A DNA stretch of 63,656 bases, counting the filler, from Welwitschia mirabilis (lineage: Eukaryota), in NCBI GenBank assembly GCA_051453625.1. It is 5 parts of one record of this genome, joined end to end, with 100 filler letters (N's around TTAATTAATTAA, not from the genome) between each part and the next. Parts side by side here need not be neighbours in the genome. Positions count along the whole stretch, not along the records: positions 58,573 to 61,195 come from JBOZIK010000001.1; 4 more parts are not named here. One strand, written 5' to 3'. Under the pieces are notes generated by a model. That model saw nothing but the letters and a program-made list of their open reading frames with translations. It searched no databases and was not told the DNA's origin. This document shows, piece after piece, positions 1-63,656 of this stretch. Both the position numbers and the translations under genes were made by a program. The first letter of the stretch is position 1; every line of letters begins with the position of its first letter.

Positions 1-1013
1 TGGATGGAGGCAGAGAGCTTTCTTTGTGTAGATTTATTTTATGACTTAGGGTAGGGCTCTGTGTAAGAGCCCCAATGTGATGAAGGGGCACCTTTTCAAC
101 CCTTGTATGGTTGCCAGCAATACCTTCCATCTAGCTATGTTCATGTCGATATCTTTCTGAGGTTGATGTCGAATTTCCATTGAAGAAGGATCTGAAGTAG
201 AGCTTTGTAAAGAGCTTAGGCCTGAAGCTAGAGAGGGTTGAGCATGCCTACCTTATTCCTGAGGGATGGAAGACAGTTAAGCTTGAGCTAGCTCTTAGGC
301 TAGGCTGGAGAAATGTTCCTCAGAAGTCTTCTATTGGGCTGGTGGAGAAGACAAATCCCCTCTTACTGGGGCTGCCTTACACAGTAGTTTCCTTTAGAAT
401 AGGGTTCGTATCAGAAGAGGATCTTCTTATAGAAGTTCTCCTAAGGGGATTCTAGTAAGGACGAAGATGAGAGCCAAGATTAATCTTGAGTTCCTTGAAG
501 AATCATTCCTTTTTAGAACTTGAATGAAGAAGAAAGGCAAATTCACCTGACGTCCAAAATCTAGGGCTTTAAGAAAAGAAAAATTAATATCTGAGAGCTT
601 GGAAAATTTTTCTTGATTGGATGAAATAATGGTTTACAAGTCCTGCACTTAGTCCTCAAGGGGACAGTAATGCCTTCCTACTGATATGCCCACTAGGGAG
701 TTTGGAAACTCCATCGAGAAAGAAATGGAGAGCTTCACATTGGCCTCTGCTACCAAATGGAATTTGCTCACCTTCTGTTGGGATTTCCAGTAGCCTGGAG
801 AAAGATTCTTTCAAGATTTTAATTGAAATTCTTTGGAAAGTAGTACATTCTCCTCTCCATCACCTATAAAAGGGGGCAATATTAGGTCCTCTGTCTCCTC
901 TCAGCTTTTGCAAAAGGAGGCTTATACCCCACCACCTATATCTTTTCCCATAAAGCATGACATCCTTCGAAGAGGTATGAATCAAAAGGCTCAATTGTTG
1001 GAGTAACGTCCAT
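1..1013 (-). pseudogene. In-frame C-terminal extension of LINE ORF2: Transposase_32-like (env-like extra-ORF type) domain plus S/P/R-rich tail
   Basis: The frame continues from QIW*IRNKLIFNN...FQLKIA into MDVTPTIEPFDSYLFEGCHALWEK..., WRGECTTFQRISIKILKESFSRLLEIPTEGEQIPF..., FLKALDFGRQVNLPFFFIQVL, with a few frameshifts and stops. The same peptide is conserved in copy B (60332-61195). Family assignment is by motif resemblance only. Confidence 0.6.
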
Positions 1014-4000
1014 TGCGATTTTGAGTTGAAAATGAATGTGAATAATCCTCCTTACTATATATATAGGAAAGGGTAAGGGGGCATTATTAAAAATTAGTTT
1101 ATTTCTAATTTACCAAATTTGCTAAAAAGTAAGATAAATCCCATCTAATAAATTCATGTTAGGGGTGTTGCAAGTTTGATAGTACTTCGTCATTATGGAG
1201 ATTAATTCCTTGTTCCAAACACATTAATGAAAAAGATGTTGTATTGTTTCTGGATTAGATTGACAAATGGGACAATTAGGATCTACTTGAAATCCTCTTT
1301 TTAGCAATTGATCTCTTGTCAAAATTATCTAATGGTCTTTTATCTAGTAGAAAACCTTAATTTTTGCTAGAACCTGTCTCCTCTACTACTTATTGTAACC
1401 CTCCTCTATTTTCCATACTTCTTTATAAGGATCTGCTTGGTTAAATTAGTCTGGCAAATGTGCAAGTCTATAAGTTGTTAGTGAGCTTAGCTGAGATGCC
1501 TCCTTAAATAAGACTCCCCATTTTCAAGTGTCTAATCTCTATACTTGTAATTAATTAAATCACACTAGGGTTACCCTCCTTTTTGCAATCTCTTTAGGAT
1601 TTTATGTGCTCTAGAGAGGATACAGTCTTTGGGTTTTTGAATCCCCCAACCTTCTAATTCTGTTGGGCTAGCAATAATCTCCTATTTACAGAGATGAATT
1701 AGTGGTGATCCTTTCCTCCTATCTAAATAAATTCCTTTAAGGTTTTGGTTCTNNNNNNNNNNNNNNNNNNNNNNNNNNNNNNNNNNNNNNNNNNNNNNNN
1801 NNNNNNNNNNNNNNNNNNNNNNNNNNNNNNNNNNNNNNNNNNNNNNNNNNNNNNNNNNNNNNNNNNNNNNNNNNNNNNNNNNNNNNNNNNNNNNNNNNNN
1901 NNNNNNNNNNNNNNNNNNNNNNNNNNNNNNNNNNNNNNNNNNNNNNNNNNNNNNNNNNNNNNNNNNNNNNNNNNNNNNNNNNNNNNNNNNNNNNNNNNNN
2001 NNNNNNNNNNNNNNNNNNNNNNNNNNNNNNNNNNNNNNNNNNNNNNNNNNNNNNNNNNNNNNNNNNNNNNNNNNNNNNNNNNNNNNNNNNNNNNNNNNNN
2101 NNNNNNNNNNNNNNNNNNNNNNNNNNNNNNNNNNNNNNNNNNNNNNNNNNNNNNNNNNNNNNNNNNNNNNNNNNNNNNNNNNNNNNNNNNNNNNNNNNNN
2201 NNNNNNNNNNNNNAATAAATTCCTTTAAGGTTTTGGTTATTTTCTGTATGATATTTCTTTGGGAGAAGGGGAGGGGGAGGGGGGGCGGGGGATAACGGAA
2301 GCTATGTACCAAAAGGATGAAATCAAGCAGGAGTTTGTAAGAATGATTTTAGCCTTTCAAAAGAGAAATTTGTTTTGCCAAGATTTGCATCGTCTTTGGA
2401 CGGATTCCAAAATATAATTCCAGATACTAGTCTTATGCCAGTTTCGAAGAGGGATACCAAGGTAAATATTCTGTAAATCTCCTAACTTTGTACTTAGTAT
2501 TCAAGTGATTTTGTCCCCTTTGATACATTTTCTTCCCAAGGTGTGTATTTTTTTTCTTAATTTGTTTCAATTAGTATAAAGCCCTGTTATTTCTACAAAG
2601 GTATTCATAACATTTCTTATTGCTTTTTCTTACTAACATAAAGCTTTGATTATGATGATGATGTCATCTGCATAGTAATTGTTAAGAAAGGTTTGGCCTC
2701 CAATTCTAGTTCCTGTAACTCCGTTCCTTCTTAAGAAAACCCACGAAGCGTTCATCATAAATAGAAAAAGTTATGGGGCTAGGGAGTCCCCTTGTCTCAA
2801 ACCTATTCCTATTGAGAAGAACTTTAATCTATGATTATTGACCTCCATACTAAATTCAGTAGAATCCTACATGTCTAGTCAAAGATTAATAATATCTTAA
2901 TAGAAGCCTCTTTTTCTAAGAATACATCCTAAAGCTTGCCAACTAACAGAATCAATAAGCTTTAGCAATATTTAGTTTAGCAATAAGGAGAGAAAATTTT
3001 TATTTTTTAACAGAGTAAATGATCTCATGAGTCAAGAGGATTTGGTCTTAGATATACCTAAATCAGATGAAGCTGGCTTCGTTGTCTTAAATCGCATGGG
3101 GAAGCAAGGGGATGATTCAGCCAATCATGANNNNNNNNNNNNNNNNNNNNNNNNNNNNNNNNNNNNNNNNNNNNNNNNNNNNNNNNNNNNNNNNNNNNNN
3201 NNNNNNNNNNNNTATGAGTACCACTCTAGTTCTATTCATCTTCCTCAAAATTCATCTGTTGTGGAAGACTTTCTGCATGACATCTTGAAGGTTGTCCTCT
3301 GGAATAGAGAAGTGTGATTTGAAAAGTTCGATTGTCCAACCATCAGGACTAGGGGCTTGGTTATTCTTCATAGATCTGACTACAGTTAAAATCCATTCTC
3401 TACTCAAGGGTTTAGTTAACATATTATTATCTTCATTTGAGACTTTCTTGTTTTTTGCAATAAGCCAAGGGTGATATCCTCCCATTCCCAGATTCTCTGA
3501 AGATGGACGTACAATTCCTTAGCTATTTCCTCTTCATTTTCTGTGACTTAAGCTGTTATAGAAAGTCTTCTGATTTTGTTATCATATCTATGCTGGTTGG
3601 TCTACTAGAAGAATAATTTAGTATGTTTATCACCCTCTTTTAGCCACTTGATTCTTGAGCATTTTCTTCAATAATGTTCTTCTTCATCATTTATTTCTTG
3701 GAGATTTACTAGGCACTGATATTCTCTGTTTTAAAAACTGTCCTGATTACCTCCCTCCTCCTACTTGGTTTGGATAATTTGGAGTTCCTCTTCGAGTTCA
3801 ACCTTTGATTTAAAACTCTCTTTGTCTTTCCTTCTCCAATCTCTAATATAGGCATTTAGGGTATTGAGGCCTCTGTATAAAAAAGTGAAAGGTTGGATTC
3901 CATCATACTATGCTCATAATTTTTCTAATAGAACTATGGTTTCTATGTGATTGATCCAATACCATTTCATACGAAATGGAGTTTTCAGGGGTAAAATCAC

Positions 4001-4668
4001 TCCTAATCTAAGCTTGATGGGACGATGATCCGAGGCAATCTGGTTCTGATCATAGGCTTTAAATAGAAGCTTAGCTAGATCCTTCTCAGCCAGTACTCTG
4101 TCAATATTAGACATTATCAGATCTGTACCAGTTCTTCTATTCGACCACGTATATTTGCACCTAGCATTAGGGACATCTATGAGGGAATATCTTACTAAAA
4201 AATCTTTTAGAGTTGAGGCCCCTCTAGAATTCCATTTATCACACCCTGATTTTTCCTAGCGGTAAAGACATTAGTTGAAGTCACCTAAAATAATCCATTT
4301 AGATTTATCGACTATGGTCCTCTGAGCTTCTTCCAATATATCGACCTTGTCTTGATTATGCTGTGTACTATAAATATTTGTGATAGTCCAGCCTTCATTC
4401 TTAAGGAAAATTATGATGTGGTTCCTATTGTTGTAAATCAGATCAGCCTCTTTTTTGATAGAAATCGAAAGGCCACCAGAGTTACCTTGGGCTACAACAG
4501 TGAAAGATATCCATTACCGCCCTAGATTCATCATTCCCATATCATTTTTTTATCTTTGTTTCCTATAAGCAAACTAAATCAATATTGTTTTAACTGATCA
4601 GATTTTGTAGGGTCTTTTTCTTATAGGAGAACCCTAATCCCCTACAATTCCAAGTGAGGCTATTAATT
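1014..4668 (-). pseudogene. LINE ORF2 (APE endonuclease - reverse transcriptase - zf-RVT), disrupted
   Basis: TWNCRGLG (~4630-4655), WIILGDFN (~4270-4297), NIDRVL and ASDHRP (3914-4114 ORF), APSPDG (3252-3485 ORF), LRQGDSLAP (~2775-2800), YADD (~2665), YLGIP (~2455), DPNCPICQSNPE (~1250-1285). Many stops. Confidence 0.9.
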
Positions 4669-5760
4669 GGGGGTGTTTTTGCCCCTTTTTGGGAGCTTTT
4701 CCTTTCCTTAAGGTATCTTTGATGATATCCTGAGAGCTATTTGCAAAGTTCTCTATTATTTCTCATTCTCGAAGGGTTCTATTACTAGGCCTTCCCTTCA
4801 TTTGAGTTTCCACTTCATTGGATTCATCTTCATGTTGAGGTTGTTAGGTATCATTCTCGTCGATAAGAGGTTAAAATGGGTTATGCTCTTGTTTTTGTAC
4901 CTATTTTTCTTACTTTCCTTGGGAAAAATAGTAGTACTTTTTCCCGTTTGTTCCTTTTTTTGCTTATGTTGGTATATGTTCTGATTGTGCCCTATTTTCC
5001 CATAAAAAGTGTAGGTTTCCTTTTTCTTTTCTTTAATGTCAATTAGTCTTTTCTAGCATTCTTCATGTAGATGACCCAATCTTCCACAGTGTGAGCATTT
5101 TTTTTTTAGGAGGAGCACATCTTCCAGAGAGGTGTTTTGATTTTCCACAGACTGTGCAGGGAATCGGAAGGTTCTCATATGTAACATCAAGATCACAAGT
5201 GCCTCATTTAGATTTAAACTTTATAGATTGTATCTCTTTAGTATTCTCGATGCTCATCCAAACATAGAATCTGGCCAACACTAATCCTGTCTGTTTAATA
5301 GTGATTTTATTAAGTTTAATCAAATCTCCAACATGGAGCGATCATTCTGCTTAATAGATCTTCATCCCAAAACTCCAAGGGGAACTTATGGATGTGGATC
5401 CAGATCAGAAGTTTCTTAAATAGATTCAGGTCCGATTATGCCCTCAGCATCCATTTGGCTAGGGCAAGGCCTTGTATGCCAAAAAACCATGATCCTCTTT
5501 TGATTATTTCATCCTGTTCTTTTTCATTATCTAGTTGAAATAATACCAACCCTTCTGGCATTGCAATAATGTCAACTTTACTAACTCTGTCCATTTCATA
5601 GTAACCCATTCACGAATCGGATCCAACCTTGGATGAGGATCAGATGAGACAAATTTGCCGATCATGCTGTATTTGAGCTTCTTCTCGATTTCACTACATG
5701 CATCTTCATTGATGTCCAACACAAGGGATTCCCTTCCTTGGAGAACTAAGTCTTCTCCAT
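4664..5760 (-). pseudogene. LINE ORF1 (DUF4283-like N-terminus, CX2CX4HX4C zinc knuckle), disrupted
   Basis: ATG at 5760 (MEKT*FSKEGNPLVLDINEDACSEIEKKLKYSMIGKF...LDPIREWVTMKW). CSHCGRLGHLHEEC at ~5056-5097, followed by a K-rich tail. The start matches copy C at 63468. Confidence 0.85.
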
Positions 5761-6455
5761 ATTGGGGCTAAAATCCTCAACAAAAGCCTTAACATCTAAC
5801 CAAAACTGCAAAATAAAATATTCCCATAACTTACCTGAANNNNNTCTATCTTATAACTGAATTTGCGACCCCCCCTTCTTCCCCCCTCGCTCTATGACTA
5901 GGGACTGAAACCACCCTTACCGATCTGCAATCCTCCAAGCTTTTCTCCCTCCTATGCTCCAGATCTGTCGAAACCTCTCAGAGCTTCAAAACCCTAGCCA
6001 ATGATTCTCTAAATTAGCACATCATTCCTTGGTCCTTTTATTGTCTTTATCTTCATTTCAAAAGAATCCTACTATTAAAACAAACATCCTTAATACATTA
6101 TACAAAACCACTTATTTTAAAATAATTTTTTTCTTTTAGTTTTTGGTTAAAAGACTTTTTTAAAAATCAAATTCACAACCATAAAGTTATGGAGCACTTC
6201 TATGCTAATTGGGTCTCTATGTTAATTTGAATTACAAATTTTAAGCGTCTATATATCAATATTAATCTCACTGATATTATATTTGTGATTTTTATTTATA
6301 ATTGTGATAACTTATTGATTGTTATTAAGTTATATCATATATTATGAATTTTTATTATAACATATTATTTTCTTATGATATATATTATCATAAACATTTG
6401 TATCATCCTATATATGTTTTTCATTTGTGATGTTTCAAATAAACTATTACTATTA

Positions 6456-6637
6456 GTACCAATTTTTTAAACTTTTTAAGGGTAATGGCTAGTAGGTAGT
6501 TATATGCCACAAACATCTAATGGCACTTGGACCCATGCAATTTTTTCAAACTATGTGCCCCTGCCAACACGAAAGTTTGAACTCGAGACCCCAAGTTCAA
6601 TATGTTCAAGACTTAACCATTATGACAATCAATTTTG
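6456..6637 (-). mobile_element. tRNA-derived SINE (~180 bp), decayed
   Basis: Flanked by a perfect direct repeat AACTATTACTATTA at 6442-6455 and 6638-6651. The minus strand has an A-box-like CATAATGGTTAAG, a B-box GAGTTCAAAC (6575-6584) and an A-rich 3' tail. Higher GC than the surrounding AT-rich DNA. Confidence 0.75.
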
Positions 6638-7426
6638 AACTATTACTATTATAATTATGTCTTATTTTATTATTTTAAATAATAAATTATTATCAATATT
6701 ATTAATATTTTTAATATGGTTTTTAACCTTCCTCATTATTACTAAAATTATTATTAATCTATTATGATAAATTATTGTATAGTATGATAAATAGTAATAT
6801 CATGGTATGTTTGTTTTATTCTTTAATTATATAATAGTTATTATTTATTAGTTACATAATATATTTTATTATATAATTAAATTAAAAGAATACATATATA
6901 AACTTAAACAAAAAAGAACTCGAATTTTTATTTAAAGTAAATGGCAAGTACTTCCATGTGTTCTCATTTTATCTTCTTTGAAGATCTCATATAACCTCCT
7001 TTTAGTTCTTTTCAAGCACTTATGAAAATCTCACGCATCTCTAAGATTTTACCATCCTTCTGATTTTAAGATCATTTAGGTTCATATTCCTTATTCTCCA
7101 TTTTATCCTTTTCTTAAAGGGATTTTGATAAACTTTTTCCCATTCCTTATCTTCCATTAGTTTTGTAAGCAAATTTTCTATGAAAACATCTTAGTGCTAT
7201 AGAGATTTTTGATAAGCTTCATAGCAAGTTTCAACACAAAGCATCTATAGCTAGTTGAGTTTAGTTGAAATCAAAGTAGATGAAATTCTTGCAAGGGAAC
7301 AATCATGCTTTCTAGATTGTCTATTTTAGCCACAGTCATTGGGATGCTATAAATGATGGAAATGGCAATGCCAAAACCATGATAGGATGAGTTGAGTTTA
7401 AAATGTTCAAAATCTCATAGTGAAAT

Positions 7427-7990
7427 AAAGGAACCTTTCTCTTTCTTAGATCACAAATAATAACAATGCCTAATGTCTCTAAGTTAAATGTTCATATCCT
7501 CCCACAAAATTTTAACAGGTGCATTATTGTGCTACTTATTAAAATTTTCAATATTTGATTTCTCCCCTTATACAACATATGTGCATGTTTTCTTTAATAA
7601 AATATGGAAATTTCTTCATTTAGAATTTTAATAATGCAACCATGGGTTTATAAGAAGCAATAAAATGATTAGGATATGTTAACTTATCAAGGTAATCAAC
7701 TAAAGGAACTTACCTCTTTGCTAGATGACAAGCAATGGCAAGGTCCAATGCTTTTCTAAAGAACTGGAATGAGATGAAAATCAATGTCTCTGAGATGAAT
7801 GTTAAGAATTTCCTACAAAATTTTAATTAGATGCACTCCTGAGCTATTGCCTAAGATTTTCAATATTTTGATTATCGCCCCTTTTATAACATATGTGCCT
7901 GCTTTCTTTAATAAAATCTAAAAGGTTCTTCATTTAGAATTTGAATAAAACATCCATATGTTTATAAGAAGTAAAGAAAGAGTTAGGGGA
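7427..7990. repeat. Diverged tandem duplication (~250-290 bp units: ~7427-7675 and ~7702-7988)
   Basis: Collinear shared blocks: aaaggaac..ctagat.aca, aatgtctct, caaaattttaa, ttttcaatattt, aacatatgtgc, ttctttaataaaat, ttcttcatttagaattt, tttataagaag. Confidence 0.7.
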
Positions 7991-10354
7991 TTGCTCATAA
8001 AGATCATCATAACTGAGCAAGGCATTATCATCCAAAATCAATAACTTCAAGTAATTCACAAAAGTAAATTCTAGAGAAATGAATGTACAAAATATTTTGT
8101 CAATGTTTAGATTCTAATAAGGTTTTGCAACAATAACTTTAGACTTGAAATGATGGTTACATTTCAAAGTCACATAATAATGAATTGAATACATCATAGG
8201 CTGAATGCGACGAAGAGGATTAGGAAATTCCTCATAAAATAAATGATAAAAAATAGTAAACAAAGATCTGTATAGATCAACATCATCAAAGTTATCAACT
8301 CTTTCATTGTGTATCCAGGAAAAGGCAGTGAAAGACTAAATATACATTTGTTCAAAGCAACACCATTAATGTTTTCAAGTTTTTCATTACATACTAAAGA
8401 AGAGACCATGCTAGTGTGATTTGTGTATTCATATTCATATGTGATTTACTTATAGTATTATAGGTGGTAGTAGTATTTTTCATTCACCATGTCATTGTCA
8501 ATGTAAAAACTTCTTCTTCTCCATTTGCATATACAATGTTGCCCATGACAACAACTACCAACTATCATCAACCAAATACCTAAGAATAAATGTTCTAATG
8601 GTTAAAAACTCTATCATGCATCCATGTAGAATTTTGATGACAAGCTATAAGCATTCAACATTAGAGATGCATTAATAATGGAGATCATGTCATTAGAAAA
8701 ATATTGTTACTGATATGATTTTGTAAATTATTCATAGAGGTTAATAGTGTCATGGTTTTCAAGTATAACAGTTACTTATCCCCTATGTTGAAGGACCTAT
8801 TTCTTATTTTTGTAGAAGATTTCAATGATTGTAATTTTTTTGAAATCATCATGAAACATGTTACCCATTCGCATGAAGAAACTTTTGCTAGTGGCCTATA
8901 GATTTGAATACTTCTATGTCTATTTATTTTGTAAGACCTTTCTTTTGTAGGATTGCTTCACCTATAATACCAATTAGAATATTCCCTAAATCTAGAATGA
9001 TTTTTCAAAAGATACAATATGAATGGGAGATAAGAAAAGAAATATATTTGTTTTATTTCTATTATCTTATTACATTGTCCCCTCATGAACATAAGGTAAA
9101 TAAAGAAGTTCTTTGACTTGTTACAACTACCCATGCAAGGCACATGCCCCTTTCCTTAGCATTAATTAGTAAATTAACTATTAAGATAATACATTTTACT
9201 TTTTAACCATTAAAAACCTTTTATAATGCTATATTATAAAAGAACTAGTGGGAATGTGACATATGTCTTCAAACTGTAGTCATATCCATTTACCTTTTCT
9301 ACTTCTTATTCTAATGTTATGTTAGCTTTAGTTGACCACTTTCAATTGAACTAGCTGTTACATTTAGTCAACTAGATATTCATGCATTCATTTACTTTGT
9401 AAGTTCTGAATATAATCTTGTTAGTTGCATACTCATCTAGTTTCTCACTTTGTAACAACCAGATATAATTTGGTCAACAATCTATTTATTTGATCAGTCA
9501 CTTTATAACAATGGAATACATTTACTTTATGACACTTGAATATAATTTTGTCACTCACATAGTGATTTGTGTTATACACTTTATAACAAAATGCCATGCA
9601 GTAAGTCTAAACTTTAATTTGATGGATTGCACATCTTATGCAATTGATCACATACCATGCAATTATAGAACTATAATAAGAAGCAATCAAAATATTAAGT
9701 CAACACAAGTACCTTCTTATCAGTACATCAAATAAACATACTGACAAATTCCATTGGATACCCTTGCATCAAAGTGTCAACAAAGAAATAGTCATTATCT
9801 CCCACTTGGTACTTGATACAACCAAATCTACACTAGATAAACATATAATGACATCTTAAATAAGTATTTTGTTAAAATCATGAATATTAACCAACCAACG
9901 AAATTACTGACTACACATAGTTTCCACGAATTAACTTTTATAAGAGAAATCATGAAGAGAACGATAACATGTTCATAGATTTTGCAACGAACTCAAAAAA
10001 GTAAAATACAATGAATGAACTTTTATGAAAGAATCACACTTATGAAAGTAACTACGAAAACAAGAAAGTGACATGTTCACAAAACTTAAAATGTAAAATA
10101 GTAAGTCAAATGACATGATCGAAACAAATCAAAATGTTAGGCCCACATATAAATTGTTCTGAGTGTATCAAAGGTAAGTTGCTATCTACACAACATAAGC
10201 CCCAACTATGAAAGTCACTTATTATTAACAGATTCACACAACCTTTATCACTTTCAACACCTTACGATCCATGGAAGATATCATTCAATTAACTTGGGCA
10301 AATGGTTTCCAAAAGGCTGACAAAACTTACACCACAAACTAAACATGGCACAAA

Positions 10355-11200
10355 TAGTACCACGTCCACGTCATGTTCTAGAAACGTCCTAAGGCCACAC
10401 GTCAACGTACCCACAAACAGCTCCACATTTTAAGGGAAGCTAAGGCTTACCAAGGGTTTAGCATAATGTTCTCATCGCTAATTATTGTCAACATGGAAGA
10501 ATGGGCATCGCGGATGGATGTGGTTTTTGTAATATGTGAGATGGATGATGGATGTTCAATGTAAGTATCTCTGTCACACGTCAGCAAGAGAAACGCGACA
10601 TGACGCGCTCTGGATCTCTTCGCGCAGCCATGGCAATCAAAATATGCCCTCCACTCTATTATTGCTTACTCTCGCTCCGTACACAAGAGCTCGCCTCCGT
10701 AGACGACACGTGGACACCCCAACACCAAAACGAACTAAGAAATCCCAGAGATTTACCAAAAATGTACGGGGTAAATAACTTCAGGTTTTCGTAAAACTTT
10801 TCGAATGAAGCGTTTAAGATTGGAAAGTACTCTCGATAAATAAATACTCTAGAATGACGGGATAAATGAAATACGATAGAATCCGCCGGCCCATTCAGCG
10901 TTGGAATTTGATGGGCCTCTTTTTAATATTTACCATAAAAAGTTTAAAATAAGAAATGCTCTCACTAAAGTTGACTGTAACACTTGGACTTAGGAAAAAC
11001 TACTTTAAGAACTTAAATATTTAGGATCTAAATTCTATAACATGACACGGCAAATTATAAAACGGCAACTGAAAGATCTTTTAGACGTCAAATTCAAATC
11101 TCCATCCGGCGTCTTTCCGCCCGGCCGTACGCACGTGTTGTTCACGCGGCCTGCATTCCGCAGGTCTGCAAAATGCCAAAATCGTGCAGAAACGCGGTAA
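10355..11200 (+). promoter_or_regulatory. Upstream regulatory region of the MYC2-like gene: ACGT-core/G-box and CGCG-box clusters
   Basis: CACGTC/ACGT cores clustered at 10361-10410 and 10577; G-boxes CACGTG at 10707-10712 and 11132-11137; ACGCG boxes at ~10593, 10603, 11144, 11193; TATA-like TTATAAAA at ~11055. CpG is retained here, unlike the flanks. The TSS is not known. Confidence 0.5.
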
Positions 11201-11348
11201 GAGTTACTGGAGACGTCTCCCCTCCGAGGGTTCGCCTGCTATTAGTGTGCTCGAGTCCGAGCGGAAGACTGAAGTGAGCAGCAGCATCTTCAGTAGCAAG
11301 AGCCGGGGTTTTTCGAGACCTTTGACTGCTTTAAGAGAGCATTATTGA

Positions 11349-13211
11349 ATGGCGTGGGGAGCAGGAGGCCTGGAATTGGAAGACGAGAGCGGACCCATGG
11401 TGGATGCATTCATTTCGGCCTCAGAGAACCATTCCTGGCCCGGCCAAGACACTCTGCAACAGCGGCTGCAGAGTCTTATCGATCCGGCGATGCAGAAATG
11501 GAGTTACGCGATCTTTTGGCGCTGCTCTTACTCTCCGTCGCTCGGCTTCTCCTGGGGGGACGGCTACTTCAAGGGCACGCCTCCGTTGCCGGCGTCCGCC
11601 GCCGCCGATCAGACGCAGAGGAAGAGAGTTCTGAGGAAGTTGCAGGCGCTTGTCGACAACGCTTTCTCTGCGGATTCCTTGGAAGATGATGTTACGGATG
11701 TCGAATGGTTCTATCTTGTTTCCATGACCAAGTCGTTTGCTTCTAACGGAACTTCTGTAGTTGCCAGGGCCTTTACCTCCGCGGTTCCGCTTTGGCTTTC
11801 CGGAGCGAGTTCTCTGCAAGGATCGGCGTGTCCGCACGCTTCTGAGGCCGCTGACCTCGGAATCCGTACCTTAGTCTGCGTTCCGACTTCGAACGGGGTC
11901 GTGGAGCTTGGATCCGTGGATGTTATTGCTGAAGACGCAGCTTTCGTTCTGCAGACGCGAAACTGGTTTTCCGAAGGAGTTGCTGCGACTCCGGGACTTT
12001 CGGCTCCCGGCTCGCCGATGCCTGGCCACGATTCGATTCTCGGAGACCTTCCATTCTTCTCCGCGGAGGAAAATCGCAGAAAGGAGCGGAATTCTTCGTT
12101 CCTCTTAAATGAAAACCCTAATCCTAGGTCGTTGCAGAAGAACGGCCTGGTTATCGAGGGAAAGAACGAGTTTCTCAACTTCGGAGGCGGAATTTCCTCG
12201 AGCTCTTCGCAGAAATCCGCCATCTCCGTCTTCGATTTCTCCTCCGCGTCCGCCGTTTCGAAGGACTTCGATGACAGCCCGGCTTTCGGAAAGAATGTAG
12301 ATAATCTTTCGCAGAAATCGTACTCCGCAGAAAACCCTAGCCCTAGAACAAAACCTAATCCGAACACACTGTCTCTCATGGATCAACTCAAAGGCCTGGT
12401 GAAGCTCGACGACAGATCAAAATCTCTCTTCGACTTCGAATCCGGCGTCAATTCCCTGAGCTTCGGCGCAACGGGGGATTCGAGAAACACCATCGACGAG
12501 AAAATTTTTCTTCCGTCGAGAATCGAGTCTGATAGTTCGGATTTAGAAGCGGCTTCGTTTAAAGAACCAGAACAAGCTTTCGTCGAAAGGAAGCCGCGGA
12601 AGCGAGGAAGAAAACCTGCAAACGGCAGAGAAGAACCGCTGAATCACGTCGAGGCGGAACGCCAGCGCCGCGAGAAGCTGAACCAAAGATTCTACGCTCT
12701 GCGCTCCGTCGTTCCGAACGTTTCCAAGATGGACAAAGCGTCGTTGCTCGGGGACGCCGTTTGCTACATCAACGAACTCCGAAGCAAAATCCAGAGCCTG
12801 GAGGCGGACAAAAAAGAGCTCCAGACGCTTCTGGAAAGCTCGAGAAAGCGCCTTGGAAGCGCGGGACCTGCCAGCAGCTTCTGCGAGTTCATGAAGGAAA
12901 GAAGCTCGCTGAACCGCAAACAGGCGTCCTCCGAAGCGAATGAAGCCAGGATTATCCGAAAATGCTCTTCTGTGGACCTGGAAGTCCTTGTTCTGGGCCC
13001 TGAGGTTATGATCAGATTGCAGAGCTCAAAACGTGGGCATCCCGCGGCCAAACTGATGAACTCCATCCAGGAACTTGAGCTGGAGTTGCAGAACGCGAGC
13101 GTCTCCACCGTGGATGATTTGATGCTCCAAAACGTGATGGTTAAGATCGCCTGCAAGGCTTACTCGCAGGATCAGCTGAAAGCTGCTCTACTGACAAGGT
13201 TGTGCAGTTGA
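11349..13211 (+). CDS. MYC2: MYC2-like bHLH transcription factor (subgroup IIIe/IIId, jasmonate signalling), intronless, 620 aa
   Basis: N-terminal bHLH-MYC_N/JAZ-interaction region ([67 protein letters not shown]); [56 protein letters not shown] bHLH; C-terminal ACT-like domain ([45 protein letters not shown]). Uninterrupted ORF. The symbol denotes family resemblance, not proven orthology. Confidence 0.96.
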
Positions 13212-13319
13212 AAGTCCCAGCAGCTTTGCAGGAGGAGTTACTGTTACTGGTCTGTTCTGGTTATTTAGGGATACAATTGGCGACAATGATCTGATGAAAC
13301 CGCCGTTTCGGTTCGGTGG

Positions 13320-13812
13320 TGGCGGCCTGGACGTCCTCCGTTGGTAGGTTTGCGGCGGCCGATTTCGTGTTGCATGACTGGTGACGTCACGTGCATGCAT
13401 GGGCATCAGCTTGTGACGTCAGCCGCAGACCTTCCTTGCCTGTAAGAATGTTTGATGGTCGCACATTTTTAATGTTTTACCCCTCGCCTTCCGAAAAGTT
13501 CGTAAGCCATCGGTGTTTGGAAATGCATGGCTGTTTTCTGGGCACGTGGGATGGCGTTGCCATTTCCGTTTAGGAATCATTGGGTGACACGTTAAAGTTG
13601 CCGCGTCTCACGTGTAACCTTATCAACCGTAGATTGTGGGGCCGGCGGCTTTTTGTTTGTGAATTGTGATTCTCGTCCCGTGGTTGAGAGCGATGTTCCA
13701 CGTTTTGTCTCAACTTCCACATGCGATATACGAGACGCGAGCAAGCTGGGACTCTGATGATTGTGATCCCGCGTTTAGGAGAACTTCATACCATACTCGT
13801 ATAACGTGTTGG
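13320..13812. promoter_or_regulatory. Dense downstream cis-element cluster (G-boxes, TGACGTCA, GCC box, CGCG box)
   Basis: GTGACGTCAC palindrome 13381-13390 overlapping CACGTG 13388-13393; second TGACGTCA 13414-13421; CACGTG 13543-13548 and 13609-13614; CACGTT 13588 and 13699; CCGCGT 13601; AGCCGCC on the minus strand 13644-13650; AACGTG 13803. Confidence 0.55.
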
Positions 13813-14639
13813 ATCTGAGCATAATGTGTTTAGATTTGCGTGGGCCACGGAATGCTCTCCTAGTTTAACTATGACATTGGTTTTGGTTGACATGAGTTGT
13901 AGAGTCCTTTTCATGTTTTGAATAACTAATTAAGCTTAACAGAAATGTGCGTGGTATATTCGTCGTGGGAAAGGTTCGGAAAGACAACACAAGGACAGAA
14001 CTAGGTCATACCCCATTTTTAAACGAAGCCTAAAAGGTTTCATGATTATCTATGGGACGGGATGTCTCCTTTTACGTCTTCTTTACTATATCTAGCTTAT
14101 CTTTTTTGGTCTTTAAAATTAAGTAGTAAGTTAAATCTTCTTTCTTGGCATTATTGCCTTATAATTCAGAAGTTAGATTTCAACGTAATTTAATTATTAG
14201 TGGCTAACAGAATTTAGGCTTTTGGATCACAATCTTGTCTTTATAGGAGTCCAAACATTTAGAAGTCCTTTAAATAAAGTAGGTCTAAGAAAAGAACACC
14301 AAAGTACCATAACCTTTTTAAAAACTATAAATGTGTGTGACGCACACATGGAAAAATGATATTTAAAACATATAAATTTAAAAATGCATATTGAAATAAT
14401 ATGGTGTGAAACATATTTATGGTTCATCTTGAGATTCTTCAGGCCAAGTATGTTTGTCTTTTCTACATAATAATCAACTAGTCTCTTATCTAATATATGT
14501 GTATCCGTAACTCCAGTTTGCATAGATAAAGTAACTTTAGAATACAAAATTGTTTATAAATATTGTTTACAATGTAAATGTTGTGTTTAAAACTTTCATT
14601 ATTTAATATACATAAGATTCTACATATTAAAGGTCTAGC

Positions 14640-15304
14640 AAAGCTTATATCACAAGATGATTAAGGTCATAGGTTGAACTCCTAATACAAACAATTTAGA
14701 TACTTCAATATAAAGATGTGTAAGTCAACCTTCATATGGAAACCCAAGAGTAGTTAAAATAGTTATTTAACTAACTCCAAAATAACTATAACCAAACATA
14801 GTAATGAAGGACATTTGATTCTTATCTTAAAGGATGAAAGAAAGATCTCACAAAAATCAAGGAAAAGACAACATAATAACTGTCATGAACGACATCCTAA
14901 TCAAGGTGAATTTCATATAAGTCAAGCCTTTCATAGACCTCCAAGATCATAATCAATGTGAATTCTTAGCAACCTAATTTAAGCTTCCCACACATGTCAA
15001 TTAAAGTAATGTTTTAAAGCACACGAGTTCATGTTCTGTCAATGTCAAAAGGGTTTCATTACTAGGTTTTTACTTTTGTTAAAAGATCCCCTTGAAGCTT
15101 TCAAGTTACATGTATTAAAAAGTAACAAAGTCCCAATGTTATCATTAAAACCTAGTATAATGGTGCTCTAAATGTTTGAAATGTACTTGTTTCTATTGCA
15201 TTCATGTGTCCAAGGCACTAAACAACACCAAGGAATTTGAGAAATTATAGGGAAACAAACCTTAATACCCCTAAAAGATGAAAGGTCTAAAAGGTTGCGA
15301 TTAT
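14640..15304. repeat. Old unclassified repeat, copy 1 (target of the Athila insertion); homologous to ~32400-33000
   Basis: Collinear blocks: atcacaa.atga..aggttgaactcct, atagtta.tt.actaactc, aaaatcaag.aaa, taatcaagg..aatttcat, ttcatgtg, taaaagatg..aaaggtt. Confidence 0.7.
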
Positions 15305-17423
15305 TGTAGCGCTGCTAATTTGTATGTATTTGATAGGGTATTTTGAGTAGTTTTGTAGGACATTAGATAGGTTTATGCTAAATTTTGACAATAAGGGAGA
15401 GTTACGAAGAATGACACAAAACATGCAATCTTTGTTACATTTTACAGCATTTGAGGCAATTTACAATATTTCCTATCTGAAGTAAAATTCCTGTAAACAA
15501 TAAGGCTAATGTGATACATAAAAAACTATACAAAAGCCTATCGTCCACCTCATCATCCGGACGACTGTATGGATAATAAAACACTTAAGCAAAGGAAGAT
15601 GCCGACAAGAATGAATCTGACAACTAATGTGAAACTCGTGTAAGGTGGCATTGTCTCCTATATCGTCCAGACGACCAGCAGGATGACACCAGAGATACGT
15701 TTCACTAAACTTCACCAAACTCTAACCATTTGTCGCATACTTTCTTGCGCAATTATTAGGGTTGTTTCTGTGCCTGTTAGTCTTGTCTGTTTTTAGAGTC
15801 TGTTTTGCAAATATATACCTCCTTTGCCCTCAACTCTACATTGTTTTCATTTGCACCAGAAATTCTCGTGACAGAAGATTGAAGGGCTAGAGATCCATCC
15901 ATTGTTGTTACAGAGAAACGTCTTCCTTGGTGTTGGACTATGCATCCTTCATTGAGGTGCTGCTACTTTGTAACACAGATGTGGGTTTGATTCTAATCAA
16001 AACTCTGTCCTTCTTTTATATCTTTTATTTTGTGCATGTCCCTTATGGTTTATGTTACTTTTGATTCCGTGACAGCTTCTTTAGTGATATAGATCATGAT
16101 GGCAACCTTTGTTAAGGTTGACATTGTTAGTTTAGGTGCATTGTATTTCCTTTTGTAAAATAACTTTTTATAGTTTTCATATTTTATTCGATGTACCTGA
16201 TAGCAAGGTTGGTCTCAATCTGGTGATGGCATTTCTTAATTAATCTAGGTTATATAGGGTCAATCTCCATGATAAGTTGATTTGGTAATTGGATGGAAGT
16301 TGTACTTAGNNNNNNNNNNNNNNNNNNNNNNNNNNNNNNNNNNNNNNNNNNNNNNNNNNNNNNNNNNNNNNNNNNNNNNNNNNNNNNNNNNNNNNNNNNN
16401 NNNNNNNNNNNNNNNNNNNNNNNNNNNNNNNNNNNNNNNNNNNNNNNNNNNNNNNNNNNNNNNNNNNNNNNNNNNNNNNNNNNNNNNNNNNNNNNNNNNN
16501 NNNNNNNNNNNNNNNNNNNNNNNNNNNNNNNNNNNNNNNNNNNNNNNNNNNNNNNNNNNNNNNNNNNNNNNNNNNNNNNNNNNNNNNNNNNNNNNNNNNN
16601 NNNNNNNNNNNNNNNNNNNNNNNNNNNNNNNNNNNNNNNNNNNNNNNNNNNNNNNNNNNNNNNNNNNNNNNNNNNNNNNNNNNNNNNNNNNNNNNNNNNN
16701 NNNNNNNNNNNNNNNNNNNNNNNNNNNNNNNNNNNNNNNNNNNNNNNNNNNNNNNNNNNNNNNNNNNNNNNNNNNNNNNNNNNNNNNNNNNNNNNNNNNN
16801 NNNNNNNNNNNNNNNNNNNNNNNNNNNNNNNNNNNNNNNNNNNNNNNNNNNNNNNNNNNNNNNNNNNNNNNNNNNNNNNNNNNNNNNNNNNNNNNNNNNN
16901 NNNNNNNNNNNNNNNNNNNNNNNNNNNNNNNNNNNNNNNNNNNNNNNNNNNNNNNNNNNNNNNNNNNNNNNNNNNNNNNNNNNNNNNNNNNNNNNNNNNN
17001 NNNNNNNNNNNNNNNNNNNNNNNNNNNNNNNNNNNNNNNNNNNNNNNNNNNNNNNNNNNNNNNNNNNNNNNNNNNNNNNNNNNNNNNNNNNNNNNNNNNN
17101 NNNNNNNNNNNNNNNNNNNNNNNNNNNNNNNNNNNNNNNNNNNNNNNNNNNNNNNNNNNNNNNNNNNNNNNNNNNNNNNNNNNNNNNNNNNNNNNNNNNN
17201 NNNNNNNNNNNNNNNNNNNNNNNNNNNNNNNNNNNNNNNNNNNNNNNNNNNNNNNNNNNNNGACATCAATTCTTTTTCTTCTCGCTTATGCCTTCAATAA
17301 GAATATGACATTTAGATCACTCTCATCTATATTAGTATGTTGTGTTGTGTAAAATTTATATTTATTTGTGAATGATAGGATCTTCTTGAGAATGTAACAT
17401 TTGCACAAATACACATCACAACA
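15305..17423 (+). repeat. 5' LTR of Athila-like element A (length inflated by an N gap)
   Basis: Begins TGTAGCGCTGCTAATTTGTATG and ends CACAACA immediately before the PBS; collinear with 29696-31050. Confidence 0.88.
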
Positions 17424-17426
17424 TCT

Positions 17427-17444
17427 TGGTTCCATTGCCGGGGA
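17427..17444 (+). other. Primer-binding site, tRNA-Asp type (Athila-like)
   Basis: TGGTTCCATTGCCGGGGA, 3 nt after the LTR end; close to the Athila-type TGGCGCCGTTGCCGGGGA. Confidence 0.8.
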
Positions 17445-18089
17445 AAGGCTGCTTAGAGTTTGAGGATTATTGTTTCTCAGTTGAGAGCTTTGTATTTTAG
17501 TTCGGGTATTTACCTATAGTAGCACTATATTTTTATAATAGAAATGTAGGTTTTTCTTTCTGCAGTTTCCATTTTGCATTCCAAAATAAACACCCTATCA
17601 TCCACTTCATTATCCAGTTGACACACGATGATAATGACCTACCTTAAGTTTTACGCTTTCTTAGGAATTAGGGTTTTTCTATTATCACCTTTGTCATCCA
17701 CAGATGACAGTCTGTTTTCAGTGTCTATTATTTCATGATCCTGTTTTTCTACGTTTTTCATTTTCAGGTTTTTTATGTATTCTGTCATCCAGGCATATCG
17801 TCCAGATAACCACAGAGACGACACGCACTAAAATAAAAACTGAGCATGCTAGGATATGGTAAATTCTCATAAGAAAGCAAAATATTAGAGAGAGTGGTTG
17901 TTCATACAAGAAAACATTCGAGAAGGTTTGATCGACTACGAACTTAACCCAAGTATGCACACCACGGGTATGCAAAATATTTCAAACATTCAACAAAAAG
18001 AAATTTTTGCATTTATTGTTTTAGAATCTAAAAAAGAAAATTTTTGAAAAGATAGTTTGAAAGATAATTTAGAAGAAAATCATTTTATT

Positions 18090-21000
18090 AATATGTTGAA
18101 TTAGTTGCAAAAACAAGAGCAGGTTACTCTGTCTAACCCCCTTGTTATTATTGGAACCACTACTACTACGCCCATAAATCCTAATGCTAATGTTACCTTT
18201 AAAGAACTTATAGCAAATAAGAAATGTGAAATCCAAACCCCTTTTGACCTACCTCCTGGTGATGATACTAATTTAAGAAAACAACAACCCTATTTTTAAT
18301 GGAGAAAACGATGAAGATCCTTTACAACATATTGCTGACAACTAACAATTAGTACTTACTTTTGAAAATGGTAAAAAAAAAAAATTAGTGATCATACTTA
18401 TATGGTTATTTTTCCCATCACTTTAAAAGGCAAAGCTAAACTATGGTTAAGAACTCTTTTACATAACAGTTTAAAAACATGGAATCAAGTTCGAGAAGCA
18501 TTTATAAAGAGATTTATGAGTGAAACAACCAGTAAAAAAAAGAAAGAAAGAAGTAATAAATTTTTAAGAACCACCTAATGAAGATTATGCCTCAACCTAT
18601 GAGCAATTTTTTTTCTGGCCTTACATTCGAACCCCATAGATGTTTTTTGTCAAGAAGAATTAGTAGATTACTTTTATAGTGGACTAAATAGCCAAATAAA
18701 GTAACTTGTTGACTTTCATATGGAGGAAATTTAATGAATCTCACATTAGAAAATGCATGGAAAGTGTTGCAGGAATTAGTGAAATAAGGCAAACATGACC
18801 TAAACCCTCACCTAGATAAAATTGTACAGTAGATCAGATTATAAAAGACCTTAAAGAAGTTAAATAAGAGAAGGAGGAAGTGAAAATAGAGAAATAACCA
18901 ACTAGTATTATTAAGGATTTCACTACAACATTAGAGAAATACACACAAATGATCTTAGATGCTAAGGTGACAATAAAAAAGAGTGTAGTTGTAGTTCCAA
19001 CTTGTGATTTAGGTGAAGATAACTACTATGTGATGAAAGATTAGTCTATACTACCAACCTATAAAGAAAAGATTTATGAAGAGTTATGTGCATTTAATCA
19101 AAGGTTTTTAAACTTTAAAAACCAAAACCAAAATCAAAATCAGAACCAAAATCAAAACCAATTTTAACCTAAGATGAATGGACAACCAAATTTTCAATCT
19201 TTTGAGAACAATCTTAAGAACTTTTAAGAAAATCATCCTAATTTTCAACCATTTAAAAACAAATTTAAGAATGAAAATTTTCAACCAAACAACTCTCATT
19301 ATCAAGCAAGCACATCAAACTCATAAAACCAAAATGATCCACTTAGAAATTTCATTGATGAGTTAAGAAAATCTTAAGAGAAAATAAATTCAAATATTGA
19401 AAATCTTGTTAATGTTCTACAACAAACTATGCTTTCTAATTAAAGACCATAAGGATCACTTGCAACACAATCTTTACCAAACCCTAATGAAGTTAAGAAA
19501 AATTATAAGGTTGTGACAAGAAGTAGAAATGATACAACACTTGCTATCCAAGAGGCTTCAACATCCCAAAATGATCAAAATTATGAGGAAGAAAAAGATA
19601 TTGAAATTTTTAAAAATTGTTCTTTCCATTCTCTCTTAAATAATAATAAGAAAAATTCTTCTCAAGAAAAAGGTAAGAAACCTGCTACCCCTTGGCTTGA
19701 CAGATTAAATACTAATTCTACATTAAATGAACATCTTAAAGCCTTAATGGAAAATGTAAGTATAAATTTACCATTTTGGAAACTTTTGCAAGATAAAATA
19801 TTTAAAGTTGTAGAAAGATCTAATTAGGAGGAAACAAAAATGAACTATACCTAATAAAGTCTTCCTAGCTCAATCTATAACCAAATTAGTCTTACAAAAA
19901 TGTCCAAAGTTTAAGGATCTAGGGGCAGCAATAGTTAGTGTTCCTTTAGAATGGAACAAAAGAATAAAAAAATCCTTAATTTATATAGGAGCAAGTGTTC
20001 ATATTATGCCTTTGCATATTTGTCAATGAATTGGGTTGGAAAGTAGAATTGAGCCTACAAGGATTGCCTTAAAATTAGTAGATACATTAGTTAAGAAACC
20101 TTTAGGCATGATTAAAGACTTAGTAATTCAAATAGAAGAAGAATTCTATCCTATAGATGTGGTTATGATTGAAGTTGAGTATAACGAAGGTCATTCATTA
20201 CTTCTAGGTAGAGCTTTTCATGCAACAGCCCATTGTATTATTGATACCAGAACTGAAATGATGGAATGCCACTTAGGAAATAAGAAGTTTACAATAAGAG
20301 TATTTGATGCTGCTGAAAAAGACTTAGGTCATGAATTGAATGTTAAAGAAGAGATTAAACCTAGCTTATTTCACAACATTATTCACTTGAAGAAATATGG
20401 TCAATGCTTCATGAGCCAACTTTGTTTGATGACCCACTTGAAGTAGACAACTTGAAAGCTTTTGATGATGATCAACTTAATTACAAGCATTTAGGAAATA
20501 ATTATTTTAATCAGGAGAATAGAAAAACTGAAACTTTAAACTATGCATAAGTCTAAGATCTGAGTAAAACTGATATTTCTTATTTTGAGGGAGGTCATCC
20601 ACTACTGTCGTCCAGACGATAGTTTAAGATGACAGTCAATTTTGATGAAAATTTAATGAAAATAAAAATCTAAATTTAAATCTAAAACCTTTACCCAGTG
20701 AACTAAAATATATCTTCTTATACAATGATCAGAACAAACCTTTAATAATAAATGAGAATCTTTTCCCTCAACAAGAGTTAATTTTAAACTCACTTTTAAA
20801 ATGTAAGGTTACTATGTTTGCTTAATCCCATAAAGATTTAACAGCCATTCCTATCTCTATTATTTAACATAAAATCTATCTTAAGGATAATGCAAAAACC
20901 TGTTAGGCAACCCCAACATAGACTAAATCCAGCTCTTAAACAAGTCATAAAGGATGACATCATTAAATTAATAGATGCTGGAATTATTTATGCTATAGTT

Positions 21001-24000
21001 GATAGTGAATGAATTAGACCTTTGACTGTAGTACCTAAGAAAGGTGGGAAATGAAGGATTGTATTGATTTTAGAAGATTAAATGAAGTAACTAAGAAAGT
21101 CCATTGTCCTTTACCTTTCCTCAATCAGATACTTAATAGAATTCAAGGACATGCTTTTTAGTGTTTTCTTGATGGGTATAGTGGTTATAATTAGGTTTGT
21201 ATTACTAGTGAGGATTATGCTAAAACTACCTTTACTTTATGTTTTGAAACTTTTGCTTTTAGACACATGCCTTTTGGACTTTGCAATGCTCTTGGTACTT
21301 TTCAACGTGCAATGATGGGTATTTTTTCTGATATGTTAGAGGATTCAATATAAATTTTTATGGAGGAATTCTCAATCTATGATGAAAGCTTTAAGCAAAT
21401 CTTAGAAATATTAGAGAAAGTCTTTGATAGATGCATTACTAGTTGTCTTCATTTAAGTTGGGAGAAAGGTTTCTTTTTGGTTAACAGTGGAATTGTCTTA
21501 GGTCATTACATTTATGATAAAGGAAAAAGGATGGATCTTAAAAAATTTAGTATCATTAAAAACCTAACCCCTCCAGCCAATATAAAATAAGTTCGATCCT
21601 TCCTTGATTATTGTGGTTTTTATTGTCGCTTTATTTAAGATTATGAAAAAATTTGTAAACCCCTTTACTTGCTACTTGAAAATGAAGCTAAATTTGATTG
21701 GAGTGAATCTTGTTAGCTTGCTTTTAATACACTTAAAAATAAAATCTCTTCTACTCCTATTGTAACAGGATCCAATTGGAATAAAGATTTTGAGTTAATA
21801 TGTGATGCTAGTAATATTTCCATGGGTNNNNNNNNNNNNNNNNNNNNNNNNNNNNNNNNNNNNNNNNNNNNNNNNNNNNNNNNNNNNNNNNNNNNNNNNN
21901 NNNNNNNNNNNNNNNNNNNNNNNNNNNAATATTTTGAGTTAATATGTGATGCTAGTAATACTACCATGGGTGGGGTGCTTTGTCAAAAATATGAAAATGA
22001 TTTTAATGTTATAATTATTCATAGTAAAACTTTGTCTAAAGCTCAAATAAATTATACTACTATAGAAAAAGAGATGTTATCTATTATCTTTTGTCCTGAT
22101 ATGCTTAGAAAATATCTTTTAGGCTTTTATAAAAATGTTTATATCGACCATGTAGTAACTAGATACCTCATGACCAAGAAAAATTATAGTGCTAGACTTA
22201 TTAGATGGATCCTTCTCATGCAAAAATTTAATTTAACCATTATTAATAAATCAAAAAATCATAATAGTATAGCTGACCATTTGTCACATCTTTCTTCCTA
22301 TCTTGATGATTTTATGGTTATTTATTCTTCCTTGGATGAATAACTTTTTGCTATATCTCCTACCCATCCNNNNNNNNNNNNNNNNNNNNNNNNNNNNNNN
22401 NNNNNNNNNNNNNTTAATTAATTAANNNNNNNNNNNNNNNNNNNNNNNNNNNNNNNNNNNNNNNNNNNNTCACTACATTTCTGATAAAGGAAAAAGGATG
22501 GATCCTAAAAAAATTAGTATCATTAAAAATCTAACCCCTCCAGCCAATATAAAATAAGTTCGATCCTTCCTTGATTATTGTGATTTTTATTATCGCTTTA
22601 TTTAAGATTATGAAAAAATTTGTAAACCCCTTGACTTGCTACTTGAAAACGAAGCTAAATTTGATTGGAGTGAATCTTGTTAGCTTTCTTTTAATACACT
22701 TAAAAATAAAATCTCTTCTACTCCTATTGTAATAGGATCCAATTGGAATAAATATTTTGAGTTAATATGTGATGCTAGTAATATTTCCATGGGTAGGGTG
22801 CTTAATCAAAAATACGAAAATGATTTTAAAGTTATATCTTATTATAGTAAAATTTTATCTAAATCTCAAATGAATTATACTACTATAGAAAAATAAATTT
22901 AAAAGTGATTATATTTTGTTTTGATATGCTTAGACATTATCTGTTAGGCTTTCCTACAAATGTTTATACTAATCATGTAGTAATTAAATACCTCATAACT
23001 AAAAAATATTCTAGTACTAGACTTCTAAGATAAATCCTCCTCATGCAAGAATTTAATTTGACCATCATTGATAAAGCATGAAATCATAATAGTATAGCTG
23101 ATCATTTGTCACATCTTTCTTCCTCTCTTAACGATCTTATGATTAATGATTATTTTCCAGATGAACAACTTTTTACCATATTTTTTACTCATCCTCCTCT
23201 TTGATGTGCTAATATGGTTAATTATCTTATTACCATGAAAACACCATAACATTATACTTATAATTAAAGAAAATCTTTTCTTCATAAAATAGGTGACTAT
23301 GAATGGATAGAAGCATATATTTATCTTAGGTCTAAAGATCAAATCATGCAAAAATGTGTACCTGAATGAGAAAAANNNNNNNNNNNNNNNNNNNNNNNNN
23401 NNNNNNNNNNNNNNNNNNNNNNNNNNNNNNNNNNNNNNNNNNNNNNNNNNNNNNNNNNNNNNNNNNNNNNNNNNNNNNNNNNNNNNNNNNNNNNNNNNNN
23501 NNNNNNNNNNNNNNNNNNNNNNNNNNNNNNNNNNNNNNNNNNNNNNNNNNNNNNNNNNNNNNNNNNNNNNNNNNNNNNNNNNNNNNNNNNNNNNNNNNNN
23601 NNNNNNNNNNNNNNNNNNNNNNNNNNNNNNNNNNNNNNNNNNNNNNNNNNNNNNNNNNNNNNNNNNNNNNNNNNNNNNNNNNNNNNNNNNNNNNNNNNNN
23701 NNNNNNNNNNNNNNNNNNNNNNNNNNNNNNNNNNNNNNNNNNNNNNNNNNNNNNNNNNNNNNNNNNNNNNNNNNNNNNNNNNNNNNNNNNNNNNNNNNNN
23801 NNNNNNNNNNNNNNNNNNNNNNNNNNNNNTTATCCATTAGAATAGAACATAAAGGAGCTTGTACTTATCATCCACAAACCAATGGTCAAGCCAAACATGC
23901 AAATAGAGAAATTAAGGAAATGATACAAAAAATTATCTTTGTTAATAATAAATCTTGAGCTTCTAAGCTTAACAATGTTTTTTGCGCTTACTGTGCTACT

Positions 24001-24530
24001 TGGCATAATTTTCTTAGTTTTTCACCTTATGAACTTATACACAGAAAAGTTTGTATTTTACCTGTTAATGTATGTTATAACTCTTATCGTTCTTCTACTT
24101 AACGTAAACTTGTAGACCTTCATGAGAATCTTAAACATAGATTAGCCCAGCTTGATCAACTAGATGAAATATGTACTCGTGCTATACATCATTAATTAAT
24201 CCACAAAGCACAAGTTCAGTTTAAACATGATAGAAAGTTACTTCATAAAAGGTTTAAACCTAATCAATTTGTTCTTTTATATAATACTAGAATACATCTT
24301 TTACCTAAGAAGTTGAACTCTAAATGGTTAGGTCCTTATCTTATAGTGAAAGTACATTCCAATGATTTTATTGAGATTTTCGACTTAAAAACTAAGAAGA
24401 TTTAGAAAGTTAATGAACAAATGTTTAAAATATATAAAAAATATTTCGATGCAACCTTGAACATGGTAGAAGCAATTATTTTGGAGGTTTGCCTCAATGA
24501 GGAGAACTTCCACCCTATTAATATATGAAT
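18090..24530 (+). pseudogene. gag-pol of element A (Retrotrans_gag, aspartic protease, RT, RNase H, integrase), many stops; RT-RH part duplicated across the scaffold spacer
   Basis: gag EDPLQHI..LKGKAKLWLRTL..LKTWNQVREAFIKRF; NQ-repeat linker ~19115-19165; protease IGASVHIMP ~19985 and LLLGRAFHATA; RT RLNPALKQVIKDDIIKLIDAGII, FLDGYSGYN, MPFGLCNA; RH FELICDASN..NYTTIEKEML..ADHLS; INT YHPQTNGQA..NREIK; WLGPY ~24325-24340. Confidence 0.9.
22414..22425. other. Artificial scaffold spacer TTAATTAATTAA within a 100-nt N block (also at 34065-34076, 58517-58528, 61240-61251)
   Basis: The same 12-mer, with stops in all six frames, is centred in N runs four times. Confidence 0.95.
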
Positions 24531-27499
24531 TCTCTCTTAACTTATTCCTTTGATGGATATTATGATGTCACTTGATCATCTTTTAAACTTAACTTATGTA
24601 TTGCTTTATGAAGTTTCCATGACTAGTATCTGTACTTGGGCATTTTATAATGATAATATTGGATTCATCCAATCTTAGGACATTTCTANNNNNNNNNNNN
24701 NNNNNNNNNNNNNNNNNNNNNNNNNNNNNNNNNNNNNNNNNNNNNNNNNNNNNNNNNNNNNNNNNNNNNNNNNNNNNNNNNNNNNNNNCTTGAACATGGT
24801 AGAAGCAATTATTTTCGAGGTTTGCCTCAATGAGGAGAACTTCCACCCTATCAATATATGAATTCTCTCTTAACTTATTCCTTTGCTGGATATTATGATG
24901 TCACTTGATCATCTTTTAAACTTAACTTATGTATTGCTTTATGAAGTTTCCATGACTAGTATTTGTACTTGGGCATTTTATAATGATAAGATTGGATTCA
25001 TCCAATTTTAGGACATTTCTATGTCTATGGAATTTACTTTGAAGAAAGATGTCTTAGTTCTTTTGCCTTTTTTCCAATGGTATGAGGTCTTTGGTTGTTT
25101 TCTTTTTTGTCTTTCATCTCACTTATTCATCTTTGCCTTTTTGAGTATGTGATCATGTGGGAATTATTCATTTAAAAAAAAGGAGAAAGAGAAAATAATG
25201 ACCATAATCTATTGTATTTATGCTTAAAAAAATATGCATGGTCACCATGACATCCTATCACACTAGGGTAAATTTTTTGAAAGGAACCTTTGGTAGTGTT
25301 TGTAGCTGTGGGAACTCCACTTGGGGATCAATTGGCCATGCTTCATGAGTCCTTGCTTCTCTAACTTTGGTGGCACTCCCCTCATTATGGAAAAGTTATA
25401 ATAAACTTTAAGGCCATGCGATCAGTGGTGTTCCTGATGTCATTAGAGGCATTTCTTATTTTCTAAACTCTTTAGTATTTCCATATGATCATTTCACTTT
25501 TGAGGATTCGGGTGTATTTTGGGGTGTGAGCAGGTAAGTTCATTTCTAAGTAGCTTTTGATCTTATCATTTATTGTTCTAAACACTTAATCTTTGGTATC
25601 ATTATAATCATTACCTTTTTGNNNNNNNNNNNNNNNNNNNNNNNNNNNNNNNNNNNNNNNNNNNNNNNNNNNNNNNNNNNNNNNNNNNNNNNNNNNNNNN
25701 NNNNNNNNNNNNNNNNNNNNNTCATTTCACTTTTGAGGATTCAGGTGTATTTTGGGGTGTGAGCAGGTAAGTTCATTTCTGAGTAGCTTTTGATCTTATC
25801 ATTTATTTTTCTAAACACTTAATCTTTGGTATCATTATAATCATTACCTTTTTGAGTGGAAATTTATAAAGTTAATAAATTCTGTCATGCATTTTTTACT
25901 CGGGTGGCTTATGATGCCTTTCATAAGGGTTTAGTTATCTTCTTCATGTTCCTTATGTCTATTTTTATTTTGCTTTTCTTTAGTTTTTTGAAGTTGTTAT
26001 TTCAAAGTTGTTTCCATACTTTATTATCCTTACATAGGACCTTATCATTTAGTAGTTTCCTTATTGTTGTTTATAATGTTTTTTTCGCATATCACATTGA
26101 TCTTCTTTTTAATTCAATAATAACATTTTATGCTTCACAGTTTTTATGAGATTCCTTTGTATCTTTTGGAGTTCTATACTTTTTCCAATTTCTTTTATAG
26201 TTTTGGTACATTTCTTTAGTCTTATTTGTTAAGTTTCAAACTACTTAGTATCTTGTCATTAGCTTATTTTTCATTTATTTTAAGGTTTTCTCATCATCCT
26301 GATTTATCAAGACTTCTCATCATTCCTTCTTTTTTGAAACTTTCTGATAAATTCTATTACCTTTATGCTGATATTTGAGCCTAACTTGCTTGGTTGACAT
26401 TTTTATCTTTGAGAACTCTTTTCAAGTCCTATTACCCAACTGATCATTTAGATGATAAGGGGGATGACATTGAGATTTTTTCTAATAGTTGGCCTAGGGC
26501 TGTCGTCTAGATGACATGACTAGATGATAGCGCGATAAAACTACGGGCTTGTTTCTTTTTCCTAATTTTTTTCCATTTTTTATTATTTTTTCCCATTCTT
26601 TCAAGAGATGACAGTGCCCTTGATCTATGCTAATATGCTAGAAGTTGTCCTTACCAGATTCACTCACCAAATTTCCTGATTTTTACAAATTTTCGAAAAT
26701 GAGGTATGTTTCTCTCTCCCTCATTTTTTTTCCAATATTTTCTCCTGTTTCTTAGCCTTTCAATGCATAGCTTCCATGTATGTTGTTTACTTTTTTGAGC
26801 TATTTAATTAGGAACTTACAAATCTGATTTTCACCATGCATTTTCAAAATTACAATGAATTGTGTGTTTTATAAGAAAATCAGGCTTCTAATTTTAAAAC
26901 CCATTTTATCGTAAACTGTAAGTTAAAACATAGTAGTCCTTTAGGGTAAATTTATTAGTTTGATGTGTTCTACATTTCTAGTGGATTAGATTTTTAATTT
27001 TAGCACTTTTATTTTTTTACCTTATGTGGGATCCACCTGAAACACAATTTTCAAACTTTTCACGTGTTTCACATTTTTTCACATGGTTAGGTAATACAAA
27101 ATGTATTGACACTTTTGAGGGAATGTAAAGACATATTTTCATAATTTNNNNNNNNNNNNNNNNNNNNNNNNNNNNNNNNNNNNNNNNNNNNNNNNNNNNN
27201 NNNNNNNNNNNNNNNNNNNNNNNNNNNNNNNNNNNNNNNNNNNNNNNTCCTTTAGGGTAAATTTATTAGTTTGATGTGTTCTACATTTCTAGCAGATTAT
27301 ATTTTTAATTTTAGCACTTTTATTTTTTAACCTTATGTGGGTTCCACCTGAAACACAATTTTCAAACCTTTCACGTGTTTCACATTTTTTTCACATGGTT
27401 AGGTAATACAGAATGTATTGACACTTTTGAGGGAAGGGAAAGACATATTTTCATAATTTTTTCAAATTTTTTTTTCAATTTTAGGGTTGTTTTGAGCAC

Positions 27500-28920
27500 C
27501 CACGTGACGTATTTTAGCTAAGTCCACTAGATCTTGTGTGACTTATTGCATATTTGTGATTGAGTAGGCTGTGCATACATAGAGCTACATAGGCTAAGGC
27601 TAAGGCCAGTGTTGTTGAGTAGGAGATGGGCTCATTAGTACCATCAGAGGTAGAGCGTGTAGAGCTAGTACATCCCTCACCTTGACACATAAGGCCTCTC
27701 ACCATTCAGACTACTTCCATCTATGTTGAGAGACATTTTGAAGATTTTATGAGCTGATTGGAGCCAAAGGTAGATCAGAGGCTCAGAGATTTATAGCTCC
27801 GGTGGATTCTACATATACATGGGGCATATTACATTTTAGAGACCAGGGAGTTTTATGACACTATGCACATAGGGCGTTGCCTCGATTCTTGTAGATACTT
27901 TGTAGACATGTTTGTAGCCAAAATTTGGGATCATGAGATTGTAATCCTTTCAAACCACATTGTGACAGTGACAGATCTTGGTGATATTAAGAGTGTCCAC
28001 ATACATTCTACTAGAGGGATAGAGGAGCATCGTACATATAGTGCGGCATTAGATATATCAGCAGATTTTACTTTAGATAAGCAGGGAGTTTTGGTAACAT
28101 AGTTAACTCCCATTTATCAGATCTTACACAGAGAGTTAATTCACAATATCAGCCTGTCCTTTTATAATAATCATACCATGATGGCTTATCTTCAGATATT
28201 GATAGTATTCAAGCAGAATGAGTAGATGGACTTACATACATTTATATGGAGGAAACTCAGGTCCATGGGAGAGGCATGACAGTTATAGACTTTGGGATAT
28301 CCATGCTTCCTCTCAGCCATGTTTAGATGCTTTAGGATACTAGAGTCCATAAGCGAGCAATAACTTATACACATACAAACTTTAGCTTGCTACTTACAGG
28401 ACATGAGTACATAGGTACTAGGATAAGTAGAGANNNNNNNNNNNNNNNNNNNNNNNNNNNNNNNNNNNNNNNNNNNNNNNNNNNNNNNNNNNNNNNNNNN
28501 NNNNNNNNNNNNNNNNNNNNNNNNNNNNNNNNNTGCTTCCTCTCAGCCATGTTTAGATGCTTTAGGATACTAGAGCCCATAAGCGAGCAACAACTTATAC
28601 ACATACAAACTTTAGCTTGCTACTTATAGGACATAAGTACATAGGTACTAGGAGAAGTAGAGAGACCTCAAGTTCAGAGAATTACGATTGGCACTTCACT
28701 AGAGTAGATTCAGGTCCTTCTAGTAGATAATACTGAGACCAAGAGAGATTTCATTATTCGAGGTATCTCAACACTTAAGAAGAGGATCCAAACATTTGAG
28801 CAAAGGATCTAGATAATTGAGAGGAAAATGCAACACTCTGAGGAGAAGCTGGTGGATGTATGTTAGCACATCCTATCTATTGAGTAGAGTGTGATAGTCT
28901 ACCTCCTAGAGGTAGTTTAA
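27500..28920 (+). pseudogene. Extra (env-like position) ORF of element A, Transposase_32-like domain with coiled-coil tail, disrupted
   Basis: IYVERHFEDF..LRWILHIHGAYYILETREFYDTM..FVAKIWDHEIVILSNHIVTVTDL..LTPIYQILHRELIHNISL..MDLHTFIWRKLRSM..TLGYPCFLSAMFRCF, then IQTFEQRI*IIERKMQHSEEKL. Located between integrase and PPT. Confidence 0.7.
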
Positions 28921-29695
28921 GTATAAGGAGATGAGAGAGTACATTCTATCTTAATATTATTAGACCTTTGTTTCCTTATGGACNNNNNNNNNNNNNNNNN
29001 NNNNNNNNNNNNNNNNNNNNNNNNNNNNNNNNNNNNNNNNNNNNNNNNNNNNNNNNNNNNNNNNNNNNNNNNNNNNNNNNNNNNNNNNNNNNNNNNNNNN
29101 NNNNNNNNNNNNNNNNNNNNNNNNNNNNNNNNNNNNNNNNNNNNNNNNNNNNNNNNNNNNNNNNNNNNNNNNNNNNNNNNNNNNNNNNNNNNNNNNNNNN
29201 NNNNNNNNNNNNNNNNNNNNNNNNNNNNNNNNNNNNNNNNNNNNNNNNNNNNNNNNNNNNNNNNNNNNNNNNNNNNNNNNNNNNNNNNNNNNNNNNNNNN
29301 NNNNNNNNNNNNNNNNNNNNNNNNNNNNNNNNNNNNNNNNNNNNNNNNNNNNNNNNNNNNNNNNNNNNNNNNNNNNNNNNNNNNNNNNNNNNNNNNNNNN
29401 NNNNNNNNNNNNNNNNNNNNNNNNNNNNNNNNNNNNNNNNAACATTTTTTCAGGCTGTCATCCCTCACATCATCCAGATAATGCCCTAGATGATAGTATG
29501 GCTAGTGCACTATATAGATGAAAACATTTAGTTATCTATTTTTGACAATTCTGTCTGCATTTCTAAGAATTCTAAAATTCTTTCTAAGATTATTTTACAA
29601 TACCTTAGTTGTTTTTATTGATAGTTAATATGGCTCACGATCATGATTATTTGCCTGGTTTTTATTAGGGATTGATAAGGCTAGGTGGAGGACTC

Positions 29696-31050
29696 TGTTG
29701 TAGTACCAACTTGTATGTATTTGATAGCATATTTTGAGTAGTTTTACAGGACATTACATAAGTTTATGTTGAATTTTGACAATAATGAAGAGCTAAGAAG
29801 AATGACACAAAAACATGCAATCTTCATTACATTTTATAGATTTGAGGCAGTTTATAATATTTCCTATATGAAGTATAATTCCTATAAATAATAAAATTAA
29901 TGTGATATATGAAGAACTGTATAAAAGCTTATCAACCTTCTTATCATCTAGGCAACTATACGAATGATAAAATACTTAAGCAAAGGAGGATGCTGATGGA
30001 AAGATGTGGAATTCTTGTGAGGTGATATCATCTTCTGTATCATCTAGATGACTAGCAGAATNNNNNNNNNNNNNNNNNNNNNNNNNNNNNNNNNNNNNNN
30101 NNNNNNNNNNNNNNNNNNNNNNNNNNNNNNNNNNNNNNNNNNNNNNNNNNNNNNNNNNNNNGGAATTCTTGTGAGGTAATATCATCTTCTGTATCATCTA
30201 GACGACTAGCAGGATGACACCAGAGATACACTTCACCAAACTCTAGCCATTTGTTGCACACTTTCTTGCATGGTTGTTAGGGCTATTCCCATGCGTGTTA
30301 GTCTAGTCTATTTTTAGAGTCTATTTTACAAATAAATACCTCCTCCACCCTCGACTCCACTTTGTCTTCATTTGCACCAAAAATTATCATGTCAGGAGAC
30401 ATCTTCCTTGGTGTTGGGCTATGCATCCTTCATTAAGGTGCTGTTACTTTGTAACACGGATGATGGTTTAATTCTAATCAAAACTCTATTCTTTTTTTAT
30501 ATTTTTTATTTTGTAAATGTCCCTTATGATTTATGTTATTTCTGATTCTGCAATAACTTCTTTAGTGATATAGATCATGAGGAAAACCTTTGTTAAGCTT
30601 GACATTATTAGTTTAGATGCACATTGTATTTCCTTTTTTAGATTAACTTTACATAGTTTTCATATTCTGCTTGATGTACTTGATGGCTTAGGCTGGTCTT
30701 GATCTAATGATGGCTTTTACTGATTGATCTAGGTTATACAGTGCTGATCTTTGTGACAGGTTGATGTGTTAGTTGGATGGAAGTTGCACTTAGTTTATAC
30801 TTGTATTTCATTTGCATAAGTGTGTTTGCATTGCTATTGCTGCATTGTTATTTATTTCTACTCTAAGCATATGTAGTTTTTCATTCTCAAAATCAATTCT
30901 CTTTCTTATTGACTGCGCCTTCAACAAGAATACAACATTTGGATTACTTATATCTATATTAGTGTGTTGTATCCTGTAAAATCTATATTCATTTGTAAAT
31001 AACAGGATCTTCTTGAGAATGTAACGTTTGCACAAATATACACTGCAATA
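29696..31050 (+). repeat. 3' LTR of Athila-like element A
   Basis: Starts TGTTGTAGTACCAACTTGTATG right after the PPT and ends CACTGCAATA (CA mutated to TA). Aligns to the 5' LTR with visible transition-rich divergence. Confidence 0.88.
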
Positions 31051-31209
31051 ATTACCTTATTTATATTAAATCTTTATATAATACTTATTATTAAAAGAGT
31101 TTAAACTGTATTTCTTTATATAGTATAAGAAAGTAGCTTAATGAAATTCCACAATAAAGTAATGTTGCATTAATAGTCAAGTTGTTCCTTCTTAATTATA
31201 AGAATAATA

Positions 31210-31540
31210 ACTTGTGCAAAATGAGGATAAAGTTATCCTTACACATAAAAAATGATTAGATACTCACTAAGAAAATGTCATCTATTAATAATGTGAATGC
31301 AAATCATGGTCCATCCCAATTATGAGAACTATGACATTGTGAAAATTGAGGATGAAAGTTATACAAAAAAGATGTGCATTGACAAATGTCATCTATTAAG
31401 GATGTAAGGGAAAAACATTTTCCTTGTTAGCCATCAGAACTACTAACTTTTGGACATTGAAAATAAAAATTATCCTTACATGTAAAAATGCTTAGATATT
31501 TATTGAGAAAAGTCATCTATGTAGGATATGAAGGACAATT
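31210..31540. repeat. Diverged ~115-bp tandem repeat, about 3 units
   Basis: Recurring (aaa)tgagga..aagttat / aattatccttaca and aa(t/a)gtcatctat at ~31275, ~31385, ~31510. Confidence 0.55.
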
Positions 31541-32399
31541 TCTGTTTAGGATGTACAAGACAAACAAGAAGTATAAAATTAAAATGTATTTAAAATATAT
31601 GCTTGAAAAATTTTTAACATATGCTAAAAAAGAAGTATAAATTCCCCTAAACTTTTATATGTATGTATAGATGTAGTACAAACAATATTTAAAACATATA
31701 CCTTTTACATAAGAACAAGCTAATTTATTATCTATTATATTTACATCACTCACTCAAGTTTACATATAGAAAGTAATACTAGAATATAAAATTTAACATG
31801 ATTTTCAATACATATGATTTATTGTGTTATTATGCATTTAATGCTTTTATNNNNNNNNNNNNNNNNNNNNNNNNNNNNNNNNNNNNNNNNNNNNNNNNNN
31901 NNNNNNNNNNNNNNNNNNNNNNNNNNNNNNNNNNNNNNNNNNNNNNNNNNATGTTTTCATTTATATAGCAATACTAGAATATAAAATTTAGCATTATTTT
32001 CAATAAATATGTTTTATTGTGTTATTATGGATTTAATGCTTTTATAATTTTACATAAAGCTTTACAAAGGTTTTATAGGATTTAGTTAGTAAGACTAAAA
32101 TTATAATATAAATGTAACATGCTAAATATTATTTAAGGTTAGCTTAATAATTCATGAAAGTAAAACTATAATATCGTAACCTTAAAACTAAATGTATATA
32201 TACAAGTACATACACTAAGATGTTTGCTTTGCTAATGTCACTATTGTACTAATATGTTGTTGGACTAAATAATGTTAGTCTCCTTATTTCTATTGCACAA
32301 AATTTTCTCTATTTTTTTTGCTCCCTCTTCACTTAATCTTTGTAGTTTAATTTAAGAAATCAATTTTCATAACATTTGCATATTAGGAATGAACAGAAC

Positions 32400-33000
32400 T
32401 TTCATCACAAAATGATGTAGGTTGAACTCCTTATATAAATAACTCATATAATCACATGAAAGGATTTGTGTATCTCAAACCTTTACATGGAGATGAAAAT
32501 GTAATAAATAGTTAGTTGACTAACTCAATAACCTCTATAATCAAATGTTATGATAAATGAACATGATATTTCTATCTCAAAGGCTAAAAAAAAGTATTCA
32601 TGAAAATCAAGAAAAGAAGAATGTATTACCAATTATAAAGAATATCATAATCAAGGAAAATTTCATGGTATCCTACATTAAACCTAGATATAGATTTAAT
32701 CAATATCTTAGGGCATAAGATTCCACTTTCTAGTGATATCAAAGGGCTTCACTATTAATTTTTTTTTAAAGTTCACTTTAAAGATTTTAAGCTAAACTTA
32801 ATAAGATTAATGTTTATATATAATAATGTGAAGATTTCATAGCTTTAGTGTTGAAAATTTATGATGAAAATATTTAAGGATTCATGTGCTTGGGGCATTA
32901 ATCAAGACGAAGAGTGTATTGGGATAACTACATAAAATTAACATTAACACTAATAAAAGATGCATGACATAAAGGTTATGCTTATCTTATTTCTCTTTAT
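32400..33000. repeat. Old unclassified repeat, copy 2 (uninterrupted paralog of 14640-15304 plus 31051 onward)
   Basis: Collinear with 14640-15300. Ends aaaggttatgcttatcttattt, matching the reconstructed empty site aaaggttgcgattaccttattt. Confidence 0.7.
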
Positions 33001-34120
33001 AAAGTGATTATTGTAAAAATAATTTAAACTTTATTTTTTTATATGATATTAGAAGCTAATAGATCGAGATTTTAAAAAAAAATTAATGGTATATAAATTA
33101 TCAAAATGTTTCTTCTCACTTATGAGAACTAGAATTTGGGGAAAGTGAAGATGAAATTTATTCTTATAAGAAAACAAGTATTAGCTATTTGTTTAAAAAN
33201 NNNNNNNNNNNNNNNNNNNNNNNNNNNNNNNNNNNNNNNNNNNNNNNNNNNNNNNNNNNNNNNNNNNNNNNNNNNNNNNNNNNNNNNNNNNNNNNNNNNN
33301 NNNNNNNNNNNNNNNNNNNNNNNNNNNNNNNNNNNNNNNNNNNNNNNNNNNNNNNNNNGATTTTATCTTCTCAAGATTCTAGCATGCGAATGCCACATCC
33401 ACATTTTTACTTATTTTTAAAAATGCAAAGATTAAGTTTAATGAATCATTTAAATAGATTTAATTATTTTGAAATCTTCAACTGATATACATATTATATT
33501 CTTAACATGCTGTTATATTGAATTTCACTTTAAAATCCTTTTGTTTCATTTAAAATATCACTTTATAATCTTCAAGAATAGTTCTTGCAGTGGTGATGAT
33601 GTTGTTTACTTTTATTTTTGTTGCAACTTCCTAGAAATTATGCATTAATAAATGTAAATTGTGGAGGCTTNNNNNNNNNNNNNNNNNNNNNNNNNNNNNN
33701 NNNNNNNNNNNNNNNNNNNNNNNNNNNNNNNNNNNNNNNNNGGCTAGGTAAGCCTTTATGAGACGTTGTGTAACCCATACTACTATAACCATAATCCCCA
33801 CTACTATAACCACCCTCCTTTATGATGTCTTATCTTTATATGCTCATGACTCTTTACATTTCACCAAACTTCCATTATAAATAAGACCCTTCTTCTCCTT
33901 TTTTGTTACTTTCATTTTTGGAGAATCCTTCACTACCAAACCTTAGAGCTTGGATAAGTCTTCAAAACTTTGAGCCTTGGAAATCTTTGGGAATTTTCAA
34001 ATCTTTGTTTTAATCCAAGTNNNNNNNNNNNNNNNNNNNNNNNNNNNNNNNNNNNNNNNNNNNNTTAATTAATTAANNNNNNNNNNNNNNNNNNNNNNNN
34101 NNNNNNNNNNNNNNNNNNNN

Positions 34121-35570
34121 AAGGCCATTAGGTTACAAAACCTCAGAACCTAATTTAACAATATAAAAATGAAAAACAATGAAAATGTAGAAGTCTACAT
34201 TCAGAGGATTAAAGATATAGTTAAAAAGATGCAAGATTTAGACTATGAATACAAAAACAATGATGTTGCCATTAAAATATTGGAATCCTTACAAAACCAT
34301 TCAATCCCATAGCCATAACCCTCCATAATACCTTAAACTTAAGAACTTTCTCTTTTGAAGAAATCTTTGGTAGACTTGTCTAATATGAGTTCACCCTTAA
34401 GACAGATAAGGAAGAAAATGCTACTGCTTTAAAAGAATTCCACCATGGAAGAGGCAGAGGAGGATATAGAGGAAGAGAATAATATAATAAAAGAGGACAA
34501 GGTAGAAGCCAAGGTAGAGGTCTAAAAAGAGGACAAGGAAGAGACCAACATAATGGAAGAGGTAATTTTAATTTTGAGAATGCCTCATCATTCTTGAACT
34601 AGAAAGAAACTAGGGAATTTTACTATTACCATAAAAGGGCCATCTTATCAAAGATTGTAGAAAAAAGAGATGGAGTGATACAAATAAAGCCAACATAGAA
34701 GAATAAGCTGAATATTCTAAGCAATAAAGGATAGAAGAATAAGAAGAAGAAGTTAAGGTAGGAGGATTTGTAGCTAAAACACACTTAGATTTGATCTCAT
34801 ACTTTAACAAATCAACTTCTTAATACATTAATAGTGGATGCTCAAAGAACATTACTNNNNNNNNNNNNNNNNNNNNNNNNNNNNNNNNNNNNNNNNNNNN
34901 NNNNNNNNNNNNNNNNNNNNNNNNNNNNNNNNNNNNNNNNNNNNNNNNNNNNNNNNNNNNNNNNNNNNNNNNNNNNNNNNNNNNNNNNNNNNNNNNNNNN
35001 NNNNNNNNNNNNNNNNNNNNNNNNNNNNNTAGTAGCTTAGGGAAATTAATTGGAAATGGTTTTAAGGATGAGTTTAAGGAAGAAAAACGCATCTTATCCA
35101 AACAAAAACAAATTCTAAAAGTATCCAAAATAGGAAATAACTTGTATCAAATTACATTTGAGAAAGCTTCAGTTTCTAGCAAAGAAGATATTTGGACATG
35201 GAATAAAAATTAGGACACACCTCAATAAAATATTTGAAGGAAATGATTAAACACAACCTTGTTAAAGGTTCGCCCAATCTCCAATTTNNNNNNNNNNNNN
35301 NNNNNNNNNNNNNNNNNNNNNNNNNNNNNNNNNNNNNNNNNNNNNNNNNNNNNNNNNNNNNNNNNNNNNNNNNNNNNNNNNNNNNNNAACCTTGTTAAAG
35401 GTTCGCCCAATCTCCAATTTGAACCCACCTACACATGTAAGGAATGCATTCAAGAAAAGCAAACAAGGGTATTTTTTTCAAAAATCTCAATTAGATCATC
35501 TTAAAAATTGTCATTGGTGCATTCAAATATTTGTAACTCCTTCACCTCTCCCAGTCTAAGTGGTTATAAG
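34121..35570 (+). mobile_element. Old Ty1/Copia fragment (gag, protease, GAG-pre-integrase, start of integrase), cut by the Sirevirus-like insertion
   Basis: RLQNLRT*FNNIKMKNNENVEVYIQRIKDIV (UBN2-like); GRGRGGYRGR..GRG; degenerate knuckle YHKKGHLIKDC; INSGCSKNIT protease site; WNKNLGHT..LVKGSPNL..CKECIQEKQTR..LVHSNIC..PSLSGYK. Confidence 0.8.
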
Positions 35571-37794
35571 TGTTAGATTATGTTTTGCCAATTGATGTCA
35601 AACTAATGTTTTATGTATAGCAAATTTTATGTATCTTATGCANNNNNNNNNNNNNNNNNNNNNNNNNNNNNNNNNNNNNNNNNNNNNNNNNNNNNNNNNN
35701 NNNNNNNNNNNNNNNNNNNNNNNNNNNNNNNNNNNNNNNNNNNNNNNNNNNNNNNNNNNNNNNNNNNNNNNNNNNNNNNNNNNNNNNNNNNNNNNNNNNN
35801 NNNNNNNNNNNNNTCTCATGGAGTCGACTGGACCTATAACCTTAAGAACCAGCATCCCTAAACTAGATGGCAAGAGGTCGACCAGACCTTTATGGGGTCA
35901 ACCAAATTTGAGAACCTAATAAACAGTATCCCTGAACTAAATAATAAGGGGATGACCAGACCTATGATGGAGTTAACTGGATCTGTGAATCAAAGAATAG
36001 TACTCCTAAAATAATTGCCAAGGGATTAACTGGACCTATGATGAGGTTGATCAGACCTGAGAACTATGTAGCTGANNNNNNNNNNNNNNNNNNNNNNNNN
36101 NNNNNNNNNNNNNNNNNNNNNNNNNNNNNNNNNNNNGTTGGAAACTGGAAAGATCTTTATCAAGACAAGTAGGTGACCAGATTTTGTAGTGGACGACCAG
36201 ACTCAAGTTAGCTAGACCTAGATGGAGTCGACCGGACATGAAGCCATAAGAAATTGAGGCAATTGAAATTTTCACTTGGGTGACCTGTATAAGTCATGGT
36301 ACTAGATGGGGTCGACCGAACTTTTAAGGGGTCAACTAGACAGAACGGAACTAAATTTTTTAATCTATTTTATATTTGTTATATATCCATTAGATAGCCA
36401 TTTTCTAGCCATTTATAGCCATTAAAGGCACATTTTAAATGTAGTAAACTATAAAATCCTTCCAATATAAATAGCCAAGAGATAGAAGACCATAGGATCT
36501 TTTTTGGAATCATTTTCAATTGTGTTAATATTTTAGATTTAAGGAATAAGCACTGTAATCTTGTGATATTCACTATTGTGTCTTTGGCATTTGTACTTCT
36601 AACCAAGGAAGATCTATTGTCTGAATCATCTCTATATTCAAGGTTAGATTTTGTGCTTCATCTATTATACATNNNNNNNNNNNNNNNNNNNNNNNNNNNN
36701 NNNNNNNNNNNNNNNNNNNNNNNNNNNNNNNNNNNNNNNNNNNNNNNNNNNNNNNNNNNNNNNNNNNNNNNNNNNNNNNNNNNNNNNNNNNNNNNNNNNN
36801 NNNNNNNNNNNNNNNNNNNNNNNNNNNNNNNNNNNNNNNNNNNNNNNNNNNNNNNNNNNNNNNNNNNNNNNNNNNNNNNNNNNNNNNNNNNNNNNNNNNN
36901 NNNNNNNNNNNNNNNNNNNNNNNNNNNNNNNNNNNNNNNNNNNNNNNNNNNNNNNNNNNNNNNNNNNNNNNNNNNNNNNNNNNNNNNNNNNNNNNNNNNN
37001 NNNNNNNNNNNNNNNNNNNNNNNNNNNNNNNNNNNNNNNNNNNNNNNNNNNNNNNNNNNNNNNNNNNNNNNNNNNNNNNNNNNNNNNNNNNNNNNNNNNN
37101 NNNNNNNNNNNNNNNNNNNNNNNNNNNNNNNNNNNNNNNNNNNNNNNNNNNNNNNNNNNNNNNNNNNNNNNNNNNNNNNNNNNNNNNNNNNNNNNNNNNN
37201 NNNNNNNNNNNNNNNNNNNNNNNNNNNNNNNNNNNNNNNNNNNNNNNNNNNNNNNNNNNNNNNNNNNNNNNNNNNNNNNNNNNNNNNNNNNNNNNNNNNN
37301 NNNNNNNNNNNNNNNNNNNNNNNNNNNNNNNNNNNNNNNNNNNNNNNNNNNNNNNNNNNNNNNNNNNNNNNNNNNNNNNNNNNNNNNNNNNNNNNNNNNN
37401 NNNNNNNNNNNNNNNNNNNNNNNNNNNNNNNNNNNNNNNNNNNNNNNNNNNNNNNNNNNNNNNNNNNNNNNNNNNNNNNNNNNNNNNNNNNNNNNNNNNN
37501 NNNNNNNNNNNNNNNNNNNNNNNNNNNNNNNNNNNNNNNNNNNNNNNNNNNNNNNNATTGTTGAGAGTGGAGTAGGGGGTTTACCGAACCATTATAAATC
37601 CTATGTGCATCTATTTGATACTTTTGTTCTTTCAGTTAGTTTATTTCTTTACTTCTGTTAACTTTTCTTGTCATGCACGTTTTGGATTAGTAAATTGTTT
37701 TACCCAAGTTTTTAATTTATCTTAGATTCATTTAAAATACTATGTTGTAATTTTAAAAACCTATTCACCCCCTCTAGGGTTCTCGATCCTATCA
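35571..37794 (+). repeat. 5' LTR of the Sirevirus-like element (gapped)
   Basis: TGTTAGATTATGTTTTGCC start matches 57449; ~74-bp tandem units bearing GTCGAC-type palindromes (35820-36060); CCAATATAAATAGCC at ~36462; ends ..CCTATCA. Confidence 0.85.
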
Positions 37795-37796
37795 AT

Positions 37797-37808
37797 TGGT
37801 ATCATAGC
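37797..37808 (+). other. Primer-binding site, tRNA-iMet
   Basis: TGGTATCATAGC (canonical TGGTATCAGAGC), 2 nt after the LTR end. Confidence 0.85.
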
Positions 37809-37856
37809 TNNNNNNNNNNATTTAGATTTAACCAATCTTGACTTTAGAACCCTACA

Positions 37857-40260
37857 ATGACTAATTCATCTAATGGTTTTTGTACCAATCATCTACCCAT
37901 GTTTGATGGGTCAAACTATGCTTACTGAAAAGTCAGAATGAGAATATTTCTTAGATTTTTAGATGCCAATATAGAGGAAGTCATTTATAAAGGTTATACT
38001 GTGCCTATATCAACTCAAACTAATGCCAACATTAATAATGTTCTAGTTCCCAAAGCCCGAGATTAATGGACCTCCACTGATAAGTCAAAAATCACCATAG
38101 ATGCACTATTTTAATGCCATATTTTATGCAGTCTACACAGATGAGTTTAAGTATATAGTAAACTGTAATTATGCTAAAAAATCTTGGGACATTCTTGAAG
38201 CAGCACACAAAGAAACTTCAACTGTAAAATAAGAAAAACTTTAAATGCTTATTTTAAAATTTGAAGACATTCATATGAATGAAGAAGAGGTCTTGCAGTA
38301 ATTCTTTTCTAGACTTATTGATATCATAAACTCTATAGAAAGCCTTGGAGAATGCTTGGATGAAGAAAAGATGGTAAGAAAAGTCTTGAGATCCCTACCT
38401 AAGAGATTCGAACCAAAGGTCACTTCCATCAAGAAGAGCAAAAACATAAATGCAATTGCACTGAAAGAACTACAAGGTAATTTGCAAACTTATAAACTTA
38501 TATTTGTTAGAGATAAGAAGAAAGGTATTACTTTAAAATGTGTGTAAGAAGACTATAGATTTAAAAGGTTAGATGAGGACTTGGATGATGATGAAGTGGC
38601 TCTTCTAGCCAAAAGGTTCAGAAGGTTTCTACATAGGAAGAAAAATGGAGGAGAATAAAGTGGAAATTCCAAAAAGAGTCATATGAAACAGAGAAATGAG
38701 TACGAAAAGGGTAAATAAATCCAATGATACTTATGCAAAAGATTCTACCATATGGCAAATGAGTGTCCCAACACAAGAAGACGTAACAGGAAAAACAAAG
38801 AATCCCTCTTTGATTGCCACATGGGATAATGATGATGATGATGATGATGATAGTTATTCAGATCAAGAATCAGACAGAGATAGGAAGTTGTCTTTGATGG
38901 CAATTGTGCCATCCCTTAAAGATGTTCTTAGTACATTAGATCCTGATGATTTAAACATGATAAATGATGAAGAGAATGAGTTAGAAGATATATGTTAGGA
39001 GCTATATGATGAATGTGAAAATATAACTAAAAGGATAAATGATCTAAATAGAGTTGTGAAAACTCTCATCAAAGAGAAGGAGGAGATGGAAATAAAGTAT
39101 AATGTGTTAAAATCTGACAAAACCAATCTAATGTCTCAAGTAAAAAATATTTCCTTATTTATGAATAAATTTTTTGGTGGTTCTACTAAATTTGAATAGA
39201 TTCTTGGAGTATGAAAACCTACTAGAGACAGATAAGGTTTTGGTCTTATTCACAAAATTTACAAGAACAAGCAAACTGGAAATGTAAGTATGCATCTAAA
39301 TTTTCATATATCTTTTATGGTAAATTTGACCATTCAAAGAGTTTTTGCAAGATTAAATAATAAATGCTTTTCTCAGATTCTGTAAATTCTTTACCATTTA
39401 AATTTATTTCTAAAAGAAGTATACAACCTAAGTCTAATAAGACTAAGTTGGTAAGAGCTAATAATCTCAAAAGTCTTCTAACATAGATAGCTCTCAGATG
39501 ATTAGATACAAATAGTTGGTATCTAGACAGTGGATACTTAAGACATATGACTAGACAAAGATCAAACTTTCAACACATAAGAAGTATTGATGGGCAAGAA
39601 GTCATTTTTAAAATCAATAAAAAGGCAAAGATAGAAGGTACAAGATGCATCGAAAGAGGTAAGTTNNNNNNNNNNNNNNNNNNNNNNNNNNNNNNNNNNN
39701 NNNNNNNNNNNNNNNTCTTTTATGGTAAATTTGGCCATTCAAAGATTTTTTGCAAGATTAAATAATAAATGCTTTTCTCAAATTCTGTAAATTCTTTACC
39801 ATTTAAATTTATTTCTAAAAGAAGTGTATCATGTGAGTCTAATATAACTAAGTGGATAAGAGCTAATAATATCGAAATTTTTAAAACAAATATAGCTTTC
39901 AAAGGATCAAGTACAAACAGTTGATACCTAGACAATGGATACTTAAGACATATGACTAGAAAAAAAATAAAACTTTCAACACCTAAGGAGTATTGATGGG
40001 AGGAGGTTATTTTTGGAAATAATGAAAAGGAAAAAATAGAAGGTATAGGATGCATAAAAGGAGGTAAGTTACCTAAACTTGATGATGTGCTTTATTAAAC
40101 ATAATTTATTGAGCATTAGTCAATTATATGATAAAAGTCATAAAGTAATTTTTAAAAATTTAAGATGTAAAATTATAGATGTGAAAACGAATGTTGTTAT
40201 TCTTACTCTAAAGCAAGTAGATAATGTCTATAGAATAGATACTTATTTAATTGATTAATT
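37857..40260 (+). pseudogene. Sirevirus-like gag plus protease, disrupted; protease segment present in up to three diverged copies across gaps
   Basis: MTNSSNGFCTNHLPMFDGSNYAY*KVRM; KMVRKVLRSLPKRFEPKVTSI..ELQGNLQTY; DDDEVALLAKRFRRFL; acidic/coiled-coil region; WYLDSGYLRHMT (~39516-39552), repeated at ~39922 and ~41467; KHNLLSISQLYDK. Confidence 0.85.
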
Positions 40261-40781
40261 AAATCATATAAACTATGACATGAAAAATAGAAATGTTAGC
40301 TTAAATTTTAATAAATCTAAACGTTTTTGGAAAAACTCTAAAGTAACACCTCATTTTTGGAATTTACTTGTCAATCACAAAAATGAACTGAGGGTTTACT
40401 TACCATTCTTTGACTGATTGCAGGGCAATCAAATGGATCTATAATTCAGTTAACTAGATGTGATCAGTTGACTAGCTTGAAAACTCACTTTCTTAGACCC
40501 CTTTCAGTACTATAGACTCGTGTCTCAATGGGTCGACCAGAATCTCAAACGGTCGATTAAACCTGACGGATTATAGTACAAAAGTACCATCGGTGAAACC
40601 AATTTCTTTCTTACTTTTGCCTTATTTCACCTTATCTATAAAAGAAAGAGGTCCTAAATCAATTTTCTTGTGTTTTAGCCTTATCCATCTCTCAGATCTA
40701 GAGCTTTTCCTTCTAGATCTAGAGCTTTTCTCTTAGATCTAGGGCCTTTAGTTTAGATTTCTTGCTTTCAAGGTCTTTCAA

Positions 40782-41104
40782 ATGGCTAAAAGCTCATCTA
40801 AGAGGAGAGTGAAGGAAGATCCTTCAAGAGATCTTGCTATTTTCTTCCATGGGATATCTGAAGAGGATATTAATAAGTTCTCAAAAAAGTATGAGAAGAA
40901 GCCAGTGTGCCAAGAGTGGTCTGTGGTAACCTCAGAGCTTAAAGAGTTTAAGAATGTTATTCAGCTCCTAATCTTGATTATTTTTTAGATGTTTCTAGGT
41001 CTTCTTATCCATTTCTTACTTGCATGTTTTACTATAATGCTTTTTATGATTGTGAATTAAGAACCCTTGAAACCCTTATTTTAGGAAAGCGGCTAAGAGT
41101 AACA
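40782..41104 (+). pseudogene. Sirevirus extra (env-like) ORF N-terminus, copy 1
   Basis: MAKSSSKRRVKEDPSRDL..FSKKYEKKPVCQEWSV..YPFLTCMFYYNAFYD..LETLILGKRLRVT; preceded by TATA-like CTATAAAAG (~40636). Confidence 0.7.
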
Positions 41105-42314
41105 NNNNNNNNNNNNNNNNNNNNNNNNNNNNNNNNNNNNNNNNNNNNNNNNNNNNNNNNNNNNNNNNNNNNNNNNNNNNNNNNNNNNNNNNNNNNNNNN
41201 NNNNTAAAATTCAAGAATAGGTAAACTAAAAATGTAAGTATGCTTTTAAACTTTCATGTAACTTTTTTGGTAAATTTGATCATTCAAATATTTTTTGCAA
41301 AATTAGATAATTAATGCTTTTCTCAAATTCTATAAATTCTTTACCATTTAAATTTATTCTTAAAATAAGTATACCACCTAAGTCTAACAAGACTAAGTGA
41401 GTAAGAGCTAACAATCTTAAAAGTTTTCTGATATAGATAGCTCTTAGAGGATCAAGTACAAACAGCTGATATCTATACAGTGGATGCTTATGATATATGA
41501 TTAGAGAAAGATTAAACTTTCAACACCTAAGGAGTATTAATGAGCGAGAAATCATTTTTGGAAATAATGAAAAGGAAAAGATAAAAGGCACATGATAAAT
41601 CAAATGAGTTAAGTTACCTAAACTTGATGATGTGCTTTATGTAAATGATTGGAAACATAATTTATTGAGCATTATTCAATTGTGTGATAAAGGTTATAAA
41701 ATAATTTTTGGAAAATCGAAATGTGAAGTTGTAGATGTAAAAATAAATGTTGCTATCTTTATTATAAAATGAGTAGATAATATCTATAGAATAGATACTT
41801 ATTGGATTAATTAGTTAAATCATATGAACTACAATATGAAAAATAGAAATGCTAGCTTAAATTTTAATAAATTTTAACGTTTTCTAGAAAACTCTGAAGT
41901 AATATCCCATGTGGGAAATTTACTTTTTAATTACAAAAATGAACTAGGGATTTACTTATCATCTTTTGGCTGATTGTAAAATGGTCCAAATGTGATCAGT
42001 CAACTAGCTTAAAAGCCTGGTTGCCCAGCCCCCTTCTAGTACTATAGACCCATGTCTCGATGAGTTAACTGGAATCTCAAGTGATCGACTGAACCTAACA
42101 GATCACAGTGTAAAAGTACCGTCAGTGGACTCGATTTCTTTCTTCATTTTGTCTTATTTTTCCTTGTTTATAAAATAAAGAGGTCCCTAAATCAATTTTC
42201 TTGTGTTCTAGCCTTTTTCATCTCTCAGATTTAGAGGTTTTTCTTCCAAATCCAGAGCTTTGCTCTTAGACCTAGTATTTTTTTATTATATTTCTTGCTT
42301 TTAAGGTCTTAGAA

Positions 42315-42760
42315 ATAACTGATAGCTTATATAGAAGGAGAGTGAAGGAAGCTTCTTCAAGATATCCTACTCTTTTCTATCATGGAATGTCTTAAAAGGT
42401 AATTTACAAGTTCTTAGAAAAGTTTGAAAATAAGCCAGTGTATCAAAAGTGGTTTGTGGTGATCCTAGAGCTTAGAGAGCTTAGGGATGTCATTCATCTC
42501 CTAAGAAATCAGGATCTTAATTATTTTTTAGAAGTTCTTGGCTCTGCTTATACATTTCTTACTTGCATGTTTTACTATAATGCTTCTTATGATCATGATT
42601 TAAGAATCCTTAAAACCTTGTTTTAGGAAAGCGGCTAAGAGTAACAGTAAATCTTATTTCTAAGTTGACCGATCTTTCTAGAGGTGACTATGAAGAGTTT
42701 TAGCTTCTTCAAGACACCATGGAAGATAAGCCTTCAATTACCAGGAAGATCTGTGGTAAG
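42315..42760 (+). pseudogene. Sirevirus extra (env-like) ORF N-terminus, copy 2, truncated by the Gypsy B insertion
   Basis: KPVYQKWFVVILELRELRDVIHLLRNQDLNYFLEV..YTFLTCMFYYNASYD..LKTL..GKRLRVTVNLISKLTDLSRG; stops abruptly at the LTR TG at 42761. Confidence 0.72.
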
Positions 42761-44179
42761 TGTTATAGTGTGAATTTATGCAATCTGAAAATCCTTTAAG
42801 TAAACCTATAAATCATGTAAATTGCAGAAAATACACTCTAGTATAGATGGGAGTTTATCCAAATGTTGTAATCCAACGAAGGCACTAGGCTTAAAGTTAG
42901 AGAATTGATTTTACCAATGTATTTTTAGTTCTTTTTGTTTTTATAAAAACTAAAAGGAAATAACACAAGTAAATGTAATTCTTAAATAGAAATGAAATGC
43001 AAGTGAATGGATGGGAAATGCAAAATTAAATGGAAACAGGAATAGAAATAGGAATGAAAATAGATCCTATTTAGATCCTAGTCTTTCCATCACAAAGACT
43101 ACTTATCTATAACTTATATCAAGTAAGAAGAGTGTTTACTAGTTCTTAATCAATATAAACTATAAGATCTATCCAAGTAGAACATGAAATGCAATATGAA
43201 AAGAAAGAAAAAAGCAATGTCAATTTATTCTACTAATGAAATCAACCTTAATAAAATTTGCTCTTATGATCTAAATAAATTAAAGCTTGTCACTAACTAA
43301 GACTAACTNNNNNNNNNNAATCATAAGGGAGATATACAATAATGATATGAAAGAGGAATTTGTATTAACCCAAATGAAACCAAAATAACATCCACTTACA
43401 AATTAGAACAATAATACCTCAATAAGAGGGACATAGCCTGACACCAAGGATACTCCTTTCTGCAGCACAAGATGGACCTCTCATCCTTCAAGCTTCCATC
43501 AAAAGTATTGGGTACAAAAGATGGGATGAAAATGAAGGAGAAAAAGGGTATTTATAAATTTTCAATTGAGGAATTTGGAGGCAAATCCTAAATGCAGGAA
43601 ATAAAAATCCTAACAACCCACATGGGTCATTTGACCCCATTTATAATGAAATTTATTGCTATAGTGTAAAAATAGTTGTCATCTTATCTGTCATCCACAC
43701 GACACAGGGGATGACACCACCTTAATGGCTTAGGTAGTGTATCATATGCTGCCATCAGCCCCGTGGGTTGTCTATGCATAGTTCCAATGCTGTCATCCTA
43801 TCTATCATCTACATGACATAGGAGATGATACCACCTTAATGGCTTAGGCAGTATGCCATGTGCTACTATTGGTGCCGCAAGCTTCTGTCCATGTCAGCAA
43901 TCTGGTCGTCCTTGGTGTCATGGAGATGACTATGGGGATGATGGTCTTCGTCTATTCTTTTTTATAAGGTAAATCAGTCTTTGCATCGTATAGTTCTTTT
44001 TCCAATTTTTCAGTATTAGAATAAGCATAAGACATTGCCAAAAATGCTATATATCACATGTTTTATTGATCATCCTATTAAATCTTCATAGCCATAAGTA
44101 TTGCATCAAAACCTATATGAATGTCCTAAAAAAGTACTCAAAATACATCATAAAATTCCCATAAATTGGCATCGCAACA
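42761..44179 (-). repeat. 3' LTR of Gypsy element B
   Basis: On the minus strand it starts TGTTGCGATGCCAATTT (same terminus as element A LTRs) after the PPT-like GGACTAACAAGGCTAAGTGAAAGGCTA, and ends ..CTATAACA. Confidence 0.85.
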
Positions 44180-44749
44180 TAGCCTTTCACTTAGCCTTGT
44201 TAGTCCCTGACAAAATAAGTGATTAACTAGATTATGAACTAATTTGTTTAAGATAAAAACAATGCTTGCAAAATGTAAATTGAGTCCATATAAAATAAAA
44301 TCATCAATCTATAATTAATACCAATACTGAAAAATTTTCCTAAGCCCCCTACTTAAGCATGTAACTACAAAATGAATGTAATACACATATAGAAATCATA
44401 AAGTGTAACTTGATGGCTCATAAAAGTGAAACTGTGTATGCATAATATAGAATAAAGATAATGGACCCTCATGACAGCTTAAGTAGTTTCTATATCACAT
44501 AATTTAGATGATTACATTAGTATCATCGACAAGGCAAGAAACAACAATATAGATAACACAATTTAGATGATCAAAAAAAGACATGGCTATAGAAAAACAT
44601 GTACAAGTACTGCTAGATCCTACATGATAAAGTACATGAATGCTCCAANNNNNNNNNNNNNNNNNNNNNNNNNNNNNNNNNNNNNNNNNNNNNNNNNNNN
44701 NNNNNNNNNNNNNNNNNNNNNNNNNNNNNNNNNNNNNNNNNNNNNNNNA

Positions 44750-45081
44750 TCATGTGCCTCATGTGCTACTATCAGTGCTGTAGGCTTCTGTCCATATCAG
44801 CAGTCTGATCATCCTGGGTGTTGTGGGAATGACTATGGAGACGATAGTCTTATTTTACTCTTTTCTCCAAGGTAATTCAGTATTTGCATCATAAATCTTT
44901 CTCCTAATTTTGTAGTATCAGAACTAGCCCAAGAAACTGTCAAAAATGCTAAGTATTACATATTTTATTGATTATCTTATTAATTCTTCATAGTTATCAG
45001 TATTTCATCAAAACCTGTATGAATGTCCTACAAAAGTACTCAAAATGCATCATCAAATTCCCATAAATTGGCATTGTAACA
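44750..45081 (-). repeat. Additional partial LTR of the element-B family, with its own PPT and 3' internal region
   Basis: Repeats 43855-44179 plus 44180-44648 with many substitutions, after a ~100-N gap. Confidence 0.7.
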
Positions 45082-48049
45082 TAGCTCCCTACTTAGCCTT
45101 GTTAGTTCCTGACAATGTAAGTGATTAACTAGATTGCGAGCCAATTTGTCTAAGATAAAAACAATGCCTGTAAGATGTAAATTTAGTTCATAGAAGATGA
45201 TATCATCAATAGGTAATTATTACAAGTACTAAAAAAAATTTCCTAAGCCCCTTAATTAATCATATCACTACAGAATGAAGGCAATACACATATAGAAATC
45301 ATAAAATATAACTTGATGGCTCATAAAAGTGAAATTGTGTATGCATAATATAGAATGATGACAATGGACCATCATGATAGCTTAGGTAATGTTATTTCAG
45401 AACATGATGTTTTGAAATTCATTAGTATCATCAACAAGGCAAGGAACAACAATAAATATAGCATAATTCAGATGATCAGAAAAACATGGCCATAGAGAAC
45501 ATGTGAAAGTGCGTCGGATCCTGCATGATAAAGTATATGAATGCTCACAAATTTATTCAAATTGCATGAAGAACTCATCCAAAATAACCCATCATCAAAT
45601 TAGATTGTGAAAGCACAAAAATTGTAAAAATTTATGCTAATTATAATAGATTAATACCCAGAAAGATGTCCTAACTCCCCTTCCCTTCCCCTCTACAAGA
45701 GAAGTAAGACGTCCTGAATTGCATCATACACAGAAAAGGAGTGTCATCCCCTCTATCGTGGGGATGATGGAGAAGGGAAATAGACTCTAAATAGCTATTT
45801 TAGAGAGGAAGATAAAACCTAAAAAAGTTAGAAAATAGAAAATATAGGAATTCATAGAAAGGAGATAGCAACCTAAGAAAGAAAATGAATAAATAGCCTA
45901 AAATGTGAATGCATGATGAAGAAGTGAAAAAATGATAGTAGAGGAAAATGCATCAAGAGGAAAATACTACTCAAATATGCCTCAAATGTTCTGAATGTAT
46001 GGAAAACTGTAACTCATCAGATCAAGGAAACCTACTAAAAAGAAACAATAATCCTCTAGAAAACATCACAAAAAACTAGAAAATGATTAGGTCCATGATA
46101 TTATGCTGAAAAAGTATAAAAAAATAACTTTGAAAATTCCAATAAAATAACTAAAGGAAAAAAATGAAAATGAATAACTAGAAACATGAAAAAGATTTCT
46201 TTATTACCCTAAATGCTAACCTAACAAATTTACATAGCAACAATCATAAAATCACTTTATAATAATGCAAAACATAATGTATAAATTTATAAAGTTCCAC
46301 TCAATTGGGCAATGATTATGATGATTTCAAGTATGATAATGTTATCAAATAATGAATGATAAGATAAAAAGCTATTAAAATACAGGGACTTACAAGCTAC
46401 CATATCAAAACAAATACTAGAATCTAGAAAGTAGAGTGATCATGTGGAAGTACTAGAAATAAATAAATACAGAAAAGCAATTTATTTTTCCATAATAAGG
46501 GGAGTGCAACTACTATAAGAGGAGTAAGAACCCATACATTATGACTAAATAACCCCCTAGTGAAGTTGCCACAACTATCATATTGCAGTGCTCAAGGCCC
46601 TTCTTGAGAATATTTGCCTTAATGCGCTCATGGTAGGACATTATGATTACCATGTATGTAAAGATNNNNNNNNNNNNNNNNNNNNNNNNNNNNNNNNNNN
46701 NNNNNNNNNNNNNNNNNNNNNNNNNNNNNNNNNNNNNNNNNNNNNNNNNNNNNNNNNNNNNNNNNNNNNNNNNNNNNNNNNNNNNNNNNNNNNNNNNNNN
46801 NNNNNNNNNNNNNNNNNNNNNNNNNNNNNNNNNNNNNNNNNNNNNNNNNNNNNNNNNNNNNNNNNNNNNNNNNNNNNNNNNNNNNNNNNNNNNNNNNNNN
46901 NNNNNNNNNNNNNNNNNNNNNNNNNNNNNNNNNNNNNNNNNNNNNNNNNNNNNNNNNNNNNNNNNNNNNNNNNNNNNNNNNNNNNNNNNNNNNNNNNNNN
47001 NNNNNNNNNNNNNNNNNNNNNNNNNNNNNNNNNNNNNNNNNNNNNNNNNNNNNNNNNNNNNNNNNNNNNNNNNNNNNNNNNNNNNNNNNNNNNNNNNNNN
47101 NNNNNNNNNNNNNNNNNNNNNNNNNNNNNNNNNNNNNNNNNNNNNNNNNNNNNNNNNNNNNNNNNNNNNNNNNNNNNNNNNNNNNNNNNNNNNNNNNNNN
47201 NNNNNNNNNNNNNNNNNNNNNNNNTGCATAGAATGGTCGACTGACCCTCCAATGGAGTTTCCACAACTACCATATTGCACTGTCTAAGGCCCCTCTCAAG
47301 AATATTTTCCCCAGTGCACTTATGACAGGATATCATGATTACTATGTATGTAAAGATATAACATGAAAGATCATGGTAGTTTATTTTCTTTTCTCTTTTT
47401 TTTTTCTTGAATATCATTCCACATGATCAAGTACTTACAAGGATAAAAGTGACAAAATAAGATGAGTAATAAAATAAGATCCTATAAAAATAACTAATTA
47501 CTCACATCATTAAAAGACAATAAAAGAATCAAGGCATCTTCCATCTAAATGAAGTTCATAGACACACGAATGTTTGAAAATTGGATTAAGCTAATTTTAT
47601 CATTAAAATGCCCAAGTAAAATATTAATCATCATGGAAACTTTATATGTAAATACAAATGTCAAGTTAAAGATGTTCAAGTGATAACATGATGTTGATCA
47701 AAGGAATAAGTTGAGAATGAATTTAGATAATGGTAAAAGGAAAGACATACTCTTGAAGAGGGGCTTTCAAACTAAGTGCTTCTATGATGTTCAAGGTTTC
47801 ATCAGAAAATGACTCATNNNNNNNNNNNNNNNNNNNNNNNNNNNNNNNNNNNNNNNNNNNNNNNNNNNNNNNNNNNNNNNNNNNNNNNNNNNNNNNNNNN
47901 NNNNNNNNNNNNNNNNNAAATTGGATTAAGCCAATTTTATAATTGTAAATGCCCAAGTAAAATATTAATCATCATGAAAACTTTATATGTAAATACAGAT
48001 GTCAAGTTAAAGATGTTCAAGTGATAACATGATGTTGATCAAAGGAATA

Positions 48050-51000
48050 AGTTGAGAATGAATTTAAATAATGGTAAAAGAAAGGACCTCCTCTTGAAGA
48101 GGGGCTTTCAAACTAAGTGCTTTTATCATGTTCAAGGTTTCATTAGGAAATGACTCATAAAGTTTTAACCTTTGTCTATTAACTTTTTGGATTTCTTTAG
48201 TGTTTAGATTGGAGATTTTAACTGAGCCAGTTAAGTGTAGTTTTTTAATAAGATAAGAACCTAACCATTTNNNNNNNNNNNNNNNNNNNNNNNNNNNNNN
48301 NNNNNNNNNNNNNNNNNNNNNNNNNTGGCTAGGTTTAAACTTTTTATGAATAATCTTTTTATCATGTCGAAACTTGGCTTAAGTCTTGTGAATAAGTTGA
48401 CAATGTAGGACATGAGTATGTTTTTCAACTAAGTGGTTGAGTTGAACTAAATGAATTTTGAGAATTCATTCAAGTTAACAAGGTTCAGTTGATGGGTGAA
48501 ATAATAAGAATTATAGTAAACATCAATTGGTAAAATACACACTTTCTTATACACAAGTTCATAGGATGAGAAACCTGAAGAGTTGAGTATGGTAAGCCCA
48601 AAGAACATCATTAAGTTTAGAGGACCAAGTATTCCTATTGACACAGACTAATTTTTAAAGCATTTTTTTGTTCTTTCTATTTACATTTTTAACTAGATTA
48701 TTGGTTTTAGGATGATAAGCATAAGTAACTCTATATTTAACACCAATGGATAGAAGAAGGTTTTGAAAGAGGTGATTAATGAAATGGGTTCCTTGATCAC
48801 TAATGATAATACGTGGAAATCCAAATTGTTAAAAAATATAAGTTCAAACAAAGTNNNNNNNNNNNNNNNNNNNNNNNNNNNNNNNNNNNNNNNNNNNNNN
48901 NNNNNNNNNNNNNNNNNNNNNNNNNNNNNNNNNNNNNNNNNNNNNNNNNNNNNNNNNNNNNNNNNNNNNNNNNNNNNNNNNNNNNNNNNNNNNNNNNNNN
49001 NNNNNNNNNNNNNNNNNNNNNNNNNNNNNNNNNNNNNNNNNNNNNNNNNNNNNNNNNNNNNNNNNNNNNNNNNNNNNNNNNNNNNNNNNNNNNNNNNNNN
49101 NNNNNNNNNNNNNNNNNNNNNNNNNNNNNNNNNNNNNNNNNNNNNNNNNNNNNNNNNNNNNNNNNNNNNNNNNNNNNNNNNNNNNNNNNNNNNNNNNNNN
49201 NNNNNNNNNNNNNNNNNNNNNNNNNNNNNNNNNNNNNNNNNNNNNNNNNNNNNNNNNNNNNNNNNNNNNNNNNNNNNNNNNNNNNNNNNNNNNNNNNNNN
49301 NNNNNNNNNNNNNNNNNNNNNNNNNNNNNNNNNNNNNNNNNNNNNNNNNNNNNNNNNNNNNNNNNNNNNNNNNNNNNNNNNNNNNNNNNNNNNNNNNNNN
49401 NNNNNNNNNNNNNNNNNNNNNNNNNNNNNNNNNNNNNNNNNNNNNNNNNNNNNNNNNNNNNNNNNNNNNNNNNNNNNNNNNNNNNNNNNNNNNNNNNNNN
49501 NNNNNNNNNNNAAAAAGAGTTAGCCAATAGAAACTAGAGTGAAGAATTTTCATGGTGGTATTTTGACCACTAAAGTGTTCCCCACAATCTCCACCATGGA
49601 AAATTTTTAAAATTTCTAAAGTTTCCCATTCATGCATACATTTATGCATAATTTAATCTTCGTAATGTCTATAAAGATATGGCTCATTCCACTCATAAAC
49701 ACTGATCCTATGAATAAAAGTTTTTCATTGATCATGGTTTTAATGCTGAGAAGTTTTCATAGTCACTAGATAATTGATGATGTCAGCATACCAAAGAGTG
49801 AGGTAAGAAGAAGAGATAGCATACATTTGTTTAATTGCAAAGAGTTGCTCATCAAGAAAGGAGTCATTAATAGTAATTTCATCAATGGAGCAAGTAAGTT
49901 AAGAAAGATGATGAGCCACACTATTATGTTTTCCAGCCTTATCAATGATGGTAAGATTAAATTCTTGCATTAAAAGGATCCATGTAATAAGTCTGGTACT
50001 CGAATCTTTCTTTGTCATAAGATAATGGATGGCTACGTGGTCCGTGTAGACATTGATGTGAAAACCAAAAAGATAGTATCAAAGATGGTCCAAGCAAAAG
50101 ATGATAGTAAAAATTTCTCTCTCAGTGGTAGTGTAGTTGATTTGGATACCTATCAATGTTTTTCTAAGATAAGATATGACTTTGAATCCATTCTCATATT
50201 CTTGACTGAGAGCCCTTCTTACAACAATTTTTCTTGTGTCACACATAAGTTTAAAGTCTTTGTTCCAATTAGGATCCATGACAATAGGTTAAGAAGAGAT
50301 TTTATCCCTAAGAGTTTCACAACCAAATTGGCATAAACCAAATCACTTAAATTTGACATCTTTTTCAAGCAGAGAGTAGAGAGATTTACAAGTTTAGCAT
50401 AGTCATGAATGAATCGGCGGCAAAAAGTAACATGTTCAAGGAAAGATCTAACTTGTTTGATATTTATTAGAGGGTTAAGATTTTTAATGATATCTACTTT
50501 TATAGAATCCATCCTAATCCCTTCTTTTAAAATGTGGTGACCCAAAAGAATTTCATGTTGAACAAGGAAGAAACTCTTTTTCCAACTCAAGTGTAACCCA
50601 ATTTCAATACATCGATTAAGGACTTTTTCTAATCTCAGCACTATTTTTTTGAAAGTATCCCCAAAGATGGAGTAATCATTCATAAAAATTTCTATAGAAT
50701 CTTCTATCATATTAGAAAATATTCCCATCATTTCTCATTGGAAAGTACCAGGGGCATTATAAAGTCCAAATGAAATTCGTTTGAAAGAAAATGTTCTAAA
50801 GGGAGATGTGAAGGTGGTTTTATCATAGTCTTCACTTGCTATACAAATTCGATTATATCCATTATATCTATCAAGAAAATAATAATAAACNNNNNNNNNN
50901 NNNNNNNNNNNNNNNNNNNNNNNNNNNNNNNNNNNNNNNNNNNNNNNNNNNNNNNNNNNNNNNNNNNNNNNNNNNNNNNNNNNNNNNNNNNNNNNNNNNN

Positions 51001-53263
51001 NNNNNNNNNNNNNNNNNNNNNNNNNNNNNNNNNNNNNNNNNNNNNNNNNNNNNNNNNNNNNNNNNNNNNNNNNNNNNNNNNNNNNNNNNNNNNNNNNNNN
51101 NNNNNNNNNNNNNNNNNNNNNNNNNNNNNNNNNNNNNNNNNNNNNNNNNNNNNNNNNNNNNNNNNNNNNNNNNNNNNNNNNNNNNNNNNNNNNNNNNNNN
51201 NNNNNNNNNNNNNNNNNNNNNNNNNNNNNNNNNNNNNNNNNNNNNNNNNNNNNNNNNNNNNNNNNNNNNNNNNNNNNNNNNNNNNNNNNNNNNNNNNNNN
51301 NNNNNNNNNNNNNNNNNNNNNNNNNNNNNNNNNNNNNNNNNNNNNNNNNNNNNNCTATACTCTTCAAAAAGATTTTCTATTGAGTGAAGATGTTAGGGGT
51401 TTCTTCTTCATCTTTGAAAATTTCATCCTCAGATTCAAGAGAGTCTATGTTAGTTGGGTCATCACACAAAGTTGGCTTATGTAGCATAATTAATCTCTCT
51501 TCTAAGGGTTGGTTTTATAAAAACAAAGTTGGTCTCAAGTCATCTTCAATGTTTAAATCAATTCCTATGTCTTTCTCAACAACATCAAATACTCTAATAG
51601 TAATTTCTTTATTGTCAAAGTGGTATCTCATCATTTCTGATCAAGTGTCAATGATACAATGAACTATAGTGAAAAAGGATCTTCTTAGAAGTAGTGGATA
51701 CCCTCCATTATTCTCTATTTCAATTATGACAACATCAATGGCATAAAAAGATTCCTCAATTTGGATGACTAGATCTTTGATGATTCCTAAAAGTTTCTTG
51801 ATTAAGGTGTCAGCTAGCTCTAGGATGATAGGTGTAGGTTAAACTGTACTTTCTAATCCAATTCTTTTACATATACAAAGAGGCATGATGTTTATACTTG
51901 CACCTATGTCAATCAAAGCCTTTCTAATTCTTTTGTTTCCCTCTAAGGNNNNNNNNNNCTTTGAATTTAGGACATTTTTTCATTACTAAGTTGGAAAGAG
52001 ATTAGGCGAGAAAGACTTTACTAGGAATGACATGTTTTTGCTTTCTTATCACTAAGTCCTTTCATGACTTAGAATATTTGGAGTTTTTTTGTATGAGTCT
52101 CCAAAAGGGAAGGTTGATGTTGCCTTCTTGCATTAAAGCTTTTAAGTATTTATTAAATGTGGGATTTATTTTTAATCTATTAAGCTAAGGAGTGAATGGT
52201 TTCTTCCCTTTATTATATTTGATGGAGGCTTTAGTAGATGATGTGGAAGGAAGGTTATAAGAGTCTAAGATTTCTACATCATCTTTCTCAATTGCTTTAT
52301 TTTATTTAGAAGTTGAAACCTCATAGGTAAGAGGTGTTATATCTTTTTTACTTCTTGTTACAATTTTTAAGTCTCTCCTAACTTCGTTTGGTTGGACATT
52401 AATTGGGAAGCAAGGGATCTTTGTGGTCTTTAGTTGATAAACATTATTTATTAAAGCACATTCAATAAATTCTCAATGTTGCTATTGGTTTTCTCTTATA
52501 CTTTTCTCATTTTCTTAATAGATTCTCTAAGGGAATCATTCAGATTTGTTGAGAACTTGGTTGCAAGTTGGAATTCTTAAATCTGTTCTCAAATGGTTTC
52601 CATTGAAGTTGCTTACTTAGTCTTTGTTGAAATAATGATTAATTCTTAAAGTTAGGAGTTCTTTGGTTGAAGGCACACACTCCCTCAAACATTCTTCCTT
52701 TACAAGTTGGTAATAAGGGATATTTTTTTATTGGATGGAAATTATCTTTACAAAGTTCACAATTAGAAGTTGAGGGTTCATTATTAACAACCTTTGCATC
52801 AACTATCATTTGAGTGTACTTCTCTAAAGTAATAGTAAAATATTTTATCAAATTAGTTGAATCCTCCCTTTCTTCTACCTTATCATGTTTTACCTCTTTT
52901 AGGTCTTTTAAAATTTGTTCTACAGTATGGTTTTTCTTAGTGGGCTTAGGCCAAGTTTGAGTTATTTCACTAGATTTTCTAGCACACTTCAAGTATCATC
53001 TAATCTTAAGTTCAACAAGTTGCCTTGAAAAGAAAAGTTTACAAGTTATTTGGTTGAAGCATTCAATCCACTACAAAATAATCTACTAGTTCTTCCTTAT
53101 GAAATTCATGAATAGGATTGGAATGACTATCAATTATAAAACATTCATAAGCATTTGCATAATCTTTTATGAGGTTGTTGTTGGAATTTGGTTACTTCTT
53201 TTCTTATTTTTCTCATAGTACTTTTACTCAAAAATGTTTGAATGAAAACTTCTTGCACTTGAC
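48050..53263 (-). pseudogene. gag-pol of element B, disrupted
   Basis: gag QVQEVFIQTF..KFQQQPHKRL and TVEQILKDLKEVK; protease ALIDIGA (~51900-51922); RT FLDRYNGYN..FGLYNAPGTFQ, IFMNDYSIFG..LLGHHI; RH KLMCDT..NYTTTEREI..VAHHLS; INT HGGDCGEHF..FYWLTLF, YHPKT, KWLGSY. Confidence 0.88.
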
Positions 53264-53387
53264 NNNNNNNNNNNNNNNNNNNNNNNNNNNNNNNNNNNNN
53301 NNNNNNNNNNNNNNNNNNNNNNNNNNNNNNNNNNNNNNNNNNNNNNNNNNNNNNNNNNNNNNNNNNNNNNNNNNNNNNNNNNNNNNG

Positions 53388-55483
53388 GCTTAGAGTTAGA
53401 GAATTGAAGACACTAGGCTTAGAGTTCATCCAAATGTCGTAATCCAATGAAGACACTAGGCTTAGAGTTAGAGAATTGATTTTGCTAATGTATTTTTAGT
53501 TTTTTTTGTATTTATAAAAATTGAAAGAAAATAACATAAGTAAATGCAATGATTAAATAAAAATGAAATTCAAGTGAATGGAAATGGAATGCGAATAAAA
53601 ATGGAAATGGAAATAGAAAAAGAAATGGAAATAAATCTTACTTAGATCCTAGTCTTCCTNNNNNNNNNNNNNNNNNNNNNNNNNNNNNNNNNNNNNNNNN
53701 NNNNNNNNNNNNNNNNNNNNNNNNNNNNNNNNNNNNNNNNNNNNNNNNNNNNNNNNNNNAATGAAGACACTAGGCTTAGAGTTAGAGAATTAATTTTGCC
53801 AATGTATTTTTAGTTTTTTTTATCTTTATAAAAATTGAAAGGAAATAACATAAGTAAATCTAATGATTAAATAAAAATGAAATTCAAGTGAATGAAAATG
53901 GAATTCAAATACAAATGGAAATGGAAATAGAAAAAGAAATGGAAATAAATCTTACTTAGATCCTAGTCTTCCTATCATAAAGACTATTTCTCTATAACTT
54001 ATATAAAATAAGAAGAGTATTTACTAGTTCTTAATCAGTATAAACTATGATATCTATCCAAGTAAGACTTAAAATGCAATATTAAGGGAAATAGGAAGCA
54101 ATGCAAATCTACTACTACTAATTAAGATCAACCTTAATAAAGGTTATCCTTATGATCTAAAAAAATCAAATCTTATCACTAACTATAACCAACTTAAATC
54201 ATAAGGGACATGAACAATATTGAAATGAAAGAGGAAATTGTATTAATCCAAATGGAAATTAGAACAACATCCACTCATAAATCAGAACAACATCCACTTA
54301 CAAATTANNNNNNNNNNNNNNNNNNNNNNNNNNNNNNNNNNNNNNNNNNNNNNNNNNNNNNNNNNNNNNNNNNNNNNNNNNNNNNNNNNNNNNNNNNNNN
54401 NNNNNNNTAAGGGAAATAGAAAGCAATGCAAATCTACTACTACTAATTAAGATCAACCTTAACAAAGGTTATCCTTATGATCTAAAAAAATCAAATCTTG
54501 TCACTAACTATGACCAACTTAAATCATAAGGGACATGAAAAATATTGAAATGAAAGAGGAAATTGTATTAATCCAAATGGAAATCAGAACAACATCCACT
54601 CATAAATCAAAACAACATTCACTTACAAATTAGAAGAAAAGCACCTCAATGAGAGAGGCATAGCTTGACATCAAGGAGACTACTTTCTGCAGCACGGGAT
54701 GAATCTTTTGCTCTTTAATCCTCTGTTACAAGTAGGGGATATAAAAGATGGGATGGAAATAAAGGAGGAAAAAGGTATTTATAACTTTTTAATTGAGCAA
54801 TTTAGAGGAAAAACCCTAAAGAAAGGAAACAGAAACTCTAACGACTCACATGAGTCATTTGACCTCATTTACAATGAAATTTATTACAGCAGTAAAAAAG
54901 TTAGTTATTGTACTGTCTATCATCCACATGACAGAGGGGNNNNNNNNNNNNNNNNNNNNNNNNNNNNNNNNNNNNNNNNNNNNNNNNNNNNNNNNNNNNN
55001 NNNNNNNNNNNNNNNNNNNNNNNNNNNNNNNNNNNNNNNATTTGACCTCATTTACAATGAAATTTATTATAGCAGTAAAAAGTTAGTTATTGTCCTGTCT
55101 GTCATCCACACGACAGAGGGGATTATGCTACCTTAATGGCTTGGGTAGTATACCATGTGCTGCCTCAGCCCCATGGGTTGCCTGCGCATAGTCTCGATGC
55201 CATCATCCTGTATGTTGTCTAGATGACTATGGGGACGATGCCCTATCACTCTGTGCCTCATGTGCTACTGTTGGTACTACAGGCTTCTATTCATGTCAGT
55301 AGTATGGTCTTCCTAGGTGCTGTGGAAATGACTGTGGGGATGACAATCTTTTATTGCTCTTTTCTTCAAGGTAATTTAGTCTTTGCATCATAAAGTCCTT
55401 CTCTCAATTCTGCAGTATCAGAACTAGCTTGAGAAACTGTAAGAAATGCTAAGTATTATATGTTTTTCTAATCATCTTATCAA
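53388..55483 (-). repeat. 5' LTR sequence of Gypsy element B (fragmented, with gap-associated internal duplications)
   Basis: Collinear with 42880-44075 (gacactaggcttagagttagagaattgatttt..., gatcctagtct..., tgtcatccacacgacag..., catgtgctact...). Confidence 0.8.
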
Positions 55484-56226
55484 NNNNNNNNNNNNNNNNN
55501 NNNNNNNNNNNNNNNNNNNNNNNNNNNNNNNNNNNNNNNNNNNNNNNNNNNNNNNNNNNNNNNNNNNNNNNNNNNNNNNNNNNNNNNNNNNNNNNNNNNN
55601 NNNNNNNNNNNNNNNNNNNNNNNNNNNNNNNNNNNNNNNNNNNNNNNNNNNNNNNNNNNNNNNNNNNNNNNNNNNNNNNNNNNNNNNNNNNNNNNNNNNN
55701 NNNNNNNNNNNNNNNNNNNNNNNNNNNNNNNNNNNNNNNNNNNNNNNNNNNNNNNNNNNNNNNNNNNNNNNNNNNNNNNNNNNNNNNNNNNNNNNNNNNN
55801 NNNNNNNNNNNNNNNNNNNNNNNNNNNNNNNNNNNNNNNNNNNNNNNNNNNNNNNNNNNNNNNNNNNNNNNNNNNNNNNNNNNNNNNNNNNNNNNNNNNN
55901 NNNNNNNNNNNNNNNNNNNNNNNNNNNNNNNNNNNNNNNNNNNNNNNNNNNNNNNNNNNNNNNNNNNNNNNNNNNNNNNNNNNNNNNNNNNNNNNNNNNN
56001 NNNNNNNNNNNNNNNNNNNNNNNNNNNNNNNNNNNNNNNNNNNNNNNNNNNNNNNNNNNNNNNNNNNNNNNNNNNNNNNNNNNNNNNNNNNNNNNNNNNN
56101 NNNNNNNNNNNNNNNNNNNNNNNNNNNNNNNNNNNNNNNNNNNNNNNNNNNNNNNNNNNNNNNNNNNNNNNNNNNNNNNNNNNNNNNNNNNNNNNNNNNN
56201 NNNNNNNNNNNNNNNNNNNNNNNNNN

Positions 56227-56742
56227 CTTACCTTTAGCTGGGCATCATGATAAGGGCTCTTTCTCCAGAGCCTATCTAATGTATTTAGTAAAAACTTAGC
56301 ATTTTATTGATGCTCCTGCCATTATATTAAAGAATATGATCTCTCAGTTAGAGTATCATAGAAATAGAGCATTACCCTACTTTATGCTTATCATAATCTT
56401 GTGCCATCATTTTTGTGTAACCTTTCATCTGAAACTGGAAATCCTCTAGTGTATGGCATCCATTGAGCATGTAACCTTATCTCATATGTATATCTTTACT
56501 CCCTCTAAGAAATCCTCAAAGTCTCCCTCTTCAAAGAAAGCCTCTCTTAATGAGACTCTTTCATATCTAAGATGGATTAATTCCTATACCAGACACATGA
56601 AGGAAGCACTTATAGTAGCTAGATATGATATTGTTAATACCTCAACAGAGGCCACCAGCTCAGCATGCATAGAAGGTCATGAAGAAGATTCATAGGAAGA
56701 CTTTGAAGAAGAAGAAGAAGAAGAGGAGGAGAAGTCTAATTA
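56227..56742 (+). pseudogene. Sirevirus extra (env-like) ORF C-terminal part, Transposase_32-like, acidic tail
   Basis: LPLAGHHDKGSFSRAYLMYLVKT*HFIDAPAIILKNMISQLEYHRNRALPYFMLIIILCHHFCV, then an S/K-rich segment and EEEEEEEEEKSN*. Confidence 0.75.
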
Positions 56743-57448
56743 GAAACTTTAAATTATGTTTTGCTTTATGTTTGTGTTCTCTCTTTTGTCATTAATGTCA
56801 AGAGGGAAGAATTATTTCTTTATTATTAGATGTTTTTCTTATGATTTCAAATGTAGCATGCTCTTGATGAGTACCTTTATTTTGTAATGTTTAAATATGT
56901 TTAAAAGAAATCTACATGCACTTTCTATTATTTCTAAATTGTTTTCAATTGGTATTTTAAATATTTTTGTACTTATGCAAATCATATGTGCTTAACATAT
57001 TTTTCTATTGGTATCATATGTGCTTAACTTAAAATTTTAAAGTCTTCTAATGTTGGAAATACATTCTAAAATATGACAAATGATCAATATGTTAANNNNN
57101 NNNNNNNNNNNNNNNNNNNNNNNNNNNNNNNNNNNNNNNNNNNNNNNNNNNNNNNNNNNNNNNNNNNNNNNNNNNNNNNNNNNNNNNNNNNNNNNACAAA
57201 TGATCAATATGTTAAAAAGTTTATATGATCACCTTATGCTTTTTATAAAATGTGTGCTCTTAATCCTTTAATTATACATATTAAATTTGTTCTATTTCAA
57301 GCATAAAATTTGATTAATAAAAATGTCTTAACTTGGTTTCAAAAAGTGTAATGTTTTATAATAGGCATTTTATAAGGTGGAGCTTTTCTAAGTCCTAAAT
57401 ATTTTTCACAACTAAGTATTGTTTTCCATCAATGTCAAATGGGGATAT

Positions 57449-58472
57449 TGTTAAATTGTGTTTTACTAATTAATATCAAACTAATGTTTTTTGTATAGTA
57501 AATTTTGTGTGTCTTATGCAAAAGATGTTAATTACTTGCAAGTCAAAAGAGGAAACCAAAACCATCGAATTCTAAGCACAAGAAACCTATCAATTCATTT
57601 ACCTTCTTGAAGGATCAACTGAACTTTCAAGGGGTCAACCACACTTGAAGCAAACAGATAAAATAAACTAAATCTAAAGTGATCGATTGGATTTCTGGTA
57701 GAGTTAATCGGATCTGTAACCTCGAGAACTAACGTCCTTAAACTAAATGGAAAGGGGCTGACTGGGCCTTTATGGGGTCGATAGGATTTGAGGATCTACT
57801 AAACAGTATCCCTGAACTAAATAATAAGGGATTGACCAGACCTATAATGGGGTTGACTGGATCTATAAACTAAGGAATAGTACTCCTGAACTGATTGTCA
57901 AGGGGTTGACTAGACCTATAATTAAACTGACCAGACTTGAGCACTTTATAGTTGATACTCGTAAGCCTATCATCATGAAGTCGACCTAAAGGAATCGACC
58001 AAACCTAATGCTAGAAATTGGAAAGATCTTTATCAAGATAAGCAGGTGACTAGATTTTATAGTAGGTGATTAGACTAGGATCGACCTAACTAAGATGGAG
58101 TTAATCGGACATGCAGCCATAAGAAATTGGGGTGATTAAAATTTTTACTCAGGTGACCTATGTAAGTCACGACACCAGATGGGACCTGCTGAACTTTTTA
58201 GTGATCGACTTGATGGAATGGAACTAAAATTTTTCATCCATTTTATATTTGTTATGTATCCATCAGATAGCCATTTTCTAGCCATTTACAATCGTTGGAA
58301 GTGCATTTCAAATGTTATAAACCCTAAATGCCTTCCAATATAAATAGCCAAGAGATAGAAAACCATAGGATCATTTTTGAAAGCATTTTCAATGTGTTAA
58401 TCTTTTGGATCTAAGGAACAAGCACTATAATCTTGTGATATTAACTGTTTTGTCTTGGCATTTGTACTTCTG
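57449..58472 (+). repeat. 3' LTR of the Sirevirus-like element (end lost in gap)
   Basis: TGTTAAATTGTGTTTTAC after PPT-like AATGGGGATAT; collinear with 35571-36600, including the repeat units and CCAATATAAATAGCC (~58334). Confidence 0.85.
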
Positions 58473-58572
58473 NNNNNNNNNNNNNNNNNNNNNNNNNNNN
58501 NNNNNNNNNNNNNNNNTTAATTAATTAANNNNNNNNNNNNNNNNNNNNNNNNNNNNNNNNNNNNNNNNNNNN

Positions 58573-61195
58573 TAATGTAATGCAAGAAATATTCCATAAT
58601 AGATAGATTCCTAGAGAGATGAATAGAACTAGAGTGGTTCTTATACCAAAAAAAAAGAAATGCTAGTGGACCAAAGGACTTTAGGCCCTTAGGAGTCTGC
58701 AACATCATTTACAGAATCTTTGTAAAAATTATGGTTGGCCGAATTGCCCCCTTACTTCCCAATGTGATTTCAGAAAACCATGTTGGCTTCATTCGTTCCA
58801 GGTATATCCAAGCCCAATTCCTTTTGACTAATGAGATTATTCATTTTGTTAAAAAGTACAAATTTCCACTCCTCATTGCTAAATTAGATATTTCTAAAGC
58901 TTATAACTCTATTAGTTAGCAAGTTTGGGGTGCATTCTTAAGAAAACCAACTTCTCTCAAGATATTATTAATCTATAGCTAGACATGCAAGCTTCTATTG
59001 AATTTAGTGTGGACGTTAATAACCATATATCAAACTTATTCTCAGTGGGAAGAGTCTTGAGACAAGGGGACTCTCTATCCCCATACCTTTTTCTATTTGT
59101 GATGAATGCTCTACAGGTTTTGTTAAGAAACAATGGAGTTACAGGAATCAGAATTGGAGGTCAAACATTTCTCAACAATCACTATGCGGACGATACCATC
59201 ATCATAACCAAGGAAACCTATCATCAAGTAAAAGCTATAAAAAATTTCATAACCACATTTGCAGAGGCAATAGGGTTTCACACTAATTGGAATAAATCAA
59301 GAATATACACCTTAAGCAAACAATGTAAATAGGGGGCAAAATCGCCTAAATTCTAAACACAAAGTTAGGAGACCTTCAGGACATCTACCTAGGAATCCCT
59401 TTTTGAAATTGGCACGAGACAAGTACTTGGAATTACATTATGGAATCTATTCAAAGGAGGTGCAGTTCTGGGCACAATAATGTTTTTTTCCTTAAAGGCT
59501 AAAATCATTCTCACAAATTCCTATTTAATCTCATCTTTTGGACATATAGCTTCCATTATCACTCCCCTCCCCTCAAAAAATATCATACAAAAAATTGATA
59601 TAATCTTAAAAGGCTTTATTTGGTCAAGATGAAAAGACCACCATGGAATACATCTTTAAAAATGGAACATTATTGCCCGTCCAAAGGAATCAGAAGGTTA
59701 GGGGATCCAAAAGCCCTAAGATTGTATTCTCACTAGAGTTCATATGATCCTAAAGAGATTGCAAGAAGGAGGGCAACCCTGGTATGACTTAATTAATCAT
59801 AAGTATAGAAACTAGACAATTTACCATAGGGTGTTATATCTAAGGAAGCATCTTTGCAAAGCTCACCAATAACGTACTGAATTGAACATTTCTCAGACTG
59901 AAATGTCCAAACAGATTCTTATCAAGAAATATGGCAAACAAGATGGTTACAAGAAGTATTGGAGGGAACAAATATCGAAAAAAGTTAAAGTCTTTTGTTG
60001 ACTAAAAGAACATCACCAAATTTTGACAAGAGATCAATTATCTAAAAGGGGATTTCAAGTTGATCCTAACTGTCCCATCTGTCAGTCTAATCCAAAAATA
60101 GTACAACATCTTTTCCATCAATGCGTTTGGAATAAGCAATTAATTACCATAATGATGAAGTACTATTAAACCTACAGCGCCCCTGACATACATTTATTAG
60201 ATGGGATTCACCTGACTTTCTGGCATATCTGGCAGATCAAAAACAATTTAATTTTTAATAACACCCCCTTACCCTTCCCTATATATACAGTAAGGAAGAT
60301 TATCTGCACTCATTTTCAAATTAAAATCACCATGGAAACCACTCCAACTTTTAAGCCTGCTGACCCAGGCCTCTTCGAGGGATGCCCAGCTCTTTGGGAA
60401 AAATACAAGCGGTGAGGTGGGGACCCCTTTTACACAAGCTGAGAGAAGATATGGAGGCTGATATCGCCCCCTTTTACAAGTAATGGAGAGGAGGATGCAC
60501 TACTTTCCGAAGAATTCCAATAAAAATTTCTAAAGAATATTTCTCCAGACTGCTAGAAATCCCAGCGGAAGGTAAGCGGATCCCATTTGAAAGCAGAGGC
60601 CAATAAGAAGCTCTCCATTTCTTTCCTAGTGGAGTTTCCAAACTACTTAGCAGATACATTAGCAGGAATGCGTAACCACCCCCATGAGGACTTAGGAAAA
60701 AATTTGCAGACCGATATTTTGTTCAATCAGGAAATTGTTCTAATCTTTTAAGTATCCATTTTTAATTTCTTAAAGCTTTTGACTTGGGACGCCAAGTATT
60801 TTTTCCATTTAAGTTCTCAAACACAAAGACTTCTTAAGGCACTCAGGATTAATCCTGACCCTATGGAGAGCAGCACATGAAGCTTGAGCCAGAGAGGCTC
60901 CTTCCCCTCTTCCCTGTTGTCATCCTTACCAGACTTCCCTAGGAGAACTTCTATAAGAAGTTCCTCTTTTGTTAGGAACCCTACTCCCAAGGAAATGATA
61001 ACTCAATCCAAACCTAGCAAGAGGGGGATGTCTTTGCCCTTAAGTCACTCAGAGGAATTGTCTTTGCCATCCGAGGAGCATTCTCCTAGCCCAGCCCAAG
61101 AACCGTTTCTAGCTCACCCTTCTCCTAACCCTCGGGAATAAGGTGGACATGCCCAACCCTCTCATTCTCCAGCTTTGAGCCTAGCTCTCCACAGT
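58573..61195 (+). mobile_element. LINE copy B fragment (RT, zf-RVT and C-terminal extension), bounded by scaffold spacers
   Basis: VVLIPK..GPKDFRPLGVCNIIYRI; KLDISKAYNSIS; LRQGDSLSPYLF; HYADDT; YLGIP; DPNCPICQSNP..VQHLFHQC; WHIWQIKNNLIF. Homologous to copy A. Confidence 0.92.
60332..61195 (+). pseudogene. In-frame C-terminal extension of LINE ORF2, copy B (Transposase_32-like plus S/P-rich tail)
   Basis: ..IICTHFQIKIT-METTPTFKPADPGLFEGCPALWEKYKR..LLHKLREDMEADIAPFYK*WRGGCTTFRRIPIKISKEYFSRLLEIPAEGKRIPF..FADRYFVQSGNCSNLLSIHF*FLKAFDLGRQVFF.., then the 60884-61141 S/P-rich ORF. Confidence 0.6.
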
Positions 61196-63269
61196 NNNNN
61201 NNNNNNNNNNNNNNNNNNNNNNNNNNNNNNNNNNNNNNNTTAATTAATTAANNNNNNNNNNNNNNNNNNNNNNNNNNNNNNNNNNNNNNNNNNNNAAATA
61301 ATGAACAAACAACTAAAAGATGAAAGAGCCATATATGATCATCCTATTATTGGGATATCATTCAAATAGAAGAGCAAAGAGTTACTACAACTACAAATTA
61401 GATAAATGTAATGAAAAGTTAAACATGTTGAGAAAACAAAGACATGAAAATTAACAATTGCATCAAAAGAATGAAAAGACATCTAAAATAAGTGGATCTA
61501 TTTAAAACCAAAACAAGCTTGATTGAAAAGTTAGAGGTACAAGGCCAAATTAGTAGTTATTTGAATTATGTGCTACGTTTTATTCCCTAAGTACATTCAA
61601 AAGTAAACATTACGCTTAGTTTTAAGAAATTATCAAACTTAGGTTGGTAAAAACATCTATTTTAATGACACACATTCATAACGTGTATCACTTTACTTTT
61701 TTATTTGTTATAAGTTTTTCCTTCCCCACATAGATACATTTGTAGTTGAGATTTTCTGTTTAGTAGACCTCTAAAAAATGCTTATGTTGCAGTTGTTTAT
61801 CTATTCTATTTTAAATCATAGACTTTTTGGAATCATTTATTTAATGTGTTACGAAAGAATGTGCTTTCAGTAGATCACAAGTTGCAACAACATATGTATT
61901 AATTGTAATGATTTCTTATAAATTTATCGTGATTTAGGAGTTTTTGAGTGCTGTTTATTTGGAATTGATTGATCAATAAACAAAAGAGAATGACCACATT
62001 GACCCTTTTTTTAAAATTAAGATATGCTTATAAAGATGGATGACAAGGATTTAACTCAATTAATCAAGATAGATGTATGCAGGGTTGATTAATAAACTAA
62101 ATCAATTGACTTGTAATTAGTTTTCCTCATTTTTGGCAGAGTGACACTATTATGAATGATCTTTTGAAAAGGTTAAAAAAAAAATTAAATGTCAATGAGA
62201 GACTCTAATGTGATTGAGGGGAAAAAGTAAGATTAAAAACACTCCATGGGTATCAAAGAGAAGAAACCCCTACATTTGTCAGAGACAGTTTTGAAAAATT
62301 AATAGTTTTGAAGGATATCTCAAAGAGACTATTGTGAGGGTGATTTGTGATTAAAGATTAATGTGATCTCTCAAAGTTAACATGGAATTATAGCTTTCAT
62401 CTAATAGAGTTACTCTAATCCTTAAGTTTAAATATGTGCATCCTTGAATCTTGCCTTCAAATTTATGCCTATGCAATTTTTTTAATTTTAGTTTTCATGA
62501 TATTACATATTACGTTGTTGAAGGTCTTTTTAACACAAAACTAGAAATTTAGATTTTACCTTGAATCTAAATCATTAGTTTCATCTATATAAAACCAAAA
62601 GCTCAAGCAATGTTTATAATTACTTGTACCAAATTAAACTAATTGAGAAGGATTAATTATTATGAGTCAAAATTACACAACTCTTTATGAACTATAAGTT
62701 TCATACTCTTACTTTAAAACTAGTTAGGAAATGTCGAATCACTACATATTAAATTTACTTTACACAAATGCTATTTGAATGTGGTGTAATAGTGTAATTC
62801 ATGTATGATAATAGTGATGAAGAAATGATAGATGCATTCTCACCATTAAGATGAAACTAGTAAATGAGAACACTACAAGTTTTGAAAAAATAAATAAAGA
62901 GGAAGAAGAGAAACAAAGCAAATATTTGACAAAACTCTTTCACCTAACAAAATGAAACATAGAATAGGCCTCATTGACAACCATAACAATGTGACTAAAT
63001 GCAATAATTCTAACTCACATAAAGTATAGAATTTTAAATTTCAAGTAGTGAAAGTTTTAAAATCTTCTTAACCTTATGAGATATGTTAATGCTATTATGT
63101 CAAAACCTTATGATAAAGATGAAAGAATAAAAAATTTCATACTTGTGATCCATGTAAGTGATGAAGTACTATCATTGGCTAAAAAAATAAGAAGAGCACA
63201 AGCATTAATTCTAAGATACTTTATCAATTGAAAATGAAGCATAGGAAGGAATGTAATCACTAGGATAGT

Positions 63270-63656
63270 TTGGAGGGATTTGGAGTGAAGGAGGAAGCTA
63301 GGGTTTGGAAGGTCGGATCGGTGGGGGCAGTTTTGGTTTTGGAAAGCTGCGGCCCATAGGGGATGGTATCGGCCACTAGACATACAGTAACAGGTAAGTT
63401 ACGGTATTTCTTTGTTATTTTCACATTGATTCGAACTAGGGTCTAAAAAGGGGTTTATGCCCTCAAAATGGAGAAGATTCAGTTCTTCAAGGAGGGAAAA
63501 ACCCTATCCTTAGACATAGATCAAGGCGCGTGTTCGAAAACAGAGAAAAAACTTCAATGCAGTTTAATCGGCAAGTTTATTTCATCGGGTCCAAGACCTA
63601 GACTTGATCTCATCAGAGAATGGGTAGCCACAAAATGGACTGGGGTTAGTAAAGTC
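63270..63656 (+). mobile_element. LINE copy C, 5' end (5'UTR and start of ORF1 at 63468), runs off the window
   Basis: GC-rich UTR with TAGGGTTT; ORF1 MEKIQFFKEGKTLSLDIDQGACSKTEKKLQCSLIGKFISSGPRPRLDLIREWVATKW aligns with copy A ORF1. The 5' boundary is approximate. Confidence 0.85.

Follow-up and report, generated by a model that had tools for sequence, protein, structure and literature searches.

We propose that in the gymnosperm Welwitschia mirabilis the ancestral ORF2 of an L1-type LINE family ran on past the zf-RVT region into a selected extension, which the master elements would have translated and which has decayed in the copies at hand; the probability that we give to this reading is about 70%. 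The window, i.e. the whole stretch of DNA analysed here (63,656 nucleotides, filler included), contains two dead copies of this very abundant family, termed A and B (Table 1). The stretch after zf-RVT was formerly protein-coding, as seen from the codon-phase bias between the two copies, from dN/dS and from the ORF of a Welwitschia transcript (P0007). Phase bias and dN/dS, combined with the bridging of the junction by this transcript ORF, make it most likely that the extension was in the ORF2 frame in the ancestor. According to our proposal, the ancestral ORF2 would have stayed open in one frame over no fewer than about 210 codons past zf-RVT, reaching about position 60800 of copy B and possibly about 60950. 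Purifying selection on the extension appears to have been as strong as on the zf-RVT region, so the protein segment that it encoded would have been of importance to the element. The extension is a real and probably lineage-specific C-terminal addition to ORF2, which may have been captured from an LTR element.

Both copies are pieces of an L1-type LINE, in agreement with the earlier note on this DNA, and are about 76% identical at the nucleotide level. A non-LTR-type reverse transcriptase is present in copy B as two RVT_1 matches (6.9e-11 at 58623-58919 and 5.1e-12 at 58979-59332) above the 29.6-bit cutoff, and the zf-RVT region typical of L1-type LINEs was found in both copies, in each case exceeding the PF13966 cutoff of 27.5 bits (the match of copy B spans residues 107-180 of the translated query P0005). 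Upstream in copy A (3917-4255, minus strand), a match to Exo_endo_phos_2, the APE-type endonuclease, stays under its cutoff of 27.4 (E=0.0017, 18.7 bits). Copy B is 5'-truncated at a filler (58473-58572), copy A continues past the edge of the window (base 1) and lacks a poly(A) before that point, and for neither copy is a 3' end, poly(A) or target-site duplication visible within the window. Homology between the copies persists for about 1 kb beyond zf-RVT, with B 59602-60857 corresponding to A 1744-475 (76% identity) and, further 3', B 60923-61163 to A 461-231 (70%). The host genome is GC-poor; the passage on base composition in PMC8275611 gives ~29% GC and attributes it to long-term deamination of methylated C in transposable elements. 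The GC content of the window is 33%.

Table 1. LINE copies A and B and their parts in the window (columns: feature, positions, strand, remarks)
Copy B	58573-61195	+	decayed L1-type LINE piece with RVT_1 and zf-RVT
Copy A	5767 to 1	-	decayed L1-type LINE piece of the same family
RVT_1 part of ORF2, copy B	58573-59332	+	two profile matches; homology with copy A from 58575
zf-RVT (CCHC zinc-binding region of ORF2), copy B	59918-60139	+	PF13966, 2.3e-13, 51 bits
zf-RVT, copy A	1206-1379	-	PF13966, 2.6e-10, 41.3 bits; residues 125-182 of query P0006
ORF2 tail, copy B	60170-60412	+	open 81-codon frame; W.IW..N.LIF motif, Met 60332, LFEGCPALWEK; TGA 60413-60415
ORF2 tail, copy A	939-1109	-	Met at 1013; ends ...LFEGCHALWEKI, then TAG
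A-run at junction, copy B	60399-60403	+	one A short of the version joining ORF2 and extension in frame
Extension proper, copy B	60420-60798	+	frame of 60364; stops at 60481, 60604, 60673, 60685, 60763
Extension, copy A	526-931	-	frame differs from ORF2 tail; TGA 862-860 and 658-656; 1-base shift near 614
Indel-rich stretch, copy B	60799-60955	+	probable end of ancestral ORF; no phase bias in 60799-60862; indels versus A
S/P/R-rich open frame, copy B	60881-61138	+	86 codons, 49% S+P+R
Copy A tail	1-475	-	homologous to B as far as 231, then window end
Filler N44-TTAATTAATTAA-N44	61196-61295		cuts off 3' end of copy B

The earlier note had described a frame that passes from ORF2 into the extension without a stop. 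Neither copy bears this out: the ORF2 frame of copy B is open only over its 81-codon tail and ends at a TGA, that of copy A closes at a TAG after ...WEKI, and the extension is out of frame with ORF2 and carries stops in both. Its frame in copy B is offset by one base from ORF2, with eight stops in 192 codons (60364-60939); in copy A it contains two TGA codons in 155, followed by another frameshift. The Met and the peptides said to be shared are indeed found in both copies, and such sharing by itself reflects common descent at 76% nucleotide identity. Between 60402 and 60420 the wobble phase moves by exactly one base, and it is here that copy B is one A short. Thirteen X1 contigs (depth 47.8 of 459.8) and 13 of X5 (80.2 of 850.6) have an extra A after 60398; about 10% of the DNA contig depth at this site has the extra base and about 90% is without it, like copy B. 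Among RNA reads it is present in two at depth 4 (X14) and four at depth 6 (X17). Another 48 contigs of X5 are clipped at 60403 and have a version similar to copy A, in which TAG replaces the Gln codon of P0007. It is thus precisely at the junction that much of the family is interrupted, and master elements may have functioned with the extension untranslated. The window copies have been broken by one-base indels and by stops of the C-to-T type, the latter as expected in this heavily deaminated genome.

While shared peptides alone indicate descent, the phase of the substitutions is an independent signal. Over 60420-60798, the differences between A and B are distributed over codon positions 3, 1 and 2 as 50, 18 and 27 (third position 50 of 95; p=2e-4), and as 43, 15 and 22 with CpG-type transitions removed (43 of 80; p=4e-4). 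The third-position bias is significant in each half of this stretch (p=0.023 and 0.0075); for zf-RVT plus ORF2 tail (59940-60402) the corresponding bias is 49/32/22 (p=0.004). Estimated from a single pair of decayed copies, dN/dS is 0.30 (98 codons) and 0.15 (22 codons) for the extension and 0.25 for zf-RVT plus tail. In the four frames with a different wobble position it was 0.53-1.05 (60421-60728). Identity between A and B is 0.76 in the extension, 0.78 in ORF2 and 0.68-0.69 in the S/P/R-rich tail.

Beyond about 60800, the phase of the A/B substitutions provides no coding signal. From 60799 to 60862 the phase counts are 6/4/8 (p=0.47), indels of 10 and 52 bases separate the two copies within the indel-rich stretch, and stops common to A and B are found in two frames around 60940-60955. 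The S/P/R-rich tail proposed in the earlier note is real as to its composition, but shows no sign of coding: its phase bias is non-significant (31/18/24, p=0.18) and the homologous part of copy A contains stops in this frame. Most likely, it is 3' UTR or weakly constrained sequence. Of the roughly 300 further codons originally suggested, about the last third, the S/P/R-rich tail, lacks a coding signal.

The junction is intact in one family member that is transcribed: P0007, a 91-aa ORF in a Trinity transcript of W. mirabilis, leads from the ORF2 tail (M..TPTFEPADPSLFEGCPALWEK) into the extension in a single frame. It is 73% identical to the extension query P0003 over residues 4-80 of the latter. 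P0007 carries an Arg where copy A has TGA and copy B TAA, and CGA was read at this codon in five RNA reads of X14; its terminus, ...ESRGQ, coincides with the TAA of copy B at 60604. No RNA data set was found to contain precisely this sequence; all RNA reads have less than 99% likeness to the window and therefore derive from other family members. At 80% likeness, contig records over 58573-61195 number 19601 in X1 and 17955 in X5. Their summed depth (X1/X5) does not fall at the junction, with 1547/2878 in the bin 60333-60420 and 1481-2237/1862-2505 in the bins 60421-60684, and carries on to 61195. Among the pieces listed, 6 of 16 bridge the junction (60412/60420).

As to the identity of the extension, the earlier statement that it is no RNase H agrees with our Pfam searches of both copies, in which HMMER with P0003-P0007 gave no match to any RNase H family, RVT_3 included. 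The further suggestion, that of a Transposase_32-type domain, received a mixed answer. Pfam hmmscan returned no family at E<=10, and thus neither Transposase_32 (PF20167) nor ATHILA ORF-1 (PF03078), for P0003, P0004, P0007 and seven stop-free pieces, a weak negative given that these queries are decayed or short. With phmmer against 1.84 billion protein representatives, the extension P0003 retrieved P0007 and two chance matches to repeat proteins, P0008 and P0009; Transposase_32 proteins were absent from the result. The one metagenome locus matched by P0007 (L001) was discarded as spurious, being a high-GC bacterial contig matched through the short word AEGERIPFE. Homologous-protein searches with P0004 (near, longer) and P0007 (longer) remained without a match, and none of the protein searches that we ran revealed a homologue of the extension in any other organism. 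A sequence search of the PDB with a four-row profile of the extension gave no match at E<=10, and AlphaFold2 on the four-row alignment returned an unusable model (mean pLDDT 32.2, pTM 0.17). Of the 67 window ORFs of at least 75 aa, 35 were searched for a Transposase_32/ATHILA copy for comparison, with none found; the other 32 are LINE ORFs already scanned or frames overlapping a bHLH gene.

Protein-language-model neighbours of P0007 point in the direction of LTR elements. At rank 2 (0.89) we found a cluster of 55 members, 49% of which carry PF20167, at rank 3 (0.88) a "Putative plant transposon protein domain-containing protein" with PF20167 on 16% of 196 members, and at rank 6 (0.88) ATHILA ORF-1 (PF03078) on 87% of 86 members. 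All scores with a family are below 0.9 and so count as a lead only; wrong or opposite frames can score too. Seven of the ten best family-bearing neighbours have a family or clan in common, and the recognition value of 2732 is above the mark of 2300. Shared features number 156, whereas 170 are typically reached by true members of a family, and the 67-aa core of copy A (P0001) had no usable neighbour. The order of motifs, FY ... RG ... F..LL.IP.EG, presumably resembles that of the Transposase_32 domain, as the earlier note had suggested. In its passage on extra ORFs, PMC11728184 places PF20167 in the 3' extra ORF of Athila and describes it as related to PF03078. The extension may be distantly related to this Transposase_32/ATHILA ORF-1 domain, known from the extra ORFs of LTR retrotransposons, which we regard as a lead only.

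This leads to a narrower form of our main reading, in which such a domain from an LTR-retrotransposon extra ORF was fused to the L1 ORF2 and replaced RNase H. The neighbour scores, the recognition value, the motif order and the known occurrence of PF20167 in Athila argue for it, whereas the empty Pfam scans of all pieces, the phmmer result, the sub-0.9 scores with too few shared features and the failure of P0001 argue against it, and we consider it tentative, well short of even odds. The more specific scenario, that a gnetophyte L1 lineage swapped or bypassed the RNase H slot with an LTR-derived Transposase_32/ATHILA ORF-1 domain and kept it under purifying selection through thousands of copies, is a little less probable still and on balance unlikely. 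Alternatively, ORF2 could end at the junction, at the TAG or the frameshift, with the extension as a separate downstream unit that is reached by readthrough, frameshifting or reinitiation or that was translated in an older subfamily only. This would account for the in-phase TAG between ...WEKI and the extension in A-like copies, including the 48 clipped contigs, and for a periodicity that persists downstream of a site at which most of the DNA depth is without the extra A. P0007 and the six RNA reads (at a combined depth of 10) are uninterrupted, though, there is no Met or other start signal after the junction, and decay in this genome most often takes the form of changes from CAG or CAA to TAG or TAA and of slippage in A-runs; we regard this alternative as improbable.

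Two further explanations would do away with the sense-strand protein altogether. If the extension were ordinary non-coding 3' UTR, with peptides shared through 76% identity alone, the stops and frameshifts in both copies, the lack of a family match on either strand and the missing coding signal past about 60800 would be readily understood. For 60420-60798 this explanation is disfavoured and indeed very improbable, in view of a third-position bias in just the phase expected from ORF2, the low dN/dS, an identity close to that of ORF2 rather than that of the S/P/R-rich tail, and the independent transcript ORF. Slightly less probable again is that the conserved coding frame is antisense to the LINE, in its 3' region (B 60477-60722, minus strand; A 630-866, plus strand); this frame is free of stops over 82 codons in B and 79 in A. 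It uses the same wobble position and so inherits the same bias, it has a dN/dS of 0.38, and it would show the more usual pattern of fewer changes at second than at first positions (18 versus 27, not significant). On the other hand, the frame in copy A has no Met, synonymous changes are fewer than in sense (16 versus 20 codons), antisense ORFs over the extension gave no Pfam match, the sense phase is that of ORF2, and P0007 reads in the sense direction; by a rough estimate, chance alone leaves such a frame open opposite a genuine sense ORF of similar size in about 5% of cases.

Under our preferred reading of a selected ORF2 extension, the additional segment would occupy the slot that RNase H takes in other plant L1s, itself not being an RNase H, and active masters would have translated it within ORF2p, where it would act in the element's own cycle. 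By analogy to other C-terminal segments of ORF2, its role would most likely be that of an RNA/RNP-binding or host-interaction module. ORF2 proteins of LINEs seldom gain domains, the known cases being L1s of plants and oomycetes with an archaeal-like RNase H and insect R1/TRAS elements with a viral helicase, and these gains are informative on the modular evolution of retroelements. A gymnosperm L1 that was hugely amplified and had a C-terminal addition of about 130-210 codons under selection would add to these cases. Were the extension truly linked to Transposase_32/ATHILA ORF-1, LINEs and LTR elements would share an accessory domain of unknown function, whose retention in two unrelated replication strategies would argue for a general role, e.g. 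in RNA/RNP handling or in the evasion of silencing. A true capture would make this the first LINE known with a Transposase_32/ATHILA domain and would provide a handle on the function of Athila-type extra ORFs; in the literature covered, from which subscription journals and supplements are excluded, we found no description of a LINE with a Transposase_32-type domain. If the link is false, the segment is an unannotated lineage-specific ORF2 tail, useful for the annotation of gnetophyte transposable elements and of modest wider interest.

Among known systems, plant L1s of the Ta11 type are closest in layout, as they share the APE/RT/CCHC ORF2 with an additional segment after the CCHC region at the C-terminus; there, according to the section of PMC5348765 on these elements, the segment is an archaeal-like RNase H, whereas the present extension has no RVT_3 match and a single Welwitschia transcript as its only detectable relative. 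The human L1 ORF2p offers a model for a possible role of the tail, its C-terminal segment around and after CCHC, which is without enzymatic motifs, being reported in PMC3821027 to bind RNA. The Welwitschia segment differs from it in being an addition past the usual end of plant L1s, and a sequence relation is not expected. The extra-ORF domains PF20167 and PF03078 of Athila (Ty3/gypsy) are the nearest family neighbours by language model (0.88-0.89) and are likewise plant segments of unknown function borne by transposable elements; similarity at the HMMER level is absent, and the present segment is part of a LINE ORF2, whereas in LTR elements the domain has an ORF of its own. A precedent for a LINE ORF2 that gained and kept a foreign C-terminal domain is found in the insect R1/TRAS elements, whose extra viral-type helicase domain is treated in PMC4686597 and PMC5563155. 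That case concerns another clade of LINEs, a host from another kingdom and another domain, and the donor family of the R1/TRAS domain, unlike that of the Welwitschia extension, has been identified by sequence.

Former coding capacity behind the zf-RVT domain of the LINE was assessed from the differences between its two copies in the window (A and B; see table), counted by codon position in the frame of 60364 over an ungapped block at 60420-60728 plus 60729-60798. Differences at codon positions 3/1/2 numbered 50/18/27 over 60420-60798 (p=2e-4), and 43/15/22 (p=4e-4) after removal of CpG-type transitions; each half of the block is significant alone (p=0.023 and p=0.0075). The undoubted ORF2 block 59940-60402, taken as reference, gave 49/32/22 (p=0.004). 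The dN/dS comparison proposed in the earlier note (A/B pair, Nei-Gojobori) yielded 0.30 at 60421-60728 and 0.15 at 60730-60798, with 0.25 for ORF2 at 59940-60402, and 0.5-1.05 in frames without the common wobble position. Codon-phase bias and dN/dS thus indicate that approximately 60170-60800 was coding while the A and B lineages diverged. Of the claimed extension of ORF2, the part up to about 60800 is borne out as coding and in ORF2 phase, whereas the S/P/R-rich tail beyond carries no coding signal; to a coding, ORF2-phase extension from 60170 to about 60800 we assign a probability of roughly 0.7. Past ~60800 the phase signal is absent (6/4/8 at 60799-60862; 31/18/24, p=0.18, not significant, at 60940-61181 when read in the S/P/R ORF frame), A/B identity is 0.68-0.69 versus 0.76-0.78 before, and the tail probably has no coding role. 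GC content is 0.34-0.35 in the RT, 0.42 in the ORF2 tail, 0.40 in the extension, 0.48 in the S/P/R tail and 0.29 in the flank 61296-63400; the rise toward the LINE 3' part may reflect a younger age, lower methylation or a different origin.

In each copy, an antisense frame that shares the wobble position is free of stops for about 80 codons, with a dN/dS of 0.38, and the conserved frame might in principle lie on that strand. The sense frame is nevertheless favoured, since its phase is that of ORF2, the related transcript ORF P0007 (see below) is a sense ORF, and synonymous changes affect 20 codons in sense versus 16 in antisense, so that we consider the antisense reading improbable.

The sense frame is not preserved intact in the window. 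Both copies are interrupted and the extension lies in another frame, contrary to the earlier view that the ORF2 frame enters it stop-free. In copy B the ORF2 frame is open at 60170-60412 and meets a TGA at 60413; the downstream peptides are one base out of phase with it, in a frame of 192 codons that 8 stops interrupt (at 60481, 60604, 60673, 60685, 60763, 60835, 60850 and 60856). In copy A a TAG after ...WEKI ends the ORF2 frame, and the extension, again in a different frame, contains TGA at 862-860 and 658-656 plus a further 1-base shift. The peptides common to A and B, the Met at 60332 (B) and 1013 (A) and the open S/P/R-rich frame of copy B are present as described, and because copies of 76% identity give common peptides in any frame, a shared peptide alone is no proof.

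A shift of the wobble phase by exactly one base falls between 60402 and 60420, at a stretch of five A in copy B. A phmmer search against 1.84 billion representatives returned P0007, a Welwitschia mirabilis Trinity ORF of 91 aa taken from EukProt, as sole true relative (E=3e-28, 73% identity). This ORF runs in a single frame from the shared Met through ...LFEGCPALWEK and then ...GWGPLLHKLRGD...PFYKRWKGGRTTF... to ...ESRGQ, with an Arg at the codon that is TGA in copy A and TAA in copy B. Five reads of the RNA set X14 have CGA at this codon, and an extra A behind 60398 occurs in RNA reads of X14 (2 at depth 4) and X17 (4 at depth 6). These differences from the window copies fit the Welwitschia genome as described in PMC8275611, with ~29% GC driven by deamination of methylated cytosines in transposable elements. 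An A-like version, found in 48 clipped contigs of the DNA run X5, is also in phase, with TAG at a codon that is Gln in P0007. In DNA contigs spanning 60398 the extra A, carried by 13 contigs each in the runs X1 and X5, makes up only about one tenth of the depth. Much of the LINE family is interrupted right at the junction of ORF2 tail and extension; a single ancestral ORF spanning both would be the parsimonious reading.

Contigs from two DNA runs match 58573-61195 at 80% likeness in 19601 and 17955 records; their summed depth is level over the junction, then lower but continuous to 61195, and the junction is spanned by 6 of 16 listed pieces. Within the visible sequence, up to 61195, the extension belongs to the LINE element; no true 3' end, poly(A) or target-site duplication is seen, copy B ending at a linker and copy A at the edge of the window. 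A deletion derivative of the family, which skips 387 bases over the junction (60186-60574) with 6 other letters inserted, occurs in two DNA runs, with one contig in each.

Features of the window
Feature	Position	Strand	Remarks
LINE copy A	near 5767 (ORF1-like start) to 1	-	leaves window at base 1
LINE copy B	58573-61195	+	5' start inside RT domain at linker; 3' end at linker 61196-61295
Last base of zf-RVT, copy B	60139	+	
Extension, copy B	60420-60798	+	
Extension, copy A	526-931	-	
S/P/R-rich open frame, copy B	60881-61138	+	
Third LINE copy, start	63447-63656	+	same or related family; runs off window
Dispersed repeat	57449-58471 and 35571-36600		79-86% identity in three blocks
MYC-type bHLH transcription factor	11349-13208	+	intact single-exon ORF, 620 codons
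Six-frame stop linkers	22370-22469, 34021-34120, 58473-58572, 61196-61295		at joins; identical N44-TTAATTAATTAA-N44

The window (33% GC, 45 N runs) is draft sequence, with many gaps, from a GC-poor plant genome. A and B are alignable over B 58575-61181 at 68-78% identity (BLASTN, MAFFT), B 59602-60857 corresponding to A 1744-475 (76%) and B 60923-61163 to A 461-231 (70%). Since linkers bound copy B on both sides, both of its ends are joins, not biology. Pfam confirmed RVT_1 and zf-RVT in copy B and zf-RVT in copy A, whose Exo_endo_phos_2 match stays below threshold. Neither blastn nor tblastn revealed a third extension copy within the window. The open frame of the third LINE copy agrees in 32 of 53 aa (60%, E=1e-23) with copy A's ORF1-like frame (5534-5767, -). 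The dispersed repeat directly upstream of truncated copy B is unrelated to copy A. Among 35 long ORFs (8197-56692), Pfam matches to RT_RNaseH (1.4e-24), RT_RNaseH_2 (3.6e-16) and Retrotran_gag_2 (1.4e-8) are debris of gypsy- and copia-type LTR retrotransposons. The bHLH ORF (bHLH-MYC_N 8e-44, HLH 8e-12, plant ACT-like 9e-6) is the sole clear host gene and lies in an island of higher GC content where several frames hold long ORFs.

As to what the segment is, none of the read-throughs or pieces matched an RNase H family in Pfam; the segment is therefore not RNase H, in agreement with the earlier note. The Pfam search suggested there gave no family at E<=10 for P0007, the LINE-derived peptides P0003 and P0004 or any stop-free piece on both strands; a word-indexed protein search with extension queries and a PDB sequence search gave no match, and an AlphaFold2 model (4-row alignment) reached a pLDDT of 32. 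The sole positive pointer came from a protein-language-model search with intact P0007 (recognition 2732), whose shared-feature count of 156 is in the range of "chance hits or distant relatives". Its first match was an unnamed Streptophyta cluster (0.91), followed, at scores that count as leads (<0.9), by clusters with PF20167 Transposase_32 at 0.89 (49% of members) and 0.88 (16%) and one with PF03078 ATHILA ORF-1 at 0.88 (87%); of the ten best matches with a family, 7 share one family or clan. PF20167 is reported from an Athila 3' extra ORF and as related to PF03078 (PMC11728184). The Transposase_32 resemblance proposed in the earlier note may be real, though we hold it for the less probable outcome. 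A link of the extension to LTR elements, if true, would raise the interest of the finding.

We class the element as an L1 whose ORF2 probably carries an extra C-terminal segment kept under selection. Open-access literature text (main text) yielded no LINE with a Transposase_32/ATHILA-like or comparable extension. Plant Ta11-type L1s, as described in PMC5348765, carry an archaeal-like RNase H at the ORF2 C-terminal end, downstream of the CCHC motif, and it is this slot that the segment described here occupies. Foreign C-terminal domains on a LINE ORF2 have a precedent in the insect R1 and TRAS elements, for which a viral helicase at the ORF2 end is described (PMC4686597, PMC5563155).
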